Assembly: GCA_021323375.2 (NCBI GenBank)
Contig: JAJPCT020000022.1
Coordinates: 1-64,000 of the forward strand
From: Candidatus Wolframiiraptor gerlachensis
GTDB lineage: Archaea; Thermoproteota; Nitrososphaeria_A; Caldarchaeales; Wolframiiraptoraceae
Reading direction: 5' to 3'
DNA: 64,000 nt
Shown here: piece after piece, positions 1 to 64,000 of the stretch
Numbering within the stretch: position 1 is the stretch's first letter
How the letters are laid out: each line of letters begins with the position of its first letter
Program-made: the position numbers and the translations under genes
Notes under the pieces: generated by a model
Told to the model about the DNA's origin: nothing
The model's database searches: none
Seen by the model: only the letters and a program-made list of their open reading frames with translations

Positions 1-528
1 CCTCGATCCAGCCATCAGATACTGGAGCGTTGGAATAGGTTCGGATTTCTCATTAACGCCGAGGATTCTCGCCACCCTAGAATTGTATCCATCAGCGCCG
101 ATGAGGACTGAGCACTCATACTCCGCTTTAGGGGTCCTCACAATCAGCCCATCCCCCCTTCTCACGAAATCTATGAACGGCTCATTGACATGGATCTCAG
201 CGCCATGTTCCGCCGCCTGAACCGCAATCTCCTGGAGAAGCAGGGTCTTGTTTATCAGATATCCGGTCTCCGGTATCTTTATGCTCCTTCCATTCGGCGC
301 ATACACCCTCGCGCTCACCCTATTCAATATCATGGGCGGCGTCGGCTTAACACCAGCCGTCTCGAATGTATGCGAGCTAACCGCCTGCCCACACGGCTTA
401 ATGGCCATTATGGCCGGGTTCTTCTCAAGCAGAAGAGTCTTGGCGCCTGTTTTAGCGGAGGCCTTTGCGGCGGCGATGCCCGCGGGCCCACCACCAACAA
501 CCACAACATCAAATCTCTTAGAACCCAT
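1..528 (-). CDS. FAD-dependent oxidoreductase, geranylgeranyl reductase family (partial, runs off the window start)
   Basis: Hand translation from ATG at 528 gives MGSKRFDVVVVGGGPAGIAAAKASAKTGAKTLLLEK...KPCGQAV, with a GxGxxG FAD motif and KPCG. Not in the ORF track because its stop lies outside the window. Confidence 0.8.
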   Translation of the reverse strand, partial: MGSKRFDVVVVGGGPAGIAAAKASAKTGAKTLLLEKNPAIMAIKPCGQAVSSHTFETAGVKPTPPMILNRVSARVYAPNGRSIKIPETGYLINKTLLLQEIAVQAAEHGAEIHVNEPFIDFVRRGDGLIVRTPKAEYECSVLIGADGYNSRVARILGVNEKSEPIPTLQYLMAGSR

Positions 529-605
529 CCTATGATCGCCGAGAAACGCGGCTTGCCCGAGCTTATAGTTTTTCCCTCACTAGGCTACATATGGTGGGCG
601 GGGCT

Positions 606-1481
606 TCACTCGATCGTGATCACGTGGTTTCTTATTGTCCCGATATTCTCGATCCACATCTCGACGACGTCCCCGGGCTGTAGGAGCTTTGGCTCCGGCT
701 TCTGGAATACCCCGACGCCCGCTGGAGTTCCCGTAGCTATTATGTCCCCGGGCTCGAGGGTCACCCCCTGACTCAGTATCGAGACTATCTCGGGGATCTT
801 CCTGATCATATTGGATGTGGAGGAGCTCTGCCTTACCTCCCCATTCACGGTCGTGAGCATCCTGAGGTTATGAGGGGCTCCAACCTCCTCCTTGGAAACT
901 AGGCATGGCCCCGTCGGCGCGAATGTGTCCATAATCTTTCCACGAGTCCACTGCCCATCCCTAAACTGTATATCCCTAGCCGATACATCGTTTAGGATCA
1001 TGTAGCCGAAGATGTTCTCATAGGCCTCCTTCGGCTCTATGTCCCTGCATCGGCTGCCTATCACAATAGCCAGCTCTATCTCGTAGTCCAGCTTCTCGAC
1101 ATGCCTCGGCTTTATGATGGGGTCGAACGGACCTGTGAGCGCCGTTGCAGGCTTCATGAATATCGGCATGCCCTCGGGAGGCTCCATCCCAGCCTCAAGC
1201 GCATGGTCGAGATAATTCAGGCCGAGACAGATTATCTTCCCGGGATTCGGTATCGGCGGACCCAGATGAAGTTCTTCAAGAGATGTAGATTCCACCGGAA
1301 CTTTATTAATAACGGACTCAATAAGCTCCACGAGCTCCCTATCCGGCAAGAGGTCTCTAACATCCCTTGGAAGAGTCATGCCGAGAGCACTCTCGAGAAA
1401 GTCTCTCGGTATCACGCTGTTCCCCAGGATTAGGAAGCCATAGTCCCGCTCATCTTCAAAGTCATAACTCACGATCCGCAT
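606..1481 (-). CDS. fumarylacetoacetate hydrolase family protein
   Basis: KIICLGLNY, LDYEIEL, NDVSARD and IIATGTPAGVG motifs. Confidence 0.92.
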   Translation of the reverse strand: MRIVSYDFEDERDYGFLILGNSVIPRDFLESALGMTLPRDVRDLLPDRELVELIESVINKVPVESTSLEELHLGPPIPNPGKIICLGLNYLDHALEAGMEPPEGMPIFMKPATALTGPFDPIIKPRHVEKLDYEIELAIVIGSRCRDIEPKEAYENIFGYMILNDVSARDIQFRDGQWTRGKIMDTFAPTGPCLVSKEEVGAPHNLRMLTTVNGEVRQSSSTSNMIRKIPEIVSILSQGVTLEPGDIIATGTPAGVGVFQKPEPKLLQPGDVVEMWIENIGTIRNHVITIE

Positions 1482-1530
1482 GCTGCCCCCCTAAAATGCG
1501 AGGATGATTTAATTGTTTACGGCGCGTCTC

Positions 1531-2668
1531 CTAGACGCCTGGCTTCGAGAATATGAGTATGCTCTCCCTCGCCTCCCCGATCTTTATCACCCTTCTAGTT
1601 GTCGCGACCCTCTTATTCACGGCTATCAGCCTCTCCGGCTCGAACCCGACTCTCTCGGCGAGCTCGAGTATCAGTTTATCCGACTCGACAACCCTATCGG
1701 GGAAGACTCCCCCGGCGACGACGAGGGCGACCCTCCCACCGGGCTTAAGAACCCTGAACATCTCCTCCAAGCAGAGCCGCATATCATGGAAATATGCCTT
1801 CGCAACCTCTGGCAGATTCAGCTCGGGAAACTGATCCACGATATTCTTCGGGTTCAGCCCGAGGTAAGACCTGACAGGATCGATCTTCACGTCACCAAAG
1901 AAGAGCTCATACTCGATTCTATATACCTTGGTATACTCGATCTTGTTGAGGTAGGGTGGCGAGGTTATTATCGCGTCGAACATCTCATCCTCAAGGAAAT
2001 CCATCCTCCTAGCATCACCCAAGTATACCTCGAGCCTGCATGGCTTGAAGCTCAGCCTCGTCAAATCCTTTATCATTCTCTTGACAAGTCTTCTGAAGAA
2101 TTTCCTGAATGGTGGGACGGGCTTGTCTCTCACCACCTTCAGGACAGCGCCATCCTTGTATGCTAGCGAGACCTTCATAGCTGCATTCATCAGAGCCAAT
2201 GTGAAAAAGTTCCTGACAACCGGGTCCTCAATCTCCCGAATCTTCTCCCTGAAGAAAATTATGTCCTCGAGCGACGGCTTTAGGAAGAATTGCCTAACGA
2301 ACCCGCTGACGCATGAGAGGTCCGGCCTTCTGAATGGCTGGCTTAAGAGCCATCTCGCGGTCTTCCTAAGCTTCTCGAGATCATAATCCGCTATCTTGAC
2401 CTTGCTCACGAAGACGGCGAGCGGGGCCACATCCACACCCACACCATCTATACCCAGCTCCTTGCATGCTAGAAGGGTCGTGCCGGATCCAAGGAATGGA
2501 TCCAAGACCATCGAGCCCGGGCCCACTTCAAACTCCCGGAGCATCATGTGGGCGAACTCGCGAGAGAAGCCCTCCTTAAAGAAAAAACCAGTTATAGATT
2601 GGGGTCTTCTTGTTCGGGACGAATGTGACCAGCTTGCCGAGATCCCAGCGCTCCTCGTAGATTACCAT
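1531..2668 (-). CDS. orphan amino-DNA methyltransferase (SPPY, likely N4-cytosine) with a 1-nt frameshift near the 5' end
   Basis: DPFLGSGTT (motif I) and TSPPY (motif IV). The upstream segment from ATG 2668 (MVIYEERWDLGKLVTFVPNKKTPIYNWF) joins FFKEGFSREFAHMMLRE if one T is removed from the T6 run (A6 at 2582-2587 on +). Confidence 0.8.
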
Positions 2669-2717
2669 TCAACTATCTCCGAAGAGATATTTGTCAAGGC
2701 ATTTTATAGCGTTACCT

Positions 2718-3152
2718 CTAGCTTATGACCCTCAGGACGACCGCGGTCTCGGTGCTTTTCACCCCCTCTATCGCCCTTATCCTATCTATCCTCTCATTAA
2801 GCTCAGAGATTTTAGAAGCCGCGATCATCACCATCGCATCGAATCTTCCAGTAAGTTCATAGATCGCCCGGACCCCGGGCACCTTCGCTATCTTCTCGAG
2901 GATCTCGCCTGGAAGGCTGCTCGACTCGAACTGGAGGAAAATCACAGCGCTCACTTGGAAGCCCTCATCAACCTCGACAGTGAACCTCTTGATTATCCCC
3001 CGCTCCTGGAGCATCTTTACCCTCCTCCTGACAGCGGCCTCCGATAATCCAACCCTTTTCCCCAGCTCCACGAAAGGCATCCTACCATCCTTCTTCAGGA
3101 GCTCGATTATCTTGAGGTCCACAGGGTCGAGCGCATAATGCTCCTCCACCAT
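2718..3152 (-). CDS. Lrp/AsnC family transcriptional regulator
   Basis: LDPVDLKIIELLKKDGRMPFVELGKRVGLSEAAVRRRV HTH plus a C-terminal RAM domain. Divergent from ilvE; the start could be 3176. Confidence 0.9.
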   Translation of the reverse strand: MVEEHYALDPVDLKIIELLKKDGRMPFVELGKRVGLSEAAVRRRVKMLQERGIIKRFTVEVDEGFQVSAVIFLQFESSSLPGEILEKIAKVPGVRAIYELTGRFDAMVMIAASKISELNERIDRIRAIEGVKSTETAVVLRVIS

Positions 3153-3255
3153 CAGAATCCCAGCACATGAGGGCATCGCCAGCTATAATTACTTAGCTGA
3201 AGCTCCCTCACTCCCACCGGAACTTTTATCTAGAGATTCTAAGCTGGGAAGAGCC

Positions 3256-4146
3256 ATGGATGGGGAGCTTCTCGTTTATATTAATGGCGAGTATTATCCC
3301 AAGGGCAAGGCCGCGATCTCAGTCTATGATCATGGCTTCCTTTATGGGGACGGAGTCTTCGAGGGCATTAGGGAGTATGATGGCGTGGTCTTCATGCTAA
3401 GAGAGCATATTGACAGACTCTATGACTCGGCGAAGGCGATAATGCTCGAGATACCATTAACTAAGGATGAGATGATCAGCGCAGTTGTCGAGACTCTTAG
3501 GAGGAATGGGCTGCGGGATGCTTATATCAGGCTCGTTGTCACGCGGGGGGTTGGCGATCTCGGCCTAGACCCGAGGAAGTGTGGGAAACCCAATGTCATA
3601 ATAATCACGGAGCCGGCTCTAACGCTCTACAGCAGGGAGGCTAAGATGAGGGGGATCTCCCTTATAATATCATCGGTTAGAAGGGATAGGGTTGACGCGA
3701 CAACCCATCAGATAAAGTCCCTGAACTACTTGAACAGCATACTTGCGAAGCTTGAGGCGATAAATGCTGGAGCGGACGACGCTGTCATGCTCGATGATAG
3801 GGGCTTCGTCGCCGAGACAACCTCAACGAACATCTTTATGGTCAGTGATGATGTGATAGCGACGCCTCCCCCGACAACCGGCATTCTCCCCGGAATAACT
3901 AGGGCATTTGTGATGAAGCTCGCAAGAAGGCTCGGATACCAGGTCGAGGAGAGGGAGATCACGCCATTCGAGCTAATCACGGCGGATGAGGTTTTCGTGA
4001 CGGGAACCGGGGCCGAGATCCTGCCAGTAACAAAGATCGCAGGGAGAATCATAGGAGATGGAAAAGCTGGAAAGATAACTCTCAAGCTAATGGAGGAGTT
4101 TGAGAAGGAGTGCAGAAACCCGGCAAACGGCGTAAAAGTCTACTAG
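3256..4146 (+). CDS. ilvE: branched-chain amino acid aminotransferase (PLP class IV)
   Basis: DHGFLYGDGVFEG, KSLNY, ILPGITR and ADEVFVTGT motifs. Confidence 0.93.
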   Translation: MDGELLVYINGEYYPKGKAAISVYDHGFLYGDGVFEGIREYDGVVFMLREHIDRLYDSAKAIMLEIPLTKDEMISAVVETLRRNGLRDAYIRLVVTRGVGDLGLDPRKCGKPNVIIITEPALTLYSREAKMRGISLIISSVRRDRVDATTHQIKSLNYLNSILAKLEAINAGADDAVMLDDRGFVAETTSTNIFMVSDDVIATPPPTTGILPGITRAFVMKLARRLGYQVEEREITPFELITADEVFVTGTGAEILPVTKIAGRIIGDGKAGKITLKLMEEFEKECRNPANGVKVY

Positions 4147-4191
4147 CCCCAGTAAATTCAAAATAGAGGCATAGCTTAGTCTCCCACAAGC

Positions 4192-4300
4192 GCCGGGGTC
4201 CCATAGCCTGGTAGTGGGTCGGCCTGGAGACCCTTATTCGGCTGCCCCAGAAAGCCGATGCCCCTTCCGGGGCGCGTGGGTTCAAATCCCACCCCCGGCG
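4192..4300 (+). tRNA. tRNA-Ser(GGA) with a 23-nt intron at 37/38 (4230-4252)
   Basis: Acceptor GCCGGGG/CCCCGGC with discriminator G, anticodon stem TCGGC/GCCGA, anticodon GGA at 4226-4228, long variable arm, T arm GTGGG-TTCAAAT-CCCAC. The CTGG/CCAG helix is flanked by 3-nt bulges. CCA is not encoded. Confidence 0.92.
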
Positions 4301-4502
4301 CATAAAGCCCTTAAACATCCTACCTTATCTCGCAAGCGGCATCCGCAATAAAACTTAACTTTTCAGCCACCACTGCCCAGAGAAATAGGGCAATACAGCT
4401 AAAATATTCTAAGAATAACCTTGTTATTAAACTTGTAGCTGCCTCATGTTCAACATGTTTATTAGAAGACAAGTTTGGTAAAGATGTTGGAGGTGTTGAC
4501 AG

Positions 4503-5231
4503 ATGTCAATGGAGATCACACCATTAAGAGTTAGTGATATAGGAGGGCCTAAGCACGCGCCCCTCGACGCCCGAGCTATTGCAGGAGTCATAGAGCATAC
4601 ATTGTTGAAGCCCAATGCCACGGAGGATGATATTAAGAGGCTGTGTGAAGAGGCTAGGAAATATGGTTTCGCGACTGTTTGTATCAATCCAATATACATC
4701 CCGCTTGCGAAGGATCTGTTGAGGGGTTCTAATGTAAAGGTGTGCGTGGCTGTAGGGTTCCCGCTCGGAGCAACATTTAGTGAGGTTAAGGTCTTTGAGG
4801 CCAAGAAGTATGTTGAGGAAGGAGCTGATGAGATTGATATGGTGATGAATATCTCAATGTTTAAGTCTGGGAGGTATGATTATGTCTTGCGGGAGAAAAG
4901 AGAGGTTAAGGAAGCTGTTGGAGATAAGATGCTTAAGGTGATAATTGAGACATGTTACTTGAGTGATGAGGAGAAGGTGAGGGCGGCTAAGATCGTGGAA
5001 GAGGCTGGAGCGGATTTCGTTAAGACCTCGACAGGCTTCGGCCCCGCCGGGGCAAAAGTTGAGGATGTAAAGCTCCTTAGAGGCGTCTTATCACCTCGCG
5101 TAAGAATCAAAGCTTCTGGAGGCATTAGAACCGCGAAGCAGGTCATTGAGCTCGTAAAAGCGGGCGCAGACAGAATAGGGACAAGCTCCGGGGTTAACAT
5201 CATGAAAGAGCTTGAGAAAATGTCGTTATAA
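4503..5231 (+). CDS. deoC: deoxyribose-phosphate aldolase
   Basis: EHTLLKP, GFPLGA, GADEIDMV, KVIIET, FVKTSTGF and KASGGIR motifs. Confidence 0.95.
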   Translation: MSMEITPLRVSDIGGPKHAPLDARAIAGVIEHTLLKPNATEDDIKRLCEEARKYGFATVCINPIYIPLAKDLLRGSNVKVCVAVGFPLGATFSEVKVFEAKKYVEEGADEIDMVMNISMFKSGRYDYVLREKREVKEAVGDKMLKVIIETCYLSDEEKVRAAKIVEEAGADFVKTSTGFGPAGAKVEDVKLLRGVLSPRVRIKASGGIRTAKQVIELVKAGADRIGTSSGVNIMKELEKMSL

Positions 5232-5268
5232 ACATGAACAAGCCTCAAAAAACCAATATGACCTCAAA

Positions 5269-6609
5269 CTATTTTGTTTGCACGCATTTCTTGAAGTACT
5301 CCTCTAATTGCTCCACATACTTGTAGCCGCTATCCGGGAAAATTAGGACTATGTTCCCCCTTTCCGGGGAGATCTTTCTGAATGCCTTGAAGACAGCCCC
5401 GGAGCTCAATCCTATGAGGAGGCCCTCCCTCCGCGCGACCTCGATCACTCCCTCGATCGCCTCATCCAGCGTCACATCAATTACCTCGTCGAGCTCGACC
5501 ATATGTATCCATTTCATCCCGGATTCGATCCTCCTTATCCCTGGGATGACGTGGCCTTGAGCTGGTTGGACGCCTACCACCTTGACACTGTCGCCATACT
5601 TGCTCTTGAAGTAGAATGATATGGCGCTCATGTGCCCGGATGTTCCGAGCCCGCCGATAATGTAGTCGGGCTTAATGCCTATGGACTCGAGTTGTTGATC
5701 AAGCTCCCTAGCAGTATACTTTAGATGCACCTTAAAGTTCGCGTCGTTCTCGAACTGGTTCAGGTGGGTTGCGCCATCCCTTTTCGCAGATGCTTCCACC
5801 TCTGAGATAGCCTCCACTGTCAGGCTGACCGGAACCCTGACGATCTCGGCGCCTAGGGCCCTGAGGAATACATCGCTAGCCTTCTGGATCGTCTTCGGGA
5901 TGAAGAGCTTAACCCTTCTTCCTAGAGCATTTGCTATCGAGGCCAGCGCTATCCCAGTGTTAGTGGATGTAGCCTCATATAGCAGATCTCCGAGGGAGCC
6001 GCGGCTCAGCGCATCCATTATCATCGCCCAGCCGATCCTATCCTTTACACTATTGCTGAACGGGTTGAAGGATTCGAGTTTCGCATAAACCCCCCTATAA
6101 TCGGATGAGAATGATCTTAGCCTTACAAGGGGTGTCGGCCAGTTCTCCACGAGCAGGGACAACGTATCATCATAAACCCTAAGCATACGTCTGTCAAGCC
6201 TCACATCTCCGTAGAGACAATCCAAAGGCACATTTATTGATGGGATGTCGATCAGGTACCTTATCTCGAAATCGCGAAGGGGGAGCCTGCCCCGCCCAAG
6301 CCGGAGCTCCTCAAGCAGATCGCCCACCTTGAGGAACTCCCCTGAGAGCCGCTTAATCACGACTTGATCCTGGCTAATAAGCAATGCTGGAGCCTTAGAA
6401 GCCGATAGAAGGTCTAGTGCCTCGAGAACCTCAACCCCTCCAACAACCATCCCCGTATTCCTCTCGACTATTAGTGGCTTGTCGAGGCGCCGGCTTCTCA
6501 AGATACGGTCATAAGCCTCCATGACTGAGGCTAGGCCGACCTCGAAAACCCTCTGTAGGGAGGCAAGATCAACGAGCTCGATATTATTCGAGGCCTCCAC
6601 CACCTTCAA
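5269..6609 (-). CDS. cysteine synthase / O-phosphoserine sulfhydrylase family protein with an N-terminal degenerate ParB/SerK-like domain
   Basis: PTPLV, AKLESFNPFSNSVKDR (PLP lysine), EATSTNTG and GLGTSGH motifs, plus about 140 extra N-terminal residues. Confidence 0.85.
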   Translation of the reverse strand: MKVVEASNNIELVDLASLQRVFEVGLASVMEAYDRILRSRRLDKPLIVERNTGMVVGGVEVLEALDLLSASKAPALLISQDQVVIKRLSGEFLKVGDLLEELRLGRGRLPLRDFEIRYLIDIPSINVPLDCLYGDVRLDRRMLRVYDDTLSLLVENWPTPLVRLRSFSSDYRGVYAKLESFNPFSNSVKDRIGWAMIMDALSRGSLGDLLYEATSTNTGIALASIANALGRRVKLFIPKTIQKASDVFLRALGAEIVRVPVSLTVEAISEVEASAKRDGATHLNQFENDANFKVHLKYTARELDQQLESIGIKPDYIIGGLGTSGHMSAISFYFKSKYGDSVKVVGVQPAQGHVIPGIRRIESGMKWIHMVELDEVIDVTLDEAIEGVIEVARREGLLIGLSSGAVFKAFRKISPERGNIVLIFPDSGYKYVEQLEEYFKKCVQTK

Positions 6610-6672
6610 CCTCGAGAGAGCTGGGGATGATGCGATTATAAGTTTTCCCGAGAAAATTTAAATTACGTTGTT

Positions 6673-7182
6673 ATGCACATGATGGGGGTAAACATGATGC
6701 TGCTTGGACCTGCTGAAGAATATGTGGATGATGATAGTCTTAAGGATGTCCTCCGAGAACTTTCATCCCAGATTGTGATACTTCCTATCAGCCTTCTGAA
6801 GCCTCATGAGGATGTTGATCCGGGTTTTGTCAGGGAGCTCGCCGAGGATATCAAGAGATGCGGCCTTCTCAAGAAGCCTATAGTTGTTGATAGCGAGACT
6901 CTGATCATAATAGATGGCCATCACAGGGTTGAGGCCCTAAAAAGGCTGGGATGTAGGAGGATCCCGTGCCTCTTCGTGAATTACCGCTCCCCCAGAATCG
7001 CGGTCCTAAGCTGGAGGGGAGGGGAGCCACTTTCAAAGGAGCTTGTCTTAAATGCCGGCCTAAGGGGAGAACTTCTGCCCCCAAAGACTACACGTCACAT
7101 CATAATGCTTCATGGAAAGACATGCCACATATCTGAGATACAGTTCGACATCAACATCCCGTACAAAGAACTAATACCATGA
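6673..7182 (+). CDS. ParB/Srx-fold protein, SerK/SbnI-like free serine kinase candidate
   Basis: LKPHE, KPIVVD, IIDGHHR and C-terminal PPKTTRH motifs; divergent from the cysteine synthase. Confidence 0.7.
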   Translation: MHMMGVNMMLLGPAEEYVDDDSLKDVLRELSSQIVILPISLLKPHEDVDPGFVRELAEDIKRCGLLKKPIVVDSETLIIIDGHHRVEALKRLGCRRIPCLFVNYRSPRIAVLSWRGGEPLSKELVLNAGLRGELLPPKTTRHIIMLHGKTCHISEIQFDINIPYKELIP

Positions 7183-7265
7183 TAGATTCGCGTGAAAACT
7201 ATCAATTTTTCGCCCCGCACGTGAATAAAAAGATGTGGGTATTGTGAGGTTGGGGGATGGCCTCG

Positions 7266-7880
7266 CTATCCTAGCAGCGCCTCAAGCCTCTTGCCAACCT
7301 CGTCCCAGTTGACTATGTTCCAAAATGCTTCCACAAAGTCCACCCTCCTGTTCTTGTAATCTATGTAGTATGCGTGCTCGAAGACGTCGAGGACCATTAT
7401 TATCGGGAATGCGGGGTAGATGTTGATGTTATGTTTCTCTATCTGCATTATCAGAGGCCTTCCTAGTATCCTGCAGAAAGCTAAGGCCGCCCAGCCGGAT
7501 CCCTCCACGCTAACAGCAGCCTGTGTGAACTCCTTCCTAAATCTCTCGAAGCTCCCAAACTCCTTCTCTATAATGTCGGCAAGCCTTCCACCCGGCTTCC
7601 CCCCACCCTTCTCTGGAGGCGCGAGGTTTCCCCAGAACGTCGAGTGGAGAACGTGCCCGCCTATGTTGAAGGAAAGCTCCTTCAAGGCGGCCTTCATGTC
7701 TATGTCAAGGTTCCCCTTGCGGGCCTCCTCAAGCCTTTTCAATATCGCGTTCGCGCCATTCACGTATGCCTGGTGGTGAATCGTATGGTGTATTCGGAGC
7801 TGTTCCTCGGACATGTAGGGGGTGAGATCGCCGTAGCCGTATGGTAGCTGCGGTAGGACGTAAAATTTCTCGGATGGCAT
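7266..7880 (-). CDS. sod: Fe/Mn superoxide dismutase
   Basis: [15 protein letters not shown] and DVFEHAYY motifs. Confidence 0.96.
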
Positions 7881-7979
7881 CCTACTTCACATTACATGGT
7901 TATCCTTCACAGCGTTATATACATTTCGCCGGATAAAGGTTTTTCAACGAGCCAGCTCCCAACATTATGGGTGGTGCCT

Positions 7980-8159
7980 TTGGTGGCTGAGAGAAGAATT
8001 GGCGGCAGAGTCCTCTACTTCTGCGAGGAATGCGGGTTAGCCTATGAGGAGAGGATTTGGGCTGAGAAATGCGAGGATTTCTGTTTAAAGCATAACGCCT
8101 GCTCCCTAGAGATCACGAGACATGCTGTGAACGTGGATCCCGAGGATTTAGAGGAATAG
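7980..8159 (+). CDS. small Cys-rich hypothetical protein
   Basis: CEECGLAY...AEKCEDFC..HNACSLEI; likely TTG/GTG start at 7980/7983 after GGTG. Confidence 0.65.
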   Translation: MVAERRIGGRVLYFCEECGLAYEERIWAEKCEDFCLKHNACSLEITRHAVNVDPEDLEE

Positions 8160-8190
8160 CTCCTTAACCGTGAAATTTCTTCAAGATTAC

Positions 8191-8982
8191 TCATGTGAGT
8201 GATCTTATGAGACCACCATCCACCTGTATGACGACGCCGGTAACATAGCTGGCCCTTTCAGATGCTAGGAAAGCCACAACATCCGCTATCTCCTCGGGCT
8301 TCGCAAACCTCTTCAGTGGTATGTCAGCGGCCCACTCCCCTAATATTTCTTCTGTAGGCTTCCCCGTTCTATCGGCCTCCGCCCTTACAAGCTCCTCAAC
8401 CCTCCTTGTCAGAGTCCAACCCGGGCAGACCGCGTTAACGAGTATCCCGTATTCTGCGAGCTCTAAAGCAAGTGTCTTCGTCAATGCCAGTATGCCCGCT
8501 CTCAGCGTGTTTGAGAGGATCATTCCGCGCATGGGCTGTTTGGCGACAAATGACGCCATGTTTATGATCCTACCCCATCTCCTCCTCTTCATATGAGGTA
8601 TCACAAGACGACAAGCGTATATTGTGCCCATTAGCAGCTGGTTGACAGCATCAGTCCACATCTCATCAGAAGTTTCTTCGAAGAGGGCTGATGGTGGGCC
8701 GCCGGTATTATTCACCAGTATATCTATCCTGCCAAAGCTCTCGAGCGCCATATAGACCATGTGGGCGACCTGTTCCTTAACCCTTAGATCCGCCTCAACA
8801 GGAAGAACCTCTGACCCGGTCTCAGCCCTAATCTCCTCAGCAGCTTTAGCAATCCTATCCCAGCTCCTAGAGCATATAAGGAGCTTGCAGCCCTCCCGAG
8901 CCAACGCCATTGCTATGGCCTTACCTATCCCGCTGCTTGAGCCCGTGACAATCGCAACCCTACCATGAAGCCCCAGATCCAT
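8191..8982 (-). CDS. short-chain dehydrogenase/reductase (FabG-like)
   Basis: TGSSSGIG, LVNNTGGP and VDGG motifs. Confidence 0.9.
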   Translation of the reverse strand: MDLGLHGRVAIVTGSSSGIGKAIAMALAREGCKLLICSRSWDRIAKAAEEIRAETGSEVLPVEADLRVKEQVAHMVYMALESFGRIDILVNNTGGPPSALFEETSDEMWTDAVNQLLMGTIYACRLVIPHMKRRRWGRIINMASFVAKQPMRGMILSNTLRAGILALTKTLALELAEYGILVNAVCPGWTLTRRVEELVRAEADRTGKPTEEILGEWAADIPLKRFAKPEEIADVVAFLASERASYVTGVVIQVDGGLIRSLT

Positions 8983-9006
8983 CCCAAAATCATCCCCACG
9001 TGATTC

Positions 9007-9465
9007 TTAGATACTGTTATCCCTTACTATGAAGCGCCTATCTAGGTCCTCCATTCTGCCGCGTTTTATGTTCTCAACGAGCTCAAGCACCCTCCTTTTT
9101 ATCTCTTCTCTGATCCTCCTAGCTTCCTCTAGCGGCAGATCCGCTGGATCTGCTATATTCCACTCCAAGACCTTTTTAGCGTATATTACGGGGCACTGGG
9201 ATCCGCTACAGACTATGATGGCAAGATCGGCCTGCTCCTGAATCTCCCTATCAAGGAGCCTCGGCCTCTTGCCGCTTATATCTATTCCCTCCTCGAGCAT
9301 CAGCTTGACCGCATTTGGGTGAACCATCTCAGAGGGCTTCACACCAGCGCTAACCGCAGTCCAACCTTCCGGAGCATACTTGTTAAAATAGGCCTCAGCA
9401 ATCTGGCTCCTAAAACTATTCTCAACACATACGAAGAGAACTCGTCTCATACTCCTCGAGGACAT
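9007..9465 (-). CDS. arsC: LMW-PTP family arsenate reductase
   Basis: FVCVENSFRSQIAEA P-loop, SAG, CxxxxC and WNIADP motifs. Confidence 0.8.
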   Translation of the reverse strand: MSSRSMRRVLFVCVENSFRSQIAEAYFNKYAPEGWTAVSAGVKPSEMVHPNAVKLMLEEGIDISGKRPRLLDREIQEQADLAIIVCSGSQCPVIYAKKVLEWNIADPADLPLEEARRIREEIKRRVLELVENIKRGRMEDLDRRFIVRDNSI

Positions 9466-9553
9466 AACTCCCGCATAAATTGTCGTGAATAGCATTACTT
9501 TAACGTTGTTTCGCCGAAATTCTTATAAATATGTTATAAACCTCTTAGAGGTA

Positions 9554-11083
9554 ATGAGCGGTCTTAAGCTGAGAAGCCCAGTTTTCTCCGGGATATATCG
9601 TGAGTCTAATGGGGTATATGAATTTGCGACGTTTGTTGGTGGGAAGTGGATCTGGAAAGATGAGATGATTGATGTTAGGAGCCCGATAGATTTGAGTATT
9701 ATCGGCAGGGTGCCGAGGCTTGACTGGGATGATATAGACCGCGCACTTGACGTGGTTTACTCGGCTGGAAGATGGAGTATCAGGGACACTCCAGGCTGGA
9801 GGAGGCTTGAGCTCCTTGAGAGGCTGGCTGACCTCATGGAGGAGCATAGAGATGATCTCGTGGAATCCCTGATAATCAACTCGGGGAAGACGCGAGGCCA
9901 AGCCGTGGGGGAGGTTAATGCAAGCATAGATCGGCTAAGAAGAGCTGATCTGGACGCGAGGAAGATTTACGGGGAGTATATGCCGGGGGACTGGGATCCA
10001 ACAACCCTCGAGACAGAGGCCGTGGTCAGGCGCGAGCCCCTCGGAGTGGTCCTCGCGATAATTCCCTTCAATTATCCGCTCTTCGACGCGGTCTCCAAGT
10101 TCACCTATAGCGTGGTCGCGGGTAATGCGGTTGTGATCAAGCCGCCCTCAGCTGACCCGATTCCGATACTGTTATTTGCAAAGCTGGTTGAGGAATCTGG
10201 CTTCCCGAAGGAAGCATTCTCAGTCCTAACCATTCCAGGCAGGGAATCTGACAGGCTTATATCGGATTGGAGAATTCAGGCCATAAGCTTCACGGGTAGC
10301 AGTGGGACTGGGAGAAAGGTTATCCAGGCCGCAGGCATCAAGCAGTTTATAATGGAGCTGGGAGGCGGCGATCCAGCCATAGTCCTGCCCGATGCAGATC
10401 TGGACTTCGCCGCTGAGAGGGTCGCGGCTGGAATTTACAGCTATGCGGGCCAGAGATGCGATGCCATAAAACTAGTTCTCGTCGCGAATGATATCTACCA
10501 GGACTTCAGAGACAAGCTCGTTTCACAGCTATCGAGAGTTGTTGTCGGAGATCCGCGAGACGAAAAGACCACCATGGGGCCGCTGATAAGCCCTGAATCG
10601 GCAGACGAGATGATGAACAGTATTGAGGAGGCGGTTAAGGCCGGCGGCAGAATATTGTATGGTGGAAGGAAGCTGGGAGAGACGTATGTCGAGCCGACAT
10701 TAATCGAGATATTGGATAAAAACGTGCTGAAGGGTCTAAAGCTGTATAGGGAGGAGGTTTTTGCGCCAGTAGCACTGATAACAAGCTTCAGTAATCTTGA
10801 TGAGGCGATAGAGCTGGCTAATGGGAGAGCCTATGGCCTCGATGCCGCGATCTTCGGCTATAACATGGATCAGGTGAGGAAACTTGCGAGATTACTCGAA
10901 TTCGGCGCGATATACATTAATGATATGCCGAGGCATGGTGTAGGATACTATCCATTCGGCGGTAGAAAGGACTCGGGAATAGGCAGGGAGGGCGTGGGAT
11001 ATTCTATAGAATATGTAACTACATATAAGACAATAGTGTATAACTATAGGGAGAAAGGTGTGTGGAGATATTTGGCGGATTAG
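9554..11083 (+). CDS. gapN: non-phosphorylating glyceraldehyde-3-phosphate dehydrogenase (ALDH superfamily)
   Basis: PFNYPL, FTGS, MELGGGDP, YAGQRC and EEVFAP motifs; the GEYMPGDW segment is typical of archaeal GAPN. ATG at 9554 follows GAGGT. Confidence 0.85.
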   Translation: MSGLKLRSPVFSGIYRESNGVYEFATFVGGKWIWKDEMIDVRSPIDLSIIGRVPRLDWDDIDRALDVVYSAGRWSIRDTPGWRRLELLERLADLMEEHRDDLVESLIINSGKTRGQAVGEVNASIDRLRRADLDARKIYGEYMPGDWDPTTLETEAVVRREPLGVVLAIIPFNYPLFDAVSKFTYSVVAGNAVVIKPPSADPIPILLFAKLVEESGFPKEAFSVLTIPGRESDRLISDWRIQAISFTGSSGTGRKVIQAAGIKQFIMELGGGDPAIVLPDADLDFAAERVAAGIYSYAGQRCDAIKLVLVANDIYQDFRDKLVSQLSRVVVGDPRDEKTTMGPLISPESADEMMNSIEEAVKAGGRILYGGRKLGETYVEPTLIEILDKNVLKGLKLYREEVFAPVALITSFSNLDEAIELANGRAYGLDAAIFGYNMDQVRKLARLLEFGAIYINDMPRHGVGYYPFGGRKDSGIGREGVGYSIEYVTTYKTIVYNYREKGVWRYLAD

Positions 11084-11088
11084 CAGCC

Positions 11089-11646
11089 CTAGAAGCCGAC
11101 GTATCTATCCTTTGACACGTTGCAAATTGGGCACTTCTCCGGGGGCTCGTCTCCCACATAAGTGTGTCCGCAGACCGGACATATCCAGACCTTACCCTTC
11201 AGCGGCCAATCCTGTCCTTGATCCACATAACTCTTAGCTTCCCTATATAGCTGAGCGTGAATCTTCTCAGCTTCATATGCGTAGCGGAAGCTTTGCTCTG
11301 CACCTTTGAAGCCCTGGAACTTCGCTATCTCTATGTAGACGGGGTACATCTCATTAACCTCATACTCCTCCCCCATTATGCCAAGTTCCAAGTTCTTCGA
11401 GGTGTTACCCGGGCCCGCCGGGGTTCCCGCGGCCACCTTGAAATCCTCCTTATAATCCCTCAAATTATTGTAGTGATTCCTCGCGTGGACGAACTCTGCA
11501 TATGCCACTGCTCTAAAGAGCCTCGCGACATTCGGGAACTTCTCCCTCTCGGCGATATCCGCGAAAATAAAATACCTCATATGGGCCATGGACTCGCCGG
11601 CGAAGGCGCTTAAAAGCGCATCCCTAGTCATGGGCCTTACAGACAT
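11089..11646 (-). CDS. rbr: rubrerythrin
   Basis: AFAGES, ExxH diiron motifs and a C-terminal CPVCGH...CPIC rubredoxin domain. Confidence 0.93.
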   Translation of the reverse strand: MSVRPMTRDALLSAFAGESMAHMRYFIFADIAEREKFPNVARLFRAVAYAEFVHARNHYNNLRDYKEDFKVAAGTPAGPGNTSKNLELGIMGEEYEVNEMYPVYIEIAKFQGFKGAEQSFRYAYEAEKIHAQLYREAKSYVDQGQDWPLKGKVWICPVCGHTYVGDEPPEKCPICNVSKDRYVGF

Positions 11647-11679
11647 ACATCCTCACACAGTTATTATCTGTAAAAATGC

Positions 11680-11726
11680 TGTTATATAAAGAATTTTCAA
11701 AGAAGCCTCTTCAGAAAATTTTTAAG
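11680..11726. promoter_or_regulatory. back-to-back divergent BRE/TATA promoters (rbr versus the OFOR operon)
   Basis: GAAAA-TTTTTAAG on + and GAAAA-TTCTTTATAT on -, each roughly 25-40 nt before a start codon. Confidence 0.5.
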
Positions 11727-11748
11727 CATCGTATCCAATTATAGTGAC

Positions 11749-12057
11749 ATGGCTCGTAAAGAACCCCTCTGCTTGAAATGTTTCAAGTATTCCCCCCATC
11801 CGATCTATCCCTCGATAATGATCTGCGTGGAGGATAATACTGTGATCTCGATGCCTAAGGAGGAGTGCTCGGGCTATGTTGAGAGGGAGTTTGAGGTCCT
11901 TGTCAAGCTGCTGCTCGAGAGGGGGTTCCTCTATTGCGCCGACTGCCAGCAGCCAATCTACTCCCCTGATGAGTTGCGCCATCATGCGAAGGATAGAGTG
12001 ATGGCATCAATTCCACCGGATGAGGTGGCTTGCGAGGAATCTCCAGCAGCGGATTAG
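11749..12057 (+). CDS. small Cys/His-rich hypothetical protein at the head of the OFOR operon
   Basis: CLKC...CADC...HH; stop lies 10 nt before the OFOR alpha start. Confidence 0.65.
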   Translation: MARKEPLCLKCFKYSPHPIYPSIMICVEDNTVISMPKEECSGYVEREFEVLVKLLLERGFLYCADCQQPIYSPDELRHHAKDRVMASIPPDEVACEESPAAD

Positions 12058-12067
12058 GCGTGGGATT

Positions 12068-14915
<2,848 letters not shown>

Positions 14916-15043
14916 TTTAAATCCAGCCCGAGGGGGTGCAGGGGAATAGAAGCCGGCTAACGAGGCTTATACACCCCCCTTATTACATCCGAGATCTCCC
15001 ATTTTTGGCACAAAAATAAGAGGGGGGAGTGGATGGATTAGTT

Positions 15044-15790
15044 TTACGGCAGCGTGTAGCCACCGTCAATGATTATATTCTGGCCTGTTATGAAGCTCGA
15101 CTTATCACTCGCCAAGAAGAGCACCAAGTTTGCCACATCCTCCGGCTTTCCAAGCCTGCCTAGGGGTATTGCGTGCTTTAGCTGCTCTAGGGCTTCTTTA
15201 CCTAGTGATTGGAGAGCTGGGGTCTCAATCGGTCCTGGGGCTATAGAGTTCACGTTTATGCCATATTGGGCCACCTCAAGGGCCAGTGCCCTCGTGAATC
15301 CTGCTATCCCCGCCTTGCTCGCGGCATAATGAGCGGCATTTGGGAATCCAACTACGGAACCTATGGCGGATGATATGCTTATTATTTTGCCATACCTCTG
15401 CTCGATCATCTTCGGGAGAACAGCTCTGGTAAAGTTGAAGACTCCCTTAAGGTTTATGTCCAAGACCTTATCCCAGTCCTGCTCGCTCATAACCGCCAGC
15501 GGCTTGAAGGGCGCAATGCCCGCGTTGTTGACGAGGATGTCTATCCTGCCATACTTCTCCAACACCTGTCCCACAGCCTTATGAGCATCATCCCAGCTTG
15601 ATACATCACACTTGATGGCAAGGCCATCTCCACCCCGCCCCTTAATCTCCTCCAAAACATCGAATATCTTATCCGAGACATCTATCAGAGCAACCTTAGC
15701 GCCGCTGGCAGCCAACTGCAGGGCTATCTCCCTGCCTATCCCCTGCCCAGCCCCCGTCACTATCGCAACCTTACCATTCAGCTCGAACAT
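15044..15790 (-). CDS. 3-oxoacyl-ACP reductase-like SDR
   Basis: TGAGQGIG, NNAG and YAASK motifs. Confidence 0.9.
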   Translation of the reverse strand: MFELNGKVAIVTGAGQGIGREIALQLAASGAKVALIDVSDKIFDVLEEIKGRGGDGLAIKCDVSSWDDAHKAVGQVLEKYGRIDILVNNAGIAPFKPLAVMSEQDWDKVLDINLKGVFNFTRAVLPKMIEQRYGKIISISSAIGSVVGFPNAAHYAASKAGIAGFTRALALEVAQYGINVNSIAPGPIETPALQSLGKEALEQLKHAIPLGRLGKPEDVANLVLFLASDKSSFITGQNIIIDGGYTLP

Positions 15791-15900
15791 CACTTGTAAG
15801 ATAACAATGTCATAATTTAAGCATTCCTGCATAATCGTGAATGAAAAGATCAAAGCTTATATAGGGATTACGGAGTTATAATTTTGAAGGGTATTTCGCC

Positions 15901-16989
15901 TTGAGCTGTGGATGCGGTGTCCAGCATGGGCACGAGGGCGGAGGCGGGAGCTGCCATGTCTCTGCTCCTAGCCCTAGGAGGTGGTGTAGGGAGAGGCTCT
16001 TCGTAGTAGCTCTAGGCCTATTTGGTCTCTATATTGCTCATATTGTTCTGGATTATTTCGGCGTATCGGTTTTGGGCGGCCTATTCTCGGCACTTTATGA
16101 ATATGCTGGGATGATTTGGCTCCCGATGACTATTGGGCTGCTTGTAGGGGGTCTGATCGACCGATTTGTTCCATCCGAGTATATTTGGAGGGTTCTCGCC
16201 CAGCATAGGAGGAGAAGCATATTCTATTCAGTTGGATTGGGGTTCTTGGCTTCAGCCTGTTCTCACGGCATTCTCGCAATATCTATGGAGCTTTATAGGA
16301 AAGGTGCATCAACCCCAGCTGTTATATCCTTCCTTCTAGCCTCGCCATGGGCAAATATGCCGATCACAATACTGCTACTCGGCTTCTTCGGCGTCAAGGC
16401 TCTAATATTCATATTCACAGCAATACTCATCGCCATAGTGACTGGACTGCTTTACCAAGTGCTGGATAGAGCCGGTTTGGTGGAGCGCAATACTCATAGT
16501 GCCGTCCCCGAAAATAATTTCCCGCTCCTAGACGATATTAAGTCCCGGTGGCGCGCATATGACTTTAGGGCTAGGAGGCTAGTCAGCGACCTGATAGGAA
16601 TTCTTAGGAGCTCTTGGGAGCTGGCGAGGATGATCCTCTGGTGGATTGTCATCGGCATGCTCATCGCGGCGGCCATAAGCGCCTACATCCCAACGGAGAT
16701 ATTTATGAACCACATGGGCCCAACCTTGTCCGGCTTACTAGCGACATTGATCTTCGCTACGATCATAGAGATCTGCTCTGAGGGAACCTCACCGGTCGCG
16801 CTTGAGATATATAGGCAGACTGGCGCATTCGGGAACGCGCTAGTATTCTTGATGGCCGGTGTGGCGACAGACTATACGGAGATTGGGTTAATCTGGTCTA
16901 ATATAGGGAAGAGGGCAGCTCTATTGTTACCAGTAATAACGGTCCCCCAGATAGTGATAATCGGATATTTTCTGAACATGATTCTGTAA
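15901..16989 (+). CDS. DUF318/ArsP-like permease with a Cys/His-rich N-terminus
   Basis: Multiple transmembrane segments; ACSHG, FLLASP and ICSEG motifs. Confidence 0.8.
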   Translation: MSCGCGVQHGHEGGGGSCHVSAPSPRRWCRERLFVVALGLFGLYIAHIVLDYFGVSVLGGLFSALYEYAGMIWLPMTIGLLVGGLIDRFVPSEYIWRVLAQHRRRSIFYSVGLGFLASACSHGILAISMELYRKGASTPAVISFLLASPWANMPITILLLGFFGVKALIFIFTAILIAIVTGLLYQVLDRAGLVERNTHSAVPENNFPLLDDIKSRWRAYDFRARRLVSDLIGILRSSWELARMILWWIVIGMLIAAAISAYIPTEIFMNHMGPTLSGLLATLIFATIIEICSEGTSPVALEIYRQTGAFGNALVFLMAGVATDYTEIGLIWSNIGKRAALLLPVITVPQIVIIGYFLNMIL

Positions 16990-17077
16990 ATTTCTAGAAG
17001 CTTGGATGAGGCTTAACCCGAGTTATCAATAGCTCTTTGTCAAAATTTTATATCAGCCCACTACTCCTTATTCGCGC

Positions 17078-18019
17078 ATGAGCTCCCAGAATGAATACGA
17101 TGTGATTATCATAGGTTCTGGGCCTGCTGGTTGTACTGCCGCGATCTACACATCTAGGGCTGGCCTAAGGACCCTTGTGATGGGCGGCGTAACTCCCGGC
17201 GGCCAGCTCATGAAGACCACGCTAGTCGAGAACTTCCCAGGGTTCTCGAATGGTATTAGGGGGCCGGATCTGATGATGGAGATGATGAAGCAGGCCGAGG
17301 GATTTGGCGCTGAGATAATCTATAGGAATGCCACGCGTGTGGACTTTTCATCCCACCCGCTCAAGGTCTTCGCCGACGACGAGGAATACTCCGCGCTATC
17401 CGTCATAATAGCGACTGGTGCTAAGCCTAAGATGCTTGGATTGGAGTCTGAGCAGAGGCTTATGGGTAGGGGCGTCTCGACCTGCGCGACATGTGATGCC
17501 CCGCTATATAAGGGCGCCAAGAACCTCGTAGTGGTGGGAGGTGGTGATAGCGCCGCTGAATATGCCCTCTTCTGCGCAAAGATAGCGGAGAGAGTGACCA
17601 TGATACATAGAAGGGATAGGCTCAGAGCCTCAAGAATTCTGCAGGATAGGCTATTCTCAGAGCCGAAGATAATGATACTCTGGAGTAGCATCGTCGAGGA
17701 TATTATTGGTGAGGATAGGGTTGAGGGGGTGCTTGTGAGAAACCTTGTTAATGGTGAGCTGAGTAGAATAGACTGTGAAGCGGTTTTCATAGCGATAGGG
17801 CATAAGCCCGAGACCGAGATCTTCCGAGGCTGGCTCGAGATGGATGATGAGGGCTACATAATTACAAGAGATTTCGTCAAGACTAGTATCGAAGGGGTCT
17901 TCGCCGCTGGTGAGGTAATGGATAAGAGGTATAGGCAAGCCATAACATCAGCTGGATTCGGGTGTATGGCCGCATTAGAGGCGATAAAGTACGTGGAAAT
18001 GATTAGAGGCTCTAAATAG
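17078..18019 (+). CDS. trxB: thioredoxin reductase
   Basis: GSGPAG, CATCD, GGGDSA and HRRD motifs. Confidence 0.95.
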   Translation: MSSQNEYDVIIIGSGPAGCTAAIYTSRAGLRTLVMGGVTPGGQLMKTTLVENFPGFSNGIRGPDLMMEMMKQAEGFGAEIIYRNATRVDFSSHPLKVFADDEEYSALSVIIATGAKPKMLGLESEQRLMGRGVSTCATCDAPLYKGAKNLVVVGGGDSAAEYALFCAKIAERVTMIHRRDRLRASRILQDRLFSEPKIMILWSSIVEDIIGEDRVEGVLVRNLVNGELSRIDCEAVFIAIGHKPETEIFRGWLEMDDEGYIITRDFVKTSIEGVFAAGEVMDKRYRQAITSAGFGCMAALEAIKYVEMIRGSK

Positions 18020-18067
18020 AACGGTCAACCTACTCATGCCTCTAGTTTATGTAATGATAACTGGATT

Positions 18068-19018
18068 CTAGCCCTCCTCTTCCACGGCTATTGGCACTTC
18101 TAAGTTGAAGGCCTTGTAATCCCTTATTATCTTGAGCCTAATCATCCCCCTTTCCATGTATTCCTCCAAGATCTTTCTTAAATCACCTACCTTACGAACT
18201 GAATGACCCATCGCCTCGATGATAATGTCCCCCTCCCTGATCCCACTTAGATATGCTGGACTTCCCCTGAGAACTCTTACGACTAGAAGACCCTCTGATG
18301 TCTTGAGTGAAAGGTATCTAGCGATATGTTCTCCCAAGGGTATGGTTATTACTCCGATCCACGGTCTTAGGGCTTTTCCATATCTCGAGAAAATCTCCAT
18401 AAACCTTTTTATCGTGTTTATTGGTATCGCGAAGCCTATTCCCTGTGCGTATGGTATCATAGCTGTGGTCATGCCTATGACCTCGCCCCTCATATTGAGG
18501 AGCGGGCCGCCGCTATTGCCCGGATTTATCGCGGCATCCGTCTGGATCAGGTCCTCCAAGATGAAGCCCTCGCCCTCAATAGTCCTACCAACGGCGCTCA
18601 CTACACCGAGGCTGACATTTGGTCCAAGAAGACCCAAAGGGCTGCCGATGGCAAGAACGAGCTCGCCAACCCTAATGCTATCCGAGTCGCCGAGTTTTAG
18701 GGGCTTAAGCTCGTCCTCCATGACTCTTAAGAGCGCTACATCGCGTGATGGAGATCGAGTTACAACAACACCCTCAAACCTCCTCCCACCTATTAAGACT
18801 TCTATAGAACCAGTCTCAGAGACTACATGATTATTGGTTACAAGATATCCATCATGCGAGATCACGAAAGCGGACCCGACACCCCTGACTGGGACAGGCC
18901 TTAGGAAGGCATCCATCCTTATCCCAGCAACTATCACGCTGGCAACACTATCCCACGAGTCTTCAACAAGCTTACTAATCTCATTCGAAAGCGGTTCTAG
19001 TAAATTCTCTTTCATCAA
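18068..19018 (-). CDS. HtrA/DegP-like serine protease with a PDZ domain
   Basis: TNNHV and QTDAAINPGNSGGP motifs; C-terminal PDZ (GSPAY..GI..GD). Confidence 0.93.
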   Translation of the reverse strand: MMKENLLEPLSNEISKLVEDSWDSVASVIVAGIRMDAFLRPVPVRGVGSAFVISHDGYLVTNNHVVSETGSIEVLIGGRRFEGVVVTRSPSRDVALLRVMEDELKPLKLGDSDSIRVGELVLAIGSPLGLLGPNVSLGVVSAVGRTIEGEGFILEDLIQTDAAINPGNSGGPLLNMRGEVIGMTTAMIPYAQGIGFAIPINTIKRFMEIFSRYGKALRPWIGVITIPLGEHIARYLSLKTSEGLLVVRVLRGSPAYLSGIREGDIIIEAMGHSVRKVGDLRKILEEYMERGMIRLKIIRDYKAFNLEVPIAVEEEG

Positions 19019-19065
19019 AGTAAAAATAAATTAGGCTGTATAAAAACTGGTTCTTCAGCTATGAC

Positions 19066-20505
19066 TCAATAACGTATCTTTATGTGTTTTGGCTCAAGAT
19101 ATTGCATCAAGCCGCTTCTCCCCAGATCATGACCCAGCCCACTCTGCTTCCAAGCCGGGTATGGAGCCTCAACGGAGGTAACGTCAACGTTGTTCACTCC
19201 AACGCTCCCGAACTCAAGCCTTTGAGCGACATCACGCGCAAGCTTAAGACTATTAGTATATACATACGCCACTAGACCGTATTCTGTCTGGTTAGCCCAT
19301 TCTATCGCATAATCGGTTGATTCAAATGGCATTACACCTACCACAGGCCCAAATGTTTCTTCCCTCATGACTTTCATCTCGTGATTCACATTAACCAATA
19401 TTGTTGGCTCATACCAGTAACCCTTAAGAAATAACTCACCCTCCGGTCTTTTGCCGCCACAGAGTACTTTAGCACCCTTGCTAACCGCGTCATTAACATG
19501 GTCTATTACTTTGCTCAAGGCTTCTTTATTGGACATCGGGCCTAGATCTGTGCTTGGATCAAATGGATCTCCGATTTTGAGTTTCTTGGTTTCTTCCACG
19601 AACTTCTCAACGAATTCGGCGTATATGCTTTTCTGCACGTATATTCTGTTGATGGAGTTGCATATCTGGCCCATGTTCCTGAATGATCTCCTAACAGCTC
19701 CCTTGACGGCCAAGTCTAGGTCGGCATCTGCGAATACTATCATCGGGGTCTGATTACCTAGCTCGAGAGTTAGCCTCTTCAAGCCTCGTGATGCGAGTGC
19801 CATTATCCTCCTGCCAACCTCGGTTGAGCCGGTGAAAGTCACCTTCCTAACAAGTGGATGCGATACGAGGGCTTCACCCACATCCTTGCCAGATCCTGTG
19901 ACTATATTAATCACACCTCTTGGGACTCCGGCCTCGGCGAAGCATTCCACGAATTTTATGGGTGATATGGGTGTATATGATGACGGCTTCGCGACAATCG
20001 TGCATCCAGCGGCTAGCGCTGCCCCAATCTTCCAAGATAATAGCTGGACTGGATAATTCCATGGTGTTATAGACGCCACCACACCAACCGGCTGCCATAT
20101 GACAATACTATCATGATCTTTATCTGGTAGGGGGATGACTTGGCCATAAACCCTGAAAATCTCCTCGGTGAAGTATCTTAGAGCATAAGCGGCATTCAAA
20201 ACCTCGTTTAATGCTTGTTTTATGGGCTTCCCCTGTTCCATTGTCAGATATCTCGCTATCTCTTCTGCACGCTTCTCAACGATGTCCGCAACCTTGTGCA
20301 GAAGGCTTCTGCGATCATTCAAGGAGCTCTCAGACCATTCCCTAAATGCCCTATAAGCGGCCTGAACTGCACGATCCACGTCCGCTGGGCCGCAGGAGGA
20401 AACCTCCGCGAAAACCTCTTCCGTCGCCGGATTCACAACCCCGAAATAACCTCCATCACTAGCTCCAACCCATTCTCCATCTATGAACATAAGAAAGCGC
20501 TCCAT
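19066..20505 (-). CDS. NAD(P)-dependent aldehyde dehydrogenase (SSADH-like)
   Basis: PWNYP, FTGST, LELG, GQIC and EETFGP motifs. Confidence 0.92.
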   Translation of the reverse strand: MERFLMFIDGEWVGASDGGYFGVVNPATEEVFAEVSSCGPADVDRAVQAAYRAFREWSESSLNDRRSLLHKVADIVEKRAEEIARYLTMEQGKPIKQALNEVLNAAYALRYFTEEIFRVYGQVIPLPDKDHDSIVIWQPVGVVASITPWNYPVQLLSWKIGAALAAGCTIVAKPSSYTPISPIKFVECFAEAGVPRGVINIVTGSGKDVGEALVSHPLVRKVTFTGSTEVGRRIMALASRGLKRLTLELGNQTPMIVFADADLDLAVKGAVRRSFRNMGQICNSINRIYVQKSIYAEFVEKFVEETKKLKIGDPFDPSTDLGPMSNKEALSKVIDHVNDAVSKGAKVLCGGKRPEGELFLKGYWYEPTILVNVNHEMKVMREETFGPVVGVMPFESTDYAIEWANQTEYGLVAYVYTNSLKLARDVAQRLEFGSVGVNNVDVTSVEAPYPAWKQSGLGHDLGRSGLMQYLEPKHIKIRY

Positions 20506-20528
20506 GAGCTCACCTCGATATGACTGTG

Positions 20529-20921
20529 TTATGACATGCTAATAAATATTGTGGGGCATAGACTACAGTGTAGGATGTCTATTTCCGGATCGAGCTTCTT
20601 GTGATATGCGCAGAAGTATTTCTTAGATAGAATGTAGGCGGTTATCTTCACTATCTTCTCCTGAATCTGGTTCTCGTCGAGCTCGTTTGCCATTATCTTG
20701 GTGGCAAGCTCCTCGATCATACGTGTAACATCGCCGAATCTTGTAAGCCTTATGCCAGCGCCCCTCTCGGACTTTATGTATCTCGTGATCGCCGAGCGTG
20801 ATAGGCCAAGGATCCTAGCGGCATCTGCCCTCAACATCCCCCTCATGACAAGCTCTTTCGCTAGGTGTCGCCTGATAGATGGTACGATGTATCTCGTGGC
20901 TAGCTCGAATACATCCCTCAT
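20529..20921 (-). CDS. HTH transcriptional regulator with a C-terminal CxxH...CxxC motif
   Basis: AARILGLSRSAITRY...RG helix-turn-helix; FCAYH...CSLC. Confidence 0.75.
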   Translation of the reverse strand: MRDVFELATRYIVPSIRRHLAKELVMRGMLRADAARILGLSRSAITRYIKSERGAGIRLTRFGDVTRMIEELATKIMANELDENQIQEKIVKITAYILSKKYFCAYHKKLDPEIDILHCSLCPTIFISMS

Positions 20922-20923
20922 GT

Positions 20924-22246
20924 CTATAACACCAAGATCTTCTTTCTAACCTCCTCCGGGTTGTTTATTATGTCCGTGAAGTCCTCGACTATCTCGACTG
21001 TTCCGAGGAGCTTGTTCTCCTCATTCTTCACGCCGACTATCAGGACCCTAACTATCCTGCCGCCAATTTTGGTCCAGAACTCCCTGTAATTGGCCTCGCC
21101 CATCTTTATATCATCAACAACTTTCCTGACTGCGGGCTCAAGCCTAGGCGGATGACAGTATTCAAGCCTCCTGCCGAGTATCGTTTTAGTTCTAACAAAC
21201 CTCTGATGGAAAATGCTCTCCGTGAAGAATCTGACCCGATCATCAGTATTAGCATAGGTGATCTCTAGCGGGAGGGATCTGAAGAGGGCCCTTACCTCCT
21301 CAAGGCTCAGAAATCCAGTCCCCAAGTCCAGATCATCCTTGGAGCGGACCTCATATGTGTCCGGCTGGACGCCATGTGAGAGCGCCATGGACCTGAACTC
21401 CTGCGGGAGCCTCTGAACCTGCTCCGGCGTTATCTCGGCCTTCAGCTGGTATGGTAGGATTGGCTCAGCATCCGTGCTCCACTTCTCCTTAACTTCTACT
21501 AGGTAGCCGAGGTCATCTGCTATATCCGCTATCGCGGCCCATTCGCCCTCGGTGAACAGTGCCCAGACCGCTGGGAAGAGGATCTTATTCTCCCTAAATA
21601 CAAGCTCGGATGCTTCTCGCGCGATCTCTAGGGCGCGGTTGGCCAGCTCATTTGCCCGCGATCTATCGAAATCGGTCTCAACCTTCTGGATAGCATCTAG
21701 GAGCCCTCGAAGCTTGACCCTGACCTGATCCTCCCTCCCCCACATTACTCTCGGAACGGCCACTATTCCCCTCCTCTCAAGATATGGGAATAAGAGCATC
21801 TGGATCTTCCGGTAATGTAGCCTGATCTTCGCCAGCTCGAGCGCAACCTGCTTAAGGTCGGCAAGAGCCCCTTTAGCCTCATCATCGCTCCCGGCCCTCA
21901 GCACCTTGGAGGCGTGTAGGCCTAGGGCATCAGCCTGCTTCAATATCCACTCATTCTCCCTTATAAGTAGGTCGAGGGGATGGCCCCTTGGAACGCCCTC
22001 AAGCTCCCTAGCGACAAGATATTCCCTGAACAGCTCGACGTGAAGATCACATAGCCTCAGTATATCCTCGATCTTAACGCCCTCCATAACAAGCTGCTGC
22101 TCGATCAAGGGGATATCAAAGGGGGATATCTGAGACAGGACGGCGCCGAACTCCCTTTTCAGCCTATCAATGCTCTCCCCGGCATGTAGTGCCTTAAGGA
22201 TCATCTTGACAGCTTCCACCTTATCTGGAGGTACCTTTGTTGACAC
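20924..22246 (-). CDS. DUF438 / hemerythrin-like / PAS domain protein
   Basis: LCDLHV, GHPL...EN, HYRK..LLFPYLE, VMW, ENKILFP and CHPP motifs. Confidence 0.85.
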   Translation of the reverse strand: MSTKVPPDKVEAVKMILKALHAGESIDRLKREFGAVLSQISPFDIPLIEQQLVMEGVKIEDILRLCDLHVELFREYLVARELEGVPRGHPLDLLIRENEWILKQADALGLHASKVLRAGSDDEAKGALADLKQVALELAKIRLHYRKIQMLLFPYLERRGIVAVPRVMWGREDQVRVKLRGLLDAIQKVETDFDRSRANELANRALEIAREASELVFRENKILFPAVWALFTEGEWAAIADIADDLGYLVEVKEKWSTDAEPILPYQLKAEITPEQVQRLPQEFRSMALSHGVQPDTYEVRSKDDLDLGTGFLSLEEVRALFRSLPLEITYANTDDRVRFFTESIFHQRFVRTKTILGRRLEYCHPPRLEPAVRKVVDDIKMGEANYREFWTKIGGRIVRVLIVGVKNEENKLLGTVEIVEDFTDIINNPEEVRKKILVL

Positions 22247-22371
22247 GCGTCAACACCTCAACGTATATTTATAAACAGCACCTAATAAATGTTTTCCGCA
22301 CCAAAGGTCCTTAAGATCGCCATGCATAAAATCTCTATAAAAGGGATAAACCGCTAATTTTGGCTCGAGAA

Positions 22372-22915
22372 ATGAATGTTCATAAGGCAATCGAGATAAG
22401 GAGATCCTATAGGGCTATTGAGCCGATTGAAATGTCTGATGATCTAATTGAGGGCTTGGCTTATCATGCCTCGCGCCCTCCTACATAATAATCAGCTATG
22501 GAGATTCGCTTTCATTAGGAGTAGAGAGAAGCTTGAGCGAATTTATAATGCGCTCTCGCCAGGTAATAACTGGGCTAGGAGCTCGTCCCTGATAATAGCT
22601 GTCTACTCTAAGCGCGAATACGATTGCATCATCCGCGATAGGGAATACTACTTGTTCGATACCGGGATAGCTGTAGGCTTCATGATTCTGAGAGCCGCAG
22701 AGCCCGGGCTTGTAGCTCACATAATAGCTGGATACAATTCAGAGATGATCAAAAAGGAGCTCAACCTGCTGGAAGATGTTAACCTGATAGTCCTTATAAT
22801 CATGGGCAGGCACTCGGAGAGGTTGATAGAAAAGCTCCCGCCACCCCAAAGGGAAAGAGAGGAGAGGCGCCCTCCTAGAAAGAGTTTCAACGAAATCGCT
22901 AAAATCATAAAATAA
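22372..22915 (+). pseudogene. nitroreductase family, frameshifted
   Basis: ATG 22372 gives MNVHKAIEIRRSYR...LAYHAS, then a frameshift near 22475 into NNQLWRF...DTG; the expected APS..N.QPW motif is disrupted. Confidence 0.75.
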
Positions 22916-22971
22916 TAAATAGAAATAAAATAAGGTGGGATTTCTAATCCGCGTCTAGCCAATCTGGAGCC

Positions 22972-23148
22972 TCAGCATCCACACAAGTATAGATCGTCGT
23001 CGGATTCGGATGATAGATACTTCTCAGGATTTTTCCGGAATTCCTCCAAGCAGTACCCGCAGCAGAAATAGTATGTACTGCCTTTGTACTCCATCTTATA
23101 CGGTGTATCCTCGCTGACCTCCATCCCGCAAACCACGTCTTTAACCAA
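22972..23148 (-). CDS. YHS domain protein
   Basis: DVVCGMEV...YKGSTYYFCC..C..EF..NPEKY; likely TTG start at 23148. Confidence 0.85.
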   Translation of the reverse strand: MVKDVVCGMEVSEDTPYKMEYKGSTYYFCCGYCLEEFRKNPEKYLSSESDDDLYLCGC

Positions 23149-23276
23149 CCTATCAGCCTCATCAAGGGAATGAAATAACCATGTTATAAACATTACGGAC
23201 CTCCAGCATCAAGGTTCTTCTCATTGAGAAAGCAGAAATAAATGGGAGATGGTAGGGGTTAGAACTGTTACTCGGT

Positions 23277-23501
23277 TTATTCTGTGGATGATTGTTCTGA
23301 TGGCTGTGCCGCCTCTTCTTTGGGTGCTTCCTGTGGTGTGGGGATCTCCTCCGGAGGTGGAGCTGCCTCCACCTTCTTCCTCGGCCTCCGAGCCCTTCTC
23401 CTAACTCTTCTGACCTTTCTCACCCTCTTCTTAGCAGGCTTCCTCGCTCTTGCCTTCTTACCTCTCCTACCCCTTTTCCCTCCAGCTTTCCTGCATGCCA
23501 T
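23277..23501 (-). CDS. small highly basic protein with an acidic/Pro-rich tail
   Basis: 26 of residues 4-43 are K/R; TATA-like TTATAA about 35 nt upstream. Confidence 0.65.
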   Translation of the reverse strand: MACRKAGGKRGRRGKKARARKPAKKRVRKVRRVRRRARRPRKKVEAAPPPEEIPTPQEAPKEEAAQPSEQSSTE

Positions 23502-23635
23502 GTCTTTTCACGAAAATTACATCGTTTACATGCTTATAATCTTTACATAATCAAACAGTCCTTCAAAAATGTGCTACAATTATCCAATCATAGCATACTT
23601 ACCCCGAGTTTCTTCATCGCTTGATTATCATAACC

Positions 23636-24169
23636 TTAACTTCTATGAGTTTTCCGGTTTAAGGCCTCTGTTATGAATGATTGAAGCCTCAACTTACACT
23701 CCCTTAGCTTACTTCTGACCTTTCTTCTCGCTCCAGCGCTCCAGTGGCCCTTCGCCTCAATCTCCTTAAACCATTTCTCAAGTGATTCTAGGGCGTTCTC
23801 AAGCTCCTCCGCTTCCTCTTCTGAGACGTTCCCCTTTTCGAGGTTCTCCTTTATCTCACGTAGAAACTCCTCACATTCCTCCAGCAGCTCTAAGTATTCT
23901 CTATTCCTGCTTTCCCTGAATACCTCAAACAGCTTTTTAGCATACTTTCTCTTTAATGGCCTCGAGACCATGATTATTGCTTTATTGATCTCCGAGTCAA
24001 GTAATATCTCCTCGACATCCTTCTCAATCTCCTTCCTGTATGGGATTAGGCAGAGTGAGAAGTTTGGGTATATCCCTCCCAAGTTCCTCAATCTTCTCCA
24101 GAGCTTGACCCTGACCCTGGATGGGTAGTTCGAGGAATCGTATAGTATTATCAGAAATTTCTCAGGCAT
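23636..24169 (-). CDS. ChrB-domain (PaaX-like) putative regulator
   Basis: RVKLWRRLRNLG and REYLELLEECEEF...LE.LEKWF.EI resemble the ChrB N-terminal family. Confidence 0.65.
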   Translation of the reverse strand: MPEKFLIILYDSSNYPSRVRVKLWRRLRNLGGIYPNFSLCLIPYRKEIEKDVEEILLDSEINKAIIMVSRPLKRKYAKKLFEVFRESRNREYLELLEECEEFLREIKENLEKGNVSEEEAEELENALESLEKWFKEIEAKGHWSAGARRKVRSKLRECKLRLQSFITEALNRKTHRS

Positions 24170-24221
24170 GATATCATTCCCTCAGCTTGATGCTAATAAG
24201 CGTATGCCTCGCGGCAGAATG

Positions 24222-24244
24222 TTTAAATGTAACGGCTGTTACAT
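24222..24244 (+). promoter_or_regulatory. TATA box (TTTAAA) directly followed by the perfect palindrome ATGTAAC-N4-GTTACAT
   Basis: 7-bp inverted repeat at 24227-24233 / 24238-24244 in the divergent intergenic region. Confidence 0.6.
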
Positions 24245-24270
24245 CGAGGCGCAAGGATGGAGAGGAAAGA

Positions 24271-25221
24271 ATGATGATTGTGATCAGTCTCCAGAAAACC
24301 GCTAACTATATTCTGAGCAGGAGGGGGAAGGATGGGGGCTATCTCTACTATCAGTATCAAGGCATCTTCGACTCCAGCGCTGAGGACACATACTATGCCG
24401 TGAGATCGCTCAAGCTTCTAGGAATTGAACCGCCTAAACCCGAGGAGACAATAGATTTTCTTAAGAGCCTTCAAAGAGAGGATGGCACCTATCCAAGCCT
24501 CCGCACGGCATATTTTGCCATAAAGGCCCTAGAGGAGCTCGGCAGCGAGCCAAGAAAACCAAAGGAGGCAATTAATTATCTAGGATCCCAGCTTGAGAGA
24601 AATCTGGATAGGATCTCGGGGGCAGAGGCATATGCGAGTTCTGTCAAGGACATGAGACCTCTTATCGAGAATGGTGTTCTTAGGTCATGGGATTTAACCG
24701 ACAGACTCTATGTTGTTGAGATTTCCTCAGGCCTATCCAACCTGTCCATGATAATCGAGGCATTAAACATCTTGGGATGTGATATCAGTGATGGGGGGCG
24801 GCGGAAGATAATTGAAACTATCCTCTCATACATGCGGGAGGATGGAGGGTTTGGCGCATCATATTCCCTGATTGATGAGACATTTCACGCATTAAATGCT
24901 TTACATAATTTGAGATACGCGTTGACTGATCTGGGGAGGACTGTTGAATGGTTTGGAAGATGTGAGGATGAGTATGGGGGCTTTAAGCCTAACCCGGCTG
25001 TCAAACACTCCTACCTGATCTCCGACCTGTATTACGGCCTTGAGTCCATGAACCTGCTGAGATTATTTCCTAGATATAAAGGAGCTCATATCGAATTTGT
25101 CCTAAAGTGTTATAATGATAATGGGGGCTTTCGGGAGTCAATACATATAGGCTTATCCACGCTTGAGGCGACATTCTATGCGCTCTCATCGCTTACCATG
25201 CTTGGGGAGTTAAGGGTGTAG
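24271..25221 (+). CDS. prenyltransferase/squalene-oxidase repeat (alpha/alpha barrel) protein
   Basis: Repeated DGGY/DGTY/DGGF/YGGF/NGGF...T.YA/TFHA/TFYA units. Confidence 0.75.
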   Translation: MMIVISLQKTANYILSRRGKDGGYLYYQYQGIFDSSAEDTYYAVRSLKLLGIEPPKPEETIDFLKSLQREDGTYPSLRTAYFAIKALEELGSEPRKPKEAINYLGSQLERNLDRISGAEAYASSVKDMRPLIENGVLRSWDLTDRLYVVEISSGLSNLSMIIEALNILGCDISDGGRRKIIETILSYMREDGGFGASYSLIDETFHALNALHNLRYALTDLGRTVEWFGRCEDEYGGFKPNPAVKHSYLISDLYYGLESMNLLRLFPRYKGAHIEFVLKCYNDNGGFRESIHIGLSTLEATFYALSSLTMLGELRV

Positions 25222-25224
25222 AAT

Positions 25225-25875
25225 ATGAGGAAGGATGAGGAGAAGGATGTGGTTTACATCTCCCTGAAAAGCGCGTTGATGGAGGAAGGATGCCCCATAT
25301 GCCTGCTCGTCTCCAAGAGAAGGGATCAGTGGATTGAGACCTTGTTTTACGAGCTTGTTACTAGTAGCGAGACTAGGAGGAAGCTGAGGGAGAGGGGCTT
25401 CTGCACACATCATCTCTGGTATATCTTGGACTATCTCGAGAAGAACTTGGGAATAGATGGGCTGGGCATCTCAATAATCCTGCATGACCTATTATCGACA
25501 AGCATCGAGCTGCTTGAGAGTATGAATGTGTCCAAGAAACGGCCTGAGTGCTTATTGTGCTCAATAATCAAGGAGTATGAGAGGGATTATCTAGATTCTC
25601 TGGCCGAGTGGATTACGACTCAGGAGTTCATGAGGATCCTTAGCGAGGGGGATTCTGTATTCTGTCTACCTCACTTAGCGGCGCTTCTAAGGAAGATTGA
25701 TAACAGGCATGGACTAGCTATTCTGAAGATCCAATTAGAGAAGATGAGGAGGATACTTGGAAGGCTGGAGCTTTTCATTAGTAAGTCGGACTACAGGTAT
25801 CTAGGAGATCTGCGGGGAGAGGAGGCTAAGGCGCGATATCTTGCCTTGCAGGTGCTCGGGGGGATAAATCTATGA
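25225..25875 (+). CDS. Cys/His-motif protein (DUF6062-like)
   Basis: CPIC, GFCTHH, CLLC and FCLPH motifs; starts 3 nt after the upstream stop. Confidence 0.7.
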   Translation: MRKDEEKDVVYISLKSALMEEGCPICLLVSKRRDQWIETLFYELVTSSETRRKLRERGFCTHHLWYILDYLEKNLGIDGLGISIILHDLLSTSIELLESMNVSKKRPECLLCSIIKEYERDYLDSLAEWITTQEFMRILSEGDSVFCLPHLAALLRKIDNRHGLAILKIQLEKMRRILGRLELFISKSDYRYLGDLRGEEAKARYLALQVLGGINL

Positions 25876-25953
25876 AACTGCTCACCATTTTTGCGACTCA
25901 TTTTTCAGGACAGAGCTAATGATTTATACAGCTCCTTTTTACCTAGTTATCTT

Positions 25954-27186
25954 GTGAAGGAGATTTTAGAACATGTTAGGACGACTTCTTGGGAGCTTTT
26001 GGATGAGATTGTTAAGACATTTGTCGAGGTTCTGAGGATTCCGGCTATAAGTCCCTCGGCTGGCGGCCGTGGCGAGCTTAGGAGGGCTGAGAGGCTTCAA
26101 TTCATTCTATCGGAGCTTGGGATTGAACGGGTGAGGAGGGTGGATGTCCCCGATGAGAGGGCTGAGGGCGGTGTTAGGCCAAATATTATCGCGGTCTTGG
26201 AGGGCGAGGACTCCAGTAAGACCCTTTGGCTGATAGCTCACATAGATACCGTCCCTGAGGGCGATGTAAGGCTCTGGGAGACGGATCCATTCGAGCCCAT
26301 AGTCAGGAATGGGAGGATATATGCGCGGGGCGCGGAGGATAATGGCCAAGCGATTGCCTCGATGCTCCTAGCCGCGAGGATACTTATGGAGCTGGGCTTG
26401 AGGCCGAGAGTCGATCTGGGATTCGTCTTCGTCTCCGATGAAGAGGCTGGCAACAAGTATGGTTTAGAGCAGCTGGTCAGGATGGGGATATTCAAGGAGG
26501 GCGATGAGGCGGTTGTCTTGGATTACGGCTCCCCGGATGGTTCTGAGATGGAGATCGCGGAGAAGCACATGCTCTGGCTTAAGTTCATGGTGCGCGGCGT
26601 CCAAGCCCATGCGGCATTCCCGCATCATGGGGTAAATGCTCATAGGATTGGAGCACGGCTTCTCCTAACCCTCGACGAAATCTTGCATGAAAAGTTCCAC
26701 GAGCATGATGAGTTATACATTCCACCCGCCTCCACCTTCGAGCCAACCAAGAAGGAGTCGAACGTGGAGAACGTGAACACTATTCCCGGCATCGACGTCT
26801 TCTATTTCGACTGCAGGGTTCTGCCGAAATACTCTCTAGATGATGTTTTATCCACTGTTAGGGAGGTTTGCGGAAGATTCGAGTCCATGTATGGTGTAAG
26901 GATCGAGGTTGAGGAGGTCTTTAGGTGGGATTCTCCCCCACCCACGCCGCCGAGCGCGAATGTTGTCAGAAAGCTCTCGGAAGCCCTTAAGATCTCTAGA
27001 GGCGTGAATGCTAGGCTCATCGGTATTGGAGGCGGGACATGCGCGGCTCTCCTAAGAGCTCAGAATATCCCAGCCGTCGTCTGGTCAACCCTAGATGGCA
27101 TGGCCCATAAACCAAATGAATACTGCAAGATCGAGAATATTCGAAAGGATGCCGAGACGCTCGCAGTTCTCTCGCTCATTATCTAG
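25954..27186 (+). CDS. M20 family metallohydrolase (DapE/ArgE-like)
   Basis: AHIDTVP, RGAEDN, DEE and AHKPNE motifs; the start could be 25891. Confidence 0.9.
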   Translation: MKEILEHVRTTSWELLDEIVKTFVEVLRIPAISPSAGGRGELRRAERLQFILSELGIERVRRVDVPDERAEGGVRPNIIAVLEGEDSSKTLWLIAHIDTVPEGDVRLWETDPFEPIVRNGRIYARGAEDNGQAIASMLLAARILMELGLRPRVDLGFVFVSDEEAGNKYGLEQLVRMGIFKEGDEAVVLDYGSPDGSEMEIAEKHMLWLKFMVRGVQAHAAFPHHGVNAHRIGARLLLTLDEILHEKFHEHDELYIPPASTFEPTKKESNVENVNTIPGIDVFYFDCRVLPKYSLDDVLSTVREVCGRFESMYGVRIEVEEVFRWDSPPPTPPSANVVRKLSEALKISRGVNARLIGIGGGTCAALLRAQNIPAVVWSTLDGMAHKPNEYCKIENIRKDAETLAVLSLII

Positions 27187-28214
27187 CTCGGCCTCCTGCC
27201 GCTCCTCCAGATAGGAGGATATGTTCCCCTCTCCATTATCACGCGCTCCGTGTCCACAGCTATTCCATGATCCCTCTCAAGCATCTCCTCGGCATCCATT
27301 AGGCTTCTCCCGATGGCAACGAGCTCGCCCTTAAGCGTCATGATTGCGACCGGCGCGTCTCTCGTGACAGTATTCTCGACCTTGGCCACACCGACGACCG
27401 CGAGATTTGCTCCATGGCATATCGCATCAACAGCGGTATCAAGTATGAAGACCTTGGGCATATACTCCACTGCCTCCTCGACAGGTCTTAGAATATCCCT
27501 TAGGCGGCCCTCATTCCCGCTCTCCTTATACTCCATTAGCGCCGCATAGAGGTCCAGTAGTGTGTAGGCCTTCTCCTCGATGAATGGGCCGGCCCTAGTC
27601 CTCCGAAGCTCCTGCATATGGGCGCCGCATCTCAGGTATAGGCCGATATCCTTGCATAGTCTCCGGATATATGTCCCGCCTGAGCAGGCGACTTTCATCA
27701 ACACATTTCTCCCAATCCTCTCGATGAGCTCTATCCTATAGATGATCCTAGTCCTAATCCTCCGCGCGACACTCGACCTCACGGGCGGGACTTGATATAT
27801 CTCGCCCGTGAAGAATCTTAGCGCCCTTCCGAGATCCTCGTCCGATACATCACCATGGAGTCTCATGAGGCAGACATACTCCTTCCCACCTCCCATAACT
27901 GCCCCAGCACACTTCGTTGCTTCATCAACCAATATCGGGAGAACGCCCGAGACTGCCGGGTCGAGTGTTCCGCCGTGGCCAGCCTGCCTAGCGCCGAGAA
28001 GCTCCTTCACAGTAAATGCTACCTCATGGCTCGTCGGTCCACGAGGTTTATCCACATTAACTATACAGGCCCTAAGAAGCTTCTCAAGAGGCCTCTCATA
28101 TGGCGGACAGCCATAGCTGGGATCACTCTCAGCATCAACCCTAACCAGTATCTCGCGCTCAATCTCCCAAGGAGGCTTAGCGGCCTCGAAGATCATCCAC
28201 TTGGAGATTATCAC
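27183..28214 (-). CDS. cbf5: H/ACA pseudouridine synthase Cbf5 (TruB family)
   Basis: DKPRGPTSHEV, GHGGTLDP and GTYIR motifs plus a PUA domain. Confidence 0.95.
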   Translation of the reverse strand: MIISKWMIFEAAKPPWEIEREILVRVDAESDPSYGCPPYERPLEKLLRACIVNVDKPRGPTSHEVAFTVKELLGARQAGHGGTLDPAVSGVLPILVDEATKCAGAVMGGGKEYVCLMRLHGDVSDEDLGRALRFFTGEIYQVPPVRSSVARRIRTRIIYRIELIERIGRNVLMKVACSGGTYIRRLCKDIGLYLRCGAHMQELRRTRAGPFIEEKAYTLLDLYAALMEYKESGNEGRLRDILRPVEEAVEYMPKVFILDTAVDAICHGANLAVVGVAKVENTVTRDAPVAIMTLKGELVAIGRSLMDAEEMLERDHGIAVDTERVIMERGTYPPIWRSGRRPS

Positions 28215-28235
28215 CTCAGCTCAAAAAGGCTTCGT

Positions 28236-28526
28236 CTAGGCCAACGCCTCCAGCTCCACCTTAACCTTGGACTTCATATACTCTATTAGGCCAGCTGCCT
28301 CCAGAGCCTTCATCACCTCCTCGTCGCTAGCGCCCCTTTCGATCTCTATCTTATGAGGCGTGAATGCGAGATGCCTCACGTTAGCCCTCCTCCGCCGGAC
28401 GCCCGTCAACTCCTTCGGCCCGGTCACGAGCACGAAGTTCTTATCAATCACGTCAACTATCACGCACTTCTTCCCCGCCTCCCTACCCGAGACCTTCACA
28501 GCTATCCGGCCTATCTCCTCGATCAT
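28236..28526 (-). CDS. rpl14e: 50S ribosomal protein L14e
   Basis: [24 protein letters not shown]; sits next to cbf5. Confidence 0.95.
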
Positions 28527-28635
28527 ACCCGCCCTAAAGCGGGCTAAAAATCACTATTTATGAATTGCCGGAAGCCCCGAAAGAAGGCTATAAAAGGCAA
28601 TTCTCTCCAGCCCACTCACTCCAGACAACCATTAC

Positions 28636-29050
28636 TCAATTACTAGTAGAGATAAACAATAGTTTTAGGTATATTGCCGCTATTGCGAGCGCGATTCCTG
28701 CGATCCTCTTAAATGTGATCACCTCGCCCAAGAAAGCTATGCTGAGAAAAACGGTTAATGCCCAAGCTTAGCCTAGCTATCGGCACGATTGTTGTCGCCT
28801 CACCGGCCCTTAGCCCATAGAGCATCGCCACCATGGCGACACATATCAGAACGCCCGAGAGAAATGCGTAGATGACGGTATCCCAATTTAGAGATATTCT
28901 CCACTCCTCCAGAAAACACTCTAGAAGGATGGTCGTTGTAAATGTTGCCAAAACCTCTACAGCATAATAGCTGACTGGTGATGGGCTTAGAGAGATACCT
29001 TTTCCTGAAAAATCACAAAGATCTATGCAGATAAAAGGTCGCCAATGCAA
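28636..29050 (-). pseudogene. EamA/DMT transporter fragment
   Basis: GEATTIVPIARLS, then a frameshift near 28770 into LTVFLSIAFLGEVITFKRIAGIALAIAAIYL; the 5' part is degraded. Confidence 0.6.
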
Positions 29051-29153
29051 ATAATATCTCAGTCTTAGGGATTTGAGACGTGCTTGGTGCTTCGGGGCTC
29101 AGCGATTTATATTTTGTCCGCCAGCTGTTCGCATCTTATGATGACCAGCGATA

Positions 29154-29675
29154 CTACTTCCTGAGCTTTGCTAGGCTAAGTATCTGCTCGGGCTTCAGCA
29201 CGGAGACGCCGGTATATGCTCCAACAACCTCTATCAGGACTATCCAGTCGGGGTTCTTCAAGTCAACCCGCCTATCAACATTCTTCGCGGCCACCTCTAT
29301 TATCTCGGAGCTCGAGAGCGACGTATGCCTCTTCTCGATTGTTATCCTGAAGCTCTGGCCCTCTGGGATCTTTGATGAAACTCTCTTAACAGCCTCGGCT
29401 ATCATCTCGAGATTCGACTCAACTACTTCCTCTATCGGGATTATCCTCATTAAGCTTCCAACCCTCCAAGGCTCCTCCTCAGCGATTACCTTAACCCTCT
29501 CAATAACCTCGAATGGATCGAGGCTAGTCCTCGCCGTCAATAGGCCCGAGATGCTCGTCATCGAGACCTGGGGCTCACGATCGCCGAGAAACCTTAGCAG
29601 ATCCTCAAGCTCTACCGCTGCGAGGTTTTCCATTCCCCTAGCGGTCGTAACTATGAGATTGAACCTCCTCACCAC
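29154..29675 (-). CDS. THUMP domain RNA-binding protein
   Basis: SFRITIEKR...VDLKNPD..VLIEV. Confidence 0.88.
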   Translation of the reverse strand: MVRRFNLIVTTARGMENLAAVELEDLLRFLGDREPQVSMTSISGLLTARTSLDPFEVIERVKVIAEEEPWRVGSLMRIIPIEEVVESNLEMIAEAVKRVSSKIPEGQSFRITIEKRHTSLSSSEIIEVAAKNVDRRVDLKNPDWIVLIEVVGAYTGVSVLKPEQILSLAKLRK

Positions 29676-29750
29676 GATAAGAAAAAGCTCATCTCAACAT
29701 ATAAAGATGCAAGCAAGGAGGATGGCCAGAGATCCAAGTGCACGGCAGCA

Positions 29751-30407
29751 TCATGCCTCCGGGAGAGGTGTTAGCTCCACGTTAGGGGTATTCAGCCAGA
29801 TTCCACGCGCCCTGCACTCCTCCACTGCCTCAGGATGAGCCCATAGGGCATAAAATGCCTTAACCACCTTGCCCTTCAACAGCTCCGGCTCATGCCGCAT
29901 TATCGCCTCCAACTTCCTCTCAAGCATCTTAACATGTCTCGGGGCAAGCCTCGTTTTAGCCTCACCGATGATCGTCATCCCACCATCGGATCCATAAATA
30001 TCCAGCTCGATATACGGCCTGACGAGCGGGCTGAGCCTGATCTCGATCCCGCGCTGCCTAAGCCTTAGCTCCATCATCGATCTAGCCTCATCCTCAAGCA
30101 AGATACTAACCTCCTGTATGTGACGAAGAGCATATCGTAATGCCCTCCACATCCTCCTCTGCTCATCGGCCAGCCTAACAACAGCCTCTTCCAACCTTTT
30201 CTGGCCCTCAGTTAATCTCACGACAGCTTCTCTAAGCTCGGCCTGCCCACGCCTAAGATCCTCCAAGCCTATAAGACCGGCGATCGCGTACCTGAACTCC
30301 TCATCCTCTCTTAAAAGCCTTAGAATCCTCGATTTCAAGTTCGCCCTAGAGCCCATTCCCATCTCGGAGAGGGAAGTATCCAGTTTATAAGGAATCTCTA
30401 TCACCAT
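29751..30407 (-). CDS. coiled-coil heptad protein with a C-terminal PD-(D/E)XK domain
   Basis: LLREDEEFRYAIAG.IG, repeated EAVVRL and ELD...IGEAK motifs. Confidence 0.7.
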   Translation of the reverse strand: MVIEIPYKLDTSLSEMGMGSRANLKSRILRLLREDEEFRYAIAGLIGLEDLRRGQAELREAVVRLTEGQKRLEEAVVRLADEQRRMWRALRYALRHIQEVSILLEDEARSMMELRLRQRGIEIRLSPLVRPYIELDIYGSDGGMTIIGEAKTRLAPRHVKMLERKLEAIMRHEPELLKGKVVKAFYALWAHPEAVEECRARGIWLNTPNVELTPLPEA

Positions 30408-30459
30408 TCAAGACACTTGGTATGTTAAGCCATTCAAGGAGGATGATTATGTGATGTGT

Positions 30460-31407
30460 TTAGATTTCTGGGACTATGCCGGGTATTCTTGGGAATGGCT
30501 GGACCTCTGCGACGTGCCGCGCTCCAACGATATATGCTATGAAACGCTCTATTCCGAGGCCGGCTCCAGCTGATGGCTTTAGGAGGCCCTCCTTAGCGAG
30601 GTCTAGCAGGATCTTATAGCTTGACTTGTCCAAGCCATCTCGCTCAAGCTTCTTTGCGAGCTTCTCATACTCGTATTCCCGCTCGGCTCCCGAGATCACC
30701 TCGCCATATCCCTCGGGGAGTATTAGGTCGTAGTTCCTCCACTCGCCGGTCTCCAAGTCCTCATAGTCATAGAATTGCCTTGGGATTCCTGTTACCCAGA
30801 TCGGGTCCTCGATCATCCTTGAGACCTCATCTTGCCATGATGCGCCATATTTTTCCTCGAGTTCGCTCATCTTATAGACCTTGAATGGCGTTCGCGGAAT
30901 CCTCAACTCCCTCCCTAGAACCTCCAGCTCGCGGGAGAGATGCTTTTTCACATGCTTTATCGACTCTGTTATGAGCTCCTCGTATATCCTGAAAATGTCC
31001 TGCATTTTAGCATACGCCACCTCGACTTCGAATTGCGTGAACTCATAAAGGTGTCTTCCGGTCGCTGCTCTATCCCTCTTCTCTATCCTTATGTTTGGTG
31101 ATAGGATGAATATCTTCTCCGGGCCTAGGGAGACGAGGACCCGCTTATGAACTATCATGCTCTGCATCGCTGAGACCTTCTCGCCATATATCTCGACCTC
31201 AACCTTCTTCTCTATACTGAATTCCGGGTCGGGCCAGAGCGGGTCCGTGGACTTGGAGAGGATGACTGGAAGTATCCAGTAGAAGCCCTCCTCGAGAAGA
31301 CGCTCCACCATGACCCTGAGTACCTCTGTCTGGATTCTGAGGATCGCCATCTTTCGGTCGCTCATCGGCTTCCTCAAGTCAAGCCCCTCAAGTATTAGCC
31401 CCCTCAT
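30460..31407 (-). CDS. asnA: archaeal asparagine synthetase A (AsnRS catalytic-core paralog)
   Basis: TDPLWPD, SPNIRIE, HLYEFTQ, SGAERE and GLGIER motifs; no anticodon-binding domain. Confidence 0.88.
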   Translation of the reverse strand: MRGLILEGLDLRKPMSDRKMAILRIQTEVLRVMVERLLEEGFYWILPVILSKSTDPLWPDPEFSIEKKVEVEIYGEKVSAMQSMIVHKRVLVSLGPEKIFILSPNIRIEKRDRAATGRHLYEFTQFEVEVAYAKMQDIFRIYEELITESIKHVKKHLSRELEVLGRELRIPRTPFKVYKMSELEEKYGASWQDEVSRMIEDPIWVTGIPRQFYDYEDLETGEWRNYDLILPEGYGEVISGAEREYEYEKLAKKLERDGLDKSSYKILLDLAKEGLLKPSAGAGLGIERFIAYIVGARHVAEVQPFPRIPGIVPEI

Positions 31408-31574
31408 CTGGTGCTCTGTGATCGAGTTAAGAGCAGTATATTTGTCTTTTTAACGGGCATATCCGTCAGCTGGATGAGGAGTGCGGACCTGTTTATCTTC
31501 TTTCCCGACCATCTGCCGGCGTAGCCGCTGGCGCGAGAGCGTTATAGGCTCGAGGATCATCATAATACTCGTCA

Positions 31575-32849
31575 ATGAGGGAGCGGTTGAAGGGATTCTC
31601 GAGGCTGATTAGCATTGAGCATGCTCGGGAGATTCTGAGGGGCAAGATTACGCATAGGATAGTTGATGTTGAGGAAGTTGATCTTATCGCGGCTGCTGGC
31701 AGGGTCTGCGGCGAGGACATCAGGGCGCCTACAGACTTTCCAGCATATGATAGGAGTGCTGTTGATGGCTATGCTGTCGTGGCCGAGGATACTTTCGGCG
31801 CCTCCCCCACGAATCCCGTGGAGCTTAGGCTCGTCCATAGGATTGAGCTCGGCGCGGATCCATCAAGCCTCCCGGAGATTAGGAGAGGTGAGGCGGCTGA
31901 GATACCGACCGGCGGGCCGATACCGAGGGGCGCGAACGCTGTCGTCCCCCTCGAGCATACTAGGAGGATTAATGGCCGCCTGGAAGTGTATGAGCAGGTG
32001 CGGCCGCTTCAAAACATCTCTAGAAGGGGTGAGGATTATCGAAGTGGCGAGATCGTCTTGAGGAGGGGCTGGCTTATCAAGCCATGGCATATCGCGGCTC
32101 TAGCATCACTTGGCTTCAAGAGCTTGAGAGTTGTTAGGAGACCGCGTGTCGCCATACTCTCATCGGGTGGAGAGCTTGTCGAGCCGGGTGAGAAGCTCGC
32201 TCCAGGCAAGGTGTATAACTGCACCAAGCCCATGATATGGTCCATGCTCGCATTCTATGGCGCCGAGCCAATAGACTTGGGCATCGTCCCAGATGATGTC
32301 GACGTAATCTCCGAGAGAGTTTCGGATGGGCTGGCGATTTCTGATGCTGTGATAGTTACCGGCGGCACAAGTGTTGGGGAGCGGGATCTAGTCCCAGAGG
32401 CAATCTCGAGGATCGGCGAGATCGTGGTTCATGGGCTCGCGATAAGGCCCGGTAAGCCTATGGGCTTCGCGATAGCCTCCGGCAAGCCGGTATTTATGCT
32501 CTCAGGATTCCCCGTCGCGGCGCTGATAGGCTTACAGGAGCTGGTCATCCCAGCCCTAGAGCACATGCTTGGATGCAGGTTCGATCCACCTCCAAGGATA
32601 AGTGGGAGACTTACTAGGAGGGTGGCATCACCGCCAGGGATCAGAACCTATGTCAGGGTTAGGGTCTTCAGGGGCGCTGATGGAGAAGTCTTAATAGAGC
32701 CGCTGAGGGTTACCGGCTCAGGCATACTCTCAACACTCACTCGCGGGAATGGCCTGCTCGTCATCTCGGAGGAGCTTGAGGGCCTTGATGAGGGCTCCGA
32801 GGTTGAGGTCATCCTCCTCTCACCAATCTTCGAAGGTGGTGAGCCTTGA
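31575..32849 (+). CDS. moeA: molybdopterin molybdo/tungstotransferase MoeA
   Basis: RSAVDGYAV, TGGPIP.GANAV, GGTSVG and RPGKP motifs. Confidence 0.93.
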   Translation: MRERLKGFSRLISIEHAREILRGKITHRIVDVEEVDLIAAAGRVCGEDIRAPTDFPAYDRSAVDGYAVVAEDTFGASPTNPVELRLVHRIELGADPSSLPEIRRGEAAEIPTGGPIPRGANAVVPLEHTRRINGRLEVYEQVRPLQNISRRGEDYRSGEIVLRRGWLIKPWHIAALASLGFKSLRVVRRPRVAILSSGGELVEPGEKLAPGKVYNCTKPMIWSMLAFYGAEPIDLGIVPDDVDVISERVSDGLAISDAVIVTGGTSVGERDLVPEAISRIGEIVVHGLAIRPGKPMGFAIASGKPVFMLSGFPVAALIGLQELVIPALEHMLGCRFDPPPRISGRLTRRVASPPGIRTYVRVRVFRGADGEVLIEPLRVTGSGILSTLTRGNGLLVISEELEGLDEGSEVEVILLSPIFEGGEP

Positions 32850-34777
32850 GAAAGATTTTCCACGAGCTTCCAACACTCCGAGAGGCTCTTGAGCGCGTTC
32901 TTGAAAAGGTCTCCCCTCCCAGGGCCGAGGAAGTAGCTCTAGATGATGCTCTCGGCAGGGTCTTGGCATCCGACGTTTATGCGATGATTGATTCCCCACC
33001 ATTCGATAGATCTCTTGTTGATGGTTATGCTGTTAGGGCCGAGGATACTTATCAGGCTGATGAGGAGAATCCCGTGGAGCTTAAGCTCGTCGGCAGAGTT
33101 GATGTTGGCGAGAGGCCGTGTGTAACAATACGTGAGGGCGAGTGTGCCGAGATCTCGACGGGCGCGCCGATACCGCGTGGCGCGAATGCCGTTGTTATGG
33201 TCGAGTATACGAGCCAATTGGGTGATAGGGTGAGGGTTTTCAGGGCTGTTAGGCCCGGCGAGAATATAGCTCAAGTGGGCTCAGACATCTCCGCGGGAGA
33301 TCTCGTGCTGAGGAGGGGTAGGATGCTGACTGCGAGGGAGATCGCCGTGCTCGCCGGTCTCGGATATTCTAAGGTCATGGTCTATAAGAGGCCGAGGATC
33401 GCGGTCTTCTCTATTGGGAGGGAGCTCGTTAAGCCGGGGCAGCCGCTGGAGCTCGGGAAAATATACGATGTCAACGGCTACTCTATTCTCGGCCTTCTCA
33501 CGGAGCTCGGCCTCACCGCAACATTCAAGGGAATACTGCCCGATGATGAAGAAATAATTCTCAGGAGCCTCAGAGAAGCGTTGGACGAGAATGATGTGGT
33601 GATAACCTCAGGCGGGACATCAGCCGGCCTCGGAGACCTAACTTATAGAGTCTTCGAGAAGCTCGGGAGGGTAATCGTTCATGGGGTTAGGGTTAAGCCT
33701 GGGAAGCCGACGATAATCGCGATCACGCCTGATGGTAGGCTCTTGATCGGGCTACCCGGCTTCCCGCTATCCGCCATGATGATCTTCATCTCCCTAGTTA
33801 AGCCGATACTATTGAGGCTCATGGGCGCTGATGTGGAGGAGCCTGATACTATTCAAGCCGAGGCGGCATTTAGGCTGAACCTCGGCGGGAGGACCCACCT
33901 GATACCTGTGCATCTCATCGAGACCTCTAGGGGTCTTAGGGCTTATCCGATGCTGGGGGACTCGGGCTCAACCTCAGCATTACTCGATGCTGATGGATTC
34001 ATAGAAGTGCCCGGCGAGAAGCAGTATCTTGATGAGGGCGAGGTCGTGGAGGTCAGGCTCCTCAGGAGATACAGGCCTCCGAGCGCCGTGATCATTGGGA
34101 GCCATTGTCCCGCGCTCGACCTGCTGATAGACGTGGCCGGCTTGAGGAATATCAAGATGATAAGCGTCGGCTCACTTGGCGGGTGGTATGCGCTGAAGAG
34201 GGGCGAGGCCGACATCGCTGGAACACATCTCCTCGATGAGGAGACCATGAGATATAACATCCATATGCCGAAGAGGCTCGAGCTCGAGGAGGAGGTCGAG
34301 ATATACGGCGGCTACATCAGGGAGATAGGATTCATAACAGCTCCGGGCAACCCGAAGAATATCAAGGGTTTCGAGGATCTGCTGAGACCCGATGTCGTCT
34401 TCGTCAATAGGGTTCCCGGATCCGGGATAAGGACCTTCACAGATCTCCAGCTTAAGAGGCTTGGGATAATGGATCCGGAGAGGAGGATAAGGGGCTACAC
34501 ATATCAGGTGAGGACTCATACAGCGGTCGCAGCCGCCATCGCTCAAGGAAGAGCTGATGTGGGGATCGCGGTCGGATATGTAGCCAAGATCTATGGCCTC
34601 GAATTCATACATCTCGCGGATGAGAGATTCGACCTCGTCGTTCGCAGAGATAGGCTATACAAGAGCTCTGTTAAGGCGATTCTCGAGGCGCTGGGGAGCA
34701 GAAGCTTCGCTGAAAAGCTGAGCAAGCTACCACATTACAGGATTACGGATGAAACCGGGCGCAGGATCTATCCCTAA
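32846..34777 (+). CDS. moeA: MoeA fused to a C-terminal PBP (LysR-type substrate-binding) domain
   Basis: MoeA motifs followed by GSHC, GSLGG, NR..GSG.R and THTAVA. Confidence 0.92.
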   Translation: MRKIFHELPTLREALERVLEKVSPPRAEEVALDDALGRVLASDVYAMIDSPPFDRSLVDGYAVRAEDTYQADEENPVELKLVGRVDVGERPCVTIREGECAEISTGAPIPRGANAVVMVEYTSQLGDRVRVFRAVRPGENIAQVGSDISAGDLVLRRGRMLTAREIAVLAGLGYSKVMVYKRPRIAVFSIGRELVKPGQPLELGKIYDVNGYSILGLLTELGLTATFKGILPDDEEIILRSLREALDENDVVITSGGTSAGLGDLTYRVFEKLGRVIVHGVRVKPGKPTIIAITPDGRLLIGLPGFPLSAMMIFISLVKPILLRLMGADVEEPDTIQAEAAFRLNLGGRTHLIPVHLIETSRGLRAYPMLGDSGSTSALLDADGFIEVPGEKQYLDEGEVVEVRLLRRYRPPSAVIIGSHCPALDLLIDVAGLRNIKMISVGSLGGWYALKRGEADIAGTHLLDEETMRYNIHMPKRLELEEEVEIYGGYIREIGFITAPGNPKNIKGFEDLLRPDVVFVNRVPGSGIRTFTDLQLKRLGIMDPERRIRGYTYQVRTHTAVAAAIAQGRADVGIAVGYVAKIYGLEFIHLADERFDLVVRRDRLYKSSVKAILEALGSRSFAEKLSKLPHYRITDETGRRIYP

Positions 34778-34836
34778 GAAGAAGGGCTTGGGAGGGAAGT
34801 GAAGACTTTTATATATAGCTCCAACATTATTTTTCC

Positions 34837-36660
34837 ATGACATCTATTAGTGGTTATGCGAATAAAATAGCTTGGGTTGATCTCTCGGAGAAGCGCGTTG
34901 AATATCTGGAAGTTGACGAGGATGAGGCTGCGAAGTTTATCGGCGGGAGAGGCCTTGGTGGAAGACTTCTCCTAAAGCATGCTGTTGGCAAGGATCCCCT
35001 ATCACCCGAGAACATTCTAGCGATAATGGTCGGCCCGCTGACCGGCAGCGATGCCCCCCTCTCAAACAGGATCGCCGCTGTCACTCGGTCTCCTCTAACA
35101 GGTGCATTCGCCGATAGCCATTGCGGCGGATATGCTGGTCCGGCGCTCAAGCTCTCGGGCTTCGATGGCGTGGTGCTTGCTGGCGCATCCGATGTGCCAG
35201 TCATACTAGTTGCCAAGAATGGTGAGCTCTTAATTGAGTATGCGGAGGCGCTCTGGGGCAAGACCACATTTGACACATACCAGTCGATTAAGAGAAGGTA
35301 TGGCGCGGAGGCCGTGTTCTATGGCATCGGGCCGGCTGGAGAGAACATGGTGAAGTTCGCGAACATTATGCATTTCAGCAGGTTTGCTCCCGGTGGTAGG
35401 GCTTCCGGGAGATGTGGCACGGGGGCTGTGATGGGGAGCAAGAGGGTTAAGGGGCTCGTCATGCTTCCCGACCTAAAGAAGAAGCCTCGGCCGGCAAACC
35501 CTGACAAGTTCAAAAAGGCGATTGAAGACTCGCTTACAAGAATCAGGGAGAGCAGTGTAACGAGCCCCGGGAAAGGCGGCTTATCCGTCTATGGGACATC
35601 GGTTCTTGTGAACGTGATCAACGAACTGGGGGCATTTCCAACAAGAAACGCGAAGCAGACGATGTTCGAGGAGGCATACTATATCTCGGGTGAGAACCTC
35701 CGTGGAACGATTCTGAGAAGGCAGTGGACATGCTTCATGTGCCCGGTAGCCTGCAAGAGGGAGTCCGAGGTCAAGGATGGGAAGTTCAAGCATGAGAGCG
35801 AGGGGCCCGAATATGAGACTGTATGGGCTCTCGGAGCCATGATCGGCCTCGGCCACATTGAGGCAGTATCGTACCTGAACTATCTCGCAAATCTCTATGG
35901 CCTCGACACGATAGAGCTCGGGAACACCCTTGCAGTCGCATGCGAGGCCTCGGAGAGGGGTCTGATAAAGGATTCTGTGAAATGGGGCGATGCAGACGCC
36001 TTCATCGAGCTCATTAAGAAGATTGCCTATCGCGAGGGCGAGCTCGGAAACCTGCTGGCCGAGGGAGGGGCGAATGCTGCTGAGAGGCTTGGCGCTCCCG
36101 AAATCTCCATGTCGGTGAAGAAGATGAGTATACCAGCATATGACCCGAGAGGCGCTAAGGGCATGGGGCTCACATACGCGACATCAAATAGGGGGGCCTG
36201 CCACCTAAGGGCCTACGCCATCTCCTCCGAGGTCCTCGGCATACCATACAAGACAGATCCACTAGCATATGATGGCAAGGTAGATGTCGTGATATATTTC
36301 GAGAGGCTGTTCGCGGTCATAGATAGCATGACGTTCTGCAAGTTCAGCAGCTTCGCGATGACGAAGGAGGATTACGCCGCCCTCTACTCCGGGCTAACCG
36401 GGATAGAGGTCACGCCAGACGACTTGGACAAGATAGGGGAGAGAATCTGGACTCAAGAGAGATACTTTAACCAGCTTCATGGCTTCTCCCGGAAAGACGA
36501 TATACTGCCGAGAAGGTTCTTTGAGGAGCCATCATCTCATGGCCAGGTCTATGATAGGGAGATGTTCGAGAAGATGCTCGACGAATATTATCGGAAGCAT
36601 GGATACGATCCCGATGGAAGGGTTCCCGAGGAGACCCTGAAAAGCCTTGGAATAATCTAG
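34837..36660 (+). CDS. aor: tungsten-type aldehyde:ferredoxin oxidoreductase family protein
   Basis: GGRGLG, GAVMGSK, CxxCxxxC, EYET, DTI, DPR and RGACH motifs. Confidence 0.93.
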   Translation: MTSISGYANKIAWVDLSEKRVEYLEVDEDEAAKFIGGRGLGGRLLLKHAVGKDPLSPENILAIMVGPLTGSDAPLSNRIAAVTRSPLTGAFADSHCGGYAGPALKLSGFDGVVLAGASDVPVILVAKNGELLIEYAEALWGKTTFDTYQSIKRRYGAEAVFYGIGPAGENMVKFANIMHFSRFAPGGRASGRCGTGAVMGSKRVKGLVMLPDLKKKPRPANPDKFKKAIEDSLTRIRESSVTSPGKGGLSVYGTSVLVNVINELGAFPTRNAKQTMFEEAYYISGENLRGTILRRQWTCFMCPVACKRESEVKDGKFKHESEGPEYETVWALGAMIGLGHIEAVSYLNYLANLYGLDTIELGNTLAVACEASERGLIKDSVKWGDADAFIELIKKIAYREGELGNLLAEGGANAAERLGAPEISMSVKKMSIPAYDPRGAKGMGLTYATSNRGACHLRAYAISSEVLGIPYKTDPLAYDGKVDVVIYFERLFAVIDSMTFCKFSSFAMTKEDYAALYSGLTGIEVTPDDLDKIGERIWTQERYFNQLHGFSRKDDILPRRFFEEPSSHGQVYDREMFEKMLDEYYRKHGYDPDGRVPEETLKSLGII

Positions 36661-36679
36661 CCTTCTCCACCCCCAATTT

Positions 36680-37459
36680 TTATTTTATTTTTCTGCAGGC
36701 AGGGCAGTTTGGGTTTCTCTTGATCTCTATTGTGTGGAAGGAGAGATCCATTCCATCTATTACTATGAGCTTCCCTATCGCTGGCTCGCCGAGCCCGGTG
36801 ATGACCTTTATCGCCTCTAGGGCCTCAAGAGCGCCGACTATCCCCGGAAGAGGCCCTAGAACCGGGATCTTATCATGCTCAGTTGGCTCATGTGGTATTA
36901 GGCATCTTAAGCATGGACCCATGCCTGGGATTATCGTCATCAGCCTACCCTCGGCTCCATATATCGCGCCGTGAATAAGCGGCTTCTCAAGCTCTACGCA
37001 TGCATCATTAAGGATGAACCTAGTCCTGAAGTTGTCGAGGCAGTCCACCGCCAGATCAGCATTTGATAACATCTCTCTAACGTTTTCCTCCGTCAGCTTC
37101 TCCCCCAGAGCCTCAACCTCGATCTCCGGGTTTAGTTCTCTGAGACGCTTGGCGGCAACATCGACCTTCCGCTTTCCTATGTCGCCGGTATCATAGAGTA
37201 TCTGCCTATTCAGGTTGCTAAGCTCCACGTAGCCGTCATCGATTATTCTCAGGAGGCCGACGCCGGCTGAGGCGAGGTAGAGGGCTGCAGCGGATCCAAG
37301 GCCACCAACGCCGACGACTAGGACCCTAGCTCTCTTCAGTTTTAGCTGGCTCTCAATACCGAATCCGAGGAGCCTTAGCTGCCTATCATACCTCTCAAGC
37401 TCCTCGGGCGATAGCTTATCCTCCTGCGACCGGCGGTATGAATGCGACTGAGTCCCCAT
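36680..37459 (-). CDS. ThiF/MoeB E1-like adenylyltransferase
   Basis: RYDRQ, GVGGLG, SNLNRQ and CxxC...CxxC motifs. Confidence 0.92.
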   Translation of the reverse strand: MGTQSHSYRRSQEDKLSPEELERYDRQLRLLGFGIESQLKLKRARVLVVGVGGLGSAAALYLASAGVGLLRIIDDGYVELSNLNRQILYDTGDIGKRKVDVAAKRLRELNPEIEVEALGEKLTEENVREMLSNADLAVDCLDNFRTRFILNDACVELEKPLIHGAIYGAEGRLMTIIPGMGPCLRCLIPHEPTEHDKIPVLGPLPGIVGALEALEAIKVITGLGEPAIGKLIVIDGMDLSFHTIEIKRNPNCPACRKIK

Positions 37460-37694
37460 CCCTCAGCCTAGTCCTTAAACCATTTAAATATATTATCTCC
37501 CTACCATTAACTAGGATCTTCACGTTCGGGTTCTCGCCCACGAGCTTACCGACATCAAGCTTGGAGCCATATTGCTCCCTAAGCTTCTCCAGCAGGTCCT
37601 CAATAGTCGAGCCTTCGGGGAGCTCAAGATAGAGCATCCCGGTTCCGCCGAATATCTCCCGGAGGGTGGCGAAGGACTTGACTATTATCCTCAA
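37416..37694 (-). CDS. MoaD/ThiS/SAMP ubiquitin-like sulfur carrier
   Basis: FATLRE...ILVNG...PPVAGG C-terminus. Confidence 0.93.
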   Translation of the reverse strand: MRIIVKSFATLREIFGGTGMLYLELPEGSTIEDLLEKLREQYGSKLDVGKLVGENPNVKILVNGREIIYLNGLRTRLRDGDSVAFIPPVAGG

Positions 37695-37751
37695 ACTACT
37701 CCTCCATGAGGTCCCGCATTTCCAAGATTTATCTCTTTAAACTATGTTTGC

Positions 37752-38540
37752 TTAGGCCTTTACCCACTCCACCCCGAGATCCTTGAGGATTGATAGTAAG
37801 AGGTCGCGATCATGCCCCCTCAACCCCTTCCAGTCTATGACGGCGAGCCTAGGCTTTTCAATAGTCTTCTCGAGAGCCTGCTCGACCATCAGTCTATCAA
37901 TGGGCATGGCGTATTTCGGACACATGTGGCCGAAGGAGTATTCTCCAGCTAGGGCGAACCTTGTGAATGATGGTGCATAATGTCCTCCACCGAACCCTAT
38001 GGCGGGCGGCGGACCGGAGCATGTCTCGCAAGCCGCGATGCATGCCCTAGCCACAGCCTCGACGGCTCTTTGATCCGGCTCCTCCAATGGCCCCCCAGCC
38101 TCGATGAAGATCGTTGGAACCGATGTGGCTGGGCCATGATGCGTGACCTCCAGACCGACGCTCCATCCCTCGAGCTCGAGCTCTAAGACCGCGTCGTGAA
38201 GCGCCCACAAAGCACCATATAGGGCCATGGCGCTTGTTGGCGATAGAGTTCTCGGAAGACCTCCCACAAGCACCTCATCACCCCAGTTGCCAACTGGATG
38301 TGTTAGGAGGGCTCTCACCCCGGCCTCGGACCTATGTGAGGAGGCGACGACTTGGAGCTCGGGCCTCAAGTCCTCCCCCAGCCCATTCACGTGAACATGC
38401 TTTTCAGCTATCACCTTGAGAAGTATGTCCCCTCTAGCATAGAGCCTATCCCCGATAGGCTTGAAGCCGTATCCCTCGATCAAGAGCCTTCCAGCCAGAA
38501 TCGAGGTTGGATCAGCCTCCGAGACCACTATCAGCCTCAA
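37752..38540 (-). CDS. dtdA: D-aminoacyl-tRNA deacylase (DTD2 type)
   Basis: SSHRS, H..GN, EVTHHGP, GGGHYAP and GH..PKY motifs. Confidence 0.9.
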   Translation of the reverse strand: MRLIVVSEADPTSILAGRLLIEGYGFKPIGDRLYARGDILLKVIAEKHVHVNGLGEDLRPELQVVASSHRSEAGVRALLTHPVGNWGDEVLVGGLPRTLSPTSAMALYGALWALHDAVLELELEGWSVGLEVTHHGPATSVPTIFIEAGGPLEEPDQRAVEAVARACIAACETCSGPPPAIGFGGGHYAPSFTRFALAGEYSFGHMCPKYAMPIDRLMVEQALEKTIEKPRLAVIDWKGLRGHDRDLLLSILKDLGVEWVKA

Positions 38541-38787
38541 CCCGCCTCACCCGAGAAATGAATAGCATATCTTCCTATGAATTCCTCTAAAATGTTGCTT
38601 TTCCAGCCCCTCGCCCAATCTAGCCGAACATTCATTTCATGGAAGCTATGTTAAAGTAAGGGTCAACAAGGCCTGAATTATGGTTAGCCATGATAGCGCC
38701 TCCCATCTATCACATCTCAAATATTTTGCGATAACGAGTTTATGCCTTTTATGTCGTAATTCAGGAGTGACTCTTGGACAGGAATTT

Positions 38788-39234
38788 TTATTCACCTGGG
38801 GGCGGTGGAAGTGATGTTACAGTAATTGTCGTCGTTGATGTAGATGTAACAGTTGTTGTAATGGTTCGCGTGGTTGTCGTCAGGCTTGTAATCGTCTCCG
38901 TGGTTGTTATGGAGTAGGTGGTTGTGGAGGTGATTGTTGTCGGGCTTATGCTCGTCACCGTTGTGGGGATAAAAGTAGCCTCTGTTTTTGTAGATATTTG
39001 GGTGAGCGTCGTAGGGCTCGTAATGATACTATAAACAGTTTCCATGCCTGTCACAGTTACTCTGACCGTTTCAGATGAGGTTTCCGTGGATATGACCGTA
39101 TGAGTAACTGTTGTCGGGCTAAAGATGGTAGTACTCCTAGCCTCGGTCAGGGTTGACATCGATAAAACCCCTATACCTATGATCATTAAAACAGCTATAA
39201 TCGATAAAGTTAACGCTATGATATTCAGCCTCAC
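38788..39234 (-). CDS. membrane-anchored Thr/Ser-rich protein
   Basis: N-terminal hydrophobic helix, low-complexity Thr-rich body, ends in PPPPGE. Confidence 0.6.
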   Translation of the reverse strand: MRLNIIALTLSIIAVLMIIGIGVLSMSTLTEARSTTIFSPTTVTHTVISTETSSETVRVTVTGMETVYSIITSPTTLTQISTKTEATFIPTTVTSISPTTITSTTTYSITTTETITSLTTTTRTITTTVTSTSTTTITVTSLPPPPGE

Positions 39235-39456
39235 TCTTTCAGATATTTGTACGTCTGATAGGATTTAAGTCTTTCCGATGACGAGCTGTCAACCAGATAA
39301 TGCCTCTCTTTGGGCCCTATCACTAATGCATAGCCCTTTTATCAAATTCCTGCTGGCCAGCTTTTGCCCGCGCCTTTCTACCAAAGCTTAAGCCCGATTC
39401 ACTTTTCATGGTTAAGATTTTAAACTGTTTTATTATCTTTCTAGGCTAGGGGCTGG

Positions 39457-40317
39457 ATGAGATTTAGGTCCATTAGGAGGCCGCTGATATGTAGTCCGGC
39501 TGCTAGGCTGCTTCTTGAAGGTAAGCGCCGCGGCCTTAAAAGTGTTAGGACATCGCTGGATCTTGGGAGGAGCTATGTTGAGGTTGAGCTCCTCGATTAT
39601 GGCATACGCTATGGTGATGTGGAGCTTAGCTGGGATAATATCAACCTCGCTTGCTCCCGGGAGAGGGATATCTATGTTATCGAGGGCGGGGAGCTTATAC
39701 CGCTCTCAATAGCCTCGGAGCATTTTTACAAGCTCGTTCTCGTCAAGTGGGGTAAGCCGCCGACACTCGAGATAGATGGCATACACATGCATAGAATTCT
39801 AGATGTTACGCCCGATGTGGACTCGGAGATGAAGGTGGCTCTCCTAGGGAACATCAGGTGCTGGAGGGTTCTTGATGTTTGCACGGGGCTTGGATACACA
39901 GCGATAGCGGCGCTGAAGAGGGGTGCCTGCTCGATCCTGACAATAGAGAAGGATGAGAATGTGCTGAGGCTCGCCGCCCTCAATCCATGGTCGCGGGAGC
40001 TTGAGGATGATCGGGTTGAGCTTGTGCTCGGCGACGCATTCGAGGTCTTGGAGGAGTTTAAGAACGAGTTCGACGCCGTGATCCATGATCCCCCGAGGAT
40101 GCCCCTAGCAGGGAGCCTCTATAGCTTGGAGTTTTACGTGAAGCTGGCTAGGGCCCTCAAGCCCGGGGGAAAGATCGTGCATTATGTCGGCCAGCCGGGA
40201 ATCCATAGGGGTAGGAGGATTTGGAAGGGGGTTCTCGAGAGGCTTAGGCAGGCTGGATTCGATGCAAGCTATGATGAGAGGTCTCGATGCGTCTATGGTA
40301 GGAAACTGGGAAAATAA
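39457..40317 (+). CDS. archaeal class I SAM-dependent methyltransferase
   Basis: PTLEIDGIHMH, VLDVCTGLGYTA and IHDPPR motifs. Confidence 0.85.
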   Translation: MRFRSIRRPLICSPAARLLLEGKRRGLKSVRTSLDLGRSYVEVELLDYGIRYGDVELSWDNINLACSRERDIYVIEGGELIPLSIASEHFYKLVLVKWGKPPTLEIDGIHMHRILDVTPDVDSEMKVALLGNIRCWRVLDVCTGLGYTAIAALKRGACSILTIEKDENVLRLAALNPWSRELEDDRVELVLGDAFEVLEEFKNEFDAVIHDPPRMPLAGSLYSLEFYVKLARALKPGGKIVHYVGQPGIHRGRRIWKGVLERLRQAGFDASYDERSRCVYGRKLGK

Positions 40318-40334
40318 GAATAATGATGGGTTTT

Positions 40335-40826
40335 TACTCTGATGGGATCTCGTCTCTCAGCCCATTAACCTAATAGATCGTCATGTCCTATAAATCGCTC
40401 CACACGTCGTCTAGATACTCCGGTAGCCCTGACCTTTCCACGATTCTGACACTACTGCGTACACCTCACTCATAGACTGTTATAGTATAGTGTGGTTCTA
40501 TCCTGTATGGTAGCCTGCCATGTTCTCTCATGAGATATGCTAGATCTCTTCATCCGTTGGGATTATTATCCAGTGAGATCTCCTCTAGAGCCTTATAAAA
40601 CTCCTCATTCCCGATCTCATGGTAATAGGGTGTATGTCTGAAAACTGAGACTTTAAGCCTCTTATTATCCCTGTCTCGGCAATACCATACCTGCGCCTCC
40701 TCGCCCAGCTCAGCAGCATACTTCTTCTCTACGTGGAAGATCTCATGCCTGTTCGCCCTCCGCTCGCGGGGAATCTCGACTCAGAGCCCCTCAACCTCCC
40801 TTAGCGCTCTCATTATGCCCCTTTCC
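40335..40826 (-). pseudogene. decayed gene of unknown function abutting element copy 1
   Basis: Protein-like fragments (MRALREVEGL*VEIPRE...FYKALEEIS; DLAYLMREHGRLPYRIEPHY; IVERSGLPEYLDDVW) broken by stops and frameshifts. Confidence 0.45.
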
Positions 40827-40831
40827 CATGT

Positions 40832-41956
40832 TGCATTTTCGGGCTGGCCCTCAATGAATAAGTTGAGGGTTCATGTTGAGGGTATGTGTGGGATGTAGAT
40901 GATTGGGGTTTACTATGTTGATACTGCAATTCCAAGTGACAGGAAGAAGAGGGGAAGAGTAAGACTCATACGGTCTTCGACGGGGGGCAAGGTATTCAAA
41001 GTGAGAAGATTAACCGAGCTGGAGGCGCCGACGAGATATACATCAATTCGCTGCTCCCGGAGCTATATGACGAGATCCTAGAATCGTTGAGGAGGGGTGT
41101 TAGGGTATACCTGCTGAAGGATGTCAGAAAGCTGATGAGGATGGAGAATAACTTGAAGAAGAATGATGAGAATAATGCTATGCTATTTTCAAGAATTCCA
41201 AGAGAGGCATTCAGGTTGTTGACGATTGAGGAGATAGAGCTTAAGGCGGAGACACATCCGTTGATAAATAAGTATGAGTGGCTTGTGCGGTGGAGGAAGC
41301 AGCTGAGGAAGTTGGTTAAGGACGGCTATGACTATAACTTCAAGGAATCAATAAGGCTCATGGAGATGGATAGGAGGAAAATATCCTCCGAGGAGATTAT
41401 CAGACAGGTGGACAGCCTCCCCATTTACGGGGAGATTTGGTGGAAAGCTTGCGAGATCCTTGGGGCTCAGGAAGAGCGCTGAGCTAGCCATACTGGCGAT
41501 AGGGTTGCCGCCTCATTTGCCGATGGTGAGTTGAAAACGTTATTGGGGTTGGTTCTAGGCGGAAATAGAGGACGGTACAACCATAGGTTAAGAGATCATA
41601 TTACGAGATTCGCAGTAAACCTTTACATAAACGCCGAGAAAGGATGCCAGTATTTCGGATAAGGTTATTGAGGTTGTTAATTGTCTGCCGAAAAAGCGGG
41701 CAATATCCAAATTAGAGTGATGATTCTAAAAATGCTACGATAGCATACCTTATGACGACAAATCCGCTGGCCAGCGGCAGTAAAAGCCATAAAAGCCGGT
41801 AAGGTTATTAGCGTTTCCCCACTATGGATGGGTTTATAAACCGTCCATAGATGGTTATGGCAGGATCTCCTGCCGGTCTTTATGGCTACGAGGACTCGCC
41901 GGCCAGCCACCTCCCCTTTTCCCCTAAAGCTCACTCACTTTCATGATTATGAACTT
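40832..41956 (+). mobile_element. decayed IS110/Tas-like element, copy 1 (pseudogene 40899 to about 41780 plus conserved non-coding ends)
   Basis: Aligns end to end with 48765-49812. Reconstructed protein: YYVD..KTH.VFDG..EIYINS..VYLLKD..KKNDENNA..coiled coil..LKTLLGLV..GRYNHRLR. Boundaries are uncertain. Confidence 0.65.
41766..41907 (+). ncRNA. candidate structured guide RNA of element copy 1
   Basis: Nested stems GCTGGCC/GGCCAGC, AGCCATAAAAGCCGG/CCGGTCTTTATGGCT and CTATGGA/TCCATAG surround a symmetric internal loop; conserved in copy 2. Confidence 0.55.
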
Positions 41957-42098
41957 CATGTGATACGAATATAGTAAACTGATACTTGGAGCTCGCGGAT
42001 TCGAACTTTCATACTTGTTAAATTTTTTCGGCCCATCCCTCCTAATACACTCCTAAGAGATCCCCTTATACTACCCTTAATCTAAGATTCTGCCGGAT

Positions 42099-43688
42099 AT
42101 GCCGAGGGAGATCATCGGGCATGGAACTTGGATGGATAAGGTGGCTGCTGAGCTTATTGAGAGGGAGAGGAGGCTTGGCAGGAGCCTAGATATGATAAGG
42201 ACTGAGAGCGGGCTCGGGGCTTCAGGGATACCGCATGTGGGTAGTATGGCGGATGCCGTGAGAGCTTATGGTGTAACCCTCGCCCTGAGAGAGCTTGGAT
42301 ACAACTCCGAGTGCATAGCATTCACCGATGATATGGATGGTCTTAGGAGGGTTCCAGCGGGGATGCCGAGAGAGCTTGAGAAGTATCTCCTCAAGCCCGT
42401 CTCATCGATCCCGGACCCGTACGGCTGCCACGAGTCGTTCGCCGCGCATATGAGCGGGATGCTGAGGGATGGGCTTGAGAAGGCTGGGATAGAGTGCAGA
42501 TATATGTCGGGGAGGCAGGCTTATGCCTCCGGGCTCCTAGCCGAGCAGATACATATGATCCTGCTAAATGCTAGGAGGGTTGGGGAGAAGATCGAGGAGC
42601 TAACAGGCCAGACGAAGTTCAAGCAGATCCTTCCATATTTCGCGGTATGCAGGAATTGTGGAAGGATATACACTACGCAGGCCTATGAGTATGATCCCGG
42701 AAGGAGGGTTGTAAGGTATAGGTGTGTTGGTGTGGAGGTTGGGGGGAGGTGGTTTGAGGGGTGCGGCTATGAGGGCGAGGCTGATATCAGGAGGGATGAT
42801 GGCAAGCTCGCCTGGAAGACGGAGTTCGCCGCGAGATGGGCCGCCCTAGACATAAGGTTTGAGGCATATGGAAAGGATATCGCGGACTCCGTCAAGGTGA
42901 ATGACTGGGTCTCGAGGGAGGTTCTGGGATTCGAGCCCCCAATGCACGTGCGGTATGAGATGTTTTTGGACGCATCGGGTAAAAAGATCTCGAAATCCCT
43001 TGGCAACGTCTTCACGCCCCAGCTCTGGTACAGGTATGGGACGCCTCAGAGTCTTCTCCTTCTGCTCTTCAAGCGGGCTATCGGGACCCGGGTGCTAACA
43101 CTCCAGACGATACCCAAGCTCATGGATGAGCTGGACTACTTGGAAGACGTGTACTTCGACAGGGTTAGGGTGGATAATGAGCTGGAAAGAGCTAGGCTTA
43201 AGGGATTATACCTTTACTCCTATCTCTTGAGACCACCTGAGAGGCCGTCGCCCCATATACCGTATTCGCTGATCGTGGAGCTGGCCTTGGTCGCGCCGGA
43301 GGGGAGGGAGCTCGAATTTATCATGGCCAGGCTCCGGAAATATGGCTATGAGCTTGATGAGAGGGCCATGGAGAAGATCAGGCTCGCGATAAACTATGCA
43401 AGAGATCTGGGCGCAGTTGAGAGGAGGCCTGTCGAGTTATCCGAGGAGGAGAGGAGGGCGATCATGGAGCTAATTAGGCTTGTTGAAGCGGCGCAGAGCG
43501 CTGATGAGGTTCAGTCAGCGATCTTCCAAGCGGCGAGGAGCGTGGGCCTAGATCCAAAGGAGTTCTTCAAGAAGCTGTACATGATCTTTTTGGGTAGGGA
43601 GAGCGGCCCAAGGCTCGGCCCTTTCCTCTGGGACCTGGGGAAGGATAGGGTGCTGGAGATCCTTCGCTCAAGCCTTCAGCGAAAATGA
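42099..43688 (+). CDS. lysS: class I lysyl-tRNA synthetase
   Basis: SGIPHVG (HIGH), KISKS (KMSKS), GKD, CxxC and GPRLG motifs. Confidence 0.95.
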   Translation: MPREIIGHGTWMDKVAAELIERERRLGRSLDMIRTESGLGASGIPHVGSMADAVRAYGVTLALRELGYNSECIAFTDDMDGLRRVPAGMPRELEKYLLKPVSSIPDPYGCHESFAAHMSGMLRDGLEKAGIECRYMSGRQAYASGLLAEQIHMILLNARRVGEKIEELTGQTKFKQILPYFAVCRNCGRIYTTQAYEYDPGRRVVRYRCVGVEVGGRWFEGCGYEGEADIRRDDGKLAWKTEFAARWAALDIRFEAYGKDIADSVKVNDWVSREVLGFEPPMHVRYEMFLDASGKKISKSLGNVFTPQLWYRYGTPQSLLLLLFKRAIGTRVLTLQTIPKLMDELDYLEDVYFDRVRVDNELERARLKGLYLYSYLLRPPERPSPHIPYSLIVELALVAPEGRELEFIMARLRKYGYELDERAMEKIRLAINYARDLGAVERRPVELSEEERRAIMELIRLVEAAQSADEVQSAIFQAARSVGLDPKEFFKKLYMIFLGRESGPRLGPFLWDLGKDRVLEILRSSLQRK

Positions 43689-43743
43689 ATACTTATATAA
43701 TGGGCGATCGACAGGATGTCGTCCAAAAGGAGTCGTAAAGGAA

Positions 43744-44151
43744 ATGAGTGAATTGGTAAAGATAAGTCAGTTAAACCCGCGCTCTAGAAACGTAAACCTG
43801 ATCGCGAAGGTTGTCAGCAAGTCGCCGGAAAGGATTGTTTCATCGCAATATGATCAGAAGGAACATAGGCTTAGCGAGGCCCTTATAGCTGATGAGACAG
43901 GAGCGATAAACCTGATCCTCTGGGATGATAGAATAGACGATGTTAAAGAGGGCTCGACGATTAAGGTGACAAACGGCTTCATCAAGCTCTTCAAGGGGAA
44001 GATGCAGCTTAACTTGGGGCGATATGGATCGGTCGAGGAAGTCGATGAGGTCATAGAGGAGGTAAACCTCGATAACAACTTATCAGAGACCCCCCAGCCT
44101 CACATGAGATTTGGCGAGAGAAGACCTCCAAGACGGTTCAGGCGAAGATAG
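43744..44151 (+). CDS. ssb: single OB-fold single-stranded DNA-binding protein
   Basis: IADETGAINLILWD...NG...LNLGRYG with a basic C-terminal tail. Confidence 0.88.
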   Translation: MSELVKISQLNPRSRNVNLIAKVVSKSPERIVSSQYDQKEHRLSEALIADETGAINLILWDDRIDDVKEGSTIKVTNGFIKLFKGKMQLNLGRYGSVEEVDEVIEEVNLDNNLSETPQPHMRFGERRPPRRFRRR

Positions 44152-44225
44152 CCAGTAAAGGCAGGGTTCCGGGCCTCCCGGCGAAACCACTATTTTTATA
44201 TCCTATTTCAAGCTGATAAGATCAC

Positions 44226-45797
44226 GTGGTAGAAGATCTGGACAATAAGGATTTTGAGCTGATAGTTGCTGAGAGCCCGCAAATCGAAATTCCTATACCG
44301 CATGAGAAGCTTCTCTCTTTCATAAAGCTGGTTGAGGATCTAGGCTGGAATAAGGCGAGGATTAAGCGCTATATCACAACAGCTCTAAGATTGAGGGAGC
44401 TTGAGAAACGTTATGGGAAAAGCTATGCAGCCCTAGTCAAGACCTATGAGAAGCTCGTGAGCGACGAGGTCAAGCTCAGATACTCCATCGAGCAGCTCAT
44501 GGAGAAGCGCAGGCAGATGGAAGAGGACTTCAAGCTATATATGGAGCAGTATAAGCTGACCTTAGAGGCTGTTCAGAACGTTGGAAAGCTTGTCGAGGCA
44601 CTAAAGATGAGGGGCCTCGATCTAACCGACCTCGAGAAAGCCTTGAAGGCCCTTAGCTTCATGAAGGAGGCGGGACATGATGTCGAGGAGATCGTGAATA
44701 GACTGAAGAATATCGAGAGCTATGAGGCCTCGATCAAGGAGCTTGAGAGGATGATCGAGGAGATGGAAAAGAGCCTTGAGAATCTTGAGAACGAGAAGAA
44801 AAGGCTTCTCAAGGAGATTGAGGAGATACATGGGTTATCCGGGGATCTAGAGGACTTGAGGAGGGCGCGGGAGGTGCTGGAGGAGAGCATTAAGCAGGCC
44901 GAGGCGGAGCTTAACGAGGTATCTAAGAGGCTGGAGAGCGCTAGATCAGAGCTCGAGACCCTCATCGGATATAGGGCCTCATTCGAGGAGATGCGCAGGA
45001 TGCTCGATGAGCTCGAATCCGAGGTAAATAGGCTTAGGGCTGAGAGGGAGTCGCTCCAGAATGAGGTTGCACAGCTTCTTGGTGCGCGGAATGAGATAGG
45101 GGAGATTAGGAGGAAGCTGGAGGAGGGGCGGTCGAGGCTCGCGGCCATCGAGAAGGAGATCAGGGATAGGCAGTCCTATCTCGAAATACTGGAGGGCGAG
45201 CTCGCGGCCGCTTACTCCATCCTTAAACTCTTCACAGAGCCGGGCGGCGTTGAGGTTGAGGATCTCGAGCCCCTCGTCACACATCTCCAGAGGATCTTGA
45301 AGATTAAGAGGGGTGAGCTCCCGGCCCTGAAGCCCCTTGAGCCCCACATACTAAACAAGGTTAAGGAGGATCTAGCATCGCTGATTATGCCCTATGTGAG
45401 GGGCGAGTTTGTTCCCAAGAGGGCCTTCGACCAGCTTGAGAAGGAGGTTAAGAGATTGAGGGAGGAGAATGAGGCTTTGAGGGAGGAGCTAGAACCCCTC
45501 AGGAAGCTCTTGGAGGCTAGGCCGCCAACCGCACCAGCCGAGCAACCGAAGCCATTTCTCGAGGCTATTACTCCGAGCAGCGAGGTTTTAGAGCTTAAGA
45601 CGCTAGATCGGGGCAAGAGGTTTAGGATAAAGTGCCCATCATGTGGTGAGATATCGGTGGCAATCGCCCCGGCAATCGAAGAGCTTGGGGAGCTCGCGTC
45701 GAAGGGTTGTAAACTGAGGTTTACGTGCAGGTGCGGCAAAACAATAATCATTCCGCCCGATGTTCTCTTGAAGAAACTGGAGGCGGGCGGCGTTTGA
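44226..45797 (+). CDS. long coiled-coil protein with a C-terminal Zn-ribbon
   Basis: About 300 aa of heptad repeats; CPSC...CRC at the C-terminus; no Walker A motif. Confidence 0.8.
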   Translation: MVEDLDNKDFELIVAESPQIEIPIPHEKLLSFIKLVEDLGWNKARIKRYITTALRLRELEKRYGKSYAALVKTYEKLVSDEVKLRYSIEQLMEKRRQMEEDFKLYMEQYKLTLEAVQNVGKLVEALKMRGLDLTDLEKALKALSFMKEAGHDVEEIVNRLKNIESYEASIKELERMIEEMEKSLENLENEKKRLLKEIEEIHGLSGDLEDLRRAREVLEESIKQAEAELNEVSKRLESARSELETLIGYRASFEEMRRMLDELESEVNRLRAERESLQNEVAQLLGARNEIGEIRRKLEEGRSRLAAIEKEIRDRQSYLEILEGELAAAYSILKLFTEPGGVEVEDLEPLVTHLQRILKIKRGELPALKPLEPHILNKVKEDLASLIMPYVRGEFVPKRAFDQLEKEVKRLREENEALREELEPLRKLLEARPPTAPAEQPKPFLEAITPSSEVLELKTLDRGKRFRIKCPSCGEISVAIAPAIEELGELASKGCKLRFTCRCGKTIIIPPDVLLKKLEAGGV

Positions 45798-46192
45798 GTA
45801 GCCGTAAGATGAACCCGATAGTAGTGATGCTCTCATGGAGGGCTAAGAAGCTCAGGGCCGAGGATGTTGAGAGGATACTCTCCGCGGTCGCTTCGATAAG
45901 CGAGGGGCCATTCACGCTCACGGACGTCATCGAGAGGCTCCCAGACGATGTCAAGATCGACAGGAACAAGAGGAGGAGGGTTGGAAATCTCCTCCAAGCC
46001 CTAGTCTCAATAGGATATCTCTCGAAGCCGAGTGAGCGGAAATGGGTTAAAAATGCGCCAACGCTGAGCCACTTCTTGAGCCAGCATCTCTTAGAGCTCT
46101 CATCTATCGAGATGCTCTCCCCGCGTCCTCCACCCGCTGGCGGGAAGGTGATCGGCCGCCGCCAGAAGCTTGATCGTGCATCCGCAACATGA
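45794..46192 (+). CDS. hypothetical winged-helix-like protein
   Basis: TTG start overlaps the upstream TGA; FTLTDV...RVGNLLQALVSIGYLSK...W pattern. Confidence 0.6.
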   Translation: MSSRKMNPIVVMLSWRAKKLRAEDVERILSAVASISEGPFTLTDVIERLPDDVKIDRNKRRRVGNLLQALVSIGYLSKPSERKWVKNAPTLSHFLSQHLLELSSIEMLSPRPPPAGGKVIGRRQKLDRASAT

Positions 46193-46586
46193 TTGAGCCC
46201 CTCCAGCTCAATGGTATCTCGGTGAAGCTCCACTCCCTGTTGAGAAACCTGGCGGCTATGATAGGTTTCGGCCTTATCTCAGCTCCACACTGCGGGCACC
46301 TGACGATAAATAGCTTGCAGAACTCGAGGAGCCTCTCGACCTGGGAACTGTTCAGGAGCACATATGACTTGTTCGTAGATTTTACCTCGATTGCTAGGAG
46401 CTCGCCCGAGTCCACTGCGATCACATCTGGTTTCGGGAGCTTTCCAGAGCCGCTTCCAGGGGTCCTAACAGCATATGTCCCAGGCTTTCCCCTGTCTGCG
46501 AACATCCTCACGAGATAGTACTCGCCCTCATAGCCCATTCTAGCCTTATATCTTGGTGATGACGGGTTTCTCGGCCTCCTCGGCAT
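46104..46586 (-). CDS. hjc: archaeal Holliday junction resolvase (Hjc family)
   Basis: G..GE, VRTPGSGS, PDVIA and IEVKS motifs; contains an inserted CPQC. Confidence 0.8.
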   Translation of the reverse strand: MPRRPRNPSSPRYKARMGYEGEYYLVRMFADRGKPGTYAVRTPGSGSGKLPKPDVIAVDSGELLAIEVKSTNKSYVLLNSSQVERLLEFCKLFIVRCPQCGAEIRPKPIIAARFLNREWSFTEIPLSWRGSIMLRMHDQASGGGRSPSRQRVEDAGRASR

Positions 46587-46668
46587 AATCCCAGCAAGGC
46601 TAATGAGTTTGGTACAGTTATTATGGTTATCTCTTCAGGATTGATGACAAGCTATACCGCGAGATTCC

Positions 46669-48546
46669 TTAGAACTCGAACTCGTATGTTCGAGTTCTTA
46701 CAGCTCCCTGCATGATTGGGTAGAGCTTGGCTAGCGCCTCATCCAGCCCAAGCTCCATCAGCTTCTGCGGAGTTGGTATGCCGTTCTCATCCCAACCTCT
46801 CAGCTCATAATATGTTTTAAGCAACTCGGCGAACTTCTCCCTATCCAAGGTTATTCCCTTGGTCTCTCCCTCCGGCACCGGGTCCTCGAAATCCCTTGCC
46901 GGGAGGGTGTCATCCTTCGCGCATACCCTCTTCCTGAGGTAGGCGATGACCCTTACCAAGTTCCAGACCCTCTCGGAGCACTTGAGAAGATCATCCAGAG
47001 TCGTCTCCCTACCGGTAACCGCGGAATAAGCCTCCGCATAGATGTTTGGGTCGATCTTCAGCTCAACCCATGGAAGCCTGCATACTCCAAGCATGTCGAA
47101 TAATGGCCTGATGTGCTGGAGGTAGATCACCTTCTCAGCCTTATCGCGGCTATAGCTCGCCCGCCCAACTTCGACATCATATGTTATCGCCCAAGACCGA
47201 TTATGATGTGCTCCTATATCGCACGTAGCGTAGCTAAGGGCCATTGCCGTGGCGGCCCTATGATCATATGCACTTATCTCGAGGCCCTTCACATGCATCG
47301 CGAACCTCTCTGAGCCCCGCTTAACATAGCTCGCGACAGCCTTAACGCCCTGTGCTAGGAGGCTCCCTATCCCCCTCCTATAAGCTATCATCTCTATGAG
47401 CTGATAGATCTTCTCGGCTTCCCCCCATGAGATCTCGAAGCCGAGCTCATCCTTGGTTATCAAGCCCCTCTGGAAACACTCTATCAAGAATGCTATAACG
47501 GATCCCGTGCTTATCGTGTCGATGCCATAGTAGTCGCAAAGGTAATTCGCTTTAGCAACCTCCTGAAGCGTCCTTAACCCGAGGTTTGAGCCCAGCATCC
47601 CGAGGTTCTCGTAATCAACGACCACGAAGTCGTCATCAATTCTTAGCGTATGGCCGCATGGTATTATGCAGTTTGCGCAAGCGGAGACATAGACCTGAGA
47701 CTCGTGGACGGCTCTCCCGGAGATCGCGTCAGCATACTCGTAGACGGTCTTCTGGAAGTTGTATGTTGGGAGGGCCTCCACGCCATTAGCCCATTCAACA
47801 GTCATGTTCGTCCCATACTTCATCCAGCTATCATATGCTGGGCTCGACCTAACCTCTTCCATAAGCCTCCTATTCACCTCTCTAAGCCTCTCAGGGTCTG
47901 CGACATCTACGGATCCGCTTCCTCGAGCCACGATCGCCTTGAGGTTCTTGCTGCCCATCACCGCACCCATCCCCGTCCTCCCAGCCTGTGAGTGCCTCCG
48001 CTCCCTAAGCCCCCAATCCACGTTTATCGAGGCATAGACCACCATCTTCTCACCCGCAACCCCTATCGTCGCTATCGAGCAGTCTCCATACCTCTCTCGA
48101 AGCACGCGGTCGGCATCCTTCGAGCTCATCCCCCATAGGCTTGGATCCTCGACCACCTCGACACGCCCATCATCGACTAGGAGGTAGCTCGGTGCATTAG
48201 CCCTACCCCTTATCACCAGCGCATCTATGCCAGCCCTCCTCATCATATAGCCGAGGTATCCGCCGACACTGCTATCTCCATATATGCCAGTCTGGGGGCT
48301 TATTGCCGCGAAGCTCGTCTTGCATCCGCCGAGAAAGCCCGTCGCCGCCAACGGGCCCGTCGCAACCACAAGAACATTTGATGGATGGGTTCCATGAATT
48401 ATCTCATTAAGATTCTCGAAGATTATCTGCGCACACCAGCCCCTCCCGCCAATGAAGTCCCTAATCAGCCTCTCATCAGGATCATAGGTACGCACCCTAC
48501 CCTCCGTCAGATCTATCTCAGCTATCCTGCCATAGCCATGCATCAT
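46669..48546 (-). CDS. second AOR-family oxidoreductase (FOR/WOR-like)
   Basis: GGRG, GAVMGSKNLK, CxxCxxxC, DYEN and DTIS motifs. Confidence 0.92.
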   Translation of the reverse strand: MMHGYGRIAEIDLTEGRVRTYDPDERLIRDFIGGRGWCAQIIFENLNEIIHGTHPSNVLVVATGPLAATGFLGGCKTSFAAISPQTGIYGDSSVGGYLGYMMRRAGIDALVIRGRANAPSYLLVDDGRVEVVEDPSLWGMSSKDADRVLRERYGDCSIATIGVAGEKMVVYASINVDWGLRERRHSQAGRTGMGAVMGSKNLKAIVARGSGSVDVADPERLREVNRRLMEEVRSSPAYDSWMKYGTNMTVEWANGVEALPTYNFQKTVYEYADAISGRAVHESQVYVSACANCIIPCGHTLRIDDDFVVVDYENLGMLGSNLGLRTLQEVAKANYLCDYYGIDTISTGSVIAFLIECFQRGLITKDELGFEISWGEAEKIYQLIEMIAYRRGIGSLLAQGVKAVASYVKRGSERFAMHVKGLEISAYDHRAATAMALSYATCDIGAHHNRSWAITYDVEVGRASYSRDKAEKVIYLQHIRPLFDMLGVCRLPWVELKIDPNIYAEAYSAVTGRETTLDDLLKCSERVWNLVRVIAYLRKRVCAKDDTLPARDFEDPVPEGETKGITLDREKFAELLKTYYELRGWDENGIPTPQKLMELGLDEALAKLYPIMQGAVRTRTYEFEF

Positions 48547-48764
48547 TGATGGTCCGCCAAGGTAAACAATATCCCCCTAATTAATTTATTGCCTCGCATA
48601 CCATGGGCTTAACATCGGCATAGATTTCCCCTAAATTGTTAGGGGGGAGGTTTCCGCCTAGCTTTGTCTTCTCTCCGCCATCAAGACCATAGGTTGTATA
48701 GGTCTCTGCCCTCCACCTATCAGCATCCGTGATCATTAATTAATATCCTTTTATAGAGTGTTTT

Positions 48765-49812
48765 TGCCATTTTCGGGATGGTCCTCAATGAATAAGGGGA
48801 GGGCTCGTATTGGAGGTATGTGTGGGTGTGGATGGCTAGGGTTTATTATGTTGATGTGGCGATTCCCGCTGACAAGAAGAGGGGGAGGCATAAGACGCAT
48901 GCGGTCTTTGATGGGGGCAGGGTTTTCAGGGTCAAGAAGCTGACGGAACTTGAGGGTGCCAGCGAGATATCTGCTAAAGGATATTGCCAAGCTGAAGAGG
49001 CTGAGGATGGAGAATAATATGAGGAAGAGTGATGAGAATGATGCAATGCTACTTGTACAGATTCTAAAGGAGACATTTAGGTCGTTAATTATCAAGGAAC
49101 TAGAGCTTAAAATGAAGATGAGACCATTAGTGAAAGAATATGAGAAAATCATGCGTTAGAGAAGAAGATTGACGACACTAATAAAACACGGCTTCGACTA
49201 CAACTTCAAAGAGTCAATAAGACTTATGAATGTAGCTAGAATAAGGATTTCTGGAAAGATTGCTAGTCAGATAGCCATCCTTCATATACTTCATAATATA
49301 CGAAGAAGTTTATAAGAAGGCTTGTAAAATTCTCGGTCTCAAGGAATAACGCTGAACGCGCAATCCTAGCAATAGAACTACCGCTTCATCTACCACTAGT
49401 AAGACTGAAAGGGCGATATAATCATAGACTGAGAAGGCATATCGCAAGGCTTGCAACAAGCCTTTACAAAAAAAAATGTTAGTTAGTTAGTTTTAGAAAG
49501 AACATAAGATTTTTCGAATGAGATTGCAGAAGTTAGTAATCGCCTGCCAAAGAAGCAGACAATAGTCGGATTAGAACTACTCATTTTGAAAGCACTGCGA
49601 GTAGCATATCTTATGACTGTGAAGCCGCTGGCGGCGAGTAGTAAAAGCCATAAAGGCCGGTAAGGTCGTTGCCGGCATCCCAGCATGGAAGATCCCATGA
49701 ATTCATGTATGGTTTTAGGTTTGATACCTGCCGGCTTTTTATAGTTATGAAGACCGCCAGCCCACCCCGCTTTTAACCTTTTATTAGTAAGGCTTTTCAC
49801 GACCTACAACGT
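48765..49812 (+). mobile_element. decayed IS110/Tas-like element, copy 2 (pseudogene 48832 to about 49641); may extend to 48730-49882
   Basis: MARVYYVDVAIPADKKRGRHKTHAVFDGG..RKSDENDA..RYNHRLR with internal deletions and stops; ends homologous to copy 1. Confidence 0.65.
49627..49761 (+). ncRNA. candidate structured guide RNA of element copy 2
   Basis: Stems GCTGGCGG/CCGCCAGC, AGCCATAAAGGCCGG/CCGGCTTTTTATAGTT and CATGGA/TTCATG; internal-loop strand lengths match copy 1. Confidence 0.55.
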
Positions 49813-49900
49813 TTAAAGGCCCTCCTCGACAAAGTACTAGTAATTCAATTTTCCCAAAACGCCTAAAGCTGGAAAATGATCAAATTAAAGAATTCTCATG

Positions 49901-50203
49901 CTATCTCATGGAGCATTGGCAGGGTTTTGAGCCGCAGGCCGGGCATCCCGACCCATATCTGGCTAAAACAGCGTCCTCAAGATCTATTCCAACCACGTTG
50001 CAGAAGCTGAGAAGCCATGCGAGGAGATCTGCAACCTCGCATTCAAGACCCTTCCTATCATTCTTGAGGAAGGCATCCGCCACCTCTCCAGCTTCCGAGA
50101 GCATCCAGAGAAGCGTCTTTTCAGCACCCCTCCGACTATCACGATCAAGGTAGGTCTCAGCCATGAGTCTTTGAAGATCCCTCAACCTCATGTCAGCGAT
50201 CAA
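49901..50203 (-). CDS. MazG-like nucleotide pyrophosphohydrolase
   Basis: EAGEVA...EVADLLAW; C-terminal CPAC..PC.C. Confidence 0.85.
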   Translation of the reverse strand: MIADMRLRDLQRLMAETYLDRDSRRGAEKTLLWMLSEAGEVADAFLKNDRKGLECEVADLLAWLLSFCNVVGIDLEDAVLARYGSGCPACGSKPCQCSMR

Positions 50204-50241
50204 GATCTAGCATGGCTCTAAAAAACTTAGCTTCAAGGCCG

Positions 50242-51219
50242 TTATCTCACCCCCTGAGCAAGGGTTTGAGGCGGGTTCGAGGCTAGGGCTATCGCGCCAT
50301 ATAAAACAACATCACCTCCAAGCGGCGTGATTATTATCTTAGGAGCCCTATTCGCAGTATATCCCCCTATGTTCGCTATTATCGGCTTGAGCACCAGCTC
50401 CAGGTTATTCAGCGCGATCGAGCCACCGACGGTAATCAGCTCCGGATCATAGAGCGTGTTGACATTGGCGAAGCCTATAGCATTCAGCCTGCCAACCTCC
50501 TCGATGATCTTGAGAGCCCCCTTATCACCCCTCCTTGCCAACTCGAAGAGTGACTTGGGGGTCAGTTCGCCCCTCCCTACAAGATCCTCCACCAATGTTC
50601 CGCAGAAATAATCCGGCCTGCTCTCGATCAGATATTTAGCGAGCTTCGGTATCCCAGAGCCTGAGCAGTATGCCTCCCGATGTCCTCTACCACCACAGTT
50701 GCATGCTAGCCTCTCCTCGAAGTCTATCACCATATGCCCTATCTCAGCGGCGTTTCCATCCTTTCCAATTAGGGGGATGCCATCCACGACCACTCCTCCA
50801 CCGATGCCCGAGCTGAGTGTTATGTAAGCGAGGTTCTTCAACCCCCTGCCGGCCCCAAAGACCCATTCTCCCAAGGCCGCGGTCGTGCAGTCATTAAGCA
50901 GGTAGACTGGAACCCTGAACATATCCCGGAGGGTCTCGACTATATGCACATTCTTGAATGGGACGTTCGGCGGGTTAAGTATCACACCCCTCCAGCAATC
51001 AAGAGGCCCTATCGAGCCTATTCCAATAGCTCTAACCTTATCCAAGTCGTTCGCCGAGACCATTCTTATCAGGCGGATAAACTGCTGGATTACATCATCC
51101 GGGGACTCTGATTGAACAGTCTTCTCCTCAACCCTCCTGAGAATCCCGGATTCAATGTTGCCCAGCGCCGCCCGAATATTCGTCGCGCCCAGATCTACAC
51201 CAATAACAAGCCCCGGCAT
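50242..51219 (-). CDS. ROK family sugar kinase (glucokinase-like)
   Basis: DLGAT, ND, GIGGG, EIGH and CNCG motifs. Confidence 0.9.
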   Translation of the reverse strand: MPGLVIGVDLGATNIRAALGNIESGILRRVEEKTVQSESPDDVIQQFIRLIRMVSANDLDKVRAIGIGSIGPLDCWRGVILNPPNVPFKNVHIVETLRDMFRVPVYLLNDCTTAALGEWVFGAGRGLKNLAYITLSSGIGGGVVVDGIPLIGKDGNAAEIGHMVIDFEERLACNCGGRGHREAYCSGSGIPKLAKYLIESRPDYFCGTLVEDLVGRGELTPKSLFELARRGDKGALKIIEEVGRLNAIGFANVNTLYDPELITVGGSIALNNLELVLKPIIANIGGYTANRAPKIIITPLGGDVVLYGAIALASNPPQTLAQGVR

Positions 51220-51393
51220 ACTCGGAATCAGGAATCAAACTCGCAGCCCTAAACTTTTACACCCCACTAGAATCCTCTCATAAGGCCGCAAAGCAGCTCC
51301 TTCAAGCTTAAGAGAAGAACTCTAGGATGGAAGCTCAATGTAAGTTTGTTCCACCCTTGAAACCTTGATTGTTTGTAAGAGTTGTAAGCTGGT

Positions 51394-51870
51394 TTAGACC
51401 CTCCTTCCTCTTCTTCCACCCTTTCTCCTGACCGAGTCATGGGGTATTGGTGTCACGTCCTCTATCCTCCCGATTATTACTCCTGATCTCGCGATCGCCC
51501 TGATAGCTGCCTGTGTTCCCGGCCCCGGGGTCTTCGCCTTAACCCCTCCAGGTGCCCTCACCCTTATGTGGACAGCCTCTATACCCTTTTGCTTCGCTAT
51601 CTCCATCACATAGCTCGCGGCCCTTGTCGCAGCATATGGTGTCGGCTCAAGCCTTCCAGCATCCACGAACATGCCGCCGGAGGCCCTGGCAATCGTCTCG
51701 GCGCCGGTAAGATCTGTCAAGTGGACGATAATGTTGTTATAGCTCGAGTATATGTGGACGATACCCCATTTAAGGGTCTTCTTGGGCGCTGTAGCTACTG
51801 CCCTCTCAGCTTCCTGAGCTTCCTTCTCCTCCGGCTTCTTCTCAACCTCTTCCGCCTGAGCGCTGCTCAT
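51394..51870 (-). CDS. rps11: 30S ribosomal protein S11
   Basis: [12 protein letters not shown] and [10 protein letters not shown]...GGRRGRRV motifs. Confidence 0.97.
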
Positions 51871-51974
51871 TCTGGGGGCTAGTTGGAGACGCCATATTTA
51901 AGACTTCATCCCCCCTCAAGTGTCCCCGCATCATTTATTACTACGCTATAGCGGCTTTCAGCTAAGTAGGAGGA

Positions 51975-53498
51975 ATGACTGAAAGGCTTTACCTGCCCGA
52001 TTTACTGGCGATTCAGCTTAAGTCCGTGGTGCATCTAGTTGAGAGTGGGCTTCTTAAGGAGGGGAAGGTCCTCATACACCGCGGTCTCGTGGCGGAGGCG
52101 GAGAGGCTGGCCTCCGAGGGAGATACACTGGCCCTCGAGGGGCTTGAGAAGCTGGCAACCGCCTGCAGGGCCGCGGGCATAGTTATCGAATATGTTGGGG
52201 CGAGCTCTAATGGTGATCGGCTAGCGATCCTCGAGGAGGCGAGGAAGAGGGGCGCCAGCCTCGTGACATGCGACCCAATCACGGCCAAGATGGCCTCATC
52301 GCTGGGGGTTGAGGTGCTTTATGAGATGCCGCCGCCCCCATTCCGCATTCAGGAAGTCTTCACAGATGAAGTTATGAGCTTGCATCTAAAGGGGGGACTT
52401 CCGCCTAGGGTTAAACGGGGCTCGCCGAGAAGCTGGAGGCTCGAGGAGATACTGGATAAGCCGGTCACGAGGGAGGAGATGGAGCTAACCCTCGCCTATC
52501 TAATGAGGGAGGCTTACACGTCGCTGGGAACGGATGCCTTCCTTGAGGTCGATAAGCCAGCCGTCAAGATATTCCAGCTAAGGGACTTCAGGATCGTGGC
52601 CACTAGGCCGCCGTTCTCAGACGGCTTCGAGCTCACGATAGTCAAGCCGAAGATCAGGAGAAGGCTCGCGGACTACAGCCTACCGATGAAGGTTATCGAG
52701 AGGCTGGAGACGCAGGCGGAGGGGATACTAATAGCTGGGCCGCCTGGGATGGGCAAGTCGACCTTCGCGCAGGCCCTCGCCGAGCATTATAAGTCGCTGA
52801 ACAAGATTGTTAAGACTATTGAGAGCCCGCGAGACCTCCAGGTGTCGCCCGAGATAACCCAGTACTCGAAGGCTGCCTCGAGGCATAACGAGCTTCATGA
52901 TGTCCTTCTGCTGAGCAGGCCCGATTACACGATCTTTGATGAGATACGTGGGCCCGAGGACTTCGACCTCTTCATAGACCTGAGGCTCGCCGGGATAGGG
53001 ATGATAGGTGTTATACATGCGACAACGCCGATAGATGCTATTCAGAGGATAGCGAATAGAATAGACTTGGGCATGCTGCCGTCAGTAATAGACACGGTCA
53101 TATTCATGGATAAGGGTGAGGTAGAGAAAATATACTCCCTCGAGATGACAGTTAAGGTGCCAGCCGGTCTGAAGAAGGAGGATCTCGCGAGGCCAACGGT
53201 GATTGTCAAGGACTTCCTGACCGATGAGCCGAAATTCGAGCTCTACGTCTTTGGTGAGAGGAACTTCGTGGTGCCGATAAAGAAAGAGGCGCGCGGAGAG
53301 GCCATGAGCAGGCCAGCATTCAAGATCACGAGCCTGCTCCAAGAATACATACCGGACTTCAGGATCGAGGAGGACAAGAACGTCATAAGGCTATACATCC
53401 CGGAGCAATACTACAGGATATATATCAAGAAATGCCAGAACAAGCTCCTTAAGATCGCGAGAAAATACAGGATAAACATCGAGGCGTATCCGAGCTAA
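51975..53498 (+). CDS. PINA-like ATPase (degenerate PIN domain plus PilT/VirB11-type ATPase)
   Basis: GPPGMGKST, IESPRDL, RPDYTIFDE and HAT motifs. Confidence 0.88.
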   Translation: MTERLYLPDLLAIQLKSVVHLVESGLLKEGKVLIHRGLVAEAERLASEGDTLALEGLEKLATACRAAGIVIEYVGASSNGDRLAILEEARKRGASLVTCDPITAKMASSLGVEVLYEMPPPPFRIQEVFTDEVMSLHLKGGLPPRVKRGSPRSWRLEEILDKPVTREEMELTLAYLMREAYTSLGTDAFLEVDKPAVKIFQLRDFRIVATRPPFSDGFELTIVKPKIRRRLADYSLPMKVIERLETQAEGILIAGPPGMGKSTFAQALAEHYKSLNKIVKTIESPRDLQVSPEITQYSKAASRHNELHDVLLLSRPDYTIFDEIRGPEDFDLFIDLRLAGIGMIGVIHATTPIDAIQRIANRIDLGMLPSVIDTVIFMDKGEVEKIYSLEMTVKVPAGLKKEDLARPTVIVKDFLTDEPKFELYVFGERNFVVPIKKEARGEAMSRPAFKITSLLQEYIPDFRIEEDKNVIRLYIPEQYYRIYIKKCQNKLLKIARKYRINIEAYPS

Positions 53499-53517
53499 GC
53501 CTATCCCCAATAGACTA

Positions 53518-54648
53518 TTAGACTCTTCTTCCGGGGAGCGGGTATCTTCCGTGTTTTCTCGCCTTATCAACCATTGTGAATATGTTCTCCACCTTCACAT
53601 TCATGTGAAGCGAGTTGCTGGATGTAAGTATGAATCCACCGCCCTCCGCCGCCGCATCTATACATCTCCTAACATCTCTCCTCACATCCTCCGTCCCATA
53701 GGAAAGGACGTACTTGCAATCAACATTCCCCATTACACATATCCTGTCCCCATATCTCCTCTTAACATCTCCCATATCCATGACGCCGGGCTCCATTGGG
53801 TGTAGCGCCGAGATACTCGTATTTACTATGTCATCTAGGATGGTGTAGAGATTTCCATCAGAATGCTTCAGAAACAGGAATCCCATATCTCTTGCCTATA
53901 TTGACAATAGCCTTCAAGTATGGGAGCTCATACTCCCTAAACATTATTGGGTTCATGAATGGGCCATTTTCCCCAGCATAGTTATCCGTAACCCATAGCG
54001 CATCTACACCAACCTCCGCCATCGCCTTAGCATAGCTTTGACAGGCTCTTGCTAACTTATCCAATAGATTTCTCGCGAGGAAGGGCCTATTGAAAGTCTA
54101 GAAGGATCTTGTCAATACCTCCCCTAACTTGGAAGGCGAAGTGCCAGCCACTATGGCATTGCCCTATCATAACGATACGATATCCTCCCCCCTTACACTC
54201 CTCATTATTCGCTCCATCATCTCGTAGATATCGGGATGGAAGGCATTAGGCGGCTCATAGGATTCCAGATCCTCCGGCGTTTTCACCACACCATCCACAA
54301 AGAAGGTTGTCCTGCTTCTCTGATTCGCCTGCATCACCCTACCCTAATGATCAACGTACCTATCCTTATCGACATATCTCGGCTTATAATCTCTAGGCGT
54401 TAAAGAATAGTCTGATAGCACGACAGCGGCATCGAAGTCAAGCTTCTTGCACGCCTCAACCAACAATAACCTATAGGTTATCGCTTAATCCCAGCTGGTA
54501 CTGCCGCAGCCGTAGTGTAGACCTGACTCATAATAGGTCTACCAAGAACCTGCTCAACTATAGGAGGATCAAGCGCGAAATCTGTTATAGGGACATAATC
54601 TGGCTCGCCCAGCTCAAGAGCCCTGAAAAAGCGCTCCTTATGATTCAT
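53518..54648 (-). pseudogene. uroporphyrinogen decarboxylase (URO-D/MtaA) family, multiply disrupted
   Basis: ATG 54648 gives MNHKERFFRALELGEPDYVP; later fragments ..P.MFRE..LP, HSDGN, MGNVD and GGGFILTSSNS lie in different frames. Confidence 0.8.
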
Positions 54649-54737
54649 TGTAAGATACGCATATCTTGGTCTAGATAAATAGTTTTATGGCCGGGAAGGT
54701 GGAAAGATTAAAAGCCGAGAATGAATTAGTTTTCTCA

Positions 54738-54799
54738 TTGGGGGATGAGGCAGCCGCTCCAGACTGAACTGTGATGCAGGAAGAGCCGGGCCGACCCAA
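54738..54799 (+). ncRNA. box C/D methylation guide sRNA
   Basis: Terminal stem TTGGG/CCCAA; box C GGGATGA 54742-48, D' CTGA 54764-67, C' GTGATGC 54771-77, D CCGA 54791-94; 15- and 13-nt spacers; BRE/TATA-like GAAAGATTAAAA about 30 nt upstream. Confidence 0.7.
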
Positions 54800-54817
54800 A
54801 TATTCTCACTAAACTGG

Positions 54818-55293
54818 TTATGCTCTTGCTTGGCGTTTCTTTTGATACGTCCTAATTATTTCATTGTAGTCTTCTTCGCTTATCCTCTTTGTCGATCCCA
54901 TGAATGCCCTCATTGGGTTCCTGAACCTCCTGAGGAATGAGAGCCTGTTATGTATTTCTGTTGGCGAAATTGCTATCTCCCACACCTCCGCCTCCTTGAA
55001 GCCCATCGCATATTGGAACGCGTTTGATAGTTCTCCGATTACATGGAATCTCTGTTCCTCCGTTATTGGGTGAGCTGGCCCAGCTAATATTCCCTCACCA
55101 TGAACCCCTTTCTCTTGGCTTCTGCGATGTAGAAGATTACTTTGTCGCCCTTCTCGAGCCTCCTGAGATTTGGGGGCTCTAACATTCAGCGACCGGAACC
55201 TGTTTTCATCCTGTTTGATAGGACCTCGCTCGCGGGTGCAATTCTTCCCATATGCACATGATCCTTCACAAGGAAGACCCAATAGTTGACCAT
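54818..55293 (-). pseudogene. EVE-domain protein, frameshifted
   Basis: ATG 55293 gives MVNYWVFLV; other frames give LRRLEKGDKVIFY and RISEEDYNEII. Confidence 0.65.
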
Positions 55294-55327
55294 GCTCTAT
55301 GCATGGGATCTCAATCTTATAAGAGAG

Positions 55328-56755
55328 TTAGGTGAGCCTTATCCTCCTCCACGGCCTCTCCTCCGAGCCCCTCTTAGCATAATCATCCAAGTTTATCCCC
55401 ATCTTCTTCGCCTTTCTTCTTATCGCTGCTAGGGTCGGTTTCCTATACTCTCTAACAGTCTCGAGGATCAGCTCTCCAATCCTCTCATCGCCCCTCGCTA
55501 TTATGGCCTGGAGATATGCCTGCCTTATCCCATCAGTGCTCAGGATCCTGCCAAGCTCCCTTCTCAGGAACTTAAGCTTCCTCCTTAGGATTCTTGGATC
55601 CTCAAACTCCTCGCTCTCCATTGGTGTATGAGGCTTTGGGACGAATGGGTTCGCGCTCACCCTCACCCTGAATCCCAGATCCTTTATCTCCCTAACAAGC
55701 TTCACCGCCTCCTCTAAGTCCTTCATGGTCTCCCCCGGTAATCCGAACATCATGTAAAGCTTTATCCGGGTGATCCCATGCTTCTTGAGCAGCTTGCACA
55801 CATTGAGGAGCGATTCATCTGGAAATCCCTTTCCTATCCTATATCTGAGCTCCTCACATGTCTCGGGGGCGATCGTTATGGTCTTCTCACCGCTCTCCGC
55901 CAAGAGTTCTAAGAGCATCTCGCTCATCGCATCGGCCCTCAAGGATGGCGCTATTAGCCTAAAGCTTCTATCCCTCCTGAGCTCCCTCGCGATCTCTATT
56001 AGCTCCTCGAGCCTGCTATATCTCGAAAGGTCGCTGGCTATTAGGGCTACGGCCTCATAATCCCCCCTTATCACCCCCTCCCGCATAACCTCTGCCAGCT
56101 GATCTAGACTCCTCTCCCTATATGGCGCGTAGAAGTTTTTCCCTAGGCAGAAGAGGCAGCTCCACCCACATCCCCTGCTTACGTCGAGTAGGAGAGCATC
56201 GCCGAAGATGCTCCGCCTGCTGGAGACCTGAAGCGCCGGGAGAAACGTGTCAAGCCTTCGTGGATATGTTCTTCTCACCGCCTCGGAGACCCCTGCGATG
56301 AATAACCCCTCTAAGCTTGCTAGGTTCTTTGGGCTCGCGCCGTCCATCATCTCCTCGATGAGTTTCATCAGCCCGCTCTCCGCCTCTCCGATGTAAACAT
56401 AGTCTGTAAGGCATTTGAGAGGGTATGGATTGCATGTACATGGGCCGCCGATAATCTTGGGCTTATCGAAGAGGTTTAGCCTAGCTATCTGGTGCGCCAT
56501 CTCGAGGAAATCCAGCTCATACTGGTAGCTGAACATTATCAGGTCAAACTCGCTGAGATGGGAGCCGGTCTCAATACTCCTATCACTCTCAGCGGTAAAG
56601 CGCTCGCAATAGATCCTGTCATCGAGGTTTAGGAGGTGGTAGATTATCCTGATGCCGAGGTTTGATATCGCGACCTCATACGTGCTCGGGTAGACTAGGG
56701 CTATCCTGAACTTACCCCTAACCCTCTTCCTTACAACGAACTTCTCATCTAGCAT
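55328..56755 (-). CDS. B12-binding-domain radical SAM protein
   Basis: YPSTYEVAISNLG, RGCxxxCxFC, TIAPE and FVPKPHTP motifs. Confidence 0.88.
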   Translation of the reverse strand: MLDEKFVVRKRVRGKFRIALVYPSTYEVAISNLGIRIIYHLLNLDDRIYCERFTAESDRSIETGSHLSEFDLIMFSYQYELDFLEMAHQIARLNLFDKPKIIGGPCTCNPYPLKCLTDYVYIGEAESGLMKLIEEMMDGASPKNLASLEGLFIAGVSEAVRRTYPRRLDTFLPALQVSSRRSIFGDALLLDVSRGCGWSCLFCLGKNFYAPYRERSLDQLAEVMREGVIRGDYEAVALIASDLSRYSRLEELIEIARELRRDRSFRLIAPSLRADAMSEMLLELLAESGEKTITIAPETCEELRYRIGKGFPDESLLNVCKLLKKHGITRIKLYMMFGLPGETMKDLEEAVKLVREIKDLGFRVRVSANPFVPKPHTPMESEEFEDPRILRRKLKFLRRELGRILSTDGIRQAYLQAIIARGDERIGELILETVREYRKPTLAAIRRKAKKMGINLDDYAKRGSEERPWRRIRLT

Positions 56756-56836
56756 CCCAGCTTCCTACTCGCTCCTATGCAATCATCCATAACTTTCTCT
56801 ATAAAGGTTTGAACGCGGTCCAAGGGTTAAGTTTTC

Positions 56837-57808
56837 ATGTCGCCTCCAGCCCATGATCTAGTAAGGATCATGAGTAAGATCATGCTCAGTGATGATTTGA
56901 GGAGCTATCTTGATAGGCTTCCGGACGTGGAGCTGGATCTCCTGCTTGAGGCTTATGAGAGGCCCTTACCCGAGGCCTTTAGAGTTAATACCCTGAAGGC
57001 TTCTGAGGAGAAGATTCTGGAGAGGCTAAGGTCTAGGGGATATAGTATTGAGCCTATTCCATGGGCTCGACATGGCTATATGGCTTCGGGCGGCGAGGAT
57101 CTTGGGAAGTCGCTGGAGCATATGCTCGGGCTGATCTATATTCAGGGGCCTGTCTCCATGGCGCCTGTTGAGGCCTTGGACCCGAGGCCGGGCGAGGTGA
57201 TCCTCGACCTATGCGCCGCTCCGGGAAGCAAGAGCACGCAGATCGCGCAGCTCCTCCGCGGCGAGGGGGTCCTAGTCGCGAATGATATCAGTTTCGACAG
57301 GGTTAAGGCGCTCTCATCAAACCTCCAGAGATTCGGCGTGCTAAACTGCGTTATCACGCTCGCCGATGGGAGGAAGTATCCACGATTTGCTAGAGAGTTC
57401 TTTGACAGGGTTCTTGTGGATGCTCCATGCAGCTCCCTCGGAATAATTAGCAAGAACTGGGGTATAGCGAGGGCGTGGTCCATTGGGATCGTCAAGAGGC
57501 TTAGCGAGCTCCAGAAAAGGCTGATCCTAGCCGCCTTCGACTGCCTCAAGCCCGGCGGCACCCTAGTATACTCCACGTGTACGCTGACAGTTGAGGAGAA
57601 TGAGCTTGTGGTGAACTGGCTTCTCGAGAACCGGGAAGATGCAAAGGTAAGCGAGATAAGGCTCAAGGATCTTAGGCATAGGCCGGGGATAACCGAGTAT
57701 GGCGGGGTAAGAATGAAGGATGAGATCTCGAAAACGATGCGGATAATGCCCTATGACAACTGGGCTGAAGGATTCTATATCGCGAGGATCACAAAGGAGG
57801 TGAGATGA
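56837..57808 (+). CDS. RsmB/NOP2 family RNA m5C methyltransferase
   Basis: LDLCAAPGSKS, DAPCS, YSTCT and EENE motifs. Confidence 0.93.
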   Translation: MSPPAHDLVRIMSKIMLSDDLRSYLDRLPDVELDLLLEAYERPLPEAFRVNTLKASEEKILERLRSRGYSIEPIPWARHGYMASGGEDLGKSLEHMLGLIYIQGPVSMAPVEALDPRPGEVILDLCAAPGSKSTQIAQLLRGEGVLVANDISFDRVKALSSNLQRFGVLNCVITLADGRKYPRFAREFFDRVLVDAPCSSLGIISKNWGIARAWSIGIVKRLSELQKRLILAAFDCLKPGGTLVYSTCTLTVEENELVVNWLLENREDAKVSEIRLKDLRHRPGITEYGGVRMKDEISKTMRIMPYDNWAEGFYIARITKEVR

Positions 57809-58260
57809 TGAGGTTGCTAACCTCCGCAGAAAGGAGATACCTCGCTAAGAGGCTTGAGGACCAGCATGGCGTCGAGAATGCCTTCGATGATCTAGTCCTC
57901 ATCCGGACTGGGCAGGGGAGGATAAGAGCCACGTCCAAGGAGGCTTATGATGTTGCCTGCAGGCTTAGGAGAGTTCAGCAAGTGGGGCTCTATGTCGCGA
58001 AGATGGTGAAGGGCGATGTAATTCTCTCGATAGAGGGTAGCCAGTTGCTCGGCGCCGCGATAACGAAGAATGTAATAGAGCTGAGCGAGGAGGAGGCTGA
58101 GGAGTGGATGAAGGCCGCGCCCATAGAGAGGTCTGAGAAGATTGAGGCGAGATATGTTGTTGCGAGATGCGGCGACTTCTACCTTGGATCGGGCAGAGTC
58201 TCTAGGGATGGGAGGATATATCCACAGGTGGCCAAATGGAGGCGAATCCCTGAGGAATAG
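57805..58260 (+). CDS. NIP7/RsmF C-terminal (PUA-like) partner protein
   Basis: GLY...LSIEGSQL.G...KNVIEL...W; overlaps the m5C methyltransferase stop. Confidence 0.65.
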   Translation: MMRLLTSAERRYLAKRLEDQHGVENAFDDLVLIRTGQGRIRATSKEAYDVACRLRRVQQVGLYVAKMVKGDVILSIEGSQLLGAAITKNVIELSEEEAEEWMKAAPIERSEKIEARYVVARCGDFYLGSGRVSRDGRIYPQVAKWRRIPEE

Positions 58261-58265
58261 AATCA

Positions 58266-60491
58266 TTACTTGGATTTTATGGTTATCTTGTATGGCACGT
58301 ATCTATCGGCGTAGTAGATCGCATATCCAGCCCCCAGCCCCGCCTCCTCATATCTATTAACCTCGAGGCTGAGCTCTATCGCTGGGTTAAACCATCCATC
58401 AACAAAGCTGAATGTGCATACCATGTAGAGCACCCTATCACGGCGATCCTCCGGAATCCCTTCAAGAATTCTGGAGAGGTCCTCCTCAACTATGAGGAGC
58501 GACATGTTGACCCTCGTCATGTAGTAGAGCTTGCTTATGAGCGGCGTGGTCTTAAGGACCATGTAGTCCGAGAGCTTGAGAAGCCTACCAACCTCCTCTT
58601 CGCTCAGGACATCCGGTCCCTCGATGAAGATGGGTATCCAGGTTCGCGCCCTCAATCTCTCGAGAAGCGGCATGATGTGCTGCAGCCTATCATCTGATGA
58701 TATTCTCCAGCTATCCCAAGCCATGAGATATACACCATCAAACCCGAAGTCCCTGACCACCTTCTCCAGCTTGCTTGAGAAGAACTCCGCATAGCTGACG
58801 CCGTTCAAGCTATTGTTAAAGAGTAGGAGGTTCTCGGCCCCAAGCAAGTTCGGATGCCTGCTGATCCACTTTATGTCGAATCCCTGGACCCCGTACCTGT
58901 ATATCGGCCCCTCAGCCTTGAGATAGACTCCGAGGAGCACCTTAACACCGCGCGATTTCAAGCTTCTCACGAGCCATAGTAGGTCTGACTGGCTCCACCT
59001 ATCAGCCTCGATCCTGAACCTAAAGTACTTGGTCACGTCTTGGGAGGGATCAAATCCATTATAGGTGTTGATGAAGTCCGGGGACATTATAAGGACAACA
59101 TGCGTGACGTTATAGTGCCTTAGGAACTGGCTCACGCTTTCATCGGATCCCGGCGTGAAGGCGGAGTCGGGGCTCTCCGGGACCCCTATCCTGATTGGAT
59201 CATTTGGGAGCGCCACTGCGAGGGGTGGCGGCATTACTGAGGCGAGGCCGAGCGCAATCACAACACCATATACGAGTACATTCCACTTGCTGAGATACGC
59301 TGTATCATATTTCTGGAGACTGAAATAATCCATCATTAATGCTAGGAGCCTCGTCCCGCCGAATATACCAGCTACAATCTGCAGGATATATGGCAGTCCA
59401 ATTTCATAGCTCTCTGGAACATATATCCTCCCAATACATGCTGGGCTGAATCCATTCATGGTGATCCAAGCGCCCGCGAGCCATGCCACGGCCGAGAGCA
59501 TCAACATGATGAGGTTTCTCTTAACATTCCTCGAGACCCATAGATCCCTAGAGATTAGTATCATCGGGATTAGGAAGTTTATGTGCTGAATGTTTACCTT
59601 CGGCGATACTGCTAGGAATGATGTGAGAGTGAGCGTTAGCGCCCACACTAGGCTATGGTCGTCGGGCCTTATCCTCCTCGCAATCATCACGAGTATTATG
59701 CTGAATGCCGCGATCGGTATGAACCAGAAGCTTGAGAGATTGAAGAAGGTTGAGAGGGCCATCCAGTAGGTGAATCCGCCGACGCTCTTGGCGTGGAAGA
59801 ATATTGCCTCGAAATATTCCATCGGCGTTGTTAGGAAGGGTGTGGAGACCGCTAGAAATGTTATGGATGTTGGGAGGATCAGCTTTAGGACGGCTTCTCT
59901 GAGGCCGCATTCCCCCCGCCTGATAAGGTGTATCATAGCCGGGATTACTATGAGGGCTGGGATTAGCTTGATAGACGCCCCGATCCCCGCCATGACCCCG
60001 GCCGAGATGAGCCTCCGCCTGAGGAGCATGTAGATCGCGAGGAGCTGGAAGAGGACCGCTATCGAGTCAAACATCCCCCAAAACGATGAGATGAAATACG
60101 TGATTGGGTTGAAGAGCCATATTGCCGAGGCTACTAGCGATTTGTCCTCATCGAATTTGAGCATCCTCATGATCTGGTATATCATGATAGCTGATGCTAT
60201 GTCAGCGAGGATTATCGGGAGCTTTATCATGAATATTCTGAATAATGTTCCCCCGCCAAGCAGGGCGACGACTATCAGCCAGTAGAGCCATCCAGGCGGA
60301 TATGCGTAGAAGCCCCAGGGATACTCGACGTAATCCCCGAACTTGTAGATGTTTAGGTCCTGTAGGCCGAGCTCGCCGGACTTGAACCAGATATACATAT
60401 CCCATGGATGGGCGTAGAATGGCGCTGGAATCAGCCGAGCCAAGACGCCGATCAGCAATATTATTAGTAACTTCCGCCGCGCCGGCGTCAT
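58266..60491 (-). CDS. GT-C (GT87-like) membrane glycosyltransferase with a C-terminal TIM-barrel-like domain
   Basis: HPWD, YAYPP, FNP, WGMFD and G..IK motifs in a multi-TM region; C-terminal GVKVLLG...FGFDGV. Confidence 0.7.
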   Translation of the reverse strand: MTPARRKLLIILLIGVLARLIPAPFYAHPWDMYIWFKSGELGLQDLNIYKFGDYVEYPWGFYAYPPGWLYWLIVVALLGGGTLFRIFMIKLPIILADIASAIMIYQIMRMLKFDEDKSLVASAIWLFNPITYFISSFWGMFDSIAVLFQLLAIYMLLRRRLISAGVMAGIGASIKLIPALIVIPAMIHLIRRGECGLREAVLKLILPTSITFLAVSTPFLTTPMEYFEAIFFHAKSVGGFTYWMALSTFFNLSSFWFIPIAAFSIILVMIARRIRPDDHSLVWALTLTLTSFLAVSPKVNIQHINFLIPMILISRDLWVSRNVKRNLIMLMLSAVAWLAGAWITMNGFSPACIGRIYVPESYEIGLPYILQIVAGIFGGTRLLALMMDYFSLQKYDTAYLSKWNVLVYGVVIALGLASVMPPPLAVALPNDPIRIGVPESPDSAFTPGSDESVSQFLRHYNVTHVVLIMSPDFINTYNGFDPSQDVTKYFRFRIEADRWSQSDLLWLVRSLKSRGVKVLLGVYLKAEGPIYRYGVQGFDIKWISRHPNLLGAENLLLFNNSLNGVSYAEFFSSKLEKVVRDFGFDGVYLMAWDSWRISSDDRLQHIMPLLERLRARTWIPIFIEGPDVLSEEEVGRLLKLSDYMVLKTTPLISKLYYMTRVNMSLLIVEEDLSRILEGIPEDRRDRVLYMVCTFSFVDGWFNPAIELSLEVNRYEEAGLGAGYAIYYADRYVPYKITIKSK

Positions 60492-60550
60492 CTTGCAGAT
60501 ATTTCGCGAGAGTATTTTATATCGGTTACCGCATGACTCCTCAGCATCCG

Positions 60551-61432
60551 ATGAGCAGAGATTGGATTAGGTTCTTATTTTATAAGGGGCCATCCTTTGT
60601 CGGAACTGATGCGAGCTTCGAGGATGCCGATTATGCGGTCTTCGGCGTGCCCTTTGATGCTACCGCGAGCTTTAGACCCGGGTCGAGATTCGCTCCCCTC
60701 AGCCTGAGGATCATGTCTGAATATCTTGAGCTCCCGGCCGAGAAATCGATAAGAATATGCGACTTAGGCGATCTGCATCCAACGGTTAGCGTTGATGTGA
60801 TGCTACGGAGGGTTGGTGAGGCTGTTGAGAGGATTGTAGAGGCTGGCAAGATCCCCGTTATCCTCGGAGGAGAGCATACGCTCACTCTTGGATCCATCCC
60901 GAGGCTGGGAGGCATCGGCGGATTAGTGATCTTCGATGCTCACCTAGATATGAGGGACGAGTTCATGGATACTAGGATAAATCATACCACTTGGCTTAGA
61001 AGGCTTCTAGAGGAGAAGAGGATGGAGCATGTCATAGTTGTTGGGGCTAGAGCCTATACGGAGGAGGAATTCGCCGTGGCCGATGATATGGGTGTCCAGC
61101 TCGTCACGAGCTCCGAGATATTCCTAGACTTCAGGGGTGCCGTGAAGAAGCTTGACGCGCTCACATCCGGGCTGAAGAACATCTATCTAAGCATAGATGT
61201 TGATGTTCTTGATCCGGGCTATGCGCCAGGCGTTAGTAATCCGGAGCCTGGTGGGATTGCGCCAATCCACCTCTATGAGCTCATTAAGATTGTCGCGGCG
61301 AGGGGGCTTATGGCGATGGATATCGTCGAGGTGAATCCGCTCTTCGATAATTGGTCGGCGGCAGCCTGCGCCATCTACGCCGCATATTATGCCATGTTAT
61401 CATCTACCACCTCCTCCTCAGCTTCGCGATGA
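60551..61432 (+). CDS. speB: agmatinase (ureohydrolase family)
   Basis: GGEH, DAHLD, SIDVDVLDP and EPGG motifs; start at 60533 or 60551. Confidence 0.88.
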   Translation: MSRDWIRFLFYKGPSFVGTDASFEDADYAVFGVPFDATASFRPGSRFAPLSLRIMSEYLELPAEKSIRICDLGDLHPTVSVDVMLRRVGEAVERIVEAGKIPVILGGEHTLTLGSIPRLGGIGGLVIFDAHLDMRDEFMDTRINHTTWLRRLLEEKRMEHVIVVGARAYTEEEFAVADDMGVQLVTSSEIFLDFRGAVKKLDALTSGLKNIYLSIDVDVLDPGYAPGVSNPEPGGIAPIHLYELIKIVAARGLMAMDIVEVNPLFDNWSAAACAIYAAYYAMLSSTTSSSASR

Positions 61433-62714
61433 AGAAGCCGTTACAGTAGTCCCTGTGTGGATAGAGGCGGCGGGTCTCTGCCAAGCCCCTCAGCCCATCC
61501 ATGCCCAGCCTCGGCTCAAGATCCACGAGCTCAAACTCTGGATGAATCTTGAGGAAATCCTCGATAAGCAGCTCATTCTCCTCGAGCGATATGCTGCATG
61601 TCGAGTAGATTATGTGGCCTCCCCTCTTAACATGGGGCGCGGAGTTCCTGAGCATCTTAGCCTGGAGCCTCGCAAACATTTTCACGTGCCTAGGCTTCAC
61701 GATCTGCCTGTATATTGGCTCCCTCCAGAAGAGCCCCGTGGAGCTGCATGGCGGATCAAGGAGCAACGCGTCCGCCTCCAGCCTCAGAGGCAGCGGCTTT
61801 GTCGCGTCAGCGGCCAAGTCCTCCACAATCCGCAGCCCAGCCCCTCTAACCCGCCTCAAATGAGTCCTGAGCCTGCTTATCGAGGAGTCAATCGAGATTA
61901 TCAGACCCCTATTCCTCATCCGGATGCCCGCGAGGATAGTTTTCGAGCCCGGCGCCGCGCATATATCAAGGATCCTTTGGCCCGGCCTCGGATCAAGCGC
62001 GTAAACCGCATAATAACTTGAGAGATCTTGGATTAGGAGTAGCATCCTCCTCGTTAGCGATATCAGGCTCCGGGTATCATCCACGCGCTCAAGTATGTAA
62101 AGGCCTGGAAGCCTCCGATCAGGAAGCAGGTGGACTCCATTCTTCTCAGCCTCTTCAAGTATATCCTCCTGAGAGGCGAGGAGCGTGTTCAGCGCAACAT
62201 ATGTTCTCGGCCGATTCTCATCTTGGAATCTCAGTAGCATGCTGGCCTCAGATCTCCCGAGCACCCTTGTTACGAGCTTGATGAACCATGGCTGATAACT
62301 TGGATATATCTGGAGATTGAGCCCAGCTTTATGGGCTGATCTTATTAGCCCTATCCAGGGCTCGGCCCCCCTTGGCCAAAGCCTACCCATCACCCTTCTA
62401 AGAGCCTTTACAAGCTCCTCGGGGTCTCCCAAGTCCAAACCCGCCCAGATGGAGCATAAGAGCAAGCCTAGCAGTATCATCGAGTCCTGATCCAGCTCTT
62501 CCCTAGAAAGCCTTCTCAGGAGACTGAGAGCTTGATAGCTTCCAAGGGCATATATGTGGAGCATCTTGCGGGCGAGCCTCAGAACCCGGGTAGCAGGTTT
62601 ATATGCTTGGATGGACGCGTAGAGGGCTGATTTAAGGGAGATCTCCTGTTCTAGATGTTTTTTAATCGCCACGAATGCTAGAGAAACTGCTTCGGCCACC
62701 TCCTCGACATTCAT
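61404..62714 (-). CDS. second RsmB/NOP2 (Fmu/Sun) m5C methyltransferase
   Basis: QD.SS, LDICAAPGSKT, DPPCS and YSTCS motifs. Confidence 0.9.
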   Translation of the reverse strand: MNVEEVAEAVSLAFVAIKKHLEQEISLKSALYASIQAYKPATRVLRLARKMLHIYALGSYQALSLLRRLSREELDQDSMILLGLLLCSIWAGLDLGDPEELVKALRRVMGRLWPRGAEPWIGLIRSAHKAGLNLQIYPSYQPWFIKLVTRVLGRSEASMLLRFQDENRPRTYVALNTLLASQEDILEEAEKNGVHLLPDRRLPGLYILERVDDTRSLISLTRRMLLLIQDLSSYYAVYALDPRPGQRILDICAAPGSKTILAGIRMRNRGLIISIDSSISRLRTHLRRVRGAGLRIVEDLAADATKPLPLRLEADALLLDPPCSSTGLFWREPIYRQIVKPRHVKMFARLQAKMLRNSAPHVKRGGHIIYSTCSISLEENELLIEDFLKIHPEFELVDLEPRLGMDGLRGLAETRRLYPHRDYCNGFFIAKLRRRW

Positions 62715-62797
62715 TCTTCATCCTATCCTCTTATGGGCTCTAAGACATCTTAGGCGCTAAAACCCTATATTAGCCTAATTCGGGTAAATGATTTAGA

Positions 62798-64000
62798 ATG
62801 GGTCAGACACGCCTCGACGATCACATTCATCGCGATATCTACTTCTTGATCGGCTGCAGCTATGATGGTAAGACTGGGAAAGCCTATCTCAAGCTCTTAA
62901 ACCCCGAGACCCAGGAGGTCAAGCTGGTATATGATGAGAGCGATCATAAGCCATACTGCTATGTCAAGGAGCCCATTGAGGAGGTTAGGAGGCTGGGGTT
63001 GCCCGGCGTCGTGGACCTTACCCGTGAGAAAAAATATGATCTGCTCAGGGATCAGGAGGTTGAGCTGACGAAGATAATCGCAAGTGATCCTCTCGCGATA
63101 GGTGGAGGTAGTAACTCGATAAGGGAAAAGATAAGGGCGTGGGAGGCCGATATACCGTATCACCTCTGCTACCTCTATGACGCGGGACTTACGCCATGCA
63201 TGCCATACACTCTAGCGGATAATAGGCTACGCGAGTTCCTGCCAAGTGATGAGAAGATTAGGGATATTGTGGAGAGGGTCTTCGGCGACCTCCCAGACGA
63301 TGAGAAGAAGCTACTAGCAGAGTGGATAAGCCTCTTCGAGGCAGATCAGCCGACATTCAAGCATCTCTCAATGGATATAGAGGTCTTATCACCGGTCGCG
63401 ACTAGGGTTCCATCCCCGAGCAAGGCTCGAGATAAGATTGGGACGATATCATTCGTTGGAAGCGATGGTAGGAGGGAGGTTTACCTGTTAAGGACACCAA
63501 AGCTTGGAGAGGTCTCAAACACTGATCTCTACGAGGTTAAAGTATACGATGATGAGGCTGAAATGCTCAGGGACGCCTTTGAGGTCATCAAACAATACCC
63601 GGTGCTAGCGACATTTAATGGCGATGACTTCGACCTACCATATCTCAGGCATAGAGCTGAGGTTCTCAAGATACCGAAGGAGCAGATCCCGATAACGTTG
63701 GGAAAGGAGGGTGCCTCACTGAGACATGGTGTGCACATAGATCTCTATAAATTCTTCATGAATCGAAGCATACAGGTCTATGCCTTCGATAACAAGTATA
63801 GGGAGCATACGCTCGAGGCCGTGGCCCAAGCTATACTCGGCAAGGGGAAGATCGCGATAGAGAAGCCCATAGGAGAGCTATCTGGGGAGGAGCTTGCGAG
63901 ATACTGCTTCCAAGATGCTCTCCTAGTCCATGAACTCCTTACTATGGATAATGAGCTCGTGCTCAAGCTCCTAGTAGTCCTCTCGAGGATAAGCAGGATG
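62798..64000 (+). CDS. polB1: family B DNA polymerase B1 (partial, runs off the window end)
   Basis: Hand translation from ATG 62798 gives HKPYC, DPLAIGG, AWEADI, exoI DIEV, exoII FNGDDFDLPYL and exoIII YC..DA. Confidence 0.92.
   Translation, partial: MGQTRLDDHIHRDIYFLIGCSYDGKTGKAYLKLLNPETQEVKLVYDESDHKPYCYVKEPIEEVRRLGLPGVVDLTREKKYDLLRDQEVELTKIIASDPLAIGGGSNSIREKIRAWEADIPYHLCYLYDAGLTPCMPYTLADNRLREFLPSDEKIRDIVERVFGDLPDDEKKLLAEWISLFEADQPTFKHLSMDIEVLSPVATRVPSPSKARDKIGTISFVGSDGRREVYLLRTPKLGEVSNTDLYEVKVYDDEAEMLRDAFEVIKQYPVLATFNGDDFDLPYLRHRAEVLKIPKEQIPITLGKEGASLRHGVHIDLYKFFMNRSIQVYAFDNKYREHTLEAVAQAILGKGKIAIEKPIGELSGEELARYCFQDALLVHELLTMDNELVLKLLVVLSRISRM

Follow-up and report, generated by a model that had tools for sequence, protein, structure and literature searches.

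Why should a gene that resembles one for an RNA-guided nuclease occur as dispersed, element-like copies? The question is raised by the window studied here, the whole stretch of 64,000 nucleotides that was analysed (G000:C22:1-64000; G000 is this archaeal assembly of 1.28 Mb, 89% complete, and C-numbers are its contigs), in which two decayed copies of such a gene are found. A first-pass annotation had described the product as either a divergent IS110/IS1111 recombinase or a TasR-like RNA-guided nuclease. We put the probability at roughly 65% that it belongs to a TasR-type RNA-guided nuclease family whose members cut empty sites and are spread by homing through repair, an activity that is predicted. 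Five related genomes (G002, G005, G006, G008 and G011) were used for empty-site comparison, and close protein relatives lie in named genomes including Ca. Wolframiiraptor and Ca. Geocrenenecus, which the consulted part of PMC9246946 places in Caldarchaeales. The features of the two copies are as follows.

40294..40306 (+): copy 1 left half-target plus 3-4 nt past the centre; matches loop B with one internal mismatch
40307..42085 (+): copy 1 insert, 1779 nt; absent from G005, G011 and G008
40550..40780 (-): decayed small cassette ORF of copy 1; also in the C26 TnpB element and the C23 and C21 LAGLIDADG-type elements
40834..40892 (+): conserved upstream motif of the cassette; 18 matches in the genome, of which one is marginal; does not mark an end of the element
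40899..41778 (+): copy 1 pseudogene for the RuvC / coiled-coil / Nop protein; 8 frameshifts, D50N, D95N
41540..41593 (+): short loop region of copy 1 without the IS110 SG motif; reads LLGLVLGGNRGRYNHRLR
41766..41907 (+): copy 1 predicted guide RNA hairpin, overlapping the gene end; outer stem, two-sided variable loop, inner stem
41805..41817 (+): copy 1 loop A; reads as the reverse complement of the empty site's right half
41855..41867 (+): copy 1 loop B; identical to the left half of the empty site
48535..48545 (+): copy 2 left half-site; partial match to copy 2 loop A
48546..49861 (+): copy 2 insert, 1316 nt, at the start of an aldehyde:ferredoxin oxidoreductase gene; empty in G002, G011 and G008
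48832..49639 (+): copy 2 pseudogene (frameshift-aware alignment)
49626..49766 (+): copy 2 guide hairpin; loop A 49666-49678, loop B 49713-49725
49862..49872 (+): copy 2 right half-site remnant; reverse complement of copy 2 loop B

The protein motifs quoted by the annotation are present in the window sequence, and copy 1 aligned with the intact paralogue at G000:C1:50105 over 40899-41778, with 172 of 294 residues identical in a frameshift-aware alignment. Besides the eight frameshifts, copy 1 has a 2-codon deletion, and its D50N and D95N changes fall at two catalytic positions; copy 2 has lost ~71 nt in the RuvC part and ~32 nt across the SG-loop region. Sequencing error is an unlikely cause of the frameshifts: the host genes on either side have open frames, and substitutions have also hit two catalytic Asp codons. 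A Pfam search of the broken window frames gave no match. The window copy is dead, and the family is alive: G000 carries seven intact or nearly intact paralogues of ~290 aa, with a mutual identity of 39-65%. Dispersal had in fact been understated, as we found 33 protein-level matches (which are not copy numbers) and 31 hairpin loci in 1.28 Mb. A profile search returned 250 family proteins among 7992 scored candidates, and matches were present in 29 of 61 related genomes, at up to 39 per genome. With 357 clusters at E <=0.001 among 1.84 billion representatives, the family appears to stand clearly apart in sequence from IS110, itself a very large family. Additional nuclease genes of the family, more distantly related, were seen in G011 (L091-L164; matches on L101 and L150), and sequence searches of solved structures with the proteins A2 and A4 revealed no relative. 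Members of the family are already included, without description, in Data S1 of PMC12045711, in the clade that seeded the Tas search there; AF-A0A7C2Q076 and AF-E6N9E0 are among the members in its seed alignment. Six short family motifs had no match in the part of Table S1 of that paper that was searched.

The proposed architecture of RuvC, coiled coil and Nop-like domain was supported by a structure model of an intact paralogue (pLDDT 88). Its top Foldseek match was TasR (9mty, E 2.6e-6), followed by the IS110 recombinases ISCro4 and IS621; superposition gave Z 17.4 with TasR (rmsd 3.6, 255 aligned) and Z 16.1 with ISCro4. The RuvC acidic tetrad is D8, D50, D92 and D95, with D and not E at the second position, and is kept in the intact paralogues. 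D8, D50, K90 and D95 were invariant in 22 diverse members, and D92 was kept in 36 of 51 distant ones. A weak PF01548 match was found in 54 of 121 close homologues (best E 1.4e-4).

We then considered whether the protein could be a true IS110/IS1111 recombinase after all, with a displaced serine and an unrecognised donor loop. The similarity to ISCro4 and IS621 favors this, as does S194, which is conserved in close homologues. However, a conserved serine is the defining feature of the C-terminal domain of IS110 (PMC11208160, the part consulted), and the annotation's suspicion that the serine loop is missing, which had rested on one damaged copy, now holds in seven paralogues and 121 close homologues: the spacing from a conserved Gly to a conserved Leu is 12-14 residues in all of these, and SG occurs between the two in 0/121 of the close homologues. 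Among distant representatives SG was present in 6 of 42, at scattered positions, and S194 was retained in just 15 of 51. PF02371 was not among the 25/30 families listed for homologues, and it was not found in G000 (89% complete).

At the 3' end of each copy lies a single hairpin of ~145 nt, which overlaps the stop codon and has a folding z of -5.4 for copy 1 and -2.8 for copy 2. Every one of the 31 loci in G000 has a single hairpin, and both loops were readable in 26, a guide set that leaves out five partial hairpins. When 18 hairpins were aligned, 95% of cells paired, as compared with 19-43% in slid controls, and 13 of 30 pairs had changed on both sides. We regard the hairpin as a covarying, predicted guide RNA. 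Its order is outer stem, GG(U/C), a 13-14-nt loop A, CC, inner hairpin, GG(U/C), loop B, CC, outer stem, so the GG(U/C)...CC motifs are symmetric and flank both loops. Free variation is confined to the two loop sides; the one remaining internal loop is small, hardly varies between copies and has no conserved element ends that it could match. Rfam returned one match only, at chance level (E 0.78). In two hairpins, at G000:C16:72546-72711 and at L085:1160-1329 in G005, the interior is inverted between the outer stems; the loops still match the empty site, read in the opposite direction.

Within G000 itself, none of the 26 guides had a contiguous target above background. The flanks of the elements behaved differently: exact half-matches of at least 10 nt numbered 14 and were spread over 10 of the 26 loci, where 650 non-cognate pairs would predict 1.6. 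In relatives without the insert, the two half-targets are joined. For copy 1, loop B followed by the reverse complement of loop A matched the joined site at 21/21 positions in G011, 20/21 in G008, 18/21 in G005 and 15/21 in G006, exactly at the position of the 1779-nt insert, and this orthologous site was the best match in 1.18 Mb of G011 (21/22). The guide of copy 2 matched its own empty site in G011 at 15/20, and the orthologue of copy 2 in G005 matched the right half over 12 nt. The guide of an element on C4 reached 19/19 against the G005 empty site.

In order to set these matches against controls, junctions were scored out of 20 in 1.02 Mb of G011, where 16 of the 26 guides had a paired junction and 10 had not; only the arrangement A then reverse-complemented B was scored. 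The 16 loci gave 19, 19, 18, 18, 17, 16, 16, 15 (five times), 14, 14, 12 and 11. A score of at least 16/20 was thus seen at 7 of 16 loci and in 0/400 non-cognate pairs, which reached 15 ten times. Further sites outside this test scored 17, 17 and 15, and one guide was matched by a single half only. An unbiased scan placed the own site in the top three for 7 of 26 guides; an eighth flag fell at a different place nearby, and the C5 element sits ~20 bp beside its best target, not inside. Since the polarity of A followed by reverse-complemented B is that of the IS621 target-binding loop, the RNA is predicted to be made from the gene's strand. We also analyzed 30 loci, mostly from other genera, after nine had been excluded as duplicates or for lack of an intact hairpin. 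Downstream, a reverse-complement match of at least 10 nt was present at 8 of 30 loci, 7 of the 8 in what we read as the predicted loops. This is a modest excess over the 4 loci with a match of the wrong polarity, and one of these 4 is expected, being an inverted hairpin. The upstream test gave 1 direct and 7 wrong-polarity matches and hence no support. An 11-nt match of copy 1 loop B near the left junction of copy 2 was set aside as chance, with ~0.6 expected per genome and the wrong geometry.

Some targets are gene ends, and others we take to be the beginning of a gene for a ribosomal protein and the 5' ends of two RNA genes, one for a tRNA and one for 5S rRNA. At 40294-40317 the insert gives the upstream methyltransferase gene a new stop codon, the stop of the relatives lying within the target; gene ends or starts are similarly replaced at C1 and C10. 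The data also bear on a defence role, in which a dispersed TIGR-like system would act against viruses or plasmids and the flank match would be incidental. Twenty-six different guides in one genome do resemble a scattered array, and some guides have no identified target. Nevertheless, the matches at the elements' own junctions lie far above controls, and viral contigs searched with close-family patterns contained no relative. The defence reading is already contradicted for most testable loci, and we consider it barely credible.

The elements are inserted at the target centre, in either orientation. Duplications across the centre measured 4, 4, 5, 6, 7, 8, 8 and 8 bp, while four junctions, including that of copy 1, lose 18-39 bp on one side instead; in the filled site of copy 1, the right half-target and ~21-24 bp of host DNA are gone. 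TasR leaves 8-nt 3' overhangs (PMC12045711, section 7), and the duplications, which never exceed this length, would fit its size, their polarity not being readable from them. Nine inserts of 644-2551 nt had an end identity of 24-26% and a longest inverted repeat of 4-6 nt; their right junction lies 38-473 nt from the hairpin RNA, and two inserts end in host-gene fragments from other loci. At least two short inserts retain cassette DNA at the 5' end and so look internally deleted; retro-insertion was rejected for the short copies, no PF00078 having been found in G000 (89% complete). Ragged ends could in part come from later decay, and true IS110s can have flexible ends too (10.64898/2026.08.14.744561, as far as consulted). 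The motif at 40834 was rejected as an IS1111 subterminal repeat, as the junctions lie hundreds of nt beyond it.

Several single sites show further changes. A different 1.6-kb insert occupies the copy 1 site in G002 (L081, G002:C92:10791-12404), with only the last ~24 bp in common; part of it looks like a decayed transposase gene, judged from its sequence. A 22-nt piece of the right end of copy 1 (42040-42060) resembles G011 host DNA at another element's site (21/22, E 0.04), a weak hint of flank carried from an earlier site. At the site of the C4 element, the centre of the target holds a few additional bases in G002 (L064:1448-1454), and G011 carries an unrelated insert of ~600 bp (L065/L124), both of them possible repair scars.

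These ends complete the comparison with IS110. The right-end RNA is as in IS1111, and the target geometry is like that of the IS621 target-binding loop (PMC11208160, in the part consulted), which speaks for a true recombinase; yet there is a single variable loop and, in the nine inserts, no core, no subterminal repeats and no fixed ends. The family is not an IS110 member, as three features fail (serine loop and PF02371, second guide loop, defined ends). The true-IS110 reading is already largely refuted and, in our view, very improbable, so that of the annotation's two options the TasR-like nuclease is the one that fits, its activity being predicted. The same ends weigh on a serine-independent RNA-guided transposase, whose RuvC domain would use the donor 3'-OH instead of water and join the element into a site chosen by the guide. 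Against it, the nine inserts share no conserved donor ends or inverted repeats, duplication length is not constant (4-8 bp), and 18-39 bp are missing at some junctions. Moreover, paralogues that are only 39-65% identical indicate old site-specific lineages and not a recent burst. We regard such a transposase as unlikely.

A cassette of small genes upstream of the family genes was found to precede TnpB (PF07282) and LAGLIDADG (PF14528) genes as well, with the same coupling of cassette to start codon for all three. PF07282 was above cut-off on C26 and C2, and PF14528 was above cut-off on C23 and weak on C4. TnpB-type genes stand behind the cassette at G000:C26:3877-5148, C2:30890-32059, C18:~13500-14778 and C17:100591-101946 (L165, L166, L167, L009), and free-standing LAGLIDADG-type genes stand behind the leader gene at G000:C23:95034-95870, C4:1905-3062, C12, C21 and C6 (L016, L168, L169, L170, L017). 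The C26, C23 and C4 cassettes are absent from G011, as are the C23 and C4 LAGLIDADG inserts, with 2-bp overlaps at the junction. Downstream of the C18 TnpB gene lies a remnant of the 3' end of a dual-loop hairpin, as if one nuclease had replaced the other. The cassette leader, of 122 aa, is conserved (168 homologues) and was confidently modeled as a four-helix bundle. No Pfam or PHROG match above cut-off and no Atlas match was obtained for the cassette proteins. Elsewhere in the window, a 148-aa Thr/Ser-rich ORF with a hydrophobic N-terminus and no Pfam match lies at 38788-39234 (-), and at 44226-45797 (+) and 46104-46586 (-), between the copies, a long coiled-coil protein is encoded beside genes for Hjc, the archaeal Holliday junction resolvase, and an SSB-like OB-fold protein.

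The cassette suggests one further explanation, namely that protein and RNA only select or protect the target while another factor, a cassette product or a host enzyme, moves the DNA. That three unrelated nuclease genes have the cassette in common, and that its leader is conserved and folds confidently, would agree with this. On the other hand, the leader is a plain bundle without a Foldseek match at E <=0.001, several elements, including the window copies, retain parts of the cassette only, and the acidic tetrad of the family is intact, unlike that of repressor-type TasR. We therefore find a mere selector or protector improbable.

Homing by an RNA-guided nuclease remains our preferred explanation, and a guide that matches each element's own empty site explains why a nuclease is found in dispersed, element-like copies. 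In this mechanism a dimer would bind the hairpin RNA, loops A and B would pair with opposite strands over 21-23 bp, and the two RuvC domains would cut one strand apiece, with a stagger of ~8 nt; the pairing of guide with DNA is what we infer from the sequence matches. The filled allele would be immune because the insert splits the target, whereas an empty allele would be cut and then repaired from the filled one. A new site would be reached if a piece of DNA carrying the element were captured by a break, possibly one at a site of partial match, which would explain the ragged ends and the passenger host DNA. This step is the weakest link, as homing alone does not explain first arrival. The guide would then adapt by mutation or by half-guide swaps between copies. 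L192 (G000:C16:117110) and L193 (G000:C23:2355) have the same loop A but different versions of loop B, and their flanks are rearranged compared with G005: there, the left flank of one element runs straight into the right flank of its partner, with 8 bp of overlap. The pattern suggests an exchange of half-guides between copies, and misassembly may be an alternative.

Taken together, a TasR-like chemistry with the lifestyle of TnpB or of free-standing homing endonucleases is predicted. With TIGR-TasR (TaTasR, 9mty; PMC12045711, in part) the family shares the fold of RuvC, coiled coil and Nop, the length of ~290 aa and four acidic residues, and with both TIGR-TasR and the stem-loop TIGR systems in the consulted part of 10.64898/2026.09.09.750476 it shares a dual-spacer guide read in tandem on opposite strands, and the stem-loop unit. 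It differs in having one guide unit per gene and not an array (31 loci), in being chromosomal, multi-copy and inserted, in spacers of ~10-11 nt with a target of 21-23 bp, and in hairpin motifs GG(U/C)...CC in place of CCA...UG; box C (CCA) and box D (UG) motifs may, however, diverge if covarying, as a section of PMC12045711 states. TIGR membership fails on the array feature. Stem-loop guides inside tas genes are reported in 10.64898/2026.09.09.750476, as far as consulted, and its database could contain the family's clade. IS110/IS1111 elements (IS621 8wt6, ISCro4 9t56; PMC11208160, in the part used) are alike in overall fold, in the right-end RNA (IS1111), and in a loop that sets the insertion site with the left/right polarity of a target-binding loop. 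In contrast, the family has neither serine loop, PF02371, donor-binding loop, core nor subterminal repeats, and its ends are ragged.

OMEGA TnpB (IS605/IS1341, restorative homing; PMC13565253, in part) likewise has an RNA across the 3' end of the nuclease gene that is aimed at the empty site. TnpB fills the same cassette slot in G000, but its fold is another one, and no TnpA-like partner was identified for the family elements. TnpB guides derive from the element flank, whereas the guide of the family is internal, split in two and not self-updated from the flank. Free-standing homing endonucleases (intronless homing; LAGLIDADG, Seg/Mob; same part of PMC13565253) also form inserts without discrete boundaries that carry flanking DNA, their genes are inserted so that the nuclease's own target is destroyed, and LAGLIDADG genes fill the same cassette slot; the difference is that site recognition in the family is by RNA, as predicted, and not by protein.

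In the freely accessible literature searched, no description was found of a single self-targeting guide in such elements. The natural targets of TIGR-TasR are mostly undetermined, and these targets and the origin of spacers are open questions in the consulted parts of PMC12045711 and 10.64898/2026.09.09.750476, whereas the target of the present family is its own empty site. The two variable loops of the window hairpin spell the element's own landing site, so that intact relatives probably act as RNA-guided DNA cutters that spread by homing; this would supply natural targets for a class of guides that mostly lack known ones. As a natural target can be identified for each guide, pairing rules, cut position and guide evolution become testable from genomes and one tube. 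If our reading is true, RNA-guided homing arose a second time, in a lineage of proteins separate from TnpB and IscB, and the family would offer compact (~290 aa) thermophile nucleases with a 21-23-bp target. The finding also touches on the question of how IS110 came by its donor loop and its serine. More tentatively, and with doubts that outweigh our confidence, we suggest that the family represents a third lifestyle for Nop-domain RNA-guided proteins, between TIGR-Tas and IS110, with a target loop only and no serine or donor loop, which installs itself by cutting alone at sites set by its guide, gains new specificities from half-guide swaps and uses a cassette interchangeable with TnpB and LAGLIDADG. 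If this is true, these elements would be a living model of the state that preceded bridge recombinases and would preserve a natural record of the reprogramming of tandem-spacer guides.
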